DNA of 64,000 nt from Deltaproteobacteria bacterium (lineage in GTDB: Bacteria > Desulfobacterota > GWC2-55-46): positions 77,442-141,441 of the forward strand of contig JBBTBW010000006.1 in NCBI GenBank assembly GCA_038043525.1, read 5' to 3'. The notes beneath the pieces were generated by a model. That model ran no database searches. It saw only the letters and a program-made list of their open reading frames with translations, and was not told where the DNA came from. Shown here one piece after another: positions 1 to 64,000 of this stretch (the first letter of the stretch is position 1; every line of letters begins with the position of its first letter). The translations under genes and the position numbers were made by a program.

Positions 1-72
1 GGCCAGCACGTCAGGTTGCTTAGCGCCTCTGAGCCGGATTAACCGATCGACCCCATCCGGCCTGATGGTCAT
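1..72 (-). CDS. 5' fragment of an unknown gene (MTIRPDGVDRLIRLRGAKQPDVLA...) running off the window start
   Basis: ATG at 72..70 on the minus strand, with the reading frame open to the window edge. The start lies immediately downstream of the histidine-kinase stop codon. Only 24 codons are visible. Confidence 0.2.
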   Translation of the reverse strand, partial: MTIRPDGVDRLIRLRGAKQPDVLA

Positions 73-164
73 CCTGCCATCAGAGGTCTTGCCGCTCCCT
101 CTTCAATTCCCCCTGAACGCCGCGCGATAAGCTTAAGGCAAGCGTCCTTTATGCGGATACTCGT

Positions 165-2108
165 CTATTGGTCCGCAAGCGGCAGATCGCCGTATCCGGG
201 TTGATTATTCTGGTCTGTTTTTTCTTCACTGCTGATGGCCGGCAGGTATATGGAAAAGGACGTCCCCTTGCCCGGAGAACTCTCGACGGTTATCCAGCCG
301 CCATGGTCTTTTATTATGCCGTAGACCATCGAAAGACCGAACCCGAAGCCCGTGCCCTCTTCTTTAGTAGTGAAAAAAGGCTCGAATATCTGCTCGACAA
401 GGTCTTTGTCCATGCCGATGCCTGTATCTGATATGCTGAGCCTGACCGCCTCGCATGGGTGTGCGCCGGGGATGGATGCGGACTGTGCGAACGATACCGT
501 GGTGTTCTCTGTCTTTATTGTAAGTGTGCCGCCTCCTGACATCGCATCCCTTGCGTTTCCGGCAAGATTCATTATCACCTGCCCGATACTGCTCGCGTCA
601 GCCGTTATGGAGTATGGGCGCTCCTCAAACTCGGTCCTGACCTCGATGCCTGAGCCTATAAGCCTTGTGACCATCCCCAATATTTCCGTGACGGCCTTGT
701 TTATGTCTATGGGCCTTTTTTCTTCCGCGTGCCCCTTGGCGAATATCATAAGCTGTTTGACGAGTCTGGAAGCGCTGGCAGCCGAGAGCAGTATCCCTTC
801 TATCCTCTTTTTCAGAGGGTCGCTCTCACCCATCGTTTCGAACGCAAGCTCGGCGTTGCCTTCTATCGAGGTGAGGATATTGTTAAAGTCATGCGCTATG
901 CCGCCGGCAAACCTGCCTACCGCCTCCATCTTGGCCGCCTGATAAAGACGACGCTGTGCTAATTCTTTCTCCCGTTCAGCGCGTTTGCGCTCGGTTATGT
1001 CCCTTATGGTCCCGGTAAAGTTTTTCCCTCCTGCGCATGAAAAACTTCCCAGTGCGATCTCTATGGGGAATACCTCCCCGTTTTTTCTCAGGCCCTCAAG
1101 TTCGAGTATCCGCCCCTGGGCTGAGGTCGATCCGGTATCCAAGAACCTGTGGAGCGCCTTGCTGTGCCTCTTCCTGTAAGGCTCCGGCATGAGGCGTATT
1201 ACCATCATACCGATAAGCTCTTCCCGACGATACCCGAATATCCTCTCGGCTGTCGAGTTTACGTCTATGATTGTATCAGTGGTATCAGCCGTGATTATAG
1301 CGTCGAAGGCCGTGTCATGGACGAGCCGGTAGCGCGCCTCGCTCTGCCTGAGGGCGTTTTCAGCGTACTTGCGCTCTGTGATGTCCTCTCCGGAGCTTAA
1401 TGTCCCGGTAGGCCGTCCGTCTTCCTTGAGAACGGTATTATGCCAGAGTATGATCTTTTCATGCCCGTCAGCAGTGAGGACCGCGTTCTCATAGTACCCG
1501 GCGTACTCGTAGTCGCCGTTCATCAGACTTCTGAATACGGCCCGTATCTCATGGCGCGACCTTTCAGGCACGAATGATGATATCCAGTCCTTCCCGAGGA
1601 TATCAGCCTCACTACAGCCCAGTATTTCAAGCCCTTTTTTGTTGATGAGCGTTACCCTGGCATCCGTGTCGAGTACGACTATCACCACCCCGGCTATATC
1701 AAGATAACCCTGTGCCAGCTCACGCTCGCGTCCTTTGCTTTCTTCTGCGGCCGCAACCTGAGAGACCATCTTTATGAGCGGACGGAACAGGAAAAAATAG
1801 AGTATCGGTGAGAGCGTGGCGACGAGGAGGAGCGGGTCGAGGAAGATTCGCCACACAGTGGAAAGACCGGGGAAGGCCTCGAGGCCGAGCATGACGATCA
1901 TCTCTGTGATGATAATGGAGAGTGCGATTACAGCCAGGGTCCGTCTGGGTTCTGTATAGGCGCCGCGCCTCTCTGATTGTTTTTTCAGGGCCGTCGTCTT
2001 ATCTCCAGGTCTCAGTACCACGGCATATCTCCGATGATTGTATATGTGAGTAAGTCTGGAAGAACGCACCTGACGGGATATTCTCACGGCCAACGGCCTG
2101 CCAGGCAA
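165..2108 (-). CDS. Sensor histidine kinase with two TM helices, two PAS domains, HisKA and HATPase_c
   Basis: The 647-aa ORF has an H-box (GIAHDFNNILTSIEG), an N-box/G-boxes (NLAGNARDA, DTGIGMD, GTGFGFGL), PAS-like segments and two N-terminal hydrophobic helices. The exact start is uncertain. Confidence 0.85.
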   Translation of the reverse strand: MPGRPLAVRISRQVRSSRLTHIYNHRRYAVVLRPGDKTTALKKQSERRGAYTEPRRTLAVIALSIIITEMIVMLGLEAFPGLSTVWRIFLDPLLLVATLSPILYFFLFRPLIKMVSQVAAAEESKGRERELAQGYLDIAGVVIVVLDTDARVTLINKKGLEILGCSEADILGKDWISSFVPERSRHEIRAVFRSLMNGDYEYAGYYENAVLTADGHEKIILWHNTVLKEDGRPTGTLSSGEDITERKYAENALRQSEARYRLVHDTAFDAIITADTTDTIIDVNSTAERIFGYRREELIGMMVIRLMPEPYRKRHSKALHRFLDTGSTSAQGRILELEGLRKNGEVFPIEIALGSFSCAGGKNFTGTIRDITERKRAEREKELAQRRLYQAAKMEAVGRFAGGIAHDFNNILTSIEGNAELAFETMGESDPLKKRIEGILLSAASASRLVKQLMIFAKGHAEEKRPIDINKAVTEILGMVTRLIGSGIEVRTEFEERPYSITADASSIGQVIMNLAGNARDAMSGGGTLTIKTENTTVSFAQSASIPGAHPCEAVRLSISDTGIGMDKDLVEQIFEPFFTTKEEGTGFGFGLSMVYGIIKDHGGWITVESSPGKGTSFSIYLPAISSEEKTDQNNQPGYGDLPLADQ

Positions 2109-2345
2109 CTTATGCAGGACTTCATTGAGAGTATATATCGTAAAAGACGGTTGTGCCGCCTGCCTTAAGAGATTTTTTTACAGGAGGGTCCCTTGACACC
2201 GGGTTTTTTTTGTGTAAGTTTGAGCTGTGTATTAGAGGCTGAACTCGCCGTAAGCGGTCCCGCTCCTGAAACTCCGCACTCTTTAAGAGTCAAAAGGGTT
2301 CTTCGCACAGCTGGAAAATAATGATCAAAGGGAGGTTTTGAAAGG

Positions 2346-3122
2346 ATGAAAAGGACTAAGATGATGATCTTATTCGTATCCGCGCTGTCTCTTATTCTGC
2401 CGTCTATTGCCGCGGCGTATCCCAACGGGACCCCGATGTATGTTACCGACGCCGCGCCGTTTTGCGCCTCGTGCCACTCGGCGGCAAAGGCACAGTACAT
2501 GCCGGAACTGCCTGCTGAGGCGGCCAGAAAAGAGACCCCTGAGTTCAAGCATTATTCTCTTGTGAAGATGCCTGTGATGCCTTCGCCGTACGCGGAGCTG
2601 ACGGTTGAACAGAAGGAGAGGCTCATTAAAAATGCTCAGCAGATAGATTCCAGGTCGAGTGTCATTGTCAGCGCGCCGTTGAAGGCCAAGGCAGGTCAGA
2701 CCATAACCGTTACAGTCAAGGCGGCCGGAGGCAACGGCCCTGCGATAGGCATCATGCTTGTCGACGGGGCTTTGCGGTTTCAGTCGAGTCCGATCTCAGC
2801 TTCAGGCTGGACGATAGTCGGTGAACCTGAGGTGAGGGGGCAGGGTGGAAAGATACAGACCGAGTGGCTGGATAAGCGGCTTAAGGGCCTCTCCAGGTCC
2901 ATTAATTATGTAAATATCGAGGGGCAGGCCTTTGATCCGTCTAAAGAGATATACCCTGAGGCAACGGTGGTCTACACCTTGCGGGCGCCTTCTCAGCCCG
3001 GAGTCTATGTGATAGCCGCAGCATTTTTGTACGGCACAGAGAACGCCGAGTCAGCAGGTTTTTTCCAGAGGCCGTCCGGGAGGATCCTTTTTTCTGAGGA
3101 GGCCGGGGTGAAGGTGGAGTAG
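2346..3122 (+). CDS. Secreted putative monohaem c-type cytochrome / Ig-like domain protein
   Basis: Signal peptide (MKRTKMMILFVSALSLILPSIAAA) followed by a single CxxCH (CASCH). The remainder is beta-rich. Confidence 0.4.
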   Translation: MKRTKMMILFVSALSLILPSIAAAYPNGTPMYVTDAAPFCASCHSAAKAQYMPELPAEAARKETPEFKHYSLVKMPVMPSPYAELTVEQKERLIKNAQQIDSRSSVIVSAPLKAKAGQTITVTVKAAGGNGPAIGIMLVDGALRFQSSPISASGWTIVGEPEVRGQGGKIQTEWLDKRLKGLSRSINYVNIEGQAFDPSKEIYPEATVVYTLRAPSQPGVYVIAAAFLYGTENAESAGFFQRPSGRILFSEEAGVKVE

Positions 3123-3185
3123 TCTCGGGCAAGGTCCGACAGAGGTTCTTTATAGCAGGCGCAGGTTTTTTCAGGCTTAACGTTA

Positions 3186-3236
3186 ATACAAAGGCCTTAT
3201 TGCGGGCGAGAGCGCCCGCAATAAGGCCTTTGTATT
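3186..3236. terminator. Perfect 51-bp palindrome (24-bp arms) between convergent genes, acting as a bidirectional terminator
   Basis: aatacaaaggccttattgcgggcgagagcgcccgcaataaggcctttgtatt is self-complementary. It lies between the stop of 2346..3122 (+) and the stop of 3286..3459 (-). Confidence 0.6.
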
Positions 3237-3285
3237 TCGCGGTCCTCTTCGGACCGTATTTTTAATGCATCTACGGCAGTCCTGC

Positions 3286-3459
3286 TCAGTTGGCCTTTTC
3301 CAGGCCTTCGACCATCTCAACGAACATATTCGTCCTGATCGTCGTCTTTTCGCCGCAACCCGGGCATTCTAGGATCTTACCGATAGTAAGTTCTTTAGCC
3401 TTTTTCTTGAATTCCTTCTGACATGCAGGGCATGTGATGTTTATTATTACGTCAGCCAT
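3286..3459 (-). CDS. Small zinc-ribbon protein (CPxC...CPGC)
   Basis: MADVIINITCPACQ...ECPGCG has two CxxC pairs. A strong RBS (AAGGAG) sits 8 nt upstream of the ATG at 3459. The longer ORF in the track (to 3546) lacks an RBS. Confidence 0.55.
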   Translation of the reverse strand: MADVIINITCPACQKEFKKKAKELTIGKILECPGCGEKTTIRTNMFVEMVEGLEKAN

Positions 3460-3678
3460 TGTAGTACTCCTTTGATTTGATATTATGAATTTAACATAAA
3501 ATACGGTTCGAATGCAAATCAGGTATATAAAAGGGTCGTGTCCCATGCGGCAAGCTCTTTTTTTTTAGGCTATGATCTGATGATTTTGAACGGGTTGGCT
3601 GGCTTATGGCCATCTTACACCCACGGCGGTATGGAAGGCCTGTTAAAATGCTGGTTCAATTTTGTAAATTGAACACTT

Positions 3679-3741
3679 GGACTCCGTAATCCCTGTCAGG
3701 CCACGGACTTGGGGCTTAGGTTGCGAGCTTGAACCCGCAGA
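3679..3741. repeat. Left copy of a 63-bp imperfect direct repeat (about 90% identity) bounding an AT-rich insert
   Basis: ggactccgtaatccctgtcaggccacggacttggggcttaggttgcgagcttgaacccgcaga matches 4793..4855 with 6 mismatches. Confidence 0.8.
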
Positions 3742-3884
3742 GAATATGTCGGCTTAAATTGACTTTATCAGTCTGTTGAAGTATTTTATCCTGTAAGATC
3801 CTGCAACTTTCTATACAGAAAGAAACAGCTGTGTTTGCCTTTTTATACGGACTGTATAATTGTTGTTATGCATAACGAGGGAGC

Positions 3885-4385
3885 ATGGAAGAGTTTCTGA
3901 ATCAGATTGAGGATTCTTACAAAATTGGTCACTTCTACCTAGCATTGTTCTGTTGTCTTACTCTTCCCGACATTTGCGGGGCGATATCGTCCGACGACGG
4001 AATAGCAACTGGTCAAAAGTACAAGAACTGGTTTAATACTTACGTTGCACCAAATTATGGAGGGAATTTCAATGGAAGCAACTGCTATGCGTTCAGGTGC
4101 GCGGCTCTACACCAAGGTAGGTCTGATCACAGGGATCTTGGTTACGCGAGGATAGTTTTTCTAGTTCCAACCGCTACAAATGAATCGCTCATGCATAACA
4201 ATGTGTTAAACGACTCACTTAATCTAGACGTAGTAGCGTTTTGTCATGATATAGTCGGTGCGGTTCGAACTTGGATGCGCTGCGAAGCGTCGAAGCCGGT
4301 CTTTCAAAGAAATATGGCAACATTTTTAAAACGCCATGAAGGTGGGCTTGAACCATATATCGTTGGTACCGACGTGTTAAGTTAA
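3885..4385 (+). CDS. Hypothetical protein (166 aa) inside the AT-rich insert
   Basis: Clean ORF, low GC relative to its surroundings, and no recognisable motif other than an Rx4H dipeptide pattern (RCAALH). Confidence 0.5.
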   Translation: MEEFLNQIEDSYKIGHFYLALFCCLTLPDICGAISSDDGIATGQKYKNWFNTYVAPNYGGNFNGSNCYAFRCAALHQGRSDHRDLGYARIVFLVPTATNESLMHNNVLNDSLNLDVVAFCHDIVGAVRTWMRCEASKPVFQRNMATFLKRHEGGLEPYIVGTDVLS

Positions 4386-4399
4386 GAGGAGAAAGCTTC

Positions 4400-4732
4400 A
4401 TGCCAATTTACGAATATGAATGCCCAAGTTGCAGCGCGCGCTTTGAGGAACTACGAAAAATAGCAGAACGTGACCAATTGCTTCGGTGCACAGCCTGCGG
4501 ATCAAACGTAGTTCGCGTTTTAAGTTCTCCTAACCTTTTGTTGAATGCGAATAGCAGATCGAGCAAAACCCTAGGGTCATCAGAGTCAGTTGTGGCTGAT
4601 GTTCAGATCACGAACGGCACCTTTAAAAACTCTAACATTGGCATAAGTCTTCCAGAGGGTGCGAAGGTTACGATGAAGGGTAGCAAATTCGAGAATGTTA
4701 AGACTCCGGTGGAGTTTAGAAAGAAGAAGTAA
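4400..4732 (+). CDS. FmdB-family zinc-ribbon protein with a low-complexity tail
   Basis: The N-terminus MPIYEYECPSCSARFE...CTACGS is the canonical FmdB/CxxC-x17-CxxC zinc ribbon. A GAGGAG RBS sits upstream and the gene starts 15 nt after the preceding ORF. Confidence 0.65.
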   Translation: MPIYEYECPSCSARFEELRKIAERDQLLRCTACGSNVVRVLSSPNLLLNANSRSSKTLGSSESVVADVQITNGTFKNSNIGISLPEGAKVTMKGSKFENVKTPVEFRKKK

Positions 4733-4792
4733 TAGCGTGAACGTTGCTACGCATAACCAATCGGTTCCTTCGTCGCTTTGCTTTTTTATGCT

Positions 4793-4855
4793 GGAATCCG
4801 TAATCCCTGTCAGGCCACGGACTTGGGGTTCAGGTTGCAAGCCTAAACCCGCAGA
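4793..4855. repeat. Right copy of the 63-bp direct repeat
   Basis: ggaatccgtaatccctgtcaggccacggacttggggttcaggttgcaagcctaaacccgcaga. Confidence 0.8.
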
Positions 4856-4880
4856 CAGGTTCGCGGCCAAAGCGCGCGTA

Positions 4881-5351
4881 TCAGTCTTCGTCCGGGACCT
4901 TGCAGCCTATCATGGAGAGGAAGTTTCTCTGCTCGGCGGAGAGCCTGTGCTGGCAGACATACCAGCTGACGGTGTGGATGCGCACCCAGCCTATCTTCTC
5001 AAGCTCCGCGACCTTCATCCCAAGGACGCAATGCGCAAGCATGTCATGTAGCCAGGCAGGGCATCCGTAGAACCGCCCTTCCCTTGAGAGCCAGCCTGAG
5101 ATAAGCGTCTGGTTGTGGAGCGGCGTCTTCTTCCAGTCGAGTTCGGTTATGTGGAATACCTCGACCGTCGCGTCTATGACGTCTTCCGGGTGCTTCTCAC
5201 GCCAGAGGCTCTTGACTATGTTCAGCCAGTGCTCGCCCTTATCAAGCATCCAGAAGAAAGGCCTGGGCTGTTCATCCTTTCTGATATGGGGAGAGACAAG
5301 ATGATATATGAGTTTTTCTTCGTTGTGCATCCTGTGTCTCCGCTCCATAGC
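4881..5351 (-). CDS. Hypothetical protein
   Basis: The ORF at 4881..5459 would overlap tRNA-Phe, so the internal Met (MERRHRMHNEEKL) at 5351 was chosen as the start. No family was recognised. Confidence 0.4.
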   Translation of the reverse strand, partial: AMERRHRMHNEEKLIYHLVSPHIRKDEQPRPFFWMLDKGEHWLNIVKSLWREKHPEDVIDATVEVFHITELDWKKTPLHNQTLISGWLSREGRFYGCPAWLHDMLAHCVLGMKVAELEKIGWVRIHTVSWYVCQHRLSAEQRNFLSMIGCKVPDED

Positions 5352-5426
5352 GCCGATGAGCTTCAATGAGAACATGTATGGATAAAAAAAAGGCTCAGGC
5401 GATAGCCGGAACCTTATGAGTTTATA

Positions 5427-5502
<76 letters not shown>

Positions 5503-5935
5503 ATAAGGCATTTGAACGACTATTTTCATGTATGCGCTACTGTTTAAAACGATACGGCCTTGGCACGCGATTTATAGCGCAACTTTAGCCGACCGGTAAA
5601 GAACCATGATTTTAACAGATAGAACGGTTTAGTCAAGGGTTTTGTGGTCTTGGCGAAAGAGGTTTTATCTGGCCGTTTAGAGCCGTTTTTTTGCAGGGGC
5701 TCAGGCGGCGCTTTAGGATTACAATCTTAGGCCCGTCAGATGACGCCACAACGGCATAACAAAGCATCTCATGGCAAGTTCATCGTAAAGGAGGCTTTCC
5801 GGCGCTCTGGCGCGACCGGCCGGGGTATTGCCCGGACGCCTTTCAACTGATAAATGGACAGCGCCTTTCATATCAGCTAAAATATCGTTTTGCCCGCAAG
5901 GGCGATATTATCTTCAGATCAGGGGTTATTTTTTT

Positions 5936-7765
5936 ATGTCGAACGCAGGCAAAAGGACCGGCGCTGTTGCTGGCCCTCTTATACTCATCGCCATAGGCGC
6001 ATTTATGGCCTGGATGAGCTGGCTCAGGTGGCCGGACCTTATCGTGGACTTCGGAAGGGAGGTCTATGTCCCCTGGCAGCTTTCTCTCGGAGAGATCCTC
6101 TACAGGGACATAGCTTATTTCAATGGCCCGTTGTCTCCGTATCTCAACGCCGCTGTCTTCAAGGTCTTTGGCGTTTCTATCCTCGCCATGGAACTAGCGA
6201 ATATTTTCTTCATAGGTCTCATCACATTCGTCGTCTACAGGGTCTTTGAGACTAAAGGCGACAGGGTTGCGCCTGTTATGATCGGGATGATGTTCCTTGT
6301 CATATTCGCCTTTGCCAAGTATTTTCCGATGGGCAGTTATAACTTCGTCGCCCCTTATTCTCATGAGCTTGTTCACGGGACACTTGTCTCGTTTCTAGCG
6401 ATATACATGCTCAAGCGTTATCTGCAGGGCCCAAGTGTTATCTGGATAGGGGCGGCAGGTCTCTTTACCGGGCTTGCGTTGCTTACAAAGGTGGAGGTCG
6501 CAGTCTCTGCTGTCGTTTCGGTGGCCATAGGGCTTATGGTCATCGTCTGGCTTGAGAGGGCGGCGGCCGTACGCGTAAAGAATCTTATACTCGCATTCAT
6601 CGCAGGTCTTCTGGCGCCTCTCGTCGCCTTTATAGGTTTTTTAAGTCTTTATATGGGGCTTGGCAACGCAGTCAAGGGCGCATTCGGATCATGGCTGATC
6701 CTTGCCACTACCGGCATAGCCTCAAGCTCGTTCTATACGCGGATGATGGGCCTTGACAAGGTCGGACAGAACCTGGGGCTGGTCTTCGAGTATGGCCTCT
6801 GGTGGGCCGTTGTCCTTCTTATCCCATTAGCGGCAACATATCTGCTCCGCAATAACCCATTTGCGAAGAGGCACGGCTGGGCCATTGCGTTTGTTATCTC
6901 AGCGGGTGCGGCCATCTACTTCCTCGGCTCGGTATCGTGGCTCTTGATATTCAGGCCTCTCCCGCTCTTTGTCATCGCTATCATCATCGTCCTTTGGGCA
7001 GGTCTCATGCATGCAAGGCATGACAGGGAGTCATGGTCAAGGGCAGTACCGCTCCTTTCAATAGCCGTATTTTCCATTCTGATGCTCCTGAAAATTGTCC
7101 TCAACTCGCAGGTCAATGGCTACGGCTTTGTCTTGGCAATGCCCGGAGCCCTTCTGACCATTTACATGATAATCTCCAGGATGCCTGCGGCATTGGAAAA
7201 GAGGTGGGGATCTTCTTCTACCTTCAGGGGTTCTATCCTTGCTGTCGTCCTTGTCATCTTCGGATGGCATCTGTTGGAGGAGTGGAAGTATTACAGGCCG
7301 CTGACGTATCCTGTAGGCAAGGGCGGCGACACTATCCTCACCTATCCGCCCGAATCGGTAGGAGTCGGCTTCGGCATGAACGTACTCCTTGAAAATATCG
7401 AAAGGATAATGGGGCCTGAAGAGGGTTTTGTCGTAATGCCTGAAGGCGCGCTCGTCAACTATCTCTCAAGGAGGCCGAACCCGACCGGCTTCATCAACTT
7501 CGTACCGGCGGACGTGCAGATGTTCGGCGAGTCAGCTATGCTTGCCGCTTTGAGGAATGCGCCTCCTGAGTTCATGATAATGATCAGCAGGGATACCTCT
7601 GAGTACGGGGCCGCATACCTGGGGCAGGGGTACGGCTACGGTCTCTTCTCGTTTGTCTCGTCAAGATATGAGCCGGTATTGCAGATAGGTAGCCCTGACT
7701 TTCTCGTTGAGTCGAAAGGGTTCAGTCAGCCGCTGGGCATGATAGTTATGAAGCGCATAGAGTAA
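5936..7765 (+). CDS. Polytopic membrane protein with a C-terminal soluble domain; possible GT-C-type glycosyltransferase
   Basis: More than 10 predicted TM helices followed by a roughly 180-aa hydrophilic C-terminus. The ATG at 5936 is preferred over the upstream TTG at 5828. The functional call is weak. Confidence 0.35.
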   Translation: MSNAGKRTGAVAGPLILIAIGAFMAWMSWLRWPDLIVDFGREVYVPWQLSLGEILYRDIAYFNGPLSPYLNAAVFKVFGVSILAMELANIFFIGLITFVVYRVFETKGDRVAPVMIGMMFLVIFAFAKYFPMGSYNFVAPYSHELVHGTLVSFLAIYMLKRYLQGPSVIWIGAAGLFTGLALLTKVEVAVSAVVSVAIGLMVIVWLERAAAVRVKNLILAFIAGLLAPLVAFIGFLSLYMGLGNAVKGAFGSWLILATTGIASSSFYTRMMGLDKVGQNLGLVFEYGLWWAVVLLIPLAATYLLRNNPFAKRHGWAIAFVISAGAAIYFLGSVSWLLIFRPLPLFVIAIIIVLWAGLMHARHDRESWSRAVPLLSIAVFSILMLLKIVLNSQVNGYGFVLAMPGALLTIYMIISRMPAALEKRWGSSSTFRGSILAVVLVIFGWHLLEEWKYYRPLTYPVGKGGDTILTYPPESVGVGFGMNVLLENIERIMGPEEGFVVMPEGALVNYLSRRPNPTGFINFVPADVQMFGESAMLAALRNAPPEFMIMISRDTSEYGAAYLGQGYGYGLFSFVSSRYEPVLQIGSPDFLVESKGFSQPLGMIVMKRIE

Positions 7766-8040
7766 AGAGTACGTCTGCCGTGTTTGTCAGGTTCTTCGAG
7801 GATCGGGCGGCAGAAGTTTGAAACAGCCATCAGAGCGAGCGCTGGCAGATGCTCATTAATTGTTTTATCGGATCGAATAGGGGCTGAAGAGGTCTTTCGG
7901 GATAGACTGTGTCGTATGTTTTTCAGGGCTGTTCGGATGTGGGCGGCCGGGTATGGAGGCAAGGGGCCGGAAGGAATGCGGCTGAGCCTTGGGCAGAGCC
8001 ACGTGATATTTTCAGGTGTAGATCCCTTGGAAGGCCGTAG

Positions 8041-8787
8041 CTACCCGATAGGCTCTCTGAGATCTCCTGTCTCGTATTGTATGATTGCGATTGCGGCCAG
8101 AGCCGCTGTCTCAGCCCGGAGTATCCTGGGCCCGATACTGACTGCGACGAAGCCTGCTTTTTCGGCAGCGGCGACATCTTCGACTGAGAAACCGCCTTCA
8201 GGCCCGACTGCGACGACGATCGCACTGTCAAGGTCGGCGTTTTTAAGTGCCTCTTTTATTGAGATTGTCTTACCAGTACCTTCCCATAGTATCAGTCTGA
8301 TCCCCTCGGTACATCCCATGACCGCGTCTTTGAAGGCGGCTACAGGCGTTAGTTCAGGCAAGCGCGTCCTGCCGCACTGTTTGGCGGCCTCGATAGCGGC
8401 CTTCCTCCACCTTGTCCATTTTGTCTTTGAACCGTTTGATATCGGGATAGTCCTTGAAGTGGTGAAAAACGTGATCGTAGCTGCTCCAAGCTCTGTAGCC
8501 TTTTGGATCACGAACTCCGGCTTGTCTGATTTGAGAAGGCCTTGCAGGAGCCTGATAGCTCTGGGGCTTTCAAGCCTGCCGTAAGCAGTCCCTTCGACAG
8601 AGACGATTGCGCAACCAGCCTCCATCGCCGTGATCCGGCCTTGGACTTCAAGACCCTTGCCGTCAAAGACCGCAAGATCGTCGCCCTGTTTGAGCCTCAA
8701 GACCCTTTTGAGGTGGGTGAACTCGTCACCTGAGATGCGCACAGACTCCGCTCCGGCAGTTATATCTTCCGAGAAAAAACGCCTCAT
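8041..8787 (-). CDS. rsmE: 16S rRNA (uracil1498-N3)-methyltransferase RsmE
   Basis: MRRFF...GDEFTHLKRVLRL...PEGGFS...AVSIGPRILRAETAA matches the RsmE PUA/SPOUT layout. The start overlaps the prmA stop by 4 nt. Confidence 0.8.
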   Translation of the reverse strand: MRRFFSEDITAGAESVRISGDEFTHLKRVLRLKQGDDLAVFDGKGLEVQGRITAMEAGCAIVSVEGTAYGRLESPRAIRLLQGLLKSDKPEFVIQKATELGAATITFFTTSRTIPISNGSKTKWTRWRKAAIEAAKQCGRTRLPELTPVAAFKDAVMGCTEGIRLILWEGTGKTISIKEALKNADLDSAIVVAVGPEGGFSVEDVAAAEKAGFVAVSIGPRILRAETAALAAIAIIQYETGDLREPIG

Positions 8788-9725
8788 CCGAGAGCCTTTT
8801 TGATGATGGTCGCCGCCCACTCGCCTGACGTATAGTCCTTGAACTCCTTGAAGCCGTGCGCCTTGAAGGCGTTTTTTACCGTCTCTCTCTCATGGACGAG
8901 TATGCCGGAGAGTATAAGGAACCCGTTGTCCGCGACCTTTGCCGAGAGGTCCGTTGACATGCGCATAAGGTCTCCGGCGAGTATGTTTGCCGCCACAAGC
9001 GGGAACCTGCCGCGTATTTTTTCAAGGGGCTTGAGCGTCATCAGGACAACGGCCTTGTTCATCCGCGCGTTCTTGCGGGCGACCGTGGCGGCCACATGGT
9101 CTATCTCAGTGCCGACGGCCATTTTTACGCCGAGTTTCTTTGCGGCTATCGCAAGGAGCCCTGTCCCTGTGCCGACGTCGAGCATCCCTGAAAGGAGTCT
9201 TTTCCGTTCACTCCCGAGCAGAAGCGTTGTAACGGCCTTCAGGCACATCCGGGTTGTCGCGTGGCCGCCTGTTCCGAATGCCATGCCCGGGTCGATCTCG
9301 ATCAGTATATCCCCTTTCTTCTTCGTAACGGTCTTCCATGTAGGCTTGACTATGACAGAGACGCCTTTGCACGTGACCTTGACCGTTTTTACGGATGCGC
9401 GCCAGGAGTGCGACCAGTCCCGGTCTTTGTAGTCTGATGTGGCCAGCCTCCAGCCGAGGCTTCTGAGGCGCTCATCGAGCCTTCTGACAAGGCCGGCGTC
9501 CTTTTGCGGGAGGTAGGCCTTGAGTACGGCCTCAGGGCTGTCAGATTCCGTAAAGGCCGGAAGCTCGCCCTCCCAGAGGCTATATGAGACGAGTGTGCCC
9601 ACGGCCGATGGTTTGTCTTCGATCTCTTCGACTCCCGGGCTGCCCGCCTCGATGAGCGCGAGTGTTGCCGCGTCCTTTTCCGGCCTCGGTCCGGCGGCCT
9701 TTATCTCGATCCATTCTTTTATCAC
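8784..9725 (-). CDS. prmA: Ribosomal protein L11 methyltransferase PrmA
   Basis: FGTGGHATTRMCL and the DVGTGTGLLAIAA SAM-binding motif, with PrmA length and layout. Confidence 0.85.
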   Translation of the reverse strand: MIKEWIEIKAAGPRPEKDAATLALIEAGSPGVEEIEDKPSAVGTLVSYSLWEGELPAFTESDSPEAVLKAYLPQKDAGLVRRLDERLRSLGWRLATSDYKDRDWSHSWRASVKTVKVTCKGVSVIVKPTWKTVTKKKGDILIEIDPGMAFGTGGHATTRMCLKAVTTLLLGSERKRLLSGMLDVGTGTGLLAIAAKKLGVKMAVGTEIDHVAATVARKNARMNKAVVLMTLKPLEKIRGRFPLVAANILAGDLMRMSTDLSAKVADNGFLILSGILVHERETVKNAFKAHGFKEFKDYTSGEWAATIIKKALG

Positions 9726-9749
9726 TATCCGTCCTTTGTCGTCCGATGG

Positions 9750-10238
9750 TTACGAGCGCATATTTATGTACTGGAGGTTTATGTCGAAGTCGCGCCCTTT
9801 AAGATCTTGTATCACAGCCTGGAGGTCGTCTATCTTCTTGCCTGTGACCCGTATCTGGTCATCTTGTATCTGCGGCTGGACCTTGACCTTCATCTCTTTT
9901 ATGATCTTGTTGATCTCCTTCGCCTTATCCGTAGGGATGCCCTGGCGGATCTTTACGACCTGCCTCTTCATGGAGCCTGAGGCGTCTTCCACCTTGCCGT
10001 AATCGAGCGATTTAAGAGAGACCCCGCGCTTGACAAACTTGGTCTGGAGTATCTCTATTATGTTCCGGAGCTTGCCGTCGTCATCGGCCAGGATGATGAT
10101 CTCCTCTTTCTTGTCCCACTTTATCTCGCTCTTTGAACCCTTGAAGTCGTACCTCTGCTGGATCTCCTTGATGGCCTGGTTCACTGCGTTGTCGATCTCC
10201 TGCACATCCGCGTTCGAGACGATATCAAATGACGGCAT
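9750..10238 (-). CDS. yajQ: YajQ-family (UPF0234) nucleotide / c-di-GMP-binding protein
   Basis: The MPSFDIVS...YDFKGS N-terminus and 162-aa length are typical of YajQ. Confidence 0.85.
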
Positions 10239-10275
10239 ATCCCACCTCCGTATGGTTTGTCTGGCTTCTAAACTG

Positions 10276-10935
10276 CTATGGCCTGAGTACCTTCGCGCCT
10301 TTAGGCGGGGTGTACTCGAAAAAAGAGTCCTGCCTGGTCTCTCCGGTCTTTATGTTTCTGAAGGTCAGTCTCGTCGTATTCGCGAAAGAGTCTTCTATCG
10401 TCGCCCTTACCGCGAACCAGCTCTTTTTGTCGACCTCTATCGTCAGCCTCATCATATTCGGCTGCGGCGTCCTGGGCACGAGCTTAAGGCTGAAGATAGC
10501 GCCTTTATCCTCTTCCTTTGTTAGCTCGAAGTTCTTTTTTACGCTTCCGAGGCCTGAGAGGAAGTCGATGGCGAGGTTGGACGCGGCCTTGCCGACTTGG
10601 GTCTCGAATACCTGGTTGAGGTCGCTCTGGTATATCCACATCGTCTTGCCGTTGCTGACGATAAAGTCTTTTGTCGGCTTCGCAAAGACCCACTTCATCT
10701 TGCCGGGCTTTTTAAGGTATACGGTCCCTTCGTACTTCTCGGCTGATTTGGTGTGCCTTGATACGACCTCCTGCGTGAACGCGGCTTCGAGCGAATCTAT
10801 CGACTCGTATCTCTTCTGAAGCTCCGTGATGACGCGCTCAGCCTCGGCTGACGCTCCTCCGTGGGCTTCGGTGCAGATCAAGGGAAAGAGCATCATGCAA
10901 AAAACGATGGCGATACGCGCGTATATATTTTTCAT
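10276..10935 (-). CDS. lolA: Outer-membrane lipoprotein carrier protein LolA
   Basis: Signal peptide, the F(T/S)Q motif (AFTQEVV) and LolA length. Confidence 0.75.
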
Positions 10936-10985
10936 CTCAGAGGGCCTTTCCTTTTGATGTTATGGCTGAGTGCGTGTCAGGAGGC

Positions 10986-13196
10986 TCATTGGCTGTCGTA
11001 CTTTTTTATAAGGACCTCTCTGGGGCGCGACCCTTGCGCAGGGCCGACGAGGCCTTCTTTTTCCATCCGTTCGATTATCCTCGCCGCGGTGTTATAACCT
11101 ATGCGGAACCTTCGCTGTATGTATGAGGTCGATATCATCTCCAGAGTTGAGGCGAGTTCTACGGCGTCGAAGTACCTTTTCATGAACTCTTCTCCGAGTT
11201 CCGCCTCTTCCGAGGCCGTCTCGGATTCAGCCGGCTCAGTTATGACGGATTCATCATACTGAGGCGCGCCCTGCGCTTTCCAGAAGTCGGTGACTCGTTT
11301 TATCTCAGGCTCGGAGACGTAAGGCCCGTGTATCCTCTGGAGCTTTGAGGTCCCTGGCGGCAGGAAGAGCATGTCGCCCTGGCCGAGGAGCGTTTCCGCC
11401 CCCCCGGCGTCGAGTATTGTGCGTGAATCGGTCCGGGACGGGAGCTGGAACGCGATCCTTGCCGGGAAGTTTGTTTTGATCAGGCCTGTGACTACGTCGA
11501 CCGACGGCCTCTGGGTAGCTATCATAAGATGAATGCCTGAGGCCCTTGCCATCTGCGAGAGCCTGACAAGGCACTCCTCTACGTCCTTTCCAGATGTCAT
11601 CATCAGGTCTGCAAGCTCGTCTATTATTACGACTATGTAAGGGAGCCTCTTGTTCTTTTCTATCTCGCCGCCGTCGTCTTCGGATGCGCCTTCGAGCGCG
11701 AGATTATACCTCTCGATGTTCTTCGATCCCTTCTCGGCCATCAGCTTATAGCGCCTGCCCATCTCGGTGACTATGCCTCTGAGAGCCCCTGCGGCCTTCT
11801 TCGGGTCTGTTATGACCGGGGTTATGAGGTGCGGTATCCCCTCGTAGGCTGAGAGCTCCAGCATCTTCGGGTCGACCATCAGGAAGCGCACGTCCTCCGG
11901 TGTCGCCTTGTAAAGTATCGAGAGTATCATCGCGTTTACGGATACGCTCTTGCCCGTGCCTGTGGCCCCTGCGACGAGCATGTGAGGCATCTTCGCGAGG
12001 TCCGCCACGTAAGGCGCGCCGCTGATGTCTTTGCCGAGGGCGAGGGAGAGGCGCGAACGGCTTTTCGCGAAGGCAGGGCACTCCATCATCTCCCTGATCA
12101 TGATGGTGTCCCTCTTCTGGTTCGGTATCTCAATGCCTACTACGGCTTTCCCGGGTATCGGAGCTATGATCCTTATAGACATAGCCTTCATGGCAAGGGC
12201 GAGGTCGTCGGAGAGGTTGGTTATCCGCCCGACCTTGACCCCGGGGGCAGGCTCGAACTCGAACATCGTTACAACAGGGCCCGGCATCACTTCGAGGACG
12301 CGCCCCTCTATGCCGAAGTCGAGCAGCGTCTTTTCAAGCACCTTCGAGTTGGCAAGAAGCGCGTTCGAGTCGACTGACTCTGATTTTTCAGGAGCCGGGT
12401 CGAGAAGAGAGGTCGGCGGCAGTTTAAAAAAACCCTTCGGAGAAGTGAATTCGAGGCGCTCATCAGCCTCTTCCATCCGTTCCTTCTTTCCGTGTATCTT
12501 CGGGGCTGATATCTTTGGGGCCGGGGCAGTGGACATAGCGGCAGAAGGCGTCTTGTCTCTTATCGGCTTCTCGGCTTTTAAAGCCTCTTTTTTCGGCTCA
12601 AGTCTTTTTTTATCTGTATCGTCTTCTTCAGCCTCGGAATCTTCCTCGTCTCCGCTATCAGGCCTTCTCATCCGTTCGATTATGGATCTGAAGGCGCTTG
12701 TCGCCGGAGGGGTAAGTTTTACCCCGAGCTGTACAAGGGATATGCCTGTAGCGAGAAGGACTGTGATGAGGACGACAGCGGTGAGCAGTATAACCGAGCC
12801 TGTCACACCCAGGTAGTCGGCTGAGACGTTGCCTATGAACCCTCCGACGAACCCTCCGGCCTCAGGGGCTGAAAAGACAGTGGCAAGAAGGCCGGACGAG
12901 GATATGACAAAGACCGCGAAGCTCGCCAGCACTGCGGCCTTGAGCCTGGTGAACCTCCTCATGAGGAACTCCGCTGATATGACGGCGAGTATCAGCGGGA
13001 GGATGTACGAGGTGTAGCCGATAGAGGCTATGAGCGCCCATTCGAGGTGTCCGCCTATCGCGCCGCCCCAGTTAGAGGCGGCCCCTGAGGAATAGAGGGA
13101 CACGCCCGAGTACAGGGCAAGCGCGAGGATGAGGATGCCTGTTATTTCCTGGCGAGGGCCGCCCTCGGTCTCTTTTGTCTTTACGGTATTGGCCAT
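10986..13196 (-). CDS. ftsK: DNA translocase FtsK/SpoIIIE
   Basis: N-terminal TM helices, a proline/charged linker, Walker A GTGKSVSVNAM, Walker B VVIIDELADL and a C-terminal gamma winged helix (GYNTAARIIERME). Confidence 0.9.
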   Translation of the reverse strand: MANTVKTKETEGGPRQEITGILILALALYSGVSLYSSGAASNWGGAIGGHLEWALIASIGYTSYILPLILAVISAEFLMRRFTRLKAAVLASFAVFVISSSGLLATVFSAPEAGGFVGGFIGNVSADYLGVTGSVILLTAVVLITVLLATGISLVQLGVKLTPPATSAFRSIIERMRRPDSGDEEDSEAEEDDTDKKRLEPKKEALKAEKPIRDKTPSAAMSTAPAPKISAPKIHGKKERMEEADERLEFTSPKGFFKLPPTSLLDPAPEKSESVDSNALLANSKVLEKTLLDFGIEGRVLEVMPGPVVTMFEFEPAPGVKVGRITNLSDDLALAMKAMSIRIIAPIPGKAVVGIEIPNQKRDTIMIREMMECPAFAKSRSRLSLALGKDISGAPYVADLAKMPHMLVAGATGTGKSVSVNAMILSILYKATPEDVRFLMVDPKMLELSAYEGIPHLITPVITDPKKAAGALRGIVTEMGRRYKLMAEKGSKNIERYNLALEGASEDDGGEIEKNKRLPYIVVIIDELADLMMTSGKDVEECLVRLSQMARASGIHLMIATQRPSVDVVTGLIKTNFPARIAFQLPSRTDSRTILDAGGAETLLGQGDMLFLPPGTSKLQRIHGPYVSEPEIKRVTDFWKAQGAPQYDESVITEPAESETASEEAELGEEFMKRYFDAVELASTLEMISTSYIQRRFRIGYNTAARIIERMEKEGLVGPAQGSRPREVLIKKYDSQ

Positions 13197-13325
13197 TCTT
13201 CCTTTTGATGATCCAAGCGGTCATGTGCGCAAGATTACAGGCGCAGCCGGGCCTGATGACTGATGAGATGATGTGTGGCGCTATAAGGAGATCCTGGCCG
13301 CGGAGATCTTCATGGAGGCGCTCTG

Positions 13326-14471
13326 TCAGAGCGCCTTGAACTGCTTGCTGAGCGTGATCGACTGGTACTGGTACGATGAACCTATCTTCGGGCCGTAGAC
13401 CTTCTCCGGCATTTCGCTCATCTTCTCGTAGAAGATCTTGCAGAAGCTCTGTCCGTCGGCGATCATGAAAGGCACGTCATGGGCCCTTACTTCAAGGACA
13501 GCCTTGGTGCCATTGACCTCGCCCTTCATCCCGTAGCCGAAGCCGGGGTCGAAGAAGCCGGCGTAGTGCGTCCTGAGCTCCCCTGAGCCTGCCTCATACG
13601 CGACCATCTCGGCGGCGTACGTGGGCGGGACGCGTATCTTCTCTTTTGATGAGAGTATATAGAATTCCTCAGGCTCCAGGATGAGCGTGCCTTTGCTGTT
13701 CTTCGGCAGAGGGTCCCAGAAGTCGCCTATCCTGTAGTGGTTTTTTTTCGTAAGGTCGACTACGTGGCTGTTCTTCTTCGATCTGTATCCGATTATGCCG
13801 GAATTGTTGTCTCCGCTGAGATCGACCGACATGAAGAGGCCTTTTGATATCCTGACGTCGTCGGCGCCAAGATGGTTGTCTCCGTTGTATAAAAGACGCG
13901 ACGACTTGTTGAGCGCCTTTAGCCCGGCGTCCGTCAGTGTGCAGTCGCCCTGCATCAGCCGGAGCTGGACGAGAGAGAGGCCCTGCTTCACGTTTATCGT
14001 GAACGACCTGGGCATCACCTCTACGAAGAGCTGTCCTTTGTATCCGGCGGCTATATCGTCGAAACGCGGGTTTCTGTCTGTGAGTATGCGCGCGAAGACG
14101 TCGAGCCTGCCGGTAGTCGATTTGGGGTTCGCCCTTCCGTGGACGTTTTTCGGAAGGTCAAGCTCCTCCATGATCGGTATCAGGTAGACGTGCCCCTTCT
14201 CAAGTATGCCGCCGTTCGATATGTCTGTCTCGTACATCACAAGGTCTGAGCCGTATGCGTCAGGGGTGTGGAGCTTCTCTATGACCGAGTGGAACTCAGG
14301 GAGGAAGCTCGATACGAGCCTGTAAGCCTTTGCACCGAGCCTCAAGTCCATGGAAGCGGGCTGGATCTGTTCGTCGGAGATCGGAGACGACGCGCAGTGG
14401 ATATGCTTTTTCGCTATCGCCTTTTTAAGCATCTGACAGCTCAGGACGCCGCCTTTTTCAGGGGTACTCAT
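13326..14471 (-). CDS. 2'-deoxycytidine 5'-triphosphate deaminase-like protein (DCD family, dUTPase fold)
   Basis: PASMDLRLG and KSTTGRLDVF resemble dCTP-deaminase/dUTPase motifs, and the roughly 380-aa length fits the long DCD family. Confidence 0.55.
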   Translation of the reverse strand: MSTPEKGGVLSCQMLKKAIAKKHIHCASSPISDEQIQPASMDLRLGAKAYRLVSSFLPEFHSVIEKLHTPDAYGSDLVMYETDISNGGILEKGHVYLIPIMEELDLPKNVHGRANPKSTTGRLDVFARILTDRNPRFDDIAAGYKGQLFVEVMPRSFTINVKQGLSLVQLRLMQGDCTLTDAGLKALNKSSRLLYNGDNHLGADDVRISKGLFMSVDLSGDNNSGIIGYRSKKNSHVVDLTKKNHYRIGDFWDPLPKNSKGTLILEPEEFYILSSKEKIRVPPTYAAEMVAYEAGSGELRTHYAGFFDPGFGYGMKGEVNGTKAVLEVRAHDVPFMIADGQSFCKIFYEKMSEMPEKVYGPKIGSSYQYQSITLSKQFKAL

Positions 14472-14658
14472 GCCAAGACCTCTTTTTCGGCTCGCCTGAG
14501 GGCGTAACCGGTGATTTTGTCGCTAAAGTATCTGATAGCATACACAAAAGGAAGTCCATTTTAAAGCTAAAATTTTTCTTCCGGATGGAGGTCCAGGCAA
14601 GTAAAAAGCCCCGGCCGGCAAGGCGCGGGGCTTTTTCAGCAGGTCTTGTCTCTCTTGT

Positions 14659-15018
14659 TCAGCAGAACCGCAGTCCTGCCCTTGATATGCCGTATATATG
14701 CCTTGTCCATACTACCTGAGCCTGTTTTACAATGTCGAGGTCTTCTACTGTGACGTTGATCCTCTCATCCTGATTGAATGGGAGGTGGCCGAGCACCTTT
14801 ATGCCGAGGCCGGTATCCGATACGTCGACGGTCTTTACCGGAAGCCTGATGTCGTCTTTCAGGAGATCGCAGATCCTGTGGGTGATCTGGCGGTTGCCGC
14901 CTCTTCTGTCAGACTCAGCGCCTTTTTGCATGAAACCGCAGTATGGACATGGAAGATGTGAGTCTCGTGCCGCGGTAAAGGAGATATTTTCGCATCTCAG
15001 GCAGGTTATTTTATTCAT
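14659..15018 (-). CDS. PilZ-domain c-di-GMP receptor with an N-terminal zinc ribbon
   Basis: CLRC...CPYC zinc ribbon, RRGGNRQ (RxxxR-like) and DVSDTGLG (DxSxxG). Confidence 0.7.
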   Translation of the reverse strand: MNKITCLRCENISFTAARDSHLPCPYCGFMQKGAESDRRGGNRQITHRICDLLKDDIRLPVKTVDVSDTGLGIKVLGHLPFNQDERINVTVEDLDIVKQAQVVWTRHIYGISRAGLRFC

Positions 15019-15268
15019 GTGTACCTGTTCGGGTAATATCCGGTTTATTTTATTGTCGGTAGTCTCTTACATAATAGTCGTTTTCTTTTGGTTGTCAACA
15101 ACTTTTGGGCCTTTTAACATCATTTTAATCGTTTATTTAGATTCGTTCCTCTGGTTGTCGAAAATAAAGGCTCTCGGTCCTTCTTCTGAGGGGACTACAT
15201 GTATTGTATCACAGGCCGTCATGTTCTTTAAACCTCAGGCAATCCGCAGGGTTTTGTCTTAAGAGTCC

Positions 15269-15610
15269 TTGACATTTACGGGTGCATCTGGTACTCGTTA
15301 TCAGGTGAAGAAAGAAAAAAGACTTGACCCGCGCGACAAGAAACTTCTTCTTGCGGCGGCTATCCTGGTCGCGGTGGCGGTCTTTGCCGTCTTTGGCGAC
15401 AACGGCCTCCTTGATGTCTATAAGATGAGGAAAGAGCGCGACGGGATCATTGAGTATAACTCCGCTATGGAGGCCGAGAACAAGGGCCTTGAAGAGCAGA
15501 TATCCCTGCTGAAGACCGATAAGCGCTACATAGGGCGGATCGCGAGAAATGAGCTTGGGATGCTCGGCAAAAACGAGATGATCTACAGATTTGAGGAAGT
15601 GAAAAAGTAG
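15269..15610 (+). CDS. ftsB: Septum formation initiator FtsB/DivIC family
   Basis: Single TM helix, coiled coil and a conserved C-terminus IARNELGMLGKNEMIYRF. Confidence 0.75.
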   Translation: MTFTGASGTRYQVKKEKRLDPRDKKLLLAAAILVAVAVFAVFGDNGLLDVYKMRKERDGIIEYNSAMEAENKGLEEQISLLKTDKRYIGRIARNELGMLGKNEMIYRFEEVKK

Positions 15611-15691
15611 CTTTCCTGAGCGCCGCCTGATCAGAGCCGCTTGCCTCTCAAGTCAGGGGCGCACGCTTTTAAATCTTAAAAAAACGGTGAG

Positions 15692-16525
15692 ATGAAAAAC
15701 ACGCTGAAGACAGCCGGAGTGCAGTTCGCCTGCGTCCGGGACAGAGAGAAAAACCTTGCAAAGGCGCGCTCCCTGATCGAAGTGGCCGCAGGAGAAGGGG
15801 CGAAAATAATAGGGCTTCCACAGCTCTTTAACTCGCACTGGTTCCCAGCCGCCATCGACGAGCATAACTTCTCTCTGGCAGAAGATGGAGATGGCGCTAC
15901 TGTCAATATGTTAAGGGAAGAGTCGGCGAGGCACAAGGTCTGCCTCGTAGGGTCTATATTTGAGATCGACAACAAGGTCCACTACAACACGGCCTTTGTG
16001 ACCGGCCCTGACGGAGCGGTAATCGGCAGGTACAGGAAGGTCCATGTCCCGCAGATCCCGTTGTGGGAGGAAAAGACTTACTTCAGCCCGGGAGACCTCG
16101 GTTTTCCGGTCTTTAAGACGCCGTTTGCGACGATAGGCGTGCAGATATGCTGGGACATATTCTTCCCTGAGGGGTTCAGGATACTCGCGCTCAAGGGGGC
16201 TCAGATGGTATTCGCACCTACAGCCTCGGCCTTCATCCATTCGAGGAAGAAGTGGGAGCGTGCCATCGGCGCTGCCGCGCACGCGAACGGGATATTCATA
16301 TTCAGGGTCAACAGGGTAGGCAAGGAAGAGGCGCAGGAGTTCTACGGCGGCAGTTTCTGCGCAGGCCCTGACGGAGAGTTCGTAGGCGCGCCGTCCGGGG
16401 CTTCTGACGGAGTGGTGCTCGCCGATGTAGACCTCTCGGAGATGACCGAGGCAAGGAACGAATGGGTCTTTTTAAGAGACAGGCGGCCTGAGGAGTACGG
16501 CGATATATCGGGGAGCGGCAGATGA
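15692..16525 (+). CDS. Carbon-nitrogen hydrolase (nitrilase superfamily) amidohydrolase
   Basis: Catalytic triad context: E in IGLPQLFN, K in YRKVHVP, C in QICWDIFFPE. Confidence 0.8.
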   Translation: MKNTLKTAGVQFACVRDREKNLAKARSLIEVAAGEGAKIIGLPQLFNSHWFPAAIDEHNFSLAEDGDGATVNMLREESARHKVCLVGSIFEIDNKVHYNTAFVTGPDGAVIGRYRKVHVPQIPLWEEKTYFSPGDLGFPVFKTPFATIGVQICWDIFFPEGFRILALKGAQMVFAPTASAFIHSRKKWERAIGAAAHANGIFIFRVNRVGKEEAQEFYGGSFCAGPDGEFVGAPSGASDGVVLADVDLSEMTEARNEWVFLRDRRPEEYGDISGSGR

Positions 16526-18186
16526 GGAAAGGTGTTGCTGTAATAGTGACGGACGCGCTCGTCCAGGCGCGCTCTGAGGGGCTTATCCTTGCTCAGGAGT
16601 TTCCATCAGTAATCATAGACAAGCCAAAGAAAGAGGAGTTCGGGGATTTTTCAACGAACATCGCAATGCTCCTGGGTCCTATCGAGAAGAAGGGACCGAG
16701 GCTTGTAGCCGATATCATCGCTGAGAAGATAAGGCTTCAGCCGTTTATCGCGCGTTGTGACGTGGCAGGCCCGGGGTTCATAAATATATTCCTTGAGAAG
16801 TCCTACTGGACTTCAGTCCTTGCGGATATAATATCGAAGGGAGCTGAGTTCGGCAAGTCTGACGCAGGCAAAGGCAGGTCAGTACAAGTCGAGTACGTCT
16901 CCGCCAACCCGACAGGGCCTCTCCACATAGGCCACGGCAGGGGCGCGGCTGTAGGGGATTCGCTCGCCCGCATACTTGCCGCCGTCGGTTTTTCCGTCAA
17001 AAGGGAGTATTACATAAACGACGTAGGCCGCCAGATGAGAACTCTCGGCAGATCTGTATATCTGAGGCACCTTGAGATACTCGGAAAGCAGATAGAGTTC
17101 CCTGAAGACTCATACAAGGGCGATTATATAAAAGACGTTGCAGCGTCGTTTATAGCCGAGCACGGGGAAAAATACAAAAACGTCCCTGAAGATGCCGCTA
17201 TCCCGGCGTTTTCCGAGTTCGCTGGTAGCGCGCTCCTTGCCAACATAAGAACTGACCTCAGGGATTTTTCAATAGAGTTTGACGAGTGGTTCAGCGAGAG
17301 GTCGCTCCACGAAAAAGGCCTTGTAGATAAGACCATTGAAGAACTGAGAAGAAGAGGGCACATCTATGAGTCAGAAGGGGCGCTCTGGTTCAGGACGACT
17401 ACATTCGGAGACGATAAAGACAGGGTCCTTATAAAGGCCGACGGGGCGATGACGTACTTCGCCTCTGACATAGCCTATCACCTTGACAAGCTCGACAGGG
17501 GCTTTGATGTGCTCGTAAACGTCTGGGGGGCGGACCATCACGGCTACGAGGGAAGGATCCGCGCCCTTGTGCTGGCACTTGGCAGGGACGGTTCAGCCCT
17601 TCGCATCATCTTCATTCAGCTTGTGGCCCTCATGAGGGGCGGTGTGCCTGTTGCAATGGGCAAGCGCGAGGGAGAGTTCGTGACGCTCAGGCAAGTCATG
17701 GACGAGGTGGGAAGGGACGCCTGCAGGTTCTTCTTCCTCATGAGGAGGTCGGACGCTCAGCTCGACTTCGACCTTGAGCTTGCAAAGAGCCAGGCCCCTG
17801 AGAACCCCGTCTACTATGTACAGTACTGCCACGCCCGGATAAAGAGCATCATAGGCTTTGCCGCTGAAAAAGGGGCCATCATGCCCGAGACCCCGTCTCT
17901 TGAGATATTAGGCAGGCTTGAACAGAAAGACGAGATGGAGATAATAAGGCACCTCGCCTCTTTTGAAGAGGTCGTCGAGAAGAGTGCTTCGTTGATGGAG
18001 CCCCACAGGGTGAGTTTCTATCTTACGGAGCTTTCCGGCCTATTCCATCCGTATTACAACAAGAACAGGGTGGTTACAGACGACGACGGTCTCACTGGCG
18101 CTCGCCTCCTTTTGTGCGGCGCTGTAGCGACTGTGGTCGCCAACGGACTGAGGCTCCTGGGTGTGAGCGCGCCTGAGAAGATGTAG
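16522..18186 (+). CDS. argS: Arginine--tRNA ligase
   Basis: HIGH motif (PTGPLHIGHGRGAAVGD), an anticodon-binding C-terminus and ArgS length. Confidence 0.9.
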   Translation: MRKGVAVIVTDALVQARSEGLILAQEFPSVIIDKPKKEEFGDFSTNIAMLLGPIEKKGPRLVADIIAEKIRLQPFIARCDVAGPGFINIFLEKSYWTSVLADIISKGAEFGKSDAGKGRSVQVEYVSANPTGPLHIGHGRGAAVGDSLARILAAVGFSVKREYYINDVGRQMRTLGRSVYLRHLEILGKQIEFPEDSYKGDYIKDVAASFIAEHGEKYKNVPEDAAIPAFSEFAGSALLANIRTDLRDFSIEFDEWFSERSLHEKGLVDKTIEELRRRGHIYESEGALWFRTTTFGDDKDRVLIKADGAMTYFASDIAYHLDKLDRGFDVLVNVWGADHHGYEGRIRALVLALGRDGSALRIIFIQLVALMRGGVPVAMGKREGEFVTLRQVMDEVGRDACRFFFLMRRSDAQLDFDLELAKSQAPENPVYYVQYCHARIKSIIGFAAEKGAIMPETPSLEILGRLEQKDEMEIIRHLASFEEVVEKSASLMEPHRVSFYLTELSGLFHPYYNKNRVVTDDDGLTGARLLLCGAVATVVANGLRLLGVSAPEKM

Positions 18187-18301
18187 CGGCAGCGAGGTCT
18201 TCACGATTGGGTCGGGTGTTATATTTTGGCTGATGATGTTTTTTTGGCCTTTATCGGTTGACACGCCCGATAGTTTTTGATACATTATCAAATCTCAGCT
18301 A

Positions 18302-18379
<78 letters not shown>

Positions 18380-18385
18380 AAAATA

Positions 18386-19799
18386 ATCAGGGGTTACGCA
18401 ATTGCGTAACCCCTTTTTTGTTCTCAGAGGGGTTATTAGCTAACATTTTTCTAACAATACAATCTAAAGATACGGGGTATTCTCTTTGCTGGCTCAGATT
18501 TATAACCTGAACCCGCAGTAGAGTGAAATCTATCGAAATAGGTAATGAATTGGGTAGTGACCGATTGGAGAGCAAATGAAAAAATCAGAAGAACATTTGC
18601 TGTTTTCCTTAAGGCGGGCATTGAAAGATTTTAAATCAGATCCGTATGCTGACGGACGTTATGAAAGCCCACATTCTGAAGCAGAACTTGATTTGGACGA
18701 GAATGAACTACCTCTTCCATATATGGTGTTCTTGACATTGGTTACTTTTTCGGGTTTTTCATACTGGGGACGTGAGGAAAAAGTGGCTTGGTCTATACCG
18801 ATCCTCTATAAGGACATTCCTTTTTTATTGGCCTACCGTAAATTTGGATTCGACATAACGACGCCAGCCCTTACGAATGAAACCCGGAAAGCAGCAAAGG
18901 AAATGGTAAGCAAGCTACATAAGGGCATAGTTGTTGCCGACAAACTGCTGAAACCGTTTGCTGAGGCACAAATTAGAAAAAGAAACGTCACCATTCTCAA
19001 TAAATATCATAGTTTTAACAACAGATATCGTTTCTTTCGTGAGCAAGCGGCGCAAAGCTTCTCGAAACTGTCCCAAAGAGGCGCTTTGCAGACGAATAAA
19101 ACAACCAGTACAGTTGAAATATTAAATAACATCTCTACGTTAAGTAACGAAGGTTTCTATCATGCATCAGCTATGCTGGATGCTTATTTTAGTCGCCTGG
19201 AACACGTGCTTGTTTTGTTGCTCGCCTTTACCGATTACAATAGCAAAAAGGACGACCTGGTGAGATTTATAGGCTCCTTTTGGGACGATAAATTCACACG
19301 CATATTTGATATCCAAAAAGATGCTGGGGCAAAGAAATGTTACGATCGATTATGCAATATTAAAGACAGATTCCGGAATCCCCTTTCACATGGAGGTTTT
19401 GAAAGACAGGGAGCATCTCTCAACTTCCATGTACCTGTAGTAGGGGCAATACCTGTTCACCTTTCGAGATTCAAGGATAGTATTCATTATTCCTTTCACC
19501 CGATAGACGAAACCAGCTTCGAAGAGATATGTTCTTTGTTTGACAACGCCGATAAGCTTTTAGAAAACGGAGAAATAAAATTTGGCATGAGATATATAGA
19601 TAGTGGCCTTAACGTAGCCTTTGACGAAGACATGTTAAAGGAGTATCGGCAAGCAATACGATCTGAGAAAGAGATCGAAAATTTTATACAGCATCTGTCT
19701 GATCTATCAGATATGCACACGAATTTGAACTGGTGAGAACCTAACCACTTCATGACCCAATCCTCGCAACTACAGGCTCAGACTAAGTCTTAATGCGAA
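18386..19799. mobile_element. Degenerate tRNA-Met-integrated islet of about 1.4 kb with no integrase
   Basis: Bounded by the tRNA 3'-end direct repeat, with lower GC and a single cargo ORF. Confidence 0.5.
18576..19736 (+). CDS. Hypothetical protein (386 aa) of the tRNA-Met-associated insert; possible HEPN/Abi-like
   Basis: AT-rich ORF with no recognisable family. It contains an Rx4H motif (RNPLSH) of the kind found in HEPN nucleases. Confidence 0.5.
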   Translation: MKKSEEHLLFSLRRALKDFKSDPYADGRYESPHSEAELDLDENELPLPYMVFLTLVTFSGFSYWGREEKVAWSIPILYKDIPFLLAYRKFGFDITTPALTNETRKAAKEMVSKLHKGIVVADKLLKPFAEAQIRKRNVTILNKYHSFNNRYRFFREQAAQSFSKLSQRGALQTNKTTSTVEILNNISTLSNEGFYHASAMLDAYFSRLEHVLVLLLAFTDYNSKKDDLVRFIGSFWDDKFTRIFDIQKDAGAKKCYDRLCNIKDRFRNPLSHGGFERQGASLNFHVPVVGAIPVHLSRFKDSIHYSFHPIDETSFEEICSLFDNADKLLENGEIKFGMRYIDSGLNVAFDEDMLKEYRQAIRSEKEIENFIQHLSDLSDMHTNLNW

Positions 19800-19817
19800 T
19801 CCCCGCTACCAAAAATA
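19800..19817. repeat. 18-bp att-like direct repeat, right copy
   Basis: tccccgctaccaaaaata, followed by a hairpin aagagggtggtattcataccgccctctttt. Confidence 0.75.
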
Positions 19818-20071
19818 TAAAAGAGGGTGGTATTCATACCGCCCTCTTTTCTTATTTCAGGTTGTCAGGGATTGAAAGCAACTGAGGCCAAGAGAGTGGG
19901 AGCGAATGAACGCGGCCAGATCTCCAGGTCACTGATGACGATTTTGCCGCTGAATTTCAGGCCGTGTTTCCTTAAATGGAGACGCGGCTTTTTTCATTTC
20001 ATGCGTATGTTGCTTTGCCTGCGCGTTGGATGTTAATATCCTGAAATATTACGGATGGGACGGAGGCGTCT

Positions 20072-21640
20072 TTGGACCTGATAGTCAGCAATCTGCGCAT
20101 AGCCGTTGAGAGGGACGGAGTAGACGAATATCTGAAGGCCGCCTCTCAGAAGTTGCAGGTCGGCGTGAAGGCATTGAGTTTCGTCAAGATCCTCAGCAAA
20201 TCAATCGACGCGAGGAACAAAAAACAGTTTTTCTATGAGATCGCGATCGTGGTCGCCGTCCCTGAAGGGTTCAACAACCCTGAAGGCTTAGAGGTCTACA
20301 TAGAAAGACCAAAGACGGTCAAGGTGCTCAAAGGCCCTGTTGACAGGCCTATTATCGTAGGCTTCGGCCCTGCTGGTATGTTTGCCGCACTTGAGCTGAT
20401 AGAATACGGGCTCAAGCCGATAATATTCGAGAGAGGCAAAAAGATAGAAGAGCGCTCTGTAGATGTGCGCAGATTTATCAAGGAGAGGGTCCTTGACCCT
20501 GAGTCGAACATCCAGTTCGGCGAGGGCGGCGCAGGCTCATATTCGGATGGAAAGCTGTTTTCCAGGATAAAGAATTCCGAGTACATAGACAAGGTGTTAG
20601 ATACTTTTATCAGGTTCGGCGGACCGGAAGAGATAGGGTATATGCACAAGCCCCATCTCGGAACGGACGTCCTTTGTAAGATTGTCCGCAATATCAGGGA
20701 GCATATACTTGAGAGGGGCGGCCAGATCCATTACAGCTCGCGTATGACGGACATCATCATATCTGACGGCATGGCTTTGGGCGTTGTGATAAACGGCGGA
20801 AGCGAGTACCGTTCATCAAATATCTTCTTAGGCCTCGGCCATTCAGCGCGCGATACCTTCGAGATGCTTCACGCAAAAGGGGTCGCGATCGAGCAAAAGC
20901 CCATCTCCGTCGGCGTAAGGATCGAGCACCCGGCCGAGGTGATCAATGTTATGAGGCACGGAGAGAAGTACAAGTCATTCCCCGGGATCGGTGCGGCGAC
21001 GTATTCCTTGAGCCATAACGACCGTAAGATCGGCCGGGGGATATTTACCTTCTGCATGTGTCCGGGCGGCGAGGTTGTAAACGCCTCGTCAGAGGAAGGG
21101 ATGCATGTTGTAAACGGCATGAGCTACTCGACCAGGTCGTCTCCGTTTTCAAATTCGGCGATAGTCGTGACATGCAATACGGACGACTACGGCTCATCTG
21201 ACCCGCTGGCAGGGTTGGAATTCCAGAAGGCGATAGAGAGAAAGGCGTTTGCCTCTGCTGGGGGTGGATGGCAGGCCCCGGGACAGAACCTGATCGATTT
21301 TATGGCAGGAAGGGTCTCGAAGAGCCTGAATAAGAACTCGTTCGCAATGGGCCTTACTTCAGTTGATATGACGGAGGTCTTCCCGACCTTTGTAAATACA
21401 GCGCTCCTGTCAGCGTTCAACAAATGGAAGGATGCCTACCCGCTTTTCGTCTCGCACCATGCCTTGCTACTTGGTACTGAGACAAGGACGTCAGCCCCTT
21501 TAAGGCTCAAGCGGAGCGAGAGCTACGAGTCGGTAAACGTAAAAAACCTTATTCCGATAGGCGAGGGCTCAGGCTACACCGGAGGGATAACCAGCTCGGC
21601 CGCCGACGCTATAAAGGCTGTTGAGGCGCGGATGGGGTAG
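20072..21640 (+). CDS. FAD-dependent oxidoreductase (COG2509-like uncharacterised FAD-dependent dehydrogenase)
   Basis: Dinucleotide-binding GxGxxG (VGFGPAGMFAALE), an E 19 residues downstream (FERG), and 522-aa length. Confidence 0.6.
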   Translation: MDLIVSNLRIAVERDGVDEYLKAASQKLQVGVKALSFVKILSKSIDARNKKQFFYEIAIVVAVPEGFNNPEGLEVYIERPKTVKVLKGPVDRPIIVGFGPAGMFAALELIEYGLKPIIFERGKKIEERSVDVRRFIKERVLDPESNIQFGEGGAGSYSDGKLFSRIKNSEYIDKVLDTFIRFGGPEEIGYMHKPHLGTDVLCKIVRNIREHILERGGQIHYSSRMTDIIISDGMALGVVINGGSEYRSSNIFLGLGHSARDTFEMLHAKGVAIEQKPISVGVRIEHPAEVINVMRHGEKYKSFPGIGAATYSLSHNDRKIGRGIFTFCMCPGGEVVNASSEEGMHVVNGMSYSTRSSPFSNSAIVVTCNTDDYGSSDPLAGLEFQKAIERKAFASAGGGWQAPGQNLIDFMAGRVSKSLNKNSFAMGLTSVDMTEVFPTFVNTALLSAFNKWKDAYPLFVSHHALLLGTETRTSAPLRLKRSESYESVNVKNLIPIGEGSGYTGGITSSAADAIKAVEARMG

Positions 21641-21654
21641 GGCGCGCAGGTGAG

Positions 21655-21692
21655 GCTAATCCCTCCCGGCCTCACCTTAAATAAGGGGAGGA
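21655..21692. repeat. 38-bp hairpin-containing direct repeat, copy 1 (upstream of DUF559)
   Basis: ctaatccctcccggcctcaccttaaataaggggaggag matches 22158..22195 with 2 mismatches. Confidence 0.8.
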
Positions 21693-21809
21693 GCAAGACA
21701 ATGCCCCTATTTTTTCAAGAGATATTAATAGCGTAGTTGAGACGTTGAAAGAGCGCGCGGAGAAGTAAAGACAAAGCCCCCCTCTTTTTAAAGAGGGGCT
21801 GGGGGAGTT

Positions 21810-22244
21810 ATGAGGTTCCCGCACAACAACCAGAAGCTGAAAAAGAAGAGGCGTGAACTCAGACGGAATCAGACAGACGCTGAAAAGATGCTTTGGGCAC
21901 GGTTACGCAATAAACAATTTTATGGCGTAAAGTTCTTTCGACAATACAGCATGGGTGAGTATGTCCTGGATTTTTACTGCCCATCGCTAAAAGCCGCTAT
22001 AGAGCTGGACGGTGGACAGCACGCTGAAGACGAACAACGTAATCGCGACACTATACGCACAAACTATCTGCAAACGCATGAGATTACAGTCCTGCGATTC
22101 TGGAATAACGACGTACTCTCTAATATGGAGGGCGTCCTTGAGGAAATGTCCACACGACTAACCCCTCCCGGCCTCCCCTTAAATAAGGGGAGGAGTGAAG
22201 AAAAAGAAGAGGCGCAAACTCAGGCGGAAATATATAGGCGGTGA
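21810..22244 (+). CDS. DUF559 endonuclease-domain protein (Vsr-like fold)
   Basis: Hallmark DUF559 block: TDAEKMLWARLRN...FRQY...YVLDFYCPSLKAAIELDGGQH...RD...L...G..VLRF. Confidence 0.8.
   Translation: MRFPHNNQKLKKKRRELRRNQTDAEKMLWARLRNKQFYGVKFFRQYSMGEYVLDFYCPSLKAAIELDGGQHAEDEQRNRDTIRTNYLQTHEITVLRFWNNDVLSNMEGVLEEMSTRLTPPGLPLNKGRSEEKEEAQTQAEIYRR
22158..22195. repeat. 38-bp direct repeat, copy 2 (inside the 3' end of the DUF559 gene)
   Basis: ctaacccctcccggcctccccttaaataaggggaggag. Confidence 0.8.
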
Positions 22245-22619
22245 AAGTTTTTTTTAATCATCAGATTGAATCACGATGTGTATTGACGTAGCTGTTGCGG
22301 TACCTAAGTGGCGCTTAAAAGTTTTTTGGCCATCATCTTGAGATTCGCTGGTTCAGTAGCGAAGTGCAACACTTGGGAGAGCAGAAAGGAAGATTGCCTA
22401 ATCAATAACAGGCCCGGAAAATGCATAGGCTTCAGAAAACCAATCGAAGCAGCTGCTCCCTCCGTTGTACTTTAAGGTTGAATTCGGAGATTGGATCTGC
22501 CGGCCGCTGTCCGGTTCGTGTTCGGGTTGGATTGTCAGTTTCTTTTTTTCGGGTGGATTAACGGCGCTTTCGTGATATTCTGATGGGGTTAGTTTATCGA
22601 CATTCAAAGAGGCGCTACA

Positions 22620-23882
22620 GTGACGGAAGAAATCATAAAATGCCCTTCGTGCGGCTCGAATATCCCGCTTAATGAAACGCTTGCCAATCAGGCGAAGGAG
22701 AGCGCGAGGAAGGAGTTCGAGGCCCGCGGACGTGAAAAGGATAGTGAGATAAAGAGGCGTGAAGAGGAGCTTGAGCGCGCCCGCCAGGAGATCGAGGCCT
22801 CGAAAAAGGCTGTAGCCGAGACCGTTGAAAAGAGGCTCGCCTCCGAGAAGCTGAGGTTGTCCCTGGAAGCAGAAAAGAAAGCGCGCGAAGCGGTGCTTGT
22901 CGAGTTAAACGACCTGAATGCCGCAACAGCCGAGAAGGACAAGCTCCTTGCCGGTGCAAGGGATGCCGAGCTTGAGCAGAGGAAAAAGGCGAGAGACCTT
23001 GGGGAGAGGAACAAGACTCTTGAGCTTGATATGGCAAGAAAGATGGATGAGGAGAGGGAGCGGATAAAGGCCGCGGCTTTTGACACCTTCTCTGAGGAGC
23101 ACAGGCTCAAGGACCTTGAAAAGGACAAACAGCTCGGCGACATGAGAAAGACGATCGATGAGCTGAAGAGAAAGTCAGAGCAGGGATCGATGCAGACGCA
23201 GGGCGAGGTCCTTGAACTCGACCTTGAGTCCATGTTAAAGACAAGGTTCCCTATAGACGCGATAGAGCCGGTGATGAAAGGAAGGCGCGGCGCAGATATA
23301 CTGCACAGGGTCTACACAAGGGGTGGGACTATCTGCGGCACAATAATCTGGGAATTCAAGTCCACAAAGGCATGGTCTGACGACTGGATAGCAAAGCTTA
23401 AGGACGACCAGCGCGAAGAGCGCGCCGATATCGCGGTTATCGTGACAGGGACGATGCCTAAGGGAGTAGCTGCCTTCGCCCTTGTAGAAGGCGTCTGGGT
23501 GACCTCTATAGCCCTTGCCGGGCCTCTTGCCGAGGCGCTCAGGGTAAACCTCATCCAGCTTTCATCTTCGAGGCTCGCCTCGGTTGGCAAGAACGAGAAG
23601 ATGGAGGCGATATATAATTATCTTACCGGTCCCGAGTTCAGGCAAAAGGTGGAGGCGATTGCAGAGGCCTTTACAGCCATGAAAGACGACCTGGAACAAG
23701 AAAAAAGGGCCATGCACAGGATATGGGCCAAGAGGGATAAGCAGATAGAGCGTGTCGTCACGAACACGCTTCGGATGTACGGCGACGTTCAAGGCATCGC
23801 GATGCTCCCTGATATAAAATCGCTTGAGCTTGGTGCAGGCGCTGTTGATTCCGAGTCAGAGGATGGAACTGGGCTTTTTTAG
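22620..23882 (+). CDS. DUF2130-family protein: N-terminal zinc ribbon, long coiled coil, C-terminal PD-(D/E)xK-like domain
   Basis: CPSCGS, a roughly 180-residue E/K/R-rich coiled coil, then GADILHRV...GTIIWEFKS...IAVIVT, consistent with DUF2130. Confidence 0.65.
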   Translation: MTEEIIKCPSCGSNIPLNETLANQAKESARKEFEARGREKDSEIKRREEELERARQEIEASKKAVAETVEKRLASEKLRLSLEAEKKAREAVLVELNDLNAATAEKDKLLAGARDAELEQRKKARDLGERNKTLELDMARKMDEERERIKAAAFDTFSEEHRLKDLEKDKQLGDMRKTIDELKRKSEQGSMQTQGEVLELDLESMLKTRFPIDAIEPVMKGRRGADILHRVYTRGGTICGTIIWEFKSTKAWSDDWIAKLKDDQREERADIAVIVTGTMPKGVAAFALVEGVWVTSIALAGPLAEALRVNLIQLSSSRLASVGKNEKMEAIYNYLTGPEFRQKVEAIAEAFTAMKDDLEQEKRAMHRIWAKRDKQIERVVTNTLRMYGDVQGIAMLPDIKSLELGAGAVDSESEDGTGLF

Positions 23883-23912
23883 AGGCAAAGAAAACAATCA
23901 AAAGACAGGCGG

Positions 23913-24197
23913 GTGGAAATGGGCGTATCGATAGTCATTGTACTGCTGTTCGCGTTCTCGATCGGGATACTTCCGGCCTTCATGGCCTTGAAGATGAAGC
24001 GTAATTTTTTCCTCTGGTGGATATACGGATCGCTTCTTTTTCCGATAGCGTTGGCGCATGTCTACTGGCTTAAAAACGGCTTCCCTATCTTCAGGTCGTC
24101 AGGGACGAAGAGGTGCGGGTTCTGCAGGACCGTGGTAGACGTCAATGCCACGCATTGTACTCACTGCGGGTACGATTTTACGACGATGGGATATTGA
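23913..24197 (+). CDS. Small membrane protein with a C-terminal zinc ribbon
   Basis: Two TM helices, then CGFC...CTHCG. Confidence 0.45.
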   Translation: MEMGVSIVIVLLFAFSIGILPAFMALKMKRNFFLWWIYGSLLFPIALAHVYWLKNGFPIFRSSGTKRCGFCRTVVDVNATHCTHCGYDFTTMGY

Positions 24198-24475
24198 CAG
24201 ACGTCTTTTGAGCTTCCGTGCTTCGGCCATCCTGCGCGGCCGGCCGTGGTTTGGATAGGTTATTAATCGTTATTTTTAGGGCCTTAAAGTCTCGATTATC
24301 CTCTTCGGCAGGCCGTGTCTTTATAGCGCGGCCTGTCGATTTGATGTGAGCTACTCCATCACAGCCTGCCGGTCTTTTGCGCCGTTCGTTCGCATCTAAT
24401 GGTGCCTTTCCAATTCCGCAGAAAATATCAACTCTGAGATGCAAGGCGCTGATCTGTTGACCAGGCTACATCCAT

Positions 24476-25237
24476 CTATTCCAGGTCTATCGTCATTCCG
24501 TCGTAGGCGAGCTCGACTCCCTTAGGCAGAAGCCCGTTGTCTCTCTCGTAGTCGAGGCCGTGGCCGAGGTGCGTAAGGAGCGTCCGCCCGGGTTTGAGCA
24601 TGCCGGCGACCTCTATCGCTTGCTCTATCGTAAAATGCGTTGGATGCGGCTTGTGCCTGAGAGCGCCTATGACAAGGACCTCGATCCCTTCAAGCAGCCT
24701 GATAGATTCGGCAGGTATCGAGCTGCAGTCAGTGACGTACGCGGCTTTGCCTATGCGGTAGCCGAGTATCTGCGCCCTTCCGTGGTATATGTCTATCGGG
24801 GTGATTTTAACGCCTGCCGCTTCGAACGGCCCTGACACCTCAGAGGCCGTAAGGTTGGGCTTCCATCCATCCATGCCGTCGTCGGAGAATATGTAGTCGA
24901 ACATGGTCTTTATGCGCCCTATCGTGAAGGGGTTGCCATAGCATGGTATGGCGTCTTTTTGCACCATGTTGAAGGACCTGAGGTCGTCTATGCCGTGGAT
25001 ATGGTCTGCGTGGGGGTGCGTGAAAAGGACTGCGTCTACCCGCTCGACCCTGTTGGCGAGCGCCTGGGTCCTCAGATCTGTGGATGTGTCTATCAGGAGG
25101 TTCTTGCCGCAGGTATGAACGAGCAGGGATGACCTTGTGCGCTTGTTGCGGGCGTCATCCGAGGAACATACTGTGCAGTGGCAGCCTATGACTGGCACCC
25201 CTGTGGAAGTGCCGCATCCAAGTACGGTCAGTTTCAT
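24476..25237 (-). CDS. MBL-fold metallo-hydrolase (PhnP/ElaC-like)
   Basis: HPHADHIHG metal-binding motif, 253 aa. Confidence 0.8.
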   Translation of the reverse strand: MKLTVLGCGTSTGVPVIGCHCTVCSSDDARNKRTRSSLLVHTCGKNLLIDTSTDLRTQALANRVERVDAVLFTHPHADHIHGIDDLRSFNMVQKDAIPCYGNPFTIGRIKTMFDYIFSDDGMDGWKPNLTASEVSGPFEAAGVKITPIDIYHGRAQILGYRIGKAAYVTDCSSIPAESIRLLEGIEVLVIGALRHKPHPTHFTIEQAIEVAGMLKPGRTLLTHLGHGLDYERDNGLLPKGVELAYDGMTIDLE

Positions 25238-25388
25238 CGGTATGTTATCTGGAGATTGTCAGGCAGGATTGCCGTTAGGCGGCCAGGAACATTTTGCGGC
25301 TTCCTGTTCGCGGTTTACCGATTGGCGCAAAGAGCGTCGGTATTTTTTCGGGCGGCTGATGGCGCTCCCAACAGCTCTATCCGGCAGG

Positions 25389-25622
25389 TCAGGGTTTGTA
25401 TTCGCCTACGACCGTAAGCTCTCCCATGACCTCATCTTCGTGCGGCGCGTCAGACATGAAATCCGTCAGGTCGCTTCCGGCATAGTGCTCGAAGTGCATT
25501 CCGTCGATGAAGAGCGGGTTGTCTGTGACGTCGTATACCTTGCCCTTGTAGGCGATGTATATCGGGGTGTCCGGGTTCGCCCCGTCGAATTTTTTAAGTT
25601 CCGCTTCATTGAAGATTTTCAT
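25389..25622 (-). CDS. Cytochrome b5-like haem/steroid-binding domain protein
   Basis: A 77-aa ORF with the AELKKFDGANPDTPIYIAYKGKVYDVT pattern typical of cyt-b5-like domains. Confidence 0.6.
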   Translation of the reverse strand: MKIFNEAELKKFDGANPDTPIYIAYKGKVYDVTDNPLFIDGMHFEHYAGSDLTDFMSDAPHEDEVMGELTVVGEYKP

Positions 25623-25625
25623 GGA

Positions 25626-26501
25626 CTAAATATAAAACGGCGCCGGCATGAAAGTCAATACAAATACGGCCAGTGCCGCGATGGCTATGACCCTTCTCTT
25701 CCAGTCCAGAGGCTCGCGTTCGTTTTCTATAGGCGGATGGAACAACCCCAGTATCGAGATCAGCGCCGCCCATATAAACCACCCCGGCCAGGCGAAGACC
25801 CCGAGGGCCACCAGGATCGAGATTATCACCGCTGAAAAAGGGCGCTGCCGCCGTCCCAAGAGGGCATACGCGATGTGTCCGCCGTCGAGCTGGCCTATCG
25901 GCAGGAGGTTCATGGCTGTAACGAACATCCCTATCCAGCCTGCGAAGGCGACAGGGTGGAGAGAGACGTCGAGCCCTTCTCTCAAAGGCCCGAACGTAAG
26001 ATAGGTCAAGGCCTCGAATATCAAGGATGATCCGAGGCCGAGGGCTCCGGAGACCGAGCTTTTCTCAATGATCGCTGAGTGGTCGAGACCCCATGATGTG
26101 ACAGCGAGCGCGACTATGAACCCTGCAAGCGGCCCTGAGGCCCCGATCTCGACAAGGGCGTTCTTCGTGGTTATCGGCGACTTGATGCGGATGACGGCCC
26201 CGAAGGTCCCTATCATCGGCGGTATCGGCGGACCGGGTATGAATAAAGGGAACGTGGTTACTACATTATGTCTTTTTGCCGCGAAGAAGTGGCCAAGCTC
26301 GTGCGTGCCCAGTATCAGAAGGAGCGAAAAGGAGAATGGAACTCCTGCGAGCATCAACGACGGGTCGGAGAATATATCAGCCCCTTCAAAGAGAGCGCCG
26401 GCCGCGACCGTAGTCAATACGGTGCAGATGAAGAGCACTAATGGGAGGAGCGCCCTCGGGCCGCGCGCCCGTGAGGATGTCGAATGGTTCTTTCCATTCA
26501 T
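25626..26501 (-). CDS. Site-2 protease family (M50) zinc metalloprotease
   Basis: HELGHFFAAK (HExxH) within a polytopic membrane protein. Confidence 0.8.
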   Translation of the reverse strand: MNGKNHSTSSRARGPRALLPLVLFICTVLTTVAAGALFEGADIFSDPSLMLAGVPFSFSLLLILGTHELGHFFAAKRHNVVTTFPLFIPGPPIPPMIGTFGAVIRIKSPITTKNALVEIGASGPLAGFIVALAVTSWGLDHSAIIEKSSVSGALGLGSSLIFEALTYLTFGPLREGLDVSLHPVAFAGWIGMFVTAMNLLPIGQLDGGHIAYALLGRRQRPFSAVIISILVALGVFAWPGWFIWAALISILGLFHPPIENEREPLDWKRRVIAIAALAVFVLTFMPAPFYI

Positions 26502-26524
26502 GGGAGTCTCATTGCCGCCTGGTC

Positions 26525-27625
26525 CTAGCCCGGCCAGCTGTTCTTCTGTCTTATATGGTCGAGGTATATCTCGATCGCTGTCTGGCCTATGCAGAGTATG
26601 AGCGGGCCGGCGATGATGCCTATGAAGCCGAATACATGCACGGCGCCGAGGATGCTGAAAAAGAGAAGGAGCGGATGGAGGTTTGTCTTGCCGCTCACTA
26701 TGAACGGTCTCAAGAGGTTATCCACAAGCCCTATCACGAAGACCCCCCAGAGGATCAGACCCGCGCCTGCCGCGTAATGCCCTGTGATAAGAAGATAGGC
26801 TGATGCAGGAAGCCATACTATGGCGGAGCCGACCGTCGGGATGAACGAGAAAAAGAACATAACGAAGCCCCATACTATAGCCGCCTGCAGGCCGATGGCC
26901 CAGAACGCGAGGCCGCCTAAGAGCCCCTGGATGAGGGCCACGAAAACTCCGCCGTAGAGGGTCGAGGCTATCACGGAACGGTTGCGCTCTACCACCATCT
27001 CCTTGTCTGTCTCAGACAGTGGGAGCAGGTCTTTTATGAGAGTGAGGACCTTGTCCCCGTCTTTAAAGAGGAAGAACATGGCGAAAAAAGCGAGGATGAT
27101 GTTGAAAATAAACTCGGCGAAGCTTTTTATGAAACCCCTCAGCCCCTCGCCTGCGAACCCGGCGGCCTCTCTTACTATGCCAGCGAAGAAGCCCCTCAGG
27201 TCGACGCTGGATATGTCGACGTACCTGCCGATGAAACTCTCGAATTTGGAAAAAAAGAAGAGAGGCGACTGGTGCGCCCTGCCGGAGACCTCGTTCATGT
27301 AGCCCTCAGCCCAGTGATAGAGGCCGAAAAGCTCGTTCGCCATGGCCGCGCCGATTATCATCATAGGTATCATGATGAAAAGGGCTATTGAAGCGCATGC
27401 CACAAGGGATGCCGCCATCTGCCGGTTGCCGAACTTCTTCAGGAGCCAGATGTAGTAGGGGTAAAAGAGGATGACCAGCGCCGTCGCCCAGAATATCGGG
27501 ATCACAAACGGGACCAGTATCAGGTACGTCAGATAGAGGCCGAGGAACGCAAGTATTATCGCTAGTATGTTTTCTGATTTCATCGCGTGGGCCACCCGCC
27601 CGGAGGCGTTCAGGGGAGCGGACAT
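26525..27625 (-). CDS. AI-2E family transporter (PerM/YhhT-like)
   Basis: 8-TM topology and length typical of AI-2E/UPF0118. Confidence 0.7.
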   Translation of the reverse strand: MSAPLNASGRVAHAMKSENILAIILAFLGLYLTYLILVPFVIPIFWATALVILFYPYYIWLLKKFGNRQMAASLVACASIALFIMIPMMIIGAAMANELFGLYHWAEGYMNEVSGRAHQSPLFFFSKFESFIGRYVDISSVDLRGFFAGIVREAAGFAGEGLRGFIKSFAEFIFNIILAFFAMFFLFKDGDKVLTLIKDLLPLSETDKEMVVERNRSVIASTLYGGVFVALIQGLLGGLAFWAIGLQAAIVWGFVMFFFSFIPTVGSAIVWLPASAYLLITGHYAAGAGLILWGVFVIGLVDNLLRPFIVSGKTNLHPLLLFFSILGAVHVFGFIGIIAGPLILCIGQTAIEIYLDHIRQKNSWPG

Positions 27626-27734
27626 TTATTTTGATTTTCAGCCTGCATCCAAGTATAATTGTATTTTATCATAATACAAGCGGTTTTACCTGTAACAGCA
27701 CTAAAAAAGGCATAATAAAGAGGGTTGATAAGAG

Positions 27735-28757
27735 ATGACTAAGGCTGTAGCGCTACTATCCGGCGGGCTTGACAGCACGCTTGCGGTAAAAATGATGATC
27801 GAGCAGGGCATCGAAGTCTATGCCCTCAACTTCACCTCGGCTTTTTGCACCTGCAACAGCGGTGGGAAGCACCCGGGCGCCGAGGGCGGCGGGTGCAGGA
27901 GTGAGTCCAGGCGGGTCGCCGAAGAGTTCGGTATATCGATAAAGGTCATGTACAAGGGCACGGACTATATAGAGATAGTCCGTAACGCCAGACACGGCTA
28001 CGGCAAGGGGATGAACCCGTGCGTCGACTGCCGGATATATATGTTCAAGGCGGCTAAGGAGTATATGCAGGAGATTGGCGCCTCTTTCGTAATAACCGGA
28101 GAGGTGCTGGGTCAGAGGCCCATGAGCCAGAGGAAGGATGCCTTCAGGATTATAGAGCGTGAAAGCGGCCTTGAAGGGCTGATATTGAGGCCCTTGAGCG
28201 CGAAACAGCTGGAGCCGACCATCCCGGAGACGAGCGGCCTCGTCGACAGGGAGAAGCTCCTTGACGTTCTGGGTAGGTCGAGAAGACAGCAGATAGACCT
28301 TGCCGAGGAGCTCGATGTAAACGACTATCCGTGCCCGTCAGGGGGATGCCTCCTTACCGACAAGATATTCTCAAAGAAAGTGAGGGATCTCCTCGGCCAC
28401 AAGAAGGACGTTACAAAGAGGGACTTATCACTCTTGAAGTCAGGCCGCCACTTCAGGTTCGAGGGCGTCAAGATAGTCATCGGAAGGAACGAGGCTGACA
28501 ACGCAAAGATCAAGGCCCTTGCTCTCGCCGAGGAGACACTGATGGAGCCGTCGGGCTTTTCAGGCCCAGTAGCCCTTATCTGCGGGGAGGCTGGCCCTGT
28601 CGTTACGGCCTTTGCCGCCGGGCTTGTCCTTAGGTACGCGCAGGATAAATCAGTTGAAAAGAAGAGCTTTAACGTCACTGTAAACGGCATCACATCTGTC
28701 TTTGAGGCTGACGTAGCTGTTGAAGAGAGCATGATAGACGAGGTCAGGGTATGTTGA
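27735..28757 (+). CDS. PP-loop ATP-pyrophosphatase, ThiI/MnmA-like sulfur transferase lacking a THUMP domain, Cys-rich
   Basis: SGGLDS PP-loop at residues 9-14. NPCVDCRIYMFKAAKEYMQEIGASFVITGEVLGQ resembles the ThiI/MnmA catalytic region. Additional Cys clusters are present (CTCN, CPSGGC). Confidence 0.6.
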   Translation: MTKAVALLSGGLDSTLAVKMMIEQGIEVYALNFTSAFCTCNSGGKHPGAEGGGCRSESRRVAEEFGISIKVMYKGTDYIEIVRNARHGYGKGMNPCVDCRIYMFKAAKEYMQEIGASFVITGEVLGQRPMSQRKDAFRIIERESGLEGLILRPLSAKQLEPTIPETSGLVDREKLLDVLGRSRRQQIDLAEELDVNDYPCPSGGCLLTDKIFSKKVRDLLGHKKDVTKRDLSLLKSGRHFRFEGVKIVIGRNEADNAKIKALALAEETLMEPSGFSGPVALICGEAGPVVTAFAAGLVLRYAQDKSVEKKSFNVTVNGITSVFEADVAVEESMIDEVRVC

Positions 28758-29659
28758 AGTCAGGGGCTGAGATCGTTGAAAAGACAGCGGTAATCCTTGG
28801 TGCCGCGCTTGACGCTGAGATCGAGGCGGCGGCAAAGGGGCCGGAGGCAGGGGCGCTTGAAAAGCTCGAAGGGCTTAAAAAAATACTGTTGGAGATGCGC
28901 TCTGTACTTGTCGCTTTCTCTGGCGGGGTCGATTCGTCGTTCCTTCTGAAGGTCGCTGTTGACACGCTCGGGGACAAGGCCGGGGCGCTTACAGCGACCT
29001 CGCCGACCTATCCTGAGAGGGAGTTCAATGAGGCCTGCTCCATCGCTGCGAGTCTGTGCGTAAGGCACATAGTGGTCGAGTCCAACGAGCTTGAGATACC
29101 CAACTTCGCGGATAATACAGACAAGAGATGCTACTACTGCAAGAGCGAGCTCTTTCAGATATCGCGTGAAAAGGCGACAGCCTTCGGTTTTGATAACGTA
29201 GCTGACGGCTCAAACGCAGACGACCTGAAGGACTATAGGCCCGGCAAGACCGCCGCAAAGGAGCTTGGCGTCAGAAGCCCTCTGCAGGAGGCCGGCCTCA
29301 ACAAGCTGGAGATAAGAGCTCTTAGCAGGGAGCTGGGGCTTGCTACATGGTCGAAGCCATCCTTTGCCTGTCTTTCTTCCCGCTTCCCATACGGCACCCG
29401 TATCACCGAGGAGAGGCTCGATAAGGTCAGCAGGGGAGAAGAACTTCTCCACGGCCTCGGATTCAGGCAGTTCAGGGTAAGGTATCACGGCGATACTGTC
29501 CGCATCGAGGTCGCCCCTGAACATATAGGTACGTTCCTCTCGGATGACGTCAGGTCCAGTGTCGTGGAAGGATTTAAAGAGATAGGCTTCATATATGTGA
29601 CGCTCGACCTGCAGGGGTACAGGACAGGGTCGATGAACGAGGCGCTGCCGAGGTCGTAA
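28751..29659 (+). CDS. LarE-like PP-loop ATP-dependent sulfur transferase (COG1606 family)
   Basis: SGGVDSS PP-loop after an N-terminal helix. CYYCK plus a third Cys (FACLSSRF) as in Fe-S-type LarE homologs. Overlaps the upstream gene by 7 nt. Confidence 0.6.
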   Translation: MLKSGAEIVEKTAVILGAALDAEIEAAAKGPEAGALEKLEGLKKILLEMRSVLVAFSGGVDSSFLLKVAVDTLGDKAGALTATSPTYPEREFNEACSIAASLCVRHIVVESNELEIPNFADNTDKRCYYCKSELFQISREKATAFGFDNVADGSNADDLKDYRPGKTAAKELGVRSPLQEAGLNKLEIRALSRELGLATWSKPSFACLSSRFPYGTRITEERLDKVSRGEELLHGLGFRQFRVRYHGDTVRIEVAPEHIGTFLSDDVRSSVVEGFKEIGFIYVTLDLQGYRTGSMNEALPRS

Positions 29660-29891
29660 CGGCGCGTTCGTGAGGAGGCAGGTCTTTAATAGGCAGGCCC
29701 GTTTGAAATATGCATAGCCCTGAGAGAACGGATCGTCACGCTATATTTTATATCTGAAGAGCAACTCCGTTACCCTCGAATGGGCTTCCTTGCGGAACTT
29801 TTGAGGTTTGACGGCAAGGCGTCGTCTCTGTGAATAGCAACTGCGCATACTTGCCAGCGTAGGGCTGTTGCATGGGGTGGCGGCTTTTAGT

Positions 29892-32723
29892 TCAGATGCT
29901 TGGGTCTTCGGCGGCTTTTTTCGCTTCTTCTACCCAGTGCCTTGCATGGTGCTTTAATATGGACTTGAAAAACTCGCTCTCAGGGTTTAGCATCTCGTAG
30001 ACCGTAACCGGGGTCGAGGCCTCGAACCCCTTGAATATGACCTCGCCTGCCTTTACGAAGCCTTCTATCTGTTCTATCCCCCTTACGACAACCACCCCGA
30101 ACCGAAACTCCAGCGTCTCAGATGGAAAGAAAAAAGCCTCTCTGATCGACTCGTCAAAATCACTTGTATCGACGGTCTTTTTGAAGAACATCTTCGTGCC
30201 GCGCGTCTCTCTTATGTATGCGTCAAGGGCGCTTTCGCTGAGCGCCTGCCCTTTGTTGTAGATGTCGGTAGACGCGCTTATGAGCCTCAGTGACGTGAAC
30301 GCTTCGCCGGCTATAATCTTCCCGAGGTCGCTTAAAAACTCGTTGGCCATCACCTTGGACATCGCCTTCGCGGTAGCGGGAGTCCCCCGCGAGATCAGCT
30401 TCTCGAAGGCGTTTTCAAGCTCGGGAGGCATCTTTACGGAATAGGTCCTGTCGATATATATGTCGAAAGGATATTTTTTTTCGTGTTTATTCTTGAATCT
30501 TTCGTTCTCCAGCAACATCTCTAGTTTTGCCCGTACAAGCGGGTTTCTGCTCGTCCCTCTGGCCGCCTCGTTGATCTTCTCTCCGATCGAGACCCTGGCC
30601 GGCTCAGTGAACCCGTGTTGCGCTTCGATGACCATCTCTTCGGCCTTTGCCCCGTATGATATGTAAAGGCCTGCCTCCAGCTCGCCTTGGATGGCCGCTT
30701 CGAGCTCGTCCCTGTAGATGTTCTCCAGCCTGTGCTCTTCTTCTCCAAGGGCTACGAGCCTTGATTCGACCACCGGCTCTTTCCTTTCGATCATGAAGTG
30801 CAGCTCGGCCCTTCTATTCTTGAGGTCCTGCTTGCGCGTTTCGAACCTTTTGTTGACCTCTTCAAGCTTTGCCTCGTCATTCGCAGGCGGTAGTTTCCTG
30901 ATGAGCTGGTCCCGGTAGTTACGCGTTATCTTCTGCAGGTCCCTTGCCAGGGCGACGAGATAGCTGACCCCTCCTGAGAATATGGCGGCGTCGCCCGGAA
31001 GGTTCGTGAGCCTAATGCCCCGCTCATCGGCTATTACACCCATGCCGACCTTGTAACCGCTGGCGGCCTTCAGGATAGGCTTGTAGAAGTGGTCCTTCAT
31101 GAACTCGGCCATCGCGATCTCTTTGACCTTGAGCGTCTTTCTCGTGAAGTCTTTCATGTCGATGAAGAGCTGGCCTTCTTCTTCAAGCTCGAGGGTCTTC
31201 AGAAATGGCCTGTCGTCCGTTGAAAACCTGTAAAGCCTGCCTCTGTTGTATTCTTCGAGGAGCATGTTGGCGCCAAACTCTCCCCTTCTGTCCGCCATGC
31301 ACAGGCGCATGGCGCTTGAGTACTTTTCAATGTGCTCATCAAGGCGGAACGCGTAAAAACCGGAGAGAAAACCGTGGAGGGCAGTGAACTCCTCTTTCCT
31401 TGGAGAGCGCAGGAGTCCGCCGAATACCGACCTTTTGAAAGAGGCGAGGTAGCGCTGGAATGCCGCTATGGATTCGCTCCCTGCCGGGTCCTTTACAAAC
31501 CTCTCTCGCACGTCATCGAGCGCTTTGGACAGGTTTGCCGTCTGCTTGGGTTCGGCGAGCAGATTCCTTATCAGGCGGTCCTCGCCGAGTACGGAGTAAA
31601 GTATGTCTCTTGCCTCGCTCCCGGGAATGTCGAGGTCCATCAGGTGCGCTATCGCCTCCTGTCTGAACCTGATGATCTCGCCCTGTTGTCTGAGAGCGTC
31701 GATGCACTCGGCGTCTTCGAGGATCCTTTCCGCGGACATCTTTATAAGGCCTGCCGCGCTCTCGGTATCATTGGAAAACTCCGAGCCGAAAGGCTCGATA
31801 AGGCTGTATATGGCGGCATTGATGCCGTAAGGATTCTGGGAGTTGGACAAGACGGTCGAGGGTATCGCCGCGAAAGCCCTTGGGGTGATCGCGGAGGTTA
31901 TCAGAAGTTCGGTCGATGGGTTGTAAAACGACGCTCCGGATTCCTTGAGCCTGGAGAAGAGATCGGCTACAGCCCCTGAAAACGCGAGGAAGAGCGACAT
32001 GCCAACGGCCAGGTCGATCTTTTCGTAGGTAAGCCCCTTTATCTTACAGCCCTTGATCCGTTCCTTTTTCTTCCGGAGCGTGCCTAATATGGAAAGGAGG
32101 GCGAGGTACGAGGTCTTTTCCTCGCCGGAGAAGCGAGCCTCTTCCTTGAGCGTCTTTTCAAATATGTCAGAGACCCACTTGATGAACTTTTTGCCGTGGC
32201 CTTCCGGTCCGAACCAGTTCAGGAGTATCGCGCTGTCGATGTACGGGACGGAGCAGATGATCTCGGAGGCGAGTTTTTTTTCGATAGACCCGGTGATGAA
32301 GATATCCGTCCGGTAGGTCTTGTCTTTGAGAGGTTGCGCGGTCTGAGAAAACGGCAGAGGCTGAGCGGCTCCTTCCATCAGCCCTTCGCTTGACCCCAAG
32401 CCTTCGTAGCGCTTGGCAAGCATGGCTATAAGGCTCGATATGGCGTTGTCTATGCAGGCTTCATCGTCCGCACCCATGTGGTACGGGACCTTCAGCTCTG
32501 CTATCGACTCGCCGTGCCTGAACCTCATCCGCGTCGGCTCAAGCATCCACGGCCTGCCGTTTACTATGTCCGCGCTCTTTTTAAGGAGCGTATCAAAGAG
32601 CGCCAGGCGCTCCCTGCTGTAATCTTCAGGCATGTCGATACCAGTTTTTGCGTTGGGTGGCGAACCATGCTGTCTCTTTTGATACAGCTTATAATACTTG
32701 TCTTTGTAAAGCAAGTTTGACAT
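29892..32723 (-). CDS. Large hypothetical protein (943 aa) with a central class-III nucleotidyl-cyclase-like palm domain interrupted by a coiled-coil insertion
   Basis: LFIDMKDFT (metal Asp 1), LPGDAAIFSGG (metal Asp 2) and, after about 100 aa of coiled coil, TEPARVSIGEKINEAARG. This last segment aligns to the cyclase YDVWGDTVNLASR motif. The N-terminal 500 aa and C-terminal 200 aa are unassigned. Confidence 0.5.
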   Translation of the reverse strand: MSNLLYKDKYYKLYQKRQHGSPPNAKTGIDMPEDYSRERLALFDTLLKKSADIVNGRPWMLEPTRMRFRHGESIAELKVPYHMGADDEACIDNAISSLIAMLAKRYEGLGSSEGLMEGAAQPLPFSQTAQPLKDKTYRTDIFITGSIEKKLASEIICSVPYIDSAILLNWFGPEGHGKKFIKWVSDIFEKTLKEEARFSGEEKTSYLALLSILGTLRKKKERIKGCKIKGLTYEKIDLAVGMSLFLAFSGAVADLFSRLKESGASFYNPSTELLITSAITPRAFAAIPSTVLSNSQNPYGINAAIYSLIEPFGSEFSNDTESAAGLIKMSAERILEDAECIDALRQQGEIIRFRQEAIAHLMDLDIPGSEARDILYSVLGEDRLIRNLLAEPKQTANLSKALDDVRERFVKDPAGSESIAAFQRYLASFKRSVFGGLLRSPRKEEFTALHGFLSGFYAFRLDEHIEKYSSAMRLCMADRRGEFGANMLLEEYNRGRLYRFSTDDRPFLKTLELEEEGQLFIDMKDFTRKTLKVKEIAMAEFMKDHFYKPILKAASGYKVGMGVIADERGIRLTNLPGDAAIFSGGVSYLVALARDLQKITRNYRDQLIRKLPPANDEAKLEEVNKRFETRKQDLKNRRAELHFMIERKEPVVESRLVALGEEEHRLENIYRDELEAAIQGELEAGLYISYGAKAEEMVIEAQHGFTEPARVSIGEKINEAARGTSRNPLVRAKLEMLLENERFKNKHEKKYPFDIYIDRTYSVKMPPELENAFEKLISRGTPATAKAMSKVMANEFLSDLGKIIAGEAFTSLRLISASTDIYNKGQALSESALDAYIRETRGTKMFFKKTVDTSDFDESIREAFFFPSETLEFRFGVVVVRGIEQIEGFVKAGEVIFKGFEASTPVTVYEMLNPESEFFKSILKHHARHWVEEAKKAAEDPSI

Positions 32724-33059
32724 GGGTTTATCCTTGTAAAACGCGGGGAAGGTAAGATAATATTAACCGCATTGACTCTCTTGCCGCTGTCGTTTGAATG
32801 CGGCCGGTCCCTGTCTTGCCGCATGGAGCGGATCTCGGCGGTCGCGGCGGCCTTCATCCGTAGAAGTGTAGAAGCGCAGAAGGTCCGGGTTGAGAGGTCT
32901 CAGCTATCGCGCCTGAGAGGAGGGTCTTTGCCGGATAGGGCCTTTACACTGTTTTTATCTTATCGCGTGCGATGGTTTTTTTGCGGTGACATCCGTCACC
33001 GCTCTTACGCCTTAAGGCGCAACAGGGTCATAGAACCCATTTGAAGAGACAGATGTGAT

Positions 33060-34859
33060 ATGAGCGGATACCAGCCCGGAAAGACCCGAATAAACCCATA
33101 CTCGGTCGCCTGCGCGTTTATACCGGTCGTACTGGCCTTTCTGGTCTATTACGGCTCGCTTGCTAACGGCTTTGTATATGATGACAACGAGCAGGTCCTG
33201 CGGAATCCCTGGATAACCTCCATCGGATATCTTGACGACATATTCCTCTCCGATTCTTTCGGTTTTTTCAAGGAGACCTTTCAGAAGGTCTCCTACCGTC
33301 CCATTATGTTTGTCGTATACATGGCGGAGTACGCAATGTTCGGTATCTCCCCCTGGGGGTGGCATCTGACAAATGTCCTTCTGCACGGCATAAACGGAAT
33401 GATGGTCTTCCTTGTCATATCCCGCCTGCTCGCTATGCGTGAAGACGGCGCAGGTTTGTCTTCTCCGGCAGTGTATCTGGCCCCGCTCGTCGGCGCTGCG
33501 GTCTTCGTCACGCTTCCGGTAAACGCCGAGGTTGTCTCATGGGTCGGCTGTGTGCCTGAGCTATCCTATACGCTCTTTCTGCTCGTAGCGTTCTACCTCT
33601 ACACGCTGGCGTGGCAGGGTCAGAGAAGTACTTTGCCTCACGTCCTGTCCGCAGTCTTCTTTTTTCTGGCCCTTTTGTCCAAGGAGACAGCCATCATATT
33701 CCCTGTCATGGTATTTCTCTATGACCTTGCGCGGGACCGCTACGAAGGCCTCTTTGCCTCAACGCGGATAGTGCGTTATCTGCCGATGGCGGCGGCCGTG
33801 GCCGTCTATCTTATTGTGAGGTCATACATCATAGGCGGGGTCGCAAGGTCGGGCGGCATTGATACTGGTGTCAGCGATTATCTCTATTTTATCAACGCGT
33901 TTCCGTTGTTCATCAATTATCTTACAGCCCTGGTTCTTCCTGTAAACGACTATCCGCTACAGGTCTTTGAGCCTTTTTTATCAGCGTCAGAGCCTATGGT
34001 TATTATCTCTGTCGTCCTTGTGCTTGCTTTTGCGGTCTTCGCGTTGATATTCAGGAGGCGGTTTTCAGCGCTCCATCTCTTCGCGGTTGTCTGCATCATA
34101 TTGCCTCTTTTGCCGGCACTGTACGTGCCGACCTTCAGCAGGACGCCTTTCGCCGACAGATACCTGTATTTTTCAACCTTCGGGTTCTCGCTCCTTGTCG
34201 CCATGGGAGCGCGTAGCGCCATGATGCACAGAGGCAGGCTTTATGCAGCCGTCCTGGTCTTTCTGCTGATCGTTCTCACCGTAGTCAACTCCGTATGGGC
34301 CGCAGGCAGGAGCCGTATATGGAAGGACGACGCAACTCTGTGGACTTTCGCCGCGAAAGGTTCTGAGAAAAATCATGTGGCCATCCATTCTCTCGGGTAT
34401 CTGGCCATGAAGGCCGGGCGCGTCGACGAGGCTATATCGTTCCTGGAGCGCTCGAAAAGGCTTAACAACGAGTCAAGTTTCCCTGACCGCACCCTTCTTA
34501 TAATGACGCAGAGTATCCTCGGCGCGGGTTATCAGAAAAAAGGTTTGCTCGACAAGGCGGTAAGTGAGTATAATGACGTATTGAGGTTTGCCCCTGAGGA
34601 CTCATTCGTCAACTACAACCTCGGGACGATATACCAGCAGCAGGGTTTTCTTGCCGACGCTGTGGACCTTTACATGACGGCGCTTCTTTTGACAGATGAC
34701 CCTGTCCACAGAAAAGAGATATATGCGAATCTTGGCGGCGCCTATGCTGATCTCGGCAAAAGGGCTGAGGCTCTTGACGCCTACTCTGAGGCGCTTAGAC
34801 TGGCTCCGGATGATCCTGTACTCAGGCAGGCGGCAGAAGGGATGCAGGGGCTGAGATAG
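33060..34859 (+). CDS. TMTC/PMT-like GT-C membrane protein with C-terminal TPR repeats
   Basis: The N-terminal FVYDD motif in the first loop and about 11 TM helices (DUF1736-like), followed by C-terminal TPR repeats. Confidence 0.65.
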   Translation: MSGYQPGKTRINPYSVACAFIPVVLAFLVYYGSLANGFVYDDNEQVLRNPWITSIGYLDDIFLSDSFGFFKETFQKVSYRPIMFVVYMAEYAMFGISPWGWHLTNVLLHGINGMMVFLVISRLLAMREDGAGLSSPAVYLAPLVGAAVFVTLPVNAEVVSWVGCVPELSYTLFLLVAFYLYTLAWQGQRSTLPHVLSAVFFFLALLSKETAIIFPVMVFLYDLARDRYEGLFASTRIVRYLPMAAAVAVYLIVRSYIIGGVARSGGIDTGVSDYLYFINAFPLFINYLTALVLPVNDYPLQVFEPFLSASEPMVIISVVLVLAFAVFALIFRRRFSALHLFAVVCIILPLLPALYVPTFSRTPFADRYLYFSTFGFSLLVAMGARSAMMHRGRLYAAVLVFLLIVLTVVNSVWAAGRSRIWKDDATLWTFAAKGSEKNHVAIHSLGYLAMKAGRVDEAISFLERSKRLNNESSFPDRTLLIMTQSILGAGYQKKGLLDKAVSEYNDVLRFAPEDSFVNYNLGTIYQQQGFLADAVDLYMTALLLTDDPVHRKEIYANLGGAYADLGKRAEALDAYSEALRLAPDDPVLRQAAEGMQGLR

Positions 34860-35005
34860 GGCGTAGGCACGCTACGTTATCCGGCCTCTTAAGATTATGT
34901 TATAATCAACAGATGCGGTTTGGAACCTGGCAAGACGGTTTGATAGTCCGGCGCTCGGGCGATTGAGTTTTAGAAAGACGCTATGCAGTATTTGCTATCC
35001 ATGTT

Positions 35006-35872
35006 TTGAGCGCGCATGAACGATTCATAAGGCTCATTGACATGGAATCTGCCGCAGGAAGGAAGATAGAAAGATCTATGGCTTCTATGAGAGAACAGCT
35101 CGTAAACATGTTTACAAGGATAATGGCCGGCACTGTCACTCGCGAAGAGGGGACGATGCTGATAAATCACCTTGTGCGCGCGAGCCAAGCCGAGGCGGTA
35201 AAGGAGCTCTCTGCCCTTATCGAGACCCCGCCTCCCGGGGTATTCCCGAAGACCATACTCCATACCGTCTCGCTTTCAAGGAACAAGGCCCTGCATAATA
35301 TCATAATCGCAGGGCTTGAACACAAGAACGAGGACGTCTCTATCCTGGCGGCTCAGGAGCTGGCAAGCCAGAAGACTGTCGAGGCGAAGAGCGTCCTTGT
35401 TGAGCATCTTGACAGCGAGGTCTATCATGTCAGAAAGGCGTCGGCGATAGCCCTTGCAAGGGGTTTTGCGGATGATGGCCTGGAGATACTAAAGAGGCAT
35501 CTGCTGGAGCATCAGGAGCCTTTTTTCAGATCGACAACCGCGCAGGCCCTTTTGATGGCAGGGAAAAACGGGGTGGAAACACTCTTGAGCATCCTTTCTA
35601 CCGGCAATACCGGCGCCATGGAGACAGTTTCCGAGGTACTAGTCTCCTCGAACGATGCCATCTCAAGCACTGACATCCCAAAGATCTTCGACGCGTTAAT
35701 GAAGGCAGGGGACAGAAAGGATTCATCTGCCGTTATTGCCTTGCTGAAGGTCGCAGGCTCCCTCGGGTACAGGGCCAAAGGCTATGAAGGTTTTGTGATG
35801 GCCTTTACCGACCATCAGTATGATGTGGTAAGAAAAGAAGCGAATAACGCTCTGAAGCATATCAGGGCGTAA
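35006..35872 (+). CDS. HEAT-repeat protein
   Basis: Repeated alpha-helical HEAT/PBS-lyase-like units. Confidence 0.5.
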   Translation: MSAHERFIRLIDMESAAGRKIERSMASMREQLVNMFTRIMAGTVTREEGTMLINHLVRASQAEAVKELSALIETPPPGVFPKTILHTVSLSRNKALHNIIIAGLEHKNEDVSILAAQELASQKTVEAKSVLVEHLDSEVYHVRKASAIALARGFADDGLEILKRHLLEHQEPFFRSTTAQALLMAGKNGVETLLSILSTGNTGAMETVSEVLVSSNDAISSTDIPKIFDALMKAGDRKDSSAVIALLKVAGSLGYRAKGYEGFVMAFTDHQYDVVRKEANNALKHIRA

Positions 35873-36692
35873 TACCTCTGTAGAGCGCTTCCAGCCTTTC
35901 GCTCGCGTTCTTGTGGGCAGGGTCTATGGCAAGGGCGCTCTGGTAGGCTGTGATCGCCTCCTGGTACATCCCGAGCTTTTCATATCCGGTCCCCATCAAA
36001 TTGTACGCCTCGACCATCTCCGGGTTCAGTCTTGCCGCCATTAACAGCTCGTCGACAGCCTCTTTTGTCCGCCCTTCTTTAAGATGCAGTTCGCCTATCA
36101 GCAGCCACGTCCCGGCCTCTTTCGGATCGTATTTGAGGGCGGCCGACAGATGCGCCTCGGCCTCACTGTTCCTGCCCAGGCTCAGGTACGCGCGCCCTGT
36201 GTTGGCGTGCGCTTTAGCGTACGACGGCTTGAGCCTGAGGGCCACGGCGTACATCTCCAGCGCGTCTTCATGCCTGCCAAGCCCGTAGTAAGCAAAGCCC
36301 AGATTGTTGTAAGCCAATGCAAGGTCAGGCTTTAGCGCTATCGCGATGGAGTATTCCCTGATAGCCTCATCAGTGCGGCCTTTTATCTGGTAGATCGCTC
36401 CGACATTGAAGTGCGCCTTTGCGTACCAGGGATACAGCTCGAGCGCGCGGAGGTTCTCTGCAAGCGCCATATCGAAGCTGCCTGTCTCGGCAAGCACAGT
36501 GGCATAGTTGTAGTGAGGGCGGGGTTTCTGAGGGGCCTTGCCTGTGTTGTCAGCCCATAGCCTTGCCGGACTGACCCATACTTCGTTCCTGCTGTGAGTC
36601 GCCCAGGCCAGAGCGGTCGAGATAATGAGCAGGATGATCGTCGGGTATATGGCGGCAGAGGTCCTGATGCTCACGTCCGGCCTCCTTGTCAT
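35862..36692 (-). CDS. TPR-repeat protein with an N-terminal membrane anchor
   Basis: N-terminal TM helix and at least six 34-residue TPR units. Confidence 0.7.
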   Translation of the reverse strand: MTRRPDVSIRTSAAIYPTIILLIISTALAWATHSRNEVWVSPARLWADNTGKAPQKPRPHYNYATVLAETGSFDMALAENLRALELYPWYAKAHFNVGAIYQIKGRTDEAIREYSIAIALKPDLALAYNNLGFAYYGLGRHEDALEMYAVALRLKPSYAKAHANTGRAYLSLGRNSEAEAHLSAALKYDPKEAGTWLLIGELHLKEGRTKEAVDELLMAARLNPEMVEAYNLMGTGYEKLGMYQEAITAYQSALAIDPAHKNASERLEALYRGITP

Positions 36693-36707
36693 AATCTGCG
36701 CGGCATG

Positions 36708-38639
36708 CTACAGGGACCTTGCGAATGATCTTGCGGCCTTGAACAGGTATATGTTCTCGTTGGAGTCCTGCATATTGGTCTCGTTCAGAATGTACCTGTG
36801 ATCAAGCGAGAAGAGCCATGCCCGGAGCGGATAGACCAGGCTGTTTTGAATGGTAGACGTCCTTGTGAGCTGCCTGTCTTCGCGTTTCTCCGATATGCTT
36901 GAATCAAACTTCCAGGCCATGAGACCTAAAAGAGGCCTGTTGTAACTCGCCCGATACATGGCGGTAGAAGACCTGTCGTTGCCGCCGGCGTATTCGCGCT
37001 CAGTGAGCCTGTATGAAGCGGATAGCTCAAGCGGGCCGCCAAAGAGCACGCTGTTTTGCGAGATGTTCACGCCCTCGGTATCTACGGTTATCCATCCGTT
37101 GGTATCATTGAAAGTCTTGAGGCGCTCGGCGAACCCGGTAAGCGCGGCTGTTTTGAAGAGGTTTGTGCTGGTATCGAGCCTGTATGACTCGGACCTCTGG
37201 TCCATGCCTTCGATCCAGCTTGATGTAGAGCTCTTGTTGGCGCTGCCTGAGACCGAAATATGCTCGACGAAGGCCTTGTTGAAGAAGCTGAGATTGTAGG
37301 TCCTGGTGTTCGTGTTCGTCTTTCCGGTCGTCGATTCGCTCTCGGAAAACGATGCCGACGTGTTAAATCCGATATATTTGTTGAAGTTTATATTGCCCAG
37401 GCTTACCCCGCCGCTTTGGCCTACGGCGGTGCCTTTCTCTTCTCCTACCTCTTCTTCGATGTACGTGCCGCCGTAGGATATGCCCAAAGACGTCCAACTG
37501 AAGGAATCGCCATAGCTGGCTGTTGTAGTGGATGAGAAGGTCTTGTAGTCGCTTGTATTGGTGGATGTGGAATCGCTGGAGTTTGTCTGGCTGTTATTGT
37601 AGTTGACGTTTTCGGAGAGGGATATCGTCCTAGTCAGCTTGTATGTGACGCCTCCGCTTGAGGAGTTGCCGGAAGACTTGCTCTGAGAGCTCTCTGTCTC
37701 GCTCTCGGACTTGTTAAACCCCACAGAGGCACTTGTAGACAGCTCTTTTGAGATGTTGTATGACATGTTTCCTGAATAGGTCGACCCGTTCATGCGCCCG
37801 TCGTCAGAGGTCTTGTAGGCAGAATAGGCATGATGCTGTTGGAAGTCCCTGCTAGGCGCGGAGTTTAGCGAGAAGGAGTAGCCTTCATGCGCTGATTCTC
37901 CGTTTCTGCTGTTCTGTGAGTCGCTCCTTGATCCTCCCGCAGAAAAGGATGTGTTTTTGGAGACTTTGGTTCCGTGGGTCGCGTTTATCTGCCGGGTTGA
38001 CGATCTGTCTCCGGAGCTTGACTTGCTCTCGTTTTTGCGCAGAAATACCTCGTTGGTCGTAGGTCCTATGTCCTTGTCGATGTTCAGGTTAGTAGCGGTA
38101 GTATTATTCTTTGAATTGGCTGATTCCGTCTCCGTGCTGTCGATGGTCAGCTGGAGCTTGGGGAGCTTGGTTGTAAGAAGACGCCACTCGAGCCCGTAGC
38201 CGGTGGTTGTGCCTTTATTCGTGCCGCCGCCGCTGCTGCTTGTGCTCTCTTTTCTTGTCCCGTGCAGGGTCAGCGGGATAGCGGAGTTCGGCAGGATCGT
38301 GGTCTTTACGCGATAGTCAATGTCATCGGTCTCCGTCTCGCTTCCGTTTGTGTCCTGGTTGACGGTTGTGTAAGTAACATTGGCGTCGTATATGAAGACC
38401 TTTCGGGAGACAAGGTTCCCTATAGTGTCAAGCTTATAGCGTTCCGTGAAGTGTGAGTTCTTTGTTTTGTACTGGTCGGTGATGAAGTTTGCTTTTTCGT
38501 ATTCCAGGTATATAGTGCCGGTAAGCGTCCTGTATAAGTAGGGATCCTCTTCGACGCTTAAGCCTTTTGCGGGATAAAAAAGCACCGACGCAAAGGCGGC
38601 TAGAAGCGTTGCCAAATATGTCCATCTGCCGCGGAACAT
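36708..38639 (-). CDS. Secreted Ser/Thr/Asn-rich protein, putative outer-membrane beta-barrel
   Basis: Signal peptide, extreme S/T/N/G bias, alternating hydrophobic patterns typical of amphipathic beta strands, and aromatic residues near the C-terminus. Confidence 0.4.
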   Translation of the reverse strand: MFRGRWTYLATLLAAFASVLFYPAKGLSVEEDPYLYRTLTGTIYLEYEKANFITDQYKTKNSHFTERYKLDTIGNLVSRKVFIYDANVTYTTVNQDTNGSETETDDIDYRVKTTILPNSAIPLTLHGTRKESTSSSGGGTNKGTTTGYGLEWRLLTTKLPKLQLTIDSTETESANSKNNTTATNLNIDKDIGPTTNEVFLRKNESKSSSGDRSSTRQINATHGTKVSKNTSFSAGGSRSDSQNSRNGESAHEGYSFSLNSAPSRDFQQHHAYSAYKTSDDGRMNGSTYSGNMSYNISKELSTSASVGFNKSESETESSQSKSSGNSSSGGVTYKLTRTISLSENVNYNNSQTNSSDSTSTNTSDYKTFSSTTTASYGDSFSWTSLGISYGGTYIEEEVGEEKGTAVGQSGGVSLGNINFNKYIGFNTSASFSESESTTGKTNTNTRTYNLSFFNKAFVEHISVSGSANKSSTSSWIEGMDQRSESYRLDTSTNLFKTAALTGFAERLKTFNDTNGWITVDTEGVNISQNSVLFGGPLELSASYRLTEREYAGGNDRSSTAMYRASYNRPLLGLMAWKFDSSISEKREDRQLTRTSTIQNSLVYPLRAWLFSLDHRYILNETNMQDSNENIYLFKAARSFARSL

Positions 38640-38911
38640 GATCTGAGGTGCGGTCCTTTTGAATAGTTGTAGTAGCAGGCTGCCGAATGAACTTCGACTG
38701 CTTGGCTGGCATCAAATCTCGTTGCCGCTGCGTATACATGGATACGCAGCCTGACCTGCTTCCGGACGCCGCGCATCCGGAGCTTTTTAAGTTGCCTGAA
38801 CAGAACCTGATTTTTTCAGCAAAACGTCAGAGTGATCATAATAGATGTATGCCGGTATCACACCGGCCGCGCGCATCGGGGTAGTACCCGATGCGTTAAT
38901 GATCTCAAGTC

Positions 38912-39727
38912 TTATTTCGACCAGGCGCAACGGAAGCCGACGTCATCGAAGAGGCCTTCCGGTGGGGCGGCGTTCCTGAACGCTGTCCGCACATATACCT
39001 GAAGGTTGTAGTGTCCCATGCCACCCCAGCCGCCGCCGCGCACGACCTTGAACTTCTCGCCGTAGTCCTTGTCGTTAAAGTCGTTTCCGGGATACTGCTT
39101 GTACCAGTCGGAGGTCCATTCCTGCGCGTTTCCGGCCATGTCAAGGAGACCGTACGGGCTCTTGCCTTCTGTGAAAGTACCTACGGGAGTCGTCCCTCCG
39201 TAGGCGCCAAGCGTGTTTACTTTTTTGTCATCGAATTCCGCGCCCCACGGGAACCTGTTGCCGTCAGTACCTCTGGCGGCCTTTTCCCATTCAAGCTCGG
39301 TCGGCAGGCGCTTGCCTTTCCACTGGCAGTAGTCCTGAGCGTCGTACCAGCTGACAAGGATCACAGGGTGGTCGGCGATCTGCGCCGGGTATCCGTTAGC
39401 CCATCCAGCCGGGAGCCTGTGGCTGGTCTTGTCTGCGAACTCCTTGTACATGGCGTTCGTCACTTCAGTCTTATCTATGTAGAACTCGCCTATCGACTCT
39501 TTCCTCTCAGGCCTCTCGTTTGCGTACCAAGGCCGCCTGTCGCCGTACTGGAGCGCCTTTGCCTCTTTATCTACCTCGTTGCTGCCTACGATAGCATCGC
39601 CCTTTGGGATCTGTATCATGTCCTGAGGCGGTTTCTTGCATCCGAACGGCAGAAGAAGTATTGCGGATAGGAAGAGTATTTTAAGGCCTGTCCTTCCAGC
39701 GATAGACTGCATTATTGAGACCTCCAT
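38912..39727 (-). CDS. FGE-sulfatase (SUMF1/EgtB/PvdO) domain lipoprotein
   Basis: WYDAQDYCQWKGKRLPTELEWEKAARG...RGGGW matches the FGE-sulfatase domain signature. N-terminal lipobox PFGC. Confidence 0.75.
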   Translation of the reverse strand: MEVSIMQSIAGRTGLKILFLSAILLLPFGCKKPPQDMIQIPKGDAIVGSNEVDKEAKALQYGDRRPWYANERPERKESIGEFYIDKTEVTNAMYKEFADKTSHRLPAGWANGYPAQIADHPVILVSWYDAQDYCQWKGKRLPTELEWEKAARGTDGNRFPWGAEFDDKKVNTLGAYGGTTPVGTFTEGKSPYGLLDMAGNAQEWTSDWYKQYPGNDFNDKDYGEKFKVVRGGGWGGMGHYNLQVYVRTAFRNAAPPEGLFDDVGFRCAWSK

Positions 39728-39923
39728 GGGAATATTGCATATTGAGATACGATCCGGCGAAGCCTGCGACAGGTAGCCGCAAAGGCCCTGAGCTCATTGG
39801 TTTTTACCCGCGTTCAGGCGGCTTTAATGCCCTCATCTCTTGCCCTCCTTAAAAAGAGGGCAGGGGACGGCGCTTGTTTCGCGTCGTAAAAACCTCTGTG
39901 GCCGGATAGAGTGCGCGCCTTAT

Positions 39924-40946
39924 CTATTTTGCACCGGTAGCGCACCTGAACCCGAAGTTGTTGTTCCTGGTGTGCGGGTGAAAAAATATTCTATTGTAAG
40001 CAGGCGAGCTTATCCCGCACTTGTAGTTTGTGCAGTCGAACCATGACCCGCCTCTTAGGACCTTGAACTTCTCCCCGTAGTTTTCATCCGAGTGGGTATT
40101 GCCTGGGTAGGGCTTGAACCAGTCGTCTACCCATTCGAATGCGTTTCCGGCAAGGTCATAGACGCCGTACGGGCTTTTACCGCTCTCGAAGCTGCCTACC
40201 TGCATGGTGTCTTCGTTGCCGAACTGCGGAGTATTACCTTTGTTCTTGTCGAACTGGTCCCCCCACGGGAACGTTCTTTTGTCTGTGCCTCTGGTGGCCT
40301 TTTCCCACTCGCGTTCTGACGGGAGCCTCTTGCCCTCCCACTTGCAGAAGGCATCAGCGTCATACCAGCTCACGAATACTACGGGATGGTACTCTTTGCC
40401 TTCCGGTATCCTGCCGTCTGTCCAGTGGCCCGGAGCTTTAACCTTGCCGGCATCTACAAATGCCTTATACCGCTTGTTCGTGACCTCATACCTGTCTATA
40501 CGGAAGGCGCCGAGGCTTTCCTTGTGTTCCGGCTGGCTCTTGGGCCACCAGTCGTTAGAACCCATCGTGAACTCGCCGGCAGGCACAAGCGCCATCTCAT
40601 TAAACTGTCTGGCAGATCTCTTTTTTACAGCGCTCATGACCGGTGTCGCGCCGTCCGCGCTGCTCGCCACCATGAATCCGCCTTTAGCGTCATGAGGCGT
40701 CCTGAACCTTTCGTTTATGCTTACATAATTTTCGCTAAGCCCCGGGCCGTGGCATCCTACGCATGTCTCGTCTCTTGTATAATCCGTTGAGTAGCGTCTC
40801 TCCGGAGTGTGGCAGTCCATGCATTTGGGCTCGCCTGTGACCGGGTCGTAATCGCCGCTTTGGGCCCCTGCCTGGTGCGCATAGGCAAAAAGGCCTAAGG
40901 CCAGCGCGAATGCCGGAACAATGGCATACTTGATCTTTTTCTTCAT
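39924..40946 (-). CDS. Dihaem cytochrome c fused to an FGE-sulfatase (SUMF1-like) domain
   Basis: Signal peptide, CMDCH and CVGCH haem-binding motifs, then WYDADAFCKWEGKRLPSEREWEKATRG...RGGSW. Start placed at ATG 40946 with an AGGAAA RBS. Confidence 0.7.
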   Translation of the reverse strand: MKKKIKYAIVPAFALALGLFAYAHQAGAQSGDYDPVTGEPKCMDCHTPERRYSTDYTRDETCVGCHGPGLSENYVSINERFRTPHDAKGGFMVASSADGATPVMSAVKKRSARQFNEMALVPAGEFTMGSNDWWPKSQPEHKESLGAFRIDRYEVTNKRYKAFVDAGKVKAPGHWTDGRIPEGKEYHPVVFVSWYDADAFCKWEGKRLPSEREWEKATRGTDKRTFPWGDQFDKNKGNTPQFGNEDTMQVGSFESGKSPYGVYDLAGNAFEWVDDWFKPYPGNTHSDENYGEKFKVLRGGSWFDCTNYKCGISSPAYNRIFFHPHTRNNNFGFRCATGAK

Positions 40947-41000
40947 GATATTTTCCTGTGCTAGGGCGGCAGACTGCAAAAGTCTTACCCGCCAGGATGG

Positions 41001-41486
41001 TTACTTCTTTGATTCCTCGGCCTGTTTGCCTTCGCGTTCAAGTTGTCTTATGAAGGCCAGCACCGACCACCTCTCTTTTTCCGAGAGTATATCTGCCCAT
41101 CTCGGCATCGACATCGCCTCACCGCCGATTTCCTTGTGTATGCCTAAGGTGATGGATTCATACAACTCATTATCCGTCTTGGACATCCTCTTAGTGTCGG
41201 CTACGAAATCAGCAGGGTGCGGCGTGAGCGCGATGCCGACAGGGCCGTCGCCGCGGCCCTTCTGTCCATGGCAGAAGTGGCAGTACCTGAAGTAGATCTC
41301 TTTTCCAACGACAGTATCGGCTGACGCCTGTGTCGCTGCTTGGCTCGTTACTGTCTGCGGTCCAGTCGCGGCCTTCTCTTTTTTACCGTCTCCGGGCGAA
41401 CATCCGTAGAGTGCCGCTGAGCCGATCAGTAGCACTAACAATGCCGGAAGCCGCGCGGCCGGATAGAACGATCTCTTTATTTTCAT
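41001..41486 (-). CDS. Monohaem class I c-type cytochrome
   Basis: Signal peptide with lipobox-like LYGCS, haem site CHFCHG and a distal Met (SMPRW). Confidence 0.7.
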   Translation of the reverse strand: MKIKRSFYPAARLPALLVLLIGSAALYGCSPGDGKKEKAATGPQTVTSQAATQASADTVVGKEIYFRYCHFCHGQKGRGDGPVGIALTPHPADFVADTKRMSKTDNELYESITLGIHKEIGGEAMSMPRWADILSEKERWSVLAFIRQLEREGKQAEESKK

Positions 41487-41551
41487 GATATGAAGCCCTT
41501 TTCCTGATGGTCTTGCAACCATGCCCGTCCATTATTTCGTATCCAGCCGCC

Positions 41552-42586
41552 CTATTTCTTGTCGAGGTATTCGATCTTGGCGACGCTTTTCATCTCTGTT
41601 ATCCATGCATTCCAGAGCATCTTCTGTTCTTTTGACTCGAGTTCCTTTTCGAGTTTTTCCTTGTTCAGATCTTCAAACTTCTTTTGTGTGGAGACCTTCC
41701 GATCTACCAGCTTGACTATGTGATAGCCGTATATGGTTGAGACAGGCTCGCTGACCTCGCCTGGCTTCATCTTTTCGGCGGCCGCGTCTATCTCATCGAA
41801 GAGGCTTCCTTTGTGCGCCCAGCCCATGTCGCCGCCGTTCTTGGCGTTGGGGTCTTCAGAGTGCAGCTCTGCGATCTTGGCGAAGTCCTCACCGGCCCTT
41901 ATCTGCTTGAGTATGTCCTGCGCCTTTTTAAGAGAGGCGTTCCATGCCTTTTGACCGCCTGACGGGTCGGCCTTTATAAGGATAGACTTCAGGTGTATCT
42001 GTTCCGGCTCCTTGAACTTGGCGAGGTTCTTGTCGTAGTAAGCCTTCATGAATGCTTCGTTTACGGCGTTTTCGGCTTTTTTCTTGAACTCCTCTATCTT
42101 CTTCTGCGAGACGCGGGCTACGAGTATCCCCATCTTCATGTCAAGTTTGAGTTCATCCATCGTCATATTGCTTCTTTTAAGGACGGCCTCGAGCTTATCG
42201 CCTTTGGGCAGGTTTTTCTTTATCACAGCTATCTTGGCGTCGACCTCTTTTGCCTTTACGTCGTCCATCTTATTCTCAACGGCGTACTTGAAGATCAGCT
42301 CGTTGGTGACGATTTTTTCAAGGGCCTGGGCGCGGATCTGCTTGAGGCGCTTCTCGCTGACGGATGAATGGTACGATACGATCGGCATGAGGTTGTTTAT
42401 GGCTATCTCGAGGTCCTCTTTGGTTATGTCCCTGCCATTGACCCTGGCTACGATCTCAGGCGTCCTGGCTGAGACGGCCGCCGGTGCGTCTTTTGCTTGC
42501 ACTGACTCCGCACCGTAAAAACCTGCCGGCGAGAGCAGCATTAGAAAGACGGACATTGCCAACGTTTTTCTGGAAAGATAGGCCAT
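41552..42586 (-). CDS. SurA/PpiD-like periplasmic chaperone with a parvulin PPIase domain
   Basis: Signal peptide, a chaperone domain and a C-terminal parvulin motif GGDMGWAHKGSLFDEIDAAA...GYHIVKL. Confidence 0.75.
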   Translation of the reverse strand: MAYLSRKTLAMSVFLMLLSPAGFYGAESVQAKDAPAAVSARTPEIVARVNGRDITKEDLEIAINNLMPIVSYHSSVSEKRLKQIRAQALEKIVTNELIFKYAVENKMDDVKAKEVDAKIAVIKKNLPKGDKLEAVLKRSNMTMDELKLDMKMGILVARVSQKKIEEFKKKAENAVNEAFMKAYYDKNLAKFKEPEQIHLKSILIKADPSGGQKAWNASLKKAQDILKQIRAGEDFAKIAELHSEDPNAKNGGDMGWAHKGSLFDEIDAAAEKMKPGEVSEPVSTIYGYHIVKLVDRKVSTQKKFEDLNKEKLEKELESKEQKMLWNAWITEMKSVAKIEYLDKK

Positions 42587-42909
42587 TTCGATACCTCCGA
42601 TTTTAATGACTGCTGATTATAATATAAAGTCATGTAAATATAAAACTAAAAAAACAAAGGCTCAGGCTTGAAAAATCTCCGCAATCTGACGCCTGTCTAT
42701 TGTATTCGGAGACCTTTAAATGCGTATTAGTCTTAAATTAAAAATTTTTAATGGGAGGCAGGCCGCTCCAGCGTTCTAAGGCCCGAAAAAACCTCACTGT
42801 AAGTACCTATCGGCTCTGACAGATAGATAATTGAGGAAAATCTGGGCACGGTCTTTCAGCCTTTAAAAAGCAGAGATAACCCATCTTCGATCGTCTGCCG
42901 GTATAGAAA

Positions 42910-42936
42910 AGGAGGGCCGAGAATCGGCCCTCCTTT
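42910..42936. terminator. Intrinsic terminator hairpin, A-run upstream and T-run downstream (bidirectional)
   Basis: aaaa ggagggccgagaatcggccctcc tttt. Confidence 0.6.
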
Positions 42937-42944
42937 TCTGATGC

Positions 42945-43620
42945 GCTATGCGGTTTTGACGCCGCAGAGTTTTTTTTACTTGTTGCGGCAGGTTCTGCAG
43001 AGGCCTGAACCGGAGTTGCCGCTGACCCTTCTGAGGAAGAGACCGTTGGACTCTTCTTCAAGATCGAGCACCGCTACGTTCGTGTAGGTGGAATCCACCT
43101 CGTTGTACACTTGTTGTTGAAGTGCGGGTCGTGGCAGGAAGGAGCATAAAGGAGGCCGACGAGCAGGCTCGGTATCTACTCAGTGCGGGTTCAAGTTTGC
43201 AACTTGAACCCGATAATTCGTCAAGGCGCATTTTGAGATTTATGGAGCAGGTTGCAAACCTGCTCCCGCCATAGGCGTAGACAAGGTTCCGGCCTTTGAA
43301 TTTATCCTTTGTCTTGAAACAAACCCGGGCCATGGCGTAGCGAGCCTGACTGAGAGACGACGAGCAGGCGGCGGGTGTGACCCGCCCTACCGCCTGAAAG
43401 AGAGCGATGCGAGTCATACCCAAAAAGCCGCACGGAAGTGCAAAGCTAAAATCAGACCTATATTTTTTGCAAGGGGCCGTTAGAGCCAAACCAGAAGCTC
43501 ACGGTGGTGCGCAAAAAGAAAATCAGCAAATACATGACCGCTGGAATAGTTGCTTTGTCATTGGCGTCAAACAAAACCCGGACCGTGGCGTAACGAGCCG
43601 TATTAAGCTCAAGTAAGAAA
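42945..43620. repeat. Gene-free region of about 0.7 kb with internal direct repeats and multiple hairpins; candidate structured ncRNA locus
   Basis: The motif aaacaaa(a)cccgg(g/a)cc(a/g)tggcgta(g/a)cgagcc occurs twice, at 43316 and 43567. Hairpins are ggagcaggttgcaaacctgctcc, ggcgggtgtgacccgcc and the palindrome cgggttcaagtttgcaacttgaacccg. No ORF with an RBS is present. Confidence 0.5.
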
Positions 43621-43648
43621 GGGGCGGCCATTGATGGCCGCCCCTTTT
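43621..43648. terminator. Strong intrinsic terminator (GC-rich 10-bp stem plus T4)
   Basis: ggggcggccattgatggccgcccctttt. It serves the NHL gene on the minus strand and any plus-strand transcript from the upstream region. Confidence 0.7.
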
Positions 43649-43669
43649 GAGATCAAAATATAAAGTCTG

Positions 43670-44728
43670 TTACTTCTTCGCCGGTGCGGCTGATGCTGCG
43701 GCCCGTGCCTTAGACTTCTCGCCGAGGAATTCAAATACCTCGACCCTTCTGTTCCATGAGTCGACGATATATATATAGTCGTTTTTGTCTATCGCCGCGC
43801 CGGAAGGAAGCACCATCTGACCGCGCTCGTTGCCGTAGCTGGCGAACGGCAAGAGGATCTGGCCCTCATCATCGAAGATCTGTACGTTGTTGAAGGCCGA
43901 GTCCACGACATAAACATGGCCTTCGCTGTCTACAGCGATGCCTTTAGGCCGCGCGAACATCCCTGCGGCATCGCCGAACTGGCCGAAGGCCCGTATGAAC
44001 TTGCCCTCGGAATCGAATATCTGCACCCTGCCGTTCATCGTATCTACTACGAATACCCTGCCTTTGGGGTCGACCGTTATGTTAGATGGAAAGTTGAAGT
44101 GGCCTTCCTCTTTGCCGCGCTTCCCGATAGTCCTGATAGGCTTGAGCGTTTCAAGGTCGAAGACCCGTATGTCATGCGTGTGCGTGTCCGTTACGTAGAG
44201 CTTCTTGTTGATGTTGTCGGATATTATCCCCGTAGGCTGCTTGAACGGGACATCAGGTGTGATGTTGGTGATGAATTTGCCGCTCGCGTCATAGATCGCG
44301 ACCTTGTCGTCTTGCGAGTCGGTGACGAATATCCTGCCGATGTGGTCGACTGTGACGCCTATAGGCTTGTAAAGGGTCCGAACCCCGCCCATCTCCGAGA
44401 GTGTAGTGGTGGTCTTTTTCTCGGGATCGATTATGAACACGTCGCCAGCGGCCGTATCGGTAACATAGATGCGGCCCTTGTCGTCTGCATATATGCCGTT
44501 TGGCTTTTTAAGGGCTGACGAGGCCTCGGCGCCAAGTAGTATGTCTGCCGCTATGGAGGACTTTTTGAAGTCCAGGTTATCGCTCCCCCTGTAATCCCTT
44601 AGGTATTTTATGCGGGGCTCGTCAGGAGGCGCCGGCCAGTACAGGTCCGGGAGAGGAGGGGCCGCACAGCCGTATACGATAATTGGCAGAGCAACAAGCA
44701 TCAACAGCTTTTTCAGGGTGGCCTTCAT
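43670..44728 (-). CDS. NHL-repeat (six-bladed beta-propeller) lipoprotein
   Basis: Lipobox VYGC and repeated NHL units (YVTDT, FVTDS, YVVDS, YIVDS). Confidence 0.75.
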   Translation of the reverse strand: MKATLKKLLMLVALPIIVYGCAAPPLPDLYWPAPPDEPRIKYLRDYRGSDNLDFKKSSIAADILLGAEASSALKKPNGIYADDKGRIYVTDTAAGDVFIIDPEKKTTTTLSEMGGVRTLYKPIGVTVDHIGRIFVTDSQDDKVAIYDASGKFITNITPDVPFKQPTGIISDNINKKLYVTDTHTHDIRVFDLETLKPIRTIGKRGKEEGHFNFPSNITVDPKGRVFVVDTMNGRVQIFDSEGKFIRAFGQFGDAAGMFARPKGIAVDSEGHVYVVDSAFNNVQIFDDEGQILLPFASYGNERGQMVLPSGAAIDKNDYIYIVDSWNRRVEVFEFLGEKSKARAAASAAPAKK

Positions 44729-44904
44729 GTACTGATCCCTCGCTTTATTGACTGCCGGCGGTCTTTTTTGATATTTCTAACAAGTCGTTCCGTCGGCGGT
44801 ACACTGTTTTTTCAGATAATATTTGGTAACGATGTTTGGATTTTACTATGCCGTTCCGTTTAAAGTCAAGACTTGTATTGGTCCATTGGGATAGTCAAGG
44901 CGTC

Positions 44905-45534
44905 TTATCTCCACCGTTCCCTCTCCATAGACTGTCCTTTAAGCACTATATGGCATCTTATGCAGTTCTCCCTCGGCCAGAAGGTGAAGGCGACCTTGCC
45001 GTGGCATCTGCCGCACCATTGGCCCTGGAATATCTCGTCCATGCTTATCGGGTTGGCGCCGGCCTCAGGGATGAATATCTTTGGATGGCAGTTGTTGCAA
45101 CTCAGCCAGTATGTATGTATCGAGTGAGGAAAAAGGACGTTTGCCATAAGCGGCACCTTTGCCTCAATGAAGATGTTGAGGTGTAAAGGGGCGTCTTCCT
45201 CCACGCCTGGCTCGATGGCGCTCTTCGGGTTAATGTAACCCTGGACAACCGCAGCCGTCCAGTTGACCTCGCCGGCTGTATCTTTTGGAAGCGAGTCAAG
45301 GGCCTCTATCTCGGTCGTGCCGGGCCTGATAGAGGATCTCCTGGCTACCTCTTTGTAAAAGTTCTCGTAATAGTCGTCGAAATTTTGAGGAGGTGCTACA
45401 ACCGGCTTGCTTACATCGGTGCTGACGAGCTGGTCTATGGACTCGCCAAGCCCGCACCCTGTCAATAAGAAAAGGGAAATGACTGCCGCAGCGGCGAGGG
45501 GGAGCGCGTTGAGGTATCTGAAAAATGCTTTCAC
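44905..45534 (-). CDS. Trihaem c-type cytochrome lipoprotein
   Basis: Lipobox LTGC. Three CxxCH motifs (CNNCH, CGRCH, CIRCH) packed into the C-terminal 60 residues, as in c7/c3-type cytochromes. Confidence 0.75.
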   Translation of the reverse strand: MKAFFRYLNALPLAAAAVISLFLLTGCGLGESIDQLVSTDVSKPVVAPPQNFDDYYENFYKEVARRSSIRPGTTEIEALDSLPKDTAGEVNWTAAVVQGYINPKSAIEPGVEEDAPLHLNIFIEAKVPLMANVLFPHSIHTYWLSCNNCHPKIFIPEAGANPISMDEIFQGQWCGRCHGKVAFTFWPRENCIRCHIVLKGQSMERERWR

Positions 45535-45689
45535 TTAAGGTGTCACCGCTAGGTCTGGTTATAGTAATTACACTTTTAAGCCTATATTACTTTTACTATA
45601 GGCGTGTGGTGATTGTCAAGCGATAAGCATGGCTAATAGCTTGAATATTGTTGACAATTTCATTATGAAGCGGTATCTCTATCTGATAA

Positions 45690-46910
45690 ATGTCAGAACA
45701 AAAGGTTATATGGTCATTCGGCGGCGGTAAGGGCTTGATAGAAAAAGGCGTTGCCGTCGCTAATATCGCGTGCGGCCTCGCGCTAAGCGGAGCGCGTGTC
45801 CTTCTTGTCGATGCCGATCCGCTCGGCACAGGAATGCATACCTTTTTCAGCGACGAGAAGCCCTCCTACGGGTTCGATGACTTTCTTAGCGGCAGTGTGG
45901 CAAGCCTGGCGGATGTCTCTTGGGAGACTGGTGTTGACGGCCTTAGGCTGGTATCCGTCGGCACCGGGTTTTTGAGGCTGGCCGACCCGGATTTCCCCAT
46001 GAGAAAAAGGCTTTTAAAAGAGGTTTGGGACCTTGATGTCGGCTATATACTCGTAAACCTCGGTTCAGGCGCTTCCGGGGACATACTTGATTTTTTCTCT
46101 CTGTCAGATGAAGGGATTATTCTCCTTTCGCCAGAGCCTGTGTCAGTCCAGGGCGGGTTTGATTTTCTCAGGGGTTTTGTCTACAGGCGGTTAGCGATCA
46201 TCTTTTCAGATGATCTCGCTGTCTCGGCCCTTATAAGCGAGGCTACAGACGCGAGGGGGCATAACCCGGTAAAGACTTTTTCAGACCTGTGCGAGCGGAT
46301 AGCATCCGTTGACAGGGATGGCGCGCAAAAGGCTATATCGGAAATAAAAAGGTTCGCTCCGCAGTTGCTCCTGAATATGGGTGGCGCTCAGGAAGATGTC
46401 GGTGCGCCAAGCGCCCTTGCTTCAGTCTCAAAGAGGTTTTTGGGTCTCGATACCGGCTTTATCGGGACCATCCATTCAGGGACCGGGGTCGGCTCCGCCG
46501 GAAGGGCGCGTCTGTTCATGCTCGACGGCGGCGAAGCAGATGCGAGCAAGGAAATCGAAGACATTATCTCTTCCCTTATCGGAGAGCGGCAGGAAGCACC
46601 TGTGCCGGTACAATCTATTGTTGGTTCAGGTCCTGGCGCACAGGCGCAGGTCCAAGAGGTGTTCGGTTTTAATGACAACGTATATCATGAGGACTCGGTC
46701 ATGCACGTCCAGACAGAGGTGCAGGGCGGAGAGGACCCGTCCATAGAGACGATCATCTATCATGGCGGAAGGATATTTTTCTCAAAAAAAACACTCTGGT
46801 CGTCTCTTGCCCCTGAAGTGGTAAGCGCTGGGATCAAGGACTTCGCTACGCGCCAGCACAGGGTCGCGATAGCCGCGATAAAACTGAATAAAATAAGTTT
46901 CAAAGGTTGA
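45690..46910 (+). CDS. MinD/ParA-superfamily protein with a degenerate Walker A and a long C-terminal extension
   Basis: SFGGGKGLIEKGVAVANIACGLALSGARVLLVDAD parallels MinD/FlhG (KGGVGKTT...LxDxD), but the P-loop is non-canonical. Confidence 0.5.
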   Translation: MSEQKVIWSFGGGKGLIEKGVAVANIACGLALSGARVLLVDADPLGTGMHTFFSDEKPSYGFDDFLSGSVASLADVSWETGVDGLRLVSVGTGFLRLADPDFPMRKRLLKEVWDLDVGYILVNLGSGASGDILDFFSLSDEGIILLSPEPVSVQGGFDFLRGFVYRRLAIIFSDDLAVSALISEATDARGHNPVKTFSDLCERIASVDRDGAQKAISEIKRFAPQLLLNMGGAQEDVGAPSALASVSKRFLGLDTGFIGTIHSGTGVGSAGRARLFMLDGGEADASKEIEDIISSLIGERQEAPVPVQSIVGSGPGAQAQVQEVFGFNDNVYHEDSVMHVQTEVQGGEDPSIETIIYHGGRIFFSKKTLWSSLAPEVVSAGIKDFATRQHRVAIAAIKLNKISFKG

Positions 46911-46913
46911 TCT

Positions 46914-47615
46914 ATGGGCGCTTTAGTCGGTCTCTTAGGCGGTTCGTTCGAGTTTATAAGCAGGTTTGCAGATCTTTTGCGGGACTGCGGGTTTGATCCG
47001 GTGGTCGGACCGTCCGATGCCGGGCTGTCCAGGGCAGGCGAGGTAAGTATTTATGAGGTCACTGACAGGTCTGTTTGCGAGTCGCTCCTTGAAAAGGACG
47101 GCACAGAACCGTTCTTGGTCTATTCGGACCTTCAATTTACCCCTGAGGAGCTTGTCTCGCTCAAGGCAAAGGGATTTGTAGGCGCGATAACGACAAGGAC
47201 CTCGCCGGAGGATACGGCATTCCTTGTGAATAAGGCGCTTTTTTACTCCAGGATGTTAAAGAGGAATCCGCGCGTTCCGGTAAGCCTGCCGGTGGAGCTG
47301 TCTGTAGGGGTAAGGGTATTAAAGACAACCGCCTCGATGCTCAGCAGGGACGGGATCTTCGTCATCACGATGAACCCTCTGCCGGTAAACTCGCTCTGTG
47401 ATCTTGCATTCAGACTGCCAGGGCCAGAGCATACCTTTAAGACCGTATCAAGAGTCCTGTACAATATAACCATCAACAAGGAACTGGGCATAATCGCAGA
47501 CCCGAGGGACCCGTTCAAAAGGCTTGTGGCGCATCCCGGCATGGCAATGCTCTTCGTTGATATGAGCGTTGATGACAGGGCGCTGATAGAGGCGTATATA
47601 GAGACTATCTCCTGA
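46914..47615 (+). CDS. PilZ-like (non-canonical) domain protein
   Basis: KRNPRVPV...TASMLSRDGIFV approximates the PilZ RxxxR/DxSxxG motifs with substitutions. Lies 4 nt after the MinD-like gene. Confidence 0.35.
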   Translation: MGALVGLLGGSFEFISRFADLLRDCGFDPVVGPSDAGLSRAGEVSIYEVTDRSVCESLLEKDGTEPFLVYSDLQFTPEELVSLKAKGFVGAITTRTSPEDTAFLVNKALFYSRMLKRNPRVPVSLPVELSVGVRVLKTTASMLSRDGIFVITMNPLPVNSLCDLAFRLPGPEHTFKTVSRVLYNITINKELGIIADPRDPFKRLVAHPGMAMLFVDMSVDDRALIEAYIETIS

Positions 47616-47681
47616 GCATCTGCAAGTCATTCTTTTTCGCAGGAGTCGACGTATGCATTCAATATCGCCCCTGCAACGCGA

Positions 47682-48350
47682 CTATCTCTTGACTGCCGCC
47701 TGTTTTTTCACGAACTCTTTTAGTATACTTACCACCTCTGAGTCTTCCACCTGTAGGAAGTCCTCGTAGAGCTGGCTTACCGCGAAAAACGGCTCAGGCA
47801 TCGCAGGACATACGACGGAGTCCACCTCAGCCATCGCCTGGATGATCTCTACCGTATCCGTTGGCCCTCCGGGCACAGCGACAACTATCTTCGCCGCACC
47901 ATCGGCATGCGCGGCCTGGATCGCCGAGACCATCGTTGAGCCTGTCGCAAGGCCGTCATCGATTATCAAGACCGTTTTTTTATTGAGATCGACCTTGTGC
48001 TTGACCTTTCTGTATAGGGCGAGCCGCTCTTTAATAGTCTCAAGGCGCGCCTTTTTTTCCTCTTCGATGTACTCCGGCGGTATGCGCAGGCTTCTTACGG
48101 CGTCAGCGTTGAGATACACCTGTCCGTCTTCAGTGACAGCGCCGATCGCCAGTTCAGGGTTGTACGGGGCCCGCAGTTTGCCTGCCATTATGATGTCTAG
48201 ATCGCACCCGAGCCTGTCTGCGACCTGGGCCGCTACTGTAACGCCGCCTCTAGGCAGACCGATGACAACGATATCTTCGCCTGAATATCTTGTAAGCCTC
48301 TCGGCAAGGAGCTTTCCGGCTTCATGCCTGTCAGCGTATTTTCTGGACAT
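47682..48350 (-). CDS. Phosphoribosyltransferase-family protein (COG1926-like)
   Basis: PRPP-binding loop VLIIDDGLATGSTM. Confidence 0.7.
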   Translation of the reverse strand: MSRKYADRHEAGKLLAERLTRYSGEDIVVIGLPRGGVTVAAQVADRLGCDLDIIMAGKLRAPYNPELAIGAVTEDGQVYLNADAVRSLRIPPEYIEEEKKARLETIKERLALYRKVKHKVDLNKKTVLIIDDGLATGSTMVSAIQAAHADGAAKIVVAVPGGPTDTVEIIQAMAEVDSVVCPAMPEPFFAVSQLYEDFLQVEDSEVVSILKEFVKKQAAVKR

Positions 48351-48773
48351 AGTATCCTCATAACTGCGGATTTTTTTAAATCATATCCCTTGAGGGCGCA
48401 TTGTCAAGAAGCGGTTTCCTCCGGAGAGGACTTGTCCCTACATGGGATCTCAGTTGTGTTGCCTATGTCTGCCTCAATAATAGCTGGTCAGGCCGTTGGC
48501 ATCCAACTTTTTTCCAAGCATGCGTGAAGTTTGGATCGGCACAGTATATGAAGCGAGTTCGGCCGGCCTTGACCTATCTGCTTTCGTCCTGATATACTTC
48601 ATTTCAATGCGAAGTGAGAAGGCGCGATCAAGGCGGTACGTGAACCTTGCGGCAGAGTCTGATAAGAGGCCGAGGTTTTCAATCAGGGGATCGTTTTCAG
48701 CCGTTTTAACCGGCGCTACGACGCATCTATCAATAATAGCCAATAGCCATAGCAGAAGAAGATAAGGGGTGAT

Positions 48774-50168
48774 ATGGAGCTTTCATATTCGTTCGATCCG
48801 TTCAAGGTCATCAGGTCCGCGCTTAAAAACGGCGGCGACTTCGCCGACTTGTATATCGAGGACCTGACTAACACCTCGATAGTCTGCGAAGAAAACAGGA
48901 TAGAGAAGGTCATTACCGGCCGCGACATGGGGTGCGGTATAAGGGTCATAGCAGGCCTTAAGACCTACTACGCGTATACGAATGATATTACCGAGGTTGG
49001 CCTCCTTGAAGTGGCCGGCGTTGTCGCCGCAGGCGTGAGGGACGGGGCCGACAGGGGTGATATCTCTCTGGTTAAAAAGGAGAAGGCCTCTGGTTTCGAT
49101 ATAAAAAGGCCTCCGGCCCTGACCGGCCTTACTGACAAGATAGACCTTGTCAACAGGGCGAATGTAGTTGCGTGGGGGTTTGACAGACGGATAGTGCAGG
49201 TTAAAGTGATCTACGGCGACAGCTTCAAGCGTGTGGCCATAATAAATTCGCTCGGCGAATGGGTAGAAGAAGACAGGACAGGGCTCGTCTTTTTATGTAA
49301 CGCTATTTCAAAAGAGGGTGACGTCATACAGACCGGCTACGAGCCTGTCGGAGGGGCCGTAGGCGTCGAGATACTCGACGAGTTCCCGCCTGAGATGGTA
49401 GCCGAGACAGCCGCCAGAAGGGCGGTTGAGATGCTGGGCGCAAGAAGGGCCCCGGGCGGACGCATGGGCGTAATACTCTCAAGCGAGGCAGGCGGCACGA
49501 TGATACACGAGGCTGTAGGCCACGGCCTTGAAGCAGACCTTGCGCTTCAGAACCTCTCCGTATACTCCGGAAAGATAGGCCTTGAGGTCGCCTCTCCAAA
49601 GATAACGGTCTATGACGACTCGACGATCCCTTTCAAAAGGGGGTCGTTCTTTTTTGATGATGAGGCTGTCCCTTCTGAAAAGACGGTCCTTGTTGAAAAT
49701 GGCATTTTGAAAAGCTATATGTGCGACAGGTTGAATGCCATGCGCTCAGGAGGCCGCTCCACAGGCAACGGCAGGAGGGAATCGTATCACCACAGGCCGA
49801 TCCCGAGGATGACAAATACGATCATAGCGCCGGGCAAGGACGACCCTACCGCCATCATACGCTCGCTTGATAAGGGGCTTTTTGTCAGGAAGATGGGCGG
49901 AGGCCAGGTGAATACGGTAAACGGCGACTTTGTCTTCGAGGTGACCGAAGGCTACATGATAGAAAACGGCAAGGTAGGCGAGCTTGTCAGAGGTGCGACC
50001 CTTACAGGAAACGGCCCGGCTGTGCTAAAAGACATAGACATGGTCGGCACAGACCTCGGGTTCGGGATCGGGACCTGCGGCAAGGACGCGCAGGGCGTGC
50101 CGGTTTCAGACGCCCAGCCGACGCTGCGCATACCTGAGATAGTAGTTGGCGGAGACGTAAAGGGCTGA
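48774..50168 (+). CDS. tldD: TldD/PmbA-family metalloprotease
   Basis: HEAVGHGLE metal motif, 464 aa, and a conserved GxC motif near the C-terminus. Confidence 0.8.
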   Translation: MELSYSFDPFKVIRSALKNGGDFADLYIEDLTNTSIVCEENRIEKVITGRDMGCGIRVIAGLKTYYAYTNDITEVGLLEVAGVVAAGVRDGADRGDISLVKKEKASGFDIKRPPALTGLTDKIDLVNRANVVAWGFDRRIVQVKVIYGDSFKRVAIINSLGEWVEEDRTGLVFLCNAISKEGDVIQTGYEPVGGAVGVEILDEFPPEMVAETAARRAVEMLGARRAPGGRMGVILSSEAGGTMIHEAVGHGLEADLALQNLSVYSGKIGLEVASPKITVYDDSTIPFKRGSFFFDDEAVPSEKTVLVENGILKSYMCDRLNAMRSGGRSTGNGRRESYHHRPIPRMTNTIIAPGKDDPTAIIRSLDKGLFVRKMGGGQVNTVNGDFVFEVTEGYMIENGKVGELVRGATLTGNGPAVLKDIDMVGTDLGFGIGTCGKDAQGVPVSDAQPTLRIPEIVVGGDVKG

Positions 50169-50471
50169 GGGGTATGATGCTGGCGGTTTGCTTTGACGTC
50201 TGACGGCGACTGTGAAGTGTTTACCTGTTGGGGTTTTGATGTATCGCAGGCACACTACGCTCGTGTACCAAAAAATGAAAGGCCACAGCGTCTCAGCTGT
50301 GGCCTTTCATTTTTAATCCGGAGTCTATTGCCGTAGGGCGCAAAGCATCGTGCCCATGCCTGCTTGCCTCTATCAACTCCGATTGACAGCCTGCCAGTGT
50401 TTACTTTAAAATGACATAAGCTCGGAATCTTGCGGAGCAAAAATGTATCTTACGGCAGGGATAAATATCCG

Positions 50472-52424
50472 ATGAAGCCAAGGCATATCGTAACTACTAT
50501 ACTCGCGGCCGTATTCGCCGTATCATTCGGCGTTGCTACGCGCATCATAAACCCGTCCGAGAGCGTCAACGCCCTCTGGCTCGTTGTCGCGGCCGCCTGT
50601 TTTTTTATGATCGCCTACAGGGTCTACGGCGCGTTCCTTGCCGCCAGGATCTTCAGCCTGGATAACAGACGGAGGACCCCGGCGGTAAGGCTGGAAGACG
50701 GCAAGGACTATCACCCGACACATACGCTCGTCCTTTTCGGCCACCACTTCGCGGCCATAGCAGGCGCAGGCCCTCTCATGGGTCCGGTACTCGCCGCGCA
50801 GTTCGGGTACCTGCCAGGCTTCCTCTGGATACTCATCGGAGCGGTCTTTGCCGGGGCTGTGCACGACATGGTCATACTCGCGGCCTCAGTGAGGAGAAAC
50901 GGCTCTTCGCTCTCGACTATGGCAAGAAACGAGGTCGGCCCTGTCGCCGGGTTTACAGCCGCTCTCGCCATACTCTTTATTATAATTGTCGCCCTTGCAG
51001 GTCTCGGCCTTGCCGTCGTAAACGCGCTTTACAAGAGCTCGTGGGGCGCATTCACTGTATCAGCCACGATCCCGATAGCGCTTTTCATGGGCTTTTATCT
51101 CTACAGGTGGAGGCCGGGCAAAGTCTTTGAGGTGAGCGTCATCGGCATCATTCTCCTTTTCGTAGCGGTCATTGGAGGCCGCTACGTGCCGGGATCATCG
51201 ATCGAGCAGTACTTCATGTATGAAAAATCCACGCTTGTCGCGGCCCTTGCGGTCTACGGCTTCATGGCATCAGTACTTCCGGTCTGGATGCTCCTTGCGC
51301 CGAGGGATTATCTCTCCACATACATGAAGATAGGGACCGTTGTCATACTCGCCGCAGGCGTCATATTCCTCGCCCCTGAGATACAGATGCCGGCTGTCAC
51401 GCGCTTTATAGACGGAGGCGGCCCGATAATACCCGGGACCTTGTTCCCGTTCATGTTCATAACGATAGCGTGCGGCGCTATATCAGGGTTCCATTCGCTC
51501 ATAGCCTCAGGCACTACGCCGAAGATGATAGAGAAGGAGTCTGACATAAAGCCGATAGCCTTCGGGGCTATGCTTTGCGAGGGCTTCGTAGCTGTCATAG
51601 CCCTCATAGCGGCGGCAGTTCTGATACCCGGAGACTACTTCGCGATAAACACGATGCTCGGGCCTGATGCGCTTGCCTCATTGGGTTTTCCGTCTGAGAG
51701 GATAGCAGAGCTATCCGAGACGGTAGGTGTGAACGTCGCAAACAGGCCCGGTGGCGCAGTCTCCCTTGCAGTCGGCATGGCGTACATATTCTCGGCGCTT
51801 CCGGGGATGAAAGGGCTGATGCCGTACTGGTACAACTTCGCGCTTATGTTCGAAGCGCTCTTTATACTTACTACTGTCGACGCAGGCACAAGGGTGGCGA
51901 GGTTCATACTGCAGGAGTTCGGCGGATACGTCTATAAGCCGATAGGCCGCACCAACTGGATGCCCGGGGTGGTCATTACGAGCGCGGTCGTGGTCCTGGC
52001 CTGGGCATATCTGATAAACTCAGGGAGTGTGTCGACCATCTGGCCGATGTTCGGGGTCGCAAACCAGCTCCTCGCGGCTCTCGCCCTGTGCGTAGGCACT
52101 ACGATCATTCTCAAGATGGGCAAGTTGAAGTACGTCTGGGTGACCTTTGTGCCGATGGTCTTCATGTTCGTGATGACGCTTGTCGCGGCATGGAAGCTAT
52201 ATTGGATATTCGACGCGAAGGCCTTGGCTGCGGCGCACTCAGATGCCTTCTCTTACAGGCTCGATTCCGTTTTAGTGGCATCAATGGCGCTTCTTGCCGT
52301 CATAGCCCTTCTCGATTCGATCCTTAAGTGGAGGTCCATGTACGTTTCAGGCTCTCTTTTAAGCGGCGCAGTTGTTGAAGATGATGCGATCGAGAGTGAG
52401 ATGGACGCGACCCCCGGATCCTGA
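50472..52424 (+). CDS. cstA: Carbon starvation protein CstA (peptide/pyruvate transporter family)
   Basis: The roughly 650-aa, about 16-TM architecture and conserved N-terminal region are typical of CstA. ATG 50472 is preferred over the upstream alternative. Confidence 0.8.
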   Translation: MKPRHIVTTILAAVFAVSFGVATRIINPSESVNALWLVVAAACFFMIAYRVYGAFLAARIFSLDNRRRTPAVRLEDGKDYHPTHTLVLFGHHFAAIAGAGPLMGPVLAAQFGYLPGFLWILIGAVFAGAVHDMVILAASVRRNGSSLSTMARNEVGPVAGFTAALAILFIIIVALAGLGLAVVNALYKSSWGAFTVSATIPIALFMGFYLYRWRPGKVFEVSVIGIILLFVAVIGGRYVPGSSIEQYFMYEKSTLVAALAVYGFMASVLPVWMLLAPRDYLSTYMKIGTVVILAAGVIFLAPEIQMPAVTRFIDGGGPIIPGTLFPFMFITIACGAISGFHSLIASGTTPKMIEKESDIKPIAFGAMLCEGFVAVIALIAAAVLIPGDYFAINTMLGPDALASLGFPSERIAELSETVGVNVANRPGGAVSLAVGMAYIFSALPGMKGLMPYWYNFALMFEALFILTTVDAGTRVARFILQEFGGYVYKPIGRTNWMPGVVITSAVVVLAWAYLINSGSVSTIWPMFGVANQLLAALALCVGTTIILKMGKLKYVWVTFVPMVFMFVMTLVAAWKLYWIFDAKALAAAHSDAFSYRLDSVLVASMALLAVIALLDSILKWRSMYVSGSLLSGAVVEDDAIESEMDATPGS

Positions 52425-52526
52425 TGAGGACGCTTTACGGTCTCCGATGCTTTATTTGAAAAGAGCCTGACGGCCACAAGGCCTTCAGGCTCTTTCTTTA
52501 CGTATGGAACGTCTAGCCGTCTCATG

Positions 52527-52991
52527 CTACTTGACGTTTATCGTTATCTTTCTCGGTTCGTCCTCTGCCACTTTAGGCATATCCACCGTCAGTATGCCGT
52601 CTTTCAGCGCTGCCGTTATCCTGTCATGGCAGACCTTGAACGGGATGCCAATAGTCCTTGAATAAGAGGTGTACTCCCGCTCCGAGTATCTGCGGTCCTC
52701 TTGGGCCAAGCCCTCTTCAGGCTTTAGCTCTCCTTTGATAGAAAGCGCGTCATCCAGGAATGATATCTCTATATCCTCTTTCTTCACGCCCGGCATCTCC
52801 GCCTTTACGATGACAGATGTCTTGGTCTCGAATATCTCGATCGCCGGGGTCGCAGTCGCCTTGTCAGTCCCGGGCCTTCTCCATGATGGCTCGGTCTTTC
52901 TGCCTGATGGGAAAAGCTCGACCCAGATCTTATCCATCTCCCTCCTCATCGACTCTATCTCTTTAAACGGGCTCCATTTTTCGATAGTCAT
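52527..52991 (-). CDS. Hsp20/alpha-crystallin small heat-shock protein
   Basis: Alpha-crystallin domain with a conserved GILTV-like motif (DGILTVDMPK). Confidence 0.85.
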   Translation of the reverse strand: MTIEKWSPFKEIESMRREMDKIWVELFPSGRKTEPSWRRPGTDKATATPAIEIFETKTSVIVKAEMPGVKKEDIEISFLDDALSIKGELKPEEGLAQEDRRYSEREYTSYSRTIGIPFKVCHDRITAALKDGILTVDMPKVAEDEPRKITINVK

Positions 52992-53158
52992 TTAAGTCTT
53001 TTCTCCTTTTGTTATTCCTGTCATCTCAGGTCTGGTCGTGGCGTATCGCGGAAAGCCTTTAACAAGGTCTTGACCCGGATGGCCTGCGCGCTTTCACAAT
53101 TTAAAAGATAGGTAGGAGACATCTTCTTGTCAAGGGGTGCTTAACAGGAATTGCTTTT

Positions 53159-54058
53159 TCAAAAGAGAAGGGAGATTGCGATGATGATCCCTGTGCAGAA
53201 GTGCGCGAGGATCACCGATTTTATCGCCGGGATAATTCCCGGGCCTTTGTTGTAGTTGTGCAGGAAGACCTTCATGCCCTTAATGATAATAATGAGAGGA
53301 AGGACGGCGGCGAGCGAGATGAGAGGCAGCCACCCGGCCAATACGCCTGAGATGATGGAGAGGTACGCGGCCGATGCGAGTGCGGCAACGTAGTAGCGCG
53401 CCCTTTTGGGGCCGAGCCTTACTACAAGCGTTCGCTTGCCTGTAGCCTTGTCAGCCTCATAGTCCGGGAATTCGTTTATGAAAAGGAGAGTTGAGATCAG
53501 GCACGCTACGGGGATGGAGGCGGCAAGAGGCTTCAGGTCAAAATGCCCGGTCTGCGCGACGTACGTGCCGAGTACGGCGAGTATGCCGAAGTCGAGCCCG
53601 ACCGTTATCTCGCCCAGCCCCCTGCCTGCGAGCGAAAGCGGCGGCGCGGAATAAAAAAAACCTGTAAAGAGCCCTACGCCGCCTATAACGAATAGCCATG
53701 GGGTCGTTGTAAGTGCGAGCCAGATGCCGGCTACGCTGCCGAGGGCGATGAGGCCGAGGCCTATGTCAAGGGTCTCTTTGGGGGAGACAAGCCCTTGTTG
53801 GATGAACCTGCTTCCTCCGGTAAATGGCGTCAGGGCCCCTGTGTTGATGTTATCCGTTCCTCCGAGATAGTCGAAGTAGTCGTTAAGGATGTTCATCCCG
53901 GCGTGATAGGAGATGGCCGCTATGAGGGTGAGCAGAAAAACGCCGGGGGCGAACGAGTCTTCGTTCCATGCCGCGGCAGTGCCGATTAAAACCGGGATTA
54001 TGATGGCCGGAAGGAACTGAGGGCGCACCGAGAGGAAGTATGTCTTGGCTCTGTTCAT
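53159..54058 (-). CDS. menA: 1,4-dihydroxy-2-naphthoate polyprenyltransferase (UbiA superfamily)
   Basis: NDYFDYLGGTD Asp-rich motif and MenA-like topology. Confidence 0.75.
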   Translation of the reverse strand: MNRAKTYFLSVRPQFLPAIIIPVLIGTAAAWNEDSFAPGVFLLTLIAAISYHAGMNILNDYFDYLGGTDNINTGALTPFTGGSRFIQQGLVSPKETLDIGLGLIALGSVAGIWLALTTTPWLFVIGGVGLFTGFFYSAPPLSLAGRGLGEITVGLDFGILAVLGTYVAQTGHFDLKPLAASIPVACLISTLLFINEFPDYEADKATGKRTLVVRLGPKRARYYVAALASAAYLSIISGVLAGWLPLISLAAVLPLIIIIKGMKVFLHNYNKGPGIIPAIKSVILAHFCTGIIIAISLLF

Positions 54059-54178
54059 AGTTTAAGTCCGGCCTTTGGCGTCCGGGCCATGACGTATGGC
54101 CGTTCTACTCGTTCGCGTATATTCAGACGGCCGGCGCCAAATAGGCAGGCAGAGAGCCGCCCAGTGGCGCTTGTGCCG

Positions 54179-55201
54179 TCATGAGCCGATAGTGTAGAGG
54201 ATGATGAATACGAAAAGCAGGTACAGGAAACCGTTAACCAAGAAAAAGCGCGTCGTCAGCTTCTTCTTTTTTATGACAAGCCAGTATATCCATGCCGCAG
54301 CGAAGATGGTTATGATACTGCTTGCCATGACCGTAAGGTTTATCGTCCAGGGCGTAAGGAATATGCCTATCGCAGGCAGAAGGCTCCCCTGGAATACCAT
54401 CGCCCCGGTGATGTTGCCTACGGCAAGCGTGTCTTTCCCTCCCCGCATCCATATTATGGAGTTGAACTTCTCCGGAAGCTCCGTTGCGATCGGCACTATT
54501 AGGAGCGAGAGCGCCATCACAGGGACGCCGAGGACGACGGAGAGCGACTCGACGCCGTGGACGAACCCACGCGCGCCGATGATTATGAGGCTGAGGGCGA
54601 AGAGAAGCTGTAGAACGACTACGGCCATGTGGTCTTTAAGCACGTGCGAGAGGTACAAAGGCTTGCTCTCTTCCGTTGCGTGGCCTCCGTCGACGAGCGA
54701 CGCGCTTGCCTTGATGGTCTCAAGGACGTAGTAGAAGTAGGTCAGCACCAGGATGCACGCTACGAATATGCGCACGAGCCTGTACTCGTACGGGGTGAAG
54801 GCGACGAGAAAGGCGAGTATGAAGGCGAAGAGGAAGAACTCAAGGTCCCTTTTAAGCCCTGTCGGCTCAGGCCTGACACAGTCAGCTCCGCGTTTTTTCA
54901 TGAACTTCCATGCGGAAAACCCGACAAGGAACATGGCGAGCGTTGAGAGCATGAAAGGGGCCCCGAGGATCGCGCCTACGCCTATCTCTTCGCTCACCTT
55001 CGCGGAATTGCCGCCGAAGATGGCGACGAGCGGGACCATGGTTTCGGGAAGGGCCGTGCCGACCGCCGCGAACAGGCTGCCTGTCACTCCTTCGGAGAAG
55101 TTTAGCTTCGAGCCGAGGGCTTCTATTGCGTTAGTGAATATCTCGGCCGCCGCTACTATGACAATCAGATAGAATATAAGGGTCAGTATGTCGAGAGTCA
55201 A
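54179..55201 (-). CDS. Ca2+/cation antiporter (CaCA, YrbG-like) family membrane protein
   Basis: Two alpha-repeat signatures: GTALPE and GNITGAMVFQ. Confidence 0.7.
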   Translation of the reverse strand: MTLDILTLIFYLIVIVAAAEIFTNAIEALGSKLNFSEGVTGSLFAAVGTALPETMVPLVAIFGGNSAKVSEEIGVGAILGAPFMLSTLAMFLVGFSAWKFMKKRGADCVRPEPTGLKRDLEFFLFAFILAFLVAFTPYEYRLVRIFVACILVLTYFYYVLETIKASASLVDGGHATEESKPLYLSHVLKDHMAVVVLQLLFALSLIIIGARGFVHGVESLSVVLGVPVMALSLLIVPIATELPEKFNSIIWMRGGKDTLAVGNITGAMVFQGSLLPAIGIFLTPWTINLTVMASSIITIFAAAWIYWLVIKKKKLTTRFFLVNGFLYLLFVFIILYTIGS

Positions 55202-55319
55202 TTCAAAAGGCCTCCGTAGTTTTTTCCGGGTGCGTCTGCTTGTAGATCTGCTATGTGATGCCTGGCGTCACGCCGTACGTCAGGATCAGAGGGTCTCAGT
55301 CATGCCCTCTTGAATATAT

Positions 55320-56369
55320 TCATCCGTTATTGTCAGGCCTCGGCCTGCGGACGAGTTCCGCGCGTTCGCCCCTGAAAAAGAGGAGTAAGACCATCCCTGC
55401 TACCAGTATCGAAGAGCCGACTATGATGAGCGTGATGCCCGGGTCTTTGTTTATAGTGAGTACGACATACTCTTTCGTATCATAGTCGACGAGGGTTATC
55501 ACCGATCCGGCGAGAGGTACGCTCGCTCCCGGCTCTTTTAAAGGGAGGTACGCGGCGGCTCCGTCAGAAGATACGATCTCCGCGTATGGGTTTACGAACT
55601 CAGGTGTGAGCGAGGTCGGCCTGCCGCCGCTGTCAAGGGCGAAGTCCGGATATACGCCGCCGAACCTGAAGGGTTTTCCGCCCGGCCCTGCGAAGCCGGA
55701 AGAGAATGGGGCGTTGACTTTAAGCCCGTCTATATCGAGCACAAGCCCTTTCGGGGCGCTGCCCTGATCGGCATGGTAGAAGGCGATGCCTTTGTAGATG
55801 AGAGGCCCGTTTATCTCTATCGGCCCGGTCGTTATCTCTTTTTTTTCGCTGTCAAGGAGCGTGACCGTAGTCCTCAGATATTCGAGTCCGCCTTCAGGGC
55901 CGGACCGGGCCTCGAACTTATCGAGCCTGACGAAAAGGCCTTGCGAGCCCGGTACAGGTCTGGCCGTGCCAGCATAGAGCATATTGTCGTAGCTTCTGAA
56001 TCCCCACGCGCTACCGGCGAGGTGTCCGAGCAGGGCAATGAGAAATCCTACATGGACTATGTGCGGGAATAGCGCCTGCCAAGGCTTTTTAGCCTTTATG
56101 ACGGCGTAGACCTTGTCGATCGTGCATACGAGGGTATTCATTCCGAAGGCCGCCGTCAGGAATATAAGCGCCCATATCCAGAGGGTGAGGCCCAGGTACT
56201 TTGTTCCCGCGGAGAAGAGAAGCGGCAAAAGCACGGACTGGTCGAGCGCCATCGAAAAGCGCGGGTTCGCCATGGAGATCAAGGACCCCCATGCCGCTAC
56301 CGTGCATATCAAGACCGCCAGAACGACCGTAAGGTATATGGATGCGAAAAAAGACCAGAGCTTTTTCAT
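55320..56369 (-). CDS. ResB/Ccs1-family cytochrome c biogenesis protein (system II)
   Basis: N-terminal TM, a large periplasmic domain, C-terminal TM helices, and a conserved His in the first helix region. Confidence 0.55.
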   Translation of the reverse strand: MKKLWSFFASIYLTVVLAVLICTVAAWGSLISMANPRFSMALDQSVLLPLLFSAGTKYLGLTLWIWALIFLTAAFGMNTLVCTIDKVYAVIKAKKPWQALFPHIVHVGFLIALLGHLAGSAWGFRSYDNMLYAGTARPVPGSQGLFVRLDKFEARSGPEGGLEYLRTTVTLLDSEKKEITTGPIEINGPLIYKGIAFYHADQGSAPKGLVLDIDGLKVNAPFSSGFAGPGGKPFRFGGVYPDFALDSGGRPTSLTPEFVNPYAEIVSSDGAAAYLPLKEPGASVPLAGSVITLVDYDTKEYVVLTINKDPGITLIIVGSSILVAGMVLLLFFRGERAELVRRPRPDNNG

Positions 56370-56414
56370 TGCTTTTTATTGCCTGCCGTCAGTCCATCCG
56401 GGACCGGTGCGGCA

Positions 56415-57269
56415 TTATTTTTTCGCTGAGAACCAGGACATGATGTTTCCCGCGAGCCTCATGTTGCCGGCCTCTTTCATGAACTTGTTGGCAAACGGCG
56501 CGTCGTCAGCGACTACTACTACTTTCCCGGCCCCTGAGCTGGCGGCCGCCACTATCCCGTATGACTGGATCGGCTCGCCGTGGTCAAAGGCCCTGTTGCG
56601 GTTCAGATCCATCCAGGCTTTCTCCGATGTAGACGCTACGACAGAGGCGCTCCCCTCGGTCATGAGCGCCCACGACCCGAATACCGCTATCTTGCCTACC
56701 CCGGCAGTTACAGGGTGCTCGGCGAGCTTCGTCACGTAAAAGTCCTGCGACTTGCCTTTTATAGTGCCTTCGTGCTCGGCTATGACGAAGTTCGATACCA
56801 GTATGCCGAATGATTCGGTAAGCTGTGCGACAGGAGGGGATATGTGCATGAGGACCAGCAGGTTGCCCCCGTTTTCCACAAAGATGCTCAGCGCGGCTAT
56901 CTCATCTCGCGAGACAGGCTTTGACGGCCCGGCGATGATGTATGTATCGACTCCTTCAAGGGTCTTAAGTGAGATGGCCTCAGCGTTCATGGAGACCTTC
57001 GCGCCGGTCTTTTTGATGGATGTCGTGAAGTTCGAGTAGTGGAGAGGCCCTTTCTTTACAGGTGAGAATATCTCGCCGTGAGAGGTGTCGAATACCACCT
57101 TCGCCGGCCCAGTTGCTACTTCCGGCTTTACAGGCTCCGGCGCTACGGAGACCGCCGGTTGAGATACTTCTGCCGGAATGATCGGCGCAGCCGCCTCTGG
57201 CGTCTGCGCGTAGAGCGGCGCGGCAAGCATGAGCGAGGCTATTATAGTCGTTATGCCGTTTAGTCTCAT
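56415..57269 (-). CDS. Secreted hypothetical protein (DUF4350-like)
   Basis: Signal peptide. No catalytic motifs were recognised. Confidence 0.35.
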   Translation of the reverse strand: MRLNGITTIIASLMLAAPLYAQTPEAAAPIIPAEVSQPAVSVAPEPVKPEVATGPAKVVFDTSHGEIFSPVKKGPLHYSNFTTSIKKTGAKVSMNAEAISLKTLEGVDTYIIAGPSKPVSRDEIAALSIFVENGGNLLVLMHISPPVAQLTESFGILVSNFVIAEHEGTIKGKSQDFYVTKLAEHPVTAGVGKIAVFGSWALMTEGSASVVASTSEKAWMDLNRNRAFDHGEPIQSYGIVAAASSGAGKVVVVADDAPFANKFMKEAGNMRLAGNIMSWFSAKK

Positions 57270-57447
57270 CTGTGGTCTCCGTGGTCTGCGAAGTATTGGT
57301 TTATATGACGGAAAAGACAGCCTTCAGGATATATGGACGGCGGCATATCTGTCAAGCAATAACCGTCAGAACGGCCACAAGACATAAAATCATATTCCGT
57401 CGCATTTTTCTTGATTTTCTACCGAACCCTTGTGTTAAACTCTACTC

Positions 57448-57816
57448 ATGTATGAACTTACGGTAGAACTCCAGTTTTCATCCGCTCACAGCCTCAGAGG
57501 CTACGAAGGCGCCTGCGAAAACCTCCACGGCCACAACTGGAAGGTCGAGGTCACGGTCGAATCGGCCGGCCTTGACAATCTCGGCATGGTAATGGATTTC
57601 AAGAGGATAAAGAGCGAGGCGAAGAAGGTGATAGACGCCCTTGACCACAGGTTCTTAAATGAAGTCCCGCCCTTTGACACCATCAACCCTACCGCTGAAA
57701 ACATCGCGGCCAGCATATACGCAGGGATAGGCACCTCTTTAAACGGCGGCGGTGTCAGGGTCTCCAGGGTCAAGGTATGGGAGTCCGATACCTCTGCCGC
57801 GTCCTACAAGGATTGA
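57448..57816 (+). CDS. queD: 6-carboxy-5,6,7,8-tetrahydropterin synthase QueD
   Basis: CENLHGHNW...H motif (Cys/His zinc site) and 122-aa length. Confidence 0.85.
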   Translation: MYELTVELQFSSAHSLRGYEGACENLHGHNWKVEVTVESAGLDNLGMVMDFKRIKSEAKKVIDALDHRFLNEVPPFDTINPTAENIAASIYAGIGTSLNGGGVRVSRVKVWESDTSAASYKD

Positions 57817-57817
57817 G

Positions 57818-58600
57818 ATGCCAAAGAAGGTCCTGAGGGACATACAAGCCGAGCCTGATCTGAGGCGCATAGCCATCGACAAGGTCGGGGTCAAGGACAT
57901 CCGCTATCCGATCGTCGTGCTTGACAAGAAGAACAAGACGCAGCATACGGTCGCGTCGTTCAATATGTACGTGGACCTGCCGCACCAATTCAAGGGCACG
58001 CACATGTCGAGGTTCGTGGAGATCCTGAACGAGCACAGGCGTGAGATCACGGTCAGGAACTTCCCCGGCATCCTGGAGAAGATGAAAAAGAGGTTTAGCG
58101 CAACGACAGCGCACCTCGACGTCGTATTCCCCTACTTCATCGAAAAGACTGCCCCTGTATCGAAGTCAAAGGGGCTGATGGACTATATGTGCAGGTACTC
58201 CGGGACGCTGGGCGCAGCCAGGGATTTTGTCCTTGAGGTAAAGGTCCCGGTCTCTACGCTTTGCCCGTGTTCCAAGGAGATAAGCGAAAGGGGGGCGCAC
58301 AACCAGCGCGGCATGGTCACTGTCGCCGTGAGGTTTGACGGGTTCGTCTGGATAGAAGACATCATCAAGACGGTGGAGGCATCCGCCTCAAGCCCTGTCT
58401 ATTCGCTCTTAAAGCGCGTCGATGAGAAGTATGTTACAGAGATGAGCTATGACAATCCGATGTTTGTGGAAGACGTGGTAAGAGAGGTGGCGATAAACCT
58501 CGGCAAGATCAAAAAGATATCATGGTTCAGGATAGAGGCGGAGAACTGGGAGTCGATACACAACCACAGCGCGTATGCCTTTTTGGAGAGACGCCGCTGA
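57818..58600 (+). CDS. folE2: GTP cyclohydrolase FolE2/MptA (type IB)
   Basis: The DUF198 family block: DLPHQFKGTHMSRF and a C-terminal CPCS motif. Confidence 0.8.
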   Translation: MPKKVLRDIQAEPDLRRIAIDKVGVKDIRYPIVVLDKKNKTQHTVASFNMYVDLPHQFKGTHMSRFVEILNEHRREITVRNFPGILEKMKKRFSATTAHLDVVFPYFIEKTAPVSKSKGLMDYMCRYSGTLGAARDFVLEVKVPVSTLCPCSKEISERGAHNQRGMVTVAVRFDGFVWIEDIIKTVEASASSPVYSLLKRVDEKYVTEMSYDNPMFVEDVVREVAINLGKIKKISWFRIEAENWESIHNHSAYAFLERRR

Positions 58601-58603
58601 GCC

Positions 58604-59389
58604 TCAGCCCTTGTACATCACCTCGTTTATCTTGAGCTTCAGTTCCTCCGCCCAGAACGGATTGCCTTTCTGTATAAATCCTTTCACATGCATCTCGAAC
58701 CACTTGGGGTCGAGCACCAGATCATCTATGATGTCTTTGCCGGTAGTGACTATGGCGGGGATGTTGTAACCCATCTCCAGAAGCCGCTTAAGAAGGTCTT
58801 CGCCGTCGAGCAAGGCCTCCGGGTCTGTAGGGTTTTTCAGGTAAAGGTCGGTTATGATCAGCTTTACCTCCGTGCCCTTGACGATCCTCAATGCCTGCGC
58901 GGCGTTTTTGACTACGATGAGCCTCATCCCCATGTTTGCCAGCGTGTTTTCCGCCATCTGCCTTGAGAACTTATCATCATCTACCAGAAGCACCGTCTCT
59001 ATCGCCTCTGCCGACGTTTCATCCGTCTCCATTGACGCCTGGTCCTGCTCGGTCATACTGGCAGGTTGATGCTGGCGAGAAGAGACCTCAGCCCCAACGC
59101 CGGAGCGAAGATGCTCGTGTGCGCGCACGGCCTGTTGATCATGGGCTTCGGCCTGCGGCGTCGCGTGAGGCTGGGCAGGGGCTGATACGGCTTCTTTCGG
59201 ATGCGTTTTTATGCCTGTTGCCTTAAAGACGCCTGAGACTTTCCCGATGAGGTGGGGCGCGCCGCACCTTATGCAGTTTATTCTCGCGCCATGCTCCCAC
59301 TCGCCAAGCGTCTCGATGGGGACCCATAGCCTGAACGTCGAACCGCATTCGGCGCAGTGTATCTCAACGGCTTCTTTTTGCATGGCCAT
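58604..59389 (-). CDS. Response-regulator receiver-domain protein with an N-terminal double zinc ribbon
   Basis: CAECG...CIRCG, then REC (VLLVDDD...D...K). Confidence 0.65.
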   Translation of the reverse strand: MAMQKEAVEIHCAECGSTFRLWVPIETLGEWEHGARINCIRCGAPHLIGKVSGVFKATGIKTHPKEAVSAPAQPHATPQAEAHDQQAVRAHEHLRSGVGAEVSSRQHQPASMTEQDQASMETDETSAEAIETVLLVDDDKFSRQMAENTLANMGMRLIVVKNAAQALRIVKGTEVKLIITDLYLKNPTDPEALLDGEDLLKRLLEMGYNIPAIVTTGKDIIDDLVLDPKWFEMHVKGFIQKGNPFWAEELKLKINEVMYKG

Positions 59390-59519
59390 TCTGGTCTGTC
59401 CCGGTTCTGTTGATGCGTCTTTCGGACGATTATAAGGGCTGGATATTGTTCAAATTAGTGTAGCTTATTAAGGATGTAGTGTCAATGGTTCTCAAGGCGC
59501 AGGTCTCTTGGATGCATCC

Positions 59520-61697
59520 TCAGAACTGATCTATGCTTCCCTGTATTCCGGCTATCTTTCCGAGGCCTTTCAGGTTGAAGGTGACGAATACGATCTTCTC
59601 TTCAAGCCTTTCGGTGTATGTAAATACCGTATCCCAGCACTGGTGTTTGTATTCGACCCCGTAGGAGGTCTCAAGCGACCTGTATTCGTCGAAAGAGAAC
59701 CTTTTGAGGTATGTGAGGTCTATCGAGGGTATCACCTTGAGCCTTGTGGAGCCTTCCAGGTAGCTCGCCCCGCCCCGTACGAACCTGTACGATACGTCGA
59801 GCCTGTCGCCGCGCCTGTCGCTTGCGCCGAGCGAGGCGTCGTAGCTCGTGAACCAATGCTCGTATACGTCGTATCTGCCCTTTGCCGTCAGGGTAGTCCA
59901 GTCGGCCGGGTTTACGATAAGCTCTCCTGTCGCCTCTGAAAGAGGGCGTCTCTTATCTGTCGGGCCTGTTAGTTCTCTGGTCGCCTCGCGGATGTTATAT
60001 GTCTGGCTGAGGTCGAGATACGCGTAGTTCTTATAACTGCGGCTGGCGTTTTTTTCAAGCCTCCCTGTCAGAGTGGAGTTAAGCGAGTATGTCAGGCTGT
60101 TGGCCGCTTCGACCCTATCGACCGAATCAAAGCTCGGCATGTCGTCTTGCACCGCCTCCGGTATGTACGTGTATGACAGTTTGGGCCTCACCGTGTTTCT
60201 TATCGCGGTAAGTTCGTTCATATCCGTATAATAGACGCGCGCGAATGTCGTTGTCATCTCTACGTTGGCGTCGTAGAGATATCTGTCAAAGTACCTGCTG
60301 TTCGGATGGTCCGTGACCTCATAAAAAGTCGCCCGGCCTCCCAGCGACGGCTTCAGGTCGAAGTACCCTGCCGCGCTCATCGGCAGGGAGACCCTTGGGT
60401 GCAGGTCGATCCTCTGGCCCCTGACCCCTTCGAGCCTCCAGAAGTTGACGGCGGTATTCTCCGATGAAAGATACAAAGGCGTTGAGCCTATCCGCCTTTC
60501 CATGTTCGTGAAGGATATCTCAGGAAGCCTCTGGAGCGTATCTCTGTCGTGCAGGCTCAGCAGGTTGTTGAAGTGCCTGAACTGCCCGACCAGGTTATAC
60601 CCTGACCAGCTCCTGCTTATCGAGACGTTGCTTTCAATGGATTCCAACGACCTCTCCTGGACGCCTTTGCCGAAGTCGATGAAGTATTCGTCATCGCTCA
60701 CCAGGTCGATGTTGGCCCTCAGGTTTATGTTGTCGCCGAATATCTCGTTGTGCTGCCACTTCATCCGCCATCTGTCGTCAGTTGCGCCAAGCGGCCTTGA
60801 AAGGTTGTTGACGTCTTTTCTGAAGCTTCTGACGCGCTCTATGTCGTTTTCCTTGTAGCTGTACAGATAAAATTCCCCGGAGCTTGCCCGCGTCCTTATG
60901 TATCTGTATTCGAGCGCCTTTCCGATGCCTCTGGCGCTGTCATAGTCGAGATAGAACGTCGCGTCGGTGTTTTTTGATATCGCCCAGAAGAAGGAGTTTT
61001 TGAGGACCAGCCCCCTGAGCGCCGAGTACCCGGGCTTGGGCTGGAGGAACCCTGTCTGCCTGCCCCTTTTTATCGGGACGGAGAGATACGGGGAGTAAAG
61101 CACAGGCACTCCCTTCACGTAAAATACGGCGTTCCATCCGGAGAGGAAGTCCCCTATTACAACGTCCGCTGTGGAAGCGCCGAAGCTCCACGCGGGTTGG
61201 GTACCCGGGTCGCAGTCGCATGTGGTGTAGAGGGTATCTTTCGAGGTGTACGACTCTTTGCCGGTCTTTTTAATGACAGCTCCGGTAATGTGTATATTTT
61301 CTTCCTTGTAAAAGAGCCTGCCCTTGACGACTACCGCAGTCTTGTCGCGCAGGTTCATCTCAAGCGTTTCGCCGAAGAGCGTGTTGCCGCCCTCGTCCAG
61401 CACTCGGACGTTGCCTGCGGCCGTTGCTACGCCTGCTTCCATGTTAAGCATGGCGAAATCAGCCATCAGCGTCGTCGTCTCCTGGACTATTACGACGTTG
61501 CCGGTGGCCAGGTAAGTGTTAAGGGCCTTGTCGTAGCTGATGTTGTCAGCTGTGACGTCGACAGGCGCCTCGCTTTTGAGGAAATCCCCAGAAAGCTCTG
61601 CCGCCGGGCAGATACCGGCACCGAGCGTCAGCCACGCTGCGAGCGTTATGAAAAAACGCGTAATATATCTATTCATCAGCTCCTGATACGTTTTCAA
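59520..61697 (-). CDS. lptD: LPS-assembly protein LptD (OstA)
   Basis: Signal peptide, an N-terminal OstA jellyroll and a C-terminal beta-barrel. Alternative start at 61676. Confidence 0.75.
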   Translation of the reverse strand: MKTYQELMNRYITRFFITLAAWLTLGAGICPAAELSGDFLKSEAPVDVTADNISYDKALNTYLATGNVVIVQETTTLMADFAMLNMEAGVATAAGNVRVLDEGGNTLFGETLEMNLRDKTAVVVKGRLFYKEENIHITGAVIKKTGKESYTSKDTLYTTCDCDPGTQPAWSFGASTADVVIGDFLSGWNAVFYVKGVPVLYSPYLSVPIKRGRQTGFLQPKPGYSALRGLVLKNSFFWAISKNTDATFYLDYDSARGIGKALEYRYIRTRASSGEFYLYSYKENDIERVRSFRKDVNNLSRPLGATDDRWRMKWQHNEIFGDNINLRANIDLVSDDEYFIDFGKGVQERSLESIESNVSISRSWSGYNLVGQFRHFNNLLSLHDRDTLQRLPEISFTNMERRIGSTPLYLSSENTAVNFWRLEGVRGQRIDLHPRVSLPMSAAGYFDLKPSLGGRATFYEVTDHPNSRYFDRYLYDANVEMTTTFARVYYTDMNELTAIRNTVRPKLSYTYIPEAVQDDMPSFDSVDRVEAANSLTYSLNSTLTGRLEKNASRSYKNYAYLDLSQTYNIREATRELTGPTDKRRPLSEATGELIVNPADWTTLTAKGRYDVYEHWFTSYDASLGASDRRGDRLDVSYRFVRGGASYLEGSTRLKVIPSIDLTYLKRFSFDEYRSLETSYGVEYKHQCWDTVFTYTERLEEKIVFVTFNLKGLGKIAGIQGSIDQF

Positions 61698-61783
61698 GGA
61701 TTATATGGGCGAAGGACACCTGCCCGGGCCTGTCCTGAGATACGGCGCGACAGGTTTCTGAACTTAGCATAGGGTGATATATT

Positions 61784-63097
61784 TTACAAGCCCCCGGCCC
61801 TTTTCAGTACGCCTTTAATGGCCCGTTTTGCCTCTCCTACGGTAAATATCGAGCCGGTGACAAGGACCATATCGCTCTTAGCGGCCCTTGCGACGGCCTC
61901 TTTCAGCGCGCCTCGCACGTCTGTCTTTATGACGACTTCTTTTTTGTACGGCGCGATCCGTACCGCAAGGGCAGGGGCCGGCTCTGCCCTGGTGGTCTTT
62001 GGCTCGGTCACGATGACGGTTGAGGCTAAGGGGACAAGGCGCTCAAGGATGCGGTTGATGTCTTTATCCTGCATGACACCGATGACGAGTATGAGCCTTT
62101 TGTAGCGCATATCCTTGAGGGCGCGCTCAAGCGTGGCTGCCCCGTCAGGGTTGTGGGCGCAGTCGAAGACCACCAGCGGATTTTTCGAGACGGTCTCCAT
62201 GCGTCCCGGCCAGACGGCTTTTTTCAGCCCTGCGCGGATCGCAGAGCGCGGTATCCGGAGGCCTTTGGCAACGAGTCCCTCGATAGCGGCGATGGCGCAG
62301 GCCGCGTTCTTTATCTGGTGCGCCCCGGCAAGACCGAGAGAACAGCCCTTCAGCTCAAGCGTGGTCCCGGTGTAATCAAAGGTTGCCCGGCGTCCTTTCG
62401 GTCCGCACAAGGGACTGGCTGAAAAGTCCGCGCCCATGACGCAGAGCCTGGCCTTGGTCTTTCCGGCGTGAGCTTTCATGATCGAAAGGGGGACGGTCTT
62501 ATCCTCGGCAGTAAAAAAAGCAACGCCTTTTTTCATGATGCCCGCCTTTTCGGCGGCGATAGAGCGGATATCGGAGCCGAGGAACTCTTCGTGGTCTATC
62601 CCGATGTTTGTGATGACCCCGGCAACAGGCGTTATGACATTCGTAGCGTCAAGCCTGCCGCCGAGGCCTGTCTCGATGACGGCGATATCGATTTTTTTCT
62701 CCCTGAAGTATTCAAAGGCCATCGCTGTCGTGAACTCGAAGAATGTCGGTTCGTCGCCATCGGCGTCCGGGATTGATGCCGCCTTTTTCACGGAGGCGGC
62801 GAGTCTGCCTATATCCGCGTCAGAGATCATGCGGGAGCCGACGCGTATGCGTTCATTGAACTTTATCAGGTGAGGGGAGGTGTAGACGCCGGTTCTGAAG
62901 CCGGCCTCGATCAGGACAGATGAGATGAAGGCCGAGGTCGAGCCCTTGCCGTTGGTCCCGGCTATGTGTACGCAAGGGTACGCTTCCTGAGGGTCTCCGA
63001 GCGCCGAGAGGAGCCTCTTTATGCGCTCTAGCCCCGGGCGTATCCCGTGTCTTTCAAGGCCGCCTAAGTATTCGAGTATTTTATCAGTGGAGGGCAT
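61784..63097 (-). CDS. folC: Bifunctional folylpolyglutamate synthase / dihydrofolate synthase
   Basis: P-loop GTNGKGST and Mur-ligase layout. Confidence 0.85.
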   Translation of the reverse strand: MPSTDKILEYLGGLERHGIRPGLERIKRLLSALGDPQEAYPCVHIAGTNGKGSTSAFISSVLIEAGFRTGVYTSPHLIKFNERIRVGSRMISDADIGRLAASVKKAASIPDADGDEPTFFEFTTAMAFEYFREKKIDIAVIETGLGGRLDATNVITPVAGVITNIGIDHEEFLGSDIRSIAAEKAGIMKKGVAFFTAEDKTVPLSIMKAHAGKTKARLCVMGADFSASPLCGPKGRRATFDYTGTTLELKGCSLGLAGAHQIKNAACAIAAIEGLVAKGLRIPRSAIRAGLKKAVWPGRMETVSKNPLVVFDCAHNPDGAATLERALKDMRYKRLILVIGVMQDKDINRILERLVPLASTVIVTEPKTTRAEPAPALAVRIAPYKKEVVIKTDVRGALKEAVARAAKSDMVLVTGSIFTVGEAKRAIKGVLKRAGGL

Positions 63098-63174
63098 CTC
63101 AGGAGGACCGTTTTACGGTGTTGTTGCATAGCCGTGACGCTTGAAGGCAAAAGGGATTATGCTGGCCCAGGTTG

Positions 63175-64000
63175 TCACGAGAGCATGGATATGAGCTTCG
63201 AGAGCGTCTCCTTGAGCATCTTTCTTTCTACGATCATGTCTATCATGCCGTGTTCGAGGAGGTATTCAGCCCTCTGGAAGCCTTCAGGGAGCTTCTGTCT
63301 TATCGTCTCAGCTATGACTCTGGGCCCGGCGAACCCGACAAGCGCCCGCGGCTCGGCGATGATCACGTCGCCAAGCATCGCGAAGCTCGCCGTGACCCCT
63401 CCCATCGTCGGGTCGGTTACGACCGATATGTAGGGGAGGCGCGCCTCTCTGAGGCGGCCGAGCGCGGCCGAGGTCTTTGCCATCTGCATGAGCGAGAGTA
63501 TCCCTTCCTGCATGCGCGCTCCGCCTGAAGATGAAAAGATTATCGCGGCCGAGCGTTCAGTGATGGCAAGCTCTATTGCGCGGGTGATCTTTTCACCGGC
63601 TACAGAGCCCATAGACCCGCCCATGAACGCGAACTCGAATGCCGCCGCTACAGCCTTCTGACCGTTTATAAGCCCCTGGCCTGAGATTATCGCGTCGCGC
63701 AGGCCGGTCTCTTTCTGAGCGGCCTTAAGCCTGTCTTTGTACTTCTTGAGGTCCTTGAACTCAAGCGGGTCCTGCGGCTCTATAGCCCGGTCGATCTCCG
63801 TAAATGTGCCTTCGTCGAAGACTATCTTCAGGCGGTCCGTGGCACAGATGCGGAAGTGGTAGTTGCACTTGGGGCAGACATCAAGGTTCCGTTCGACCTC
63901 TTTCTTGTAGATGATCTCTCCGCAGTGATCGCACTTGACCCAGAGACCGAGAGGCACTTTTACGCTTTTGCCTTCGTCCCCGTTGGAAAAGATATCTTTT
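63175..64000 (-). CDS. accD: Acetyl-CoA carboxylase carboxyltransferase subunit beta (5' end beyond the window)
   Basis: Zinc ribbon [23 protein letters not shown] and the carboxyltransferase domain. The reading frame is open upstream to position 64000, and [20 protein letters not shown] aligns to the AccD N-terminus. Confidence 0.85.

Follow-up and report, generated by a model that had tools for sequence, protein, structure and literature searches.

Most described REPs come from gamma- and betaproteobacteria. The described systems closest to the locus reported here are those of GTAG-tagged REPs and RAYT/TnpA_REP, the REPtrons (PMC2817692, PMC3733652, PMC3479197, PMC8266576). An unpaired GTAG at one end is part of the definition of a REP, and the words "delta" and "Geobacter" are absent from the survey in question (PMC3733652). 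Other points of comparison are BIMEs and REPIN doublets, the repeats ERIC/IRU, Correia/NEMIS, BOX and RUP and, for the gene remnant described below, the multihaem c-type cytochromes (paired CXXCH; Pfam Paired_CXXCH_1 and Cytochrome_C7).

The window, the whole 64-kb stretch of DNA analysed, contains a 1.1-kb gap bounded by a SurA-like gene (41552-42586, minus strand) and an NHL gene (43670-44728, minus strand). This interval is very probably a decayed intergenic locus colonised by REP/BIME-type repeats rather than a structured RNA gene. The original prediction correctly stated that there is no credible ORF between the two genes; 42587-43669 holds short ORFs without homologues and no intact gene. 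It overlooked a gene fragment that is recognisable at 42976-~43150 on the minus strand. Its hairpins are real, consisting of perfect 16-bp and 14-bp stems and further stem-loops, and nearly all of them, together with the repeated motif of the gap, have conventional explanations. The homologies, copy numbers, synteny and hairpin conservation given below were directly observed. Every feature of the gap is read on the minus strand, on which both flanking genes also lie. X is the name given here to a ~175-nt structured interspersed repeat.

42616..42644, minus strand: predicted sigma-70-like promoter of the SurA-like PPIase gene (TTTATA-17-TATAAT; promoter scan 10/12)
42737..42752, no strand: perfect AT palindrome ATTAAAAATTTTTAAT, upstream of the SurA-like gene promoter
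42905..42939, minus strand: intrinsic terminator of the cytochrome c (pseudo)gene; perfect 16-bp stem and 3-nt loop, then UUUUCU
42949..42966, minus strand: small hairpin (3'-UTR feature) between the cytochrome stop codon and the terminator
42976..43150, minus strand: multihaem cytochrome c pseudogene, a 3' remnant of ~56 codons (tblastn with the L002 and L004 cytochromes)
43150..43183, minus strand: cut-down middle piece of X (GTAGATACCGAGCCTGCTCGTCGG); it abuts the pseudogene, which is the deletion junction
43184..43274, no strand: TTGCAA-loop palindrome doublet (43186-43212 and 43245-43267), inverted relative to each other and separated by 32 nt
43302..43528 (core 43302-43481), minus strand: near-full X copy and upstream module (nhmmer E = 1.3e-41, model positions 1-174)
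43370..43392, minus strand: GTAG-tagged REP GGTAGGGCGGGTCACACCCGCC, occupying the place of helix H3 in other X copies
43554..43599, minus strand: isolated 3' module of X (GGCTCGTTACGCCACGGTCCGGGTTTTGTTTGA...; nhmmer E = 6.4e-6, model positions 130-174), copy 2 of the repeated motif
43618..43647, minus strand: intrinsic terminator of the NHL beta-propeller gene; perfect 14-bp stem and 2-nt loop, 22 nt past the stop codon

The two intrinsic terminators of the original prediction are both present, but not as brackets of an sRNA, since each serves a minus-strand protein gene. By sequence, 43618-43647 is the ordinary terminator of the NHL gene, and 42905-42939 that of the dead cytochrome gene. Each consists of a GC-rich hairpin and a U-run near a stop codon and is conserved in relatives. 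Both hairpins are flanked by an A-run and, on the opposite side, a T-run, and neither site was listed by the consensus terminator scan because its maximal stem takes in the T-run. A GC hairpin and T-run equivalent to 42905-42939 lies 3' of the cytochrome stop codon in L001, L002, L003 and L094. The NHL terminator is kept in the sister strain L091, in which NHL is 96% identical, with a compensatory change of G-C to T-A and a better T-tail. Its core is also kept in L092, and in L002 a hairpin and T9 are found immediately past the NHL stop codon. Of the small hairpin at 42949-42966, L001 and L094 retain the GCGG..CCGC stem; L003 has a similar CGG..CCG stem, and the form in L002 is a variant.

At the other end of the gap, the promoter of the SurA-like gene lies ~25 nt upstream of a GGAGG ribosome-binding site. 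The TATATTATAAT block and the GGAGG site are kept in four of the five aligned relatives (L001, L002, L003 and L094). The AT palindrome is conserved in all relatives, with the TTAAAA..TTTTAAT columns invariant in 6/6 aligned sequences and 16/16 positions identical in L001. It is likely a regulator-binding site.

Between these elements lies the remnant of a multihaem cytochrome c. Searched by tblastn with the L002 and L004 cytochromes, the remnant aligns over residues 242-296 (E = 1e-18; 43146-42979, minus strand), covering the last two haem-binding motifs of the family. The conserved GLFLRRVGGNSGSGLCRTCH tail is also present in the stump; the C-termini of the relatives' cytochromes read ...CSSCHDPHFNNK...GLFLRRVGGNSGSGLCRTCHNK. 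Unlike a functional multihaem cytochrome, with an intact ORF, a signal peptide and CXXCH sites, the stump retains only residues ~242-296, or 56 of ~300-400 codons. Its frame is broken by two frameshifts around SCHDPHFNNK, and its last haem motif has changed from CRTCH to CRTCR (CXXCH to CXXCR), with loss of the haem-ligand histidine. The first ~240 codons (~720 nt) and the promoter are missing, and a search for an N-terminal cytochrome remnant down to E <= 1000 found none. In relatives the gene is intact: L002 has it flanked by NHL and SurA, and in L001, L003, L004, L005, L093 and L094 it immediately precedes SurA.

The remainder of the gap, ~43150-43600, is by its sequence a mosaic of three interspersed repeat families: the GTAG REP, the TTGCAA-loop palindrome doublet, and X, one copy of which is almost full length. 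The repeat element that the original prediction offered as an alternative was thus right but understated, since the region is built from three multi-copy families. A 514-nt block folds far better than its shuffles on both strands (z = -5.1 and -5.6), and the equal strength on the two strands points to DNA palindromes rather than to a strand-specific RNA.

The window REP, the stem-loop at 43370-43392 that accompanies the TTGCAA-loop palindromes 43186-43212 and 43245-43267, is a short, imperfect GC-rich palindrome within the 20-40 bp range of REPs, with a GGCGGGT/ACCCGCC stem and a CAC loop. GGTAG directly precedes the stem, leaving an unpaired GTAG, in the window copy and in 51/51 pattern-matched copies. 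By pattern, 51 GTAG REPs were counted in 0.52 Mb of retrieved loci, mostly from the same aquifer, and one in the window. One of the retrieved contigs carries a gene for a REP-associated tyrosine transposase (RAYT; L109:110-652). This identity rests on NCBIfam (NF047646; 191 bits, where the cutoff is 80) and on Pfam (Y1_Tnp); the gene was first picked up with an approximate E. coli YafM query. A GTAG REP, GTAGGGTGGGCTCAGCCCACC, lies 4 nt past the RAYT stop codon and a 3' end of X adjoins too; on the second flank no REP was found in the 1.8 kb covered. The contig with this RAYT gene beside such repeats comes from the same aquifer and may belong to the window's genome. What connects the high-copy contigs with the window is a common aquifer, coverage that matches (the cov_6 contigs of ERZ1292625), one module at 97.5% identity, and assembly breaks associated with repeats. 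A search for unique sequence shared with these contigs found none; the repeats alone match, with all blastn matches within 43180-43528.

The TTGCAA-loop palindromes occur at six sites in the window (12 matches with both strands counted) against 1.45 expected, and copies lie near tRNA-Phe and tRNA-Met. The arms of the doublet (43185-43206 and 43248-43269), 41 nt from each other, show 82% complementarity. The doublet is found again in L117 (97.5% identity), L100 (95.6%), and L137 and L145 (85%), and single copies are found elsewhere as well. It thus has the alternating REP-type palindromes, conserved spacing and recurrence as a module that characterise a BIME. An integron attC or tRNA-derived att reading of these palindromes was set aside, the family being dispersed.

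The third family, X, explains the roughly 30-nt motif that had been reported to occur twice. The duplication is confirmed, and the motif corresponds to the 3' module of X, its best-conserved part. Its two copies, 46 nt each with 74% identity, lie at 43301-43346, the 3' end of the X copy at 43302-43528, and at 43554-43599. A 25-nt core, AACCCGGNCCNTGGCGTANCGAGCC, has exactly two occurrences in 64 kb, with 0.00 expected by chance, and local alignment of the two copies extends the similarity to ~95 nt (z = 12). Two other origins of the motif were tried and rejected. A tandem duplication of the NHL 3' end does not agree with the flanks of the two ~95-nt units, which are unrelated (z <= 1). For a diversity-generating retroelement (TR/VR), the differences are not A-specific, and a Pfam scan found no reverse transcriptase among nine flanking genes.

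The blastn matches of the window X copy to many loci extend to about 43522-43528. The middle piece at the junction, GTAGATACCGAGCCTGCTCGTCGG, was compared directly with the X consensus GCAGTAGATACAAGAACCTGCTCGTCGG; by nhmmer its match is weak (43181-43125 against X positions 93-150, E = 0.022). An 18-mer of X, CAGGCTCGCTACGCCATG, retrieved 69 loci, ~45 of them genuine X copies and nearly all on Hainich aquifer contigs; viral contigs held no copy of the 18-mer. The X profile gave 156 matches in 0.52 Mb of retrieved contigs, mostly from the same aquifer as the window. X copies are strung together in tandem or mosaic arrays, whose period varies between 255 and 365 nt. In the sister strain L091, fragments of X are found in a different arrangement past the shared NHL terminator, and conservation does not extend to the sequence left of that terminator, in spite of the 96% protein identity. 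In more distant relatives the profile found no X. X itself appears to be previously undescribed.

The proposed structure of X, from an alignment of 42 copies, is 92.4% paired against at most 42% in slid controls. Compensatory changes are present in H1 and H3, and over the X helices they number 23 cells against 7.0 in shuffles, so some selection on structure exists. GTAG/CTAC motifs are found in the H3 loop and in the best-conserved 18-mer, and may point to a connection with the RAYT system. These motifs, the four conserved helices and the >100 copies, sometimes in tandem, are the traits behind a reading that is possible though rather unlikely, in which RAYT would process X, as a composite mobile unit, in the form of single-stranded DNA, or X would serve as a regulatory RNA present in many copies, and X would actively remodel such loci. 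Its insertion and excision might then occur by cleavage at GTAG, as hinted by the junction of CTGA with GTAG at ~43180.

It is improbable that X is a multi-copy small-RNA gene or a cis-acting RNA, transcribed from the minus strand with an H1/P1/H2/H3 fold and ending in GGGUUUUGUUU. The paired fraction and the compensatory changes agree with such an RNA, and the closing helix is followed by a U-rich run, like the 3' end of an sRNA. A sigma-54-promoter-like GG-N10-GC was seen by eye in roughly a third of the copies, and one array has a sigma-54 activator gene just upstream of it. A sigma-54 promoter was nevertheless rejected; the spacing fits about a third of the copies, and the GG is missing in most, including those beside the activator. 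No sigma-70-like promoter and no per-unit terminator were found in the tandem X array. The covariation sought in X was found in its compensatory changes but not as a strand-specific signal, because the conserved helices contain 27 G·U against 22 A·C and so show no strand preference. The >100 copies are fragmented, mosaic and variable between sister strains, and the window copy has a REP where H3 is expected. No Rfam family matches X, and a scan of the L095 X array (E <= 1) gave nothing. An Rfam 15 scan of the window at the gathering score returned only two tRNAs, elsewhere in the window. At E <= 10 the gap gave noise only, most of it on the terminator hairpins, the best score being 25 bits against a gathering score of 54. 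The one or more structured sRNAs that were originally thought possible find no support, as there is no Rfam match, no promoter or terminator per X unit and no strand signal. An independent sRNA gene would have its own promoter and terminator, strand-specific structure and conservation, and this combination was found neither in X nor in the sequence left of the NHL terminator.

It is quite improbable that the 470-bp block entered the cytochrome gene as a MITE, a transposon-derived insertion bounded by terminal inverted repeats and a duplicated target site, and so truncated it. The high copy number of the family would fit, as would a 12-nt exact direct repeat, CGACGAGCAGGC, at 43157 and 43358, and a weak similarity of the X 5' end (CCTTTGC-AAAAAA) to the reverse complement of the X 3' end. 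The 12-mer, however, is internal to the X consensus (CCTGCTCGTCG in reverse) and is not a target duplication. The X borders in the alignment showed no consistent or convincing terminal inverted repeats, and no target-site duplication was found. X occurs in tandem and mosaic arrays of period 255-365 nt, ~720 nt of the gene are missing rather than merely interrupted, and the junction carries a copy of X that is incomplete too.

Many assemblies break at this locus. Four short-read (Logan) contigs of this organism share one end point, base 43375 within the REP, and the two MAG contigs break ~120-140 bases from it, at 43258 and 43234, inside and just beside the palindrome doublet. Contigs of relatives often start inside the cytochrome gene. 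The junction could therefore be suspected of being an artefact in which contigs were joined through repeats while the real cytochrome gene is intact, but this is highly improbable. The junction at 43150 is real. It is spanned by the window, by L081 (99.8% identical, no gaps) and by the MAG contig L087 (100% identical); at least two independent assemblies of different samples, those of the window and L081, have the same junction and frameshifts. The NCBI annotation of a 256-kb MAG contig includes a 40-aa ORF with 98% identity to the stump, and the two sequences that meet at the junction, the middle of X and codon ~242, are unrelated and have no repeat in common over which a jump could occur.

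Scarcely credible is a functional small protein or peptide precursor encoded by the 44-aa ORF at 42976-43110 (...GLFLRRVSGNSGSGLCRTCRNK), whose frame is open with a good terminator after it, and whose Cys-rich C-terminus resembled a modified-peptide core at first sight; it has no ribosome-binding site, a GTG start inside the old reading frame, no haem-ligand histidine and no maturation genes nearby, and alignment shows it to be the plain C-terminus of the cytochrome family, on which ground a RiPP-like peptide was rejected.

A decayed locus colonised by repeats would have arisen as follows. The ancestral minus-strand order was probably NHL propeller, terminator, spacer, multihaem cytochrome c, terminator, promoter and SurA-like PPIase. 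In the window lineage, the NHL-cytochrome spacer would have been colonised by the GTAG REP, the TTGCAA-loop palindrome doublet and X, spread by a REP-associated tyrosine transposase or by recombination. A deletion would then have taken the 3' part of one X copy, the cytochrome promoter and the first ~240 codons, and the surviving 56-codon stump would later have gained two frameshifts and lost its haem-ligand histidine. This order, colonisation followed by deletion, is suggested by one feature, the truncated X at the junction. The repeats presumably have no dedicated function here beyond a possible effect on termination or mRNA stability. The stump, the ordinary terminators and the multi-copy repeats together point to ordinary genome litter and not to a new RNA gene.

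The 1.1-kb gap should thus be annotated as a cytochrome c pseudogene with repeat elements and not as a target for RNA-gene searches. The 40-57-aa "hypothetical proteins" called here are spurious, and so are those of 150-270 aa predicted across X arrays in other MAGs; such ORFs match the translation of X with E down to 2e-17. The repeats account for MAG fragmentation at this locus and at many others in the lineage. The locus also records how, in a groundwater bacterium, a conserved NHL/cytochrome/SurA-like/cytochrome cluster recently lost one multihaem cytochrome.

Compared with known repeats, X is like ERIC/IRU, Correia/NEMIS, BOX and RUP in being an intergenic, high-copy repeat of 150-250 nt with a strong fold; like them it is often broken up or tandem, and closely related lineages lack it. 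It is set apart by having no sequence similarity to any of them (no Rfam match) and no terminal inverted repeats or target duplication that could be found. The TTGCAA doublet resembles BIMEs and REPIN doublets in its two related inverted palindromes with a fixed 32-nt linker, in its recurrence at several loci, and in sitting within larger mosaics with other repeat modules. Unlike REPINs, its palindromes (GGGTTCAAGTTGCAAACTTGAACCC, then GCA) lack a clear GTAG head immediately next to the stem, and its arms do not pair over their whole length. The likeness to the GTAG REP/RAYT system includes the 22-nt length and GTAG head of the window REP, its 7-bp GC-rich stem and 3-nt loop, the extragenic position and, over the retrieved loci, the dozens of near-identical copies. 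It further includes a REP beside a RAYT equivalog gene and REPs that adjoin gene ends in a terminator-like manner. The host here is an uncultured groundwater Deltaproteobacterium (Thermodesulfobacteriota-type MAG), and REP/RAYT-type repeat systems, with X as a longer structured companion repeat, are thereby extended to uncultured Deltaproteobacteria.

The interval 42587-43669 is a composite of the stump of a cytochrome c pseudogene, the ordinary terminators of two genes, the promoter region of the SurA-like gene and a REP/BIME-type repeat mosaic. The two minus-strand genes that flank it belong to a cluster in which cytochromes of the c7 type and class I and a pair of FGE-sulfatase paralogues also occur. 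The terminator hairpins, stem-loops and direct repeat of the original prediction are all present in the sequence.

Features of the interval and its flanks
41552-42586, minus strand, SurA-like PPIase gene (Rotamase and SurA_N domains)
42644-42616, minus strand, SurA-like promoter TTTATA-17-TATAAT, conserved in 4/5 aligned relatives
42737-42752, perfect palindrome ATTAAAAATTTTTAAT, invariant in 5/5 aligned relatives
42905-42939, perfect 16-bp hairpin
43186-43212 and 43245-43267, further palindromes
43301-43346 and 43554-43599, 46-nt direct repeat
43618-43647, perfect 14-bp hairpin
43670-44728, minus strand, NHL six-bladed propeller gene

The 25-nt core of the direct repeat occurs exactly twice in 64 kb versus zero expected by chance. 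The block 43147-43660 folds ~5 standard deviations better than shuffles, equally on both strands, which is the signature of DNA palindromes and not of one RNA. The Rfam scan gave no family at threshold, its weak matches falling mostly on the two terminator hairpins. Two interpretations had been offered for the region; that of a repeat element stands and that of a structured sRNA is unsupported.

Two contigs of MAG GCA_964356895.1 are 100% identical to the window and a Hainich aquifer contig is 99.7% identical. At species level the window's nearest relatives are MAGs of groundwater Deltaproteobacteria, with SurA identity of 51-59%. The FGE-sulfatase paralogues (38912-39727 and 39924-40979) adjoin and carry a 160-nt direct repeat (39213-39372 and 40231-40390, 71% identical); this pair is an old tandem gene duplication.

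On the SurA side, the GGAGG ribosome-binding site is kept in 4/5 aligned relatives. The ATTAAAAATTTTTAAT palindrome stands ~150 nt ahead of the SurA-like start codon and is probably the operator of some regulator; its core, TTAAAA..TTTTAAT, is invariant in 5/5 relatives despite diverged surroundings. At the other end, the right-hand hairpin, beginning 22 nt past the NHL stop codon, is the NHL terminator. It is kept in the sister strain L091 (NHL protein 96% identical), where a single G-C pair has become T-A by compensatory change and the T-tail, read on the strand of the gene, is longer than the window's; directly past it the two share no alignable sequence. Its core GGCGGCCA...TGGCCGCC is retained in L092 (87% identical), and L002, a relative's locus, has a hairpin and T9 at the matching position.

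Blastn and tblastx against relatives' loci showed that the minus strand from 42976 to ~43150 is homologous to the final ~56 codons of a multihaem cytochrome c. The intact protein, which has Paired_CXXCH_1 and Cytochrome_C7 domains, is 296 residues long in L002 and 395 in L004. In both loci its gene is followed directly by SurA, and in L002 NHL flanks it on the other side. Five other loci (L001, L003, L005, L093, L094) also have this gene ahead of SurA, either whole or truncated by a contig end. The window frame reads CS, shifts to SCHDPHFNNK, and shifts back to VYNEVDSTYTNV...GLFLRRVSGNSGSGLCRTCRNK and the stop codon; the last haem motif is changed from CRTCH to CRTCR. A search for the N-terminal 240 residues turned up nothing, even at E ≤ 1000. 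One 256-kb MAG contig at NCBI has a 40-aa ORF, annotated as hypothetical, that matches the stump at 98% identity. The hairpin at 42905-42939 and a small one at 42949-42966 come after the cytochrome stop codon here and in relatives alike, and thus form the 3' UTR and terminator of the cytochrome gene. In L001, L003, L005 and L094, from unrelated MAGs (proteins P0121-P0126), the contig starts inside this gene, at residue ~105, ~214 or ~243, which accounts for many 54-90-aa "partial" C-terminal fragments in public databases and suggests that paralogue-level or strain-level repeats within the gene family break assemblies.

The stretch ~43150-43600 is a mosaic of interspersed repeats. Translated minus strand 43489-43061, searched against 1.8 billion representative proteins, matched 15 entries, the best at E = 2e-17, and a protein often aligned in more than one stretch. 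P0133 alone is a true repeat protein, matching another part of the query; the other 14 are plainly spurious ORFs that share the recurring peptide ...FALPCSFWVWLASLS.RLAVDT..CSSALSQARYAMTRVCFK..., from intergenic arrays with a 240-365-nt unit.

Locations of the arrays
L095, downstream of histidine kinase and sigma-54 response regulator genes
L165, between a transglycosylase gene and lexA
L166 and L167, between ligA and a flavin reductase gene

In L095 three to four tandem units (3541-5738) lie immediately downstream of the kinase/regulator genes on the same strand. Conservation is highest in the 18-mer CAGGCTCGCTACGCCATG, which is the core of the ~30-nt motif noticed originally, read as its reverse complement. 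A search with this 18-mer yielded 69 metagenome loci. Some 45 of them are genuine copies, almost all from Hainich H41 contigs of uniform coverage, and the rest are chance matches within genes. A ~175-nt core aligned across 42 copies, here called X, was built into a profile.

Matches to the X profile
43481-43302, minus strand, full copy, model positions 1-174, E = 1.3e-41
43599-43554, minus strand, 3' module, positions 130-174, E = 6.4e-6
43181-43125, minus strand, mid fragment, positions 93-150, E = 0.022
L091, just past the NHL terminator, two fragments, positions 104-174 (3.2e-8) and 46-72 (1.1e-3)

The profile had 156 matches at E ≤ 1e-5, 108 of them near-full, in 0.52 Mb of fetched loci and none in L001-L005 or L092-L094. 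All blastn matches of the window to the 69 loci are confined to 43180-43528. X is apparently an undescribed repeat, and its window copy is well preserved.

It is doubtful that X is a distinct mobile or RNA element, and a function as RNA is less likely still. The four-helix model is 92.4% paired versus ≤ 42% in slid controls, and its helices have 23 doubly changed cells versus 7.0 in shuffles (CCGAC/GTCGG to CCGTT/AACGG in H3, A-U to G-C in H1), which count for a structure-dependent function. Other results speak against RNA in particular: G·U and A·C are balanced in the helices (27 and 22), so neither strand is favoured; neither a sigma-70-like promoter nor per-unit terminators occur in a tandem array; a sigma-54-like GG-N10-GC in some copies is not conserved, the L095 copies lacking the -24 GG; and copies are fragmentary, mosaic and arranged differently between sister strains. 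The simplest reading is that X is a repeat at the level of DNA or single-stranded DNA, of the REP/BIME/ERIC kind.

The X copy beside the pseudogene ends mid-element (...GTAGATACCGAGCCTGCTCGTCGG / CCTCCTTTATGCTCC...) and cytochrome homology begins within ~5 nt of the truncation, which points to repeats first and deletion second. Repeats would have filled the NHL-cytochrome spacer; a single deletion would have taken out the cytochrome promoter and ~720 nt of its coding region along with part of X; and the stump would then have decayed. The long L002 spacer (586 nt), with GC-rich palindromes, and the other X fragments in the L091 spacer fit this order. That the junction is an assembly artefact is highly improbable: assemblies tend to break here, four Logan contigs ending exactly at 43375, inside the REP (a GTAG-tagged palindrome), and the MAG's two contigs around the palindrome doublet (at 43258 and 43234), but the junction is crossed by the window, by L081 from a different sample (2 mismatches, no gaps, 1201 nt) and by MAG contig L087 (100% identical), and the sequences joined share no repeat, so it is accepted as real.

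The two TTGCAA-loop palindromes are members of a third repeat family, with six sites in the window versus 1.45 expected. Their doublet module (43184-43274) recurs in L117 (97.5% identity), L100 (95.6%), and L137 and L145 (85%). The member at 18491-18513 (GGCTCAGATTTATAACCTGAACC then CGCAGTAG) lies 115 nt downstream of tRNA-Met (18303-18379), between it and an ORF of unknown function. Two 64-nt direct repeats (3678-3741 and 4792-4855, 91% identical), each with a TTGCAA-loop palindrome (with 3649-3675), bracket a 1.1-kb cassette of a 166-aa ORF (no Pfam match) and a 110-aa FmdB-type zinc-ribbon ORF; with tRNA-Phe nearby (5427-5502), this has the look of a small islet or cassette that repeat elements delimit next to a tRNA gene. 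Direct-repeat pairs at 21656-21693 / 22158-22195 (CTAA.CCCTCCCGGCCTC.CCTTAAATAAGGGGAGGAG) and 21839-21885 / 22200-22246 (a 47-mer) flank a small ORF, presumably similar to DUF559 endonuclease-like proteins. Palindromes of the CCTCCCCTT...AAGGGGAGG type also occur beside X arrays (L095, L100, L002).

A putative cognate transposase exists in the same community, its linkage to the window being at community level, with repeats as the blastn matches. ORF 110-652 of L109, a locus from a 139-kb Hainich contig, matches NCBIfam NF047646, the REP-associated tyrosine transposase RAYT (191 bits, cutoff 80), and Pfam Y1_Tnp. Just past its stop codon come a GTAG REP, GTAGGGTGGGCTCAGCCCACC, and the 3' end of an X element. 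Adjoining this ORF on the minus strand (770-1777) is an OLD-family ATPase/TOPRIM nuclease gene (AAA_15/AAA_21 and OLD-like_TOPRIM), a typical defence-system component. In place of helix H3 of other copies, the window X copy has GGTAGGGCGGGTCACACCCGCC, which occurs 51 times in the fetched loci and, by the definition of GTAG-tagged REPs (PMC3733652), is a textbook example.
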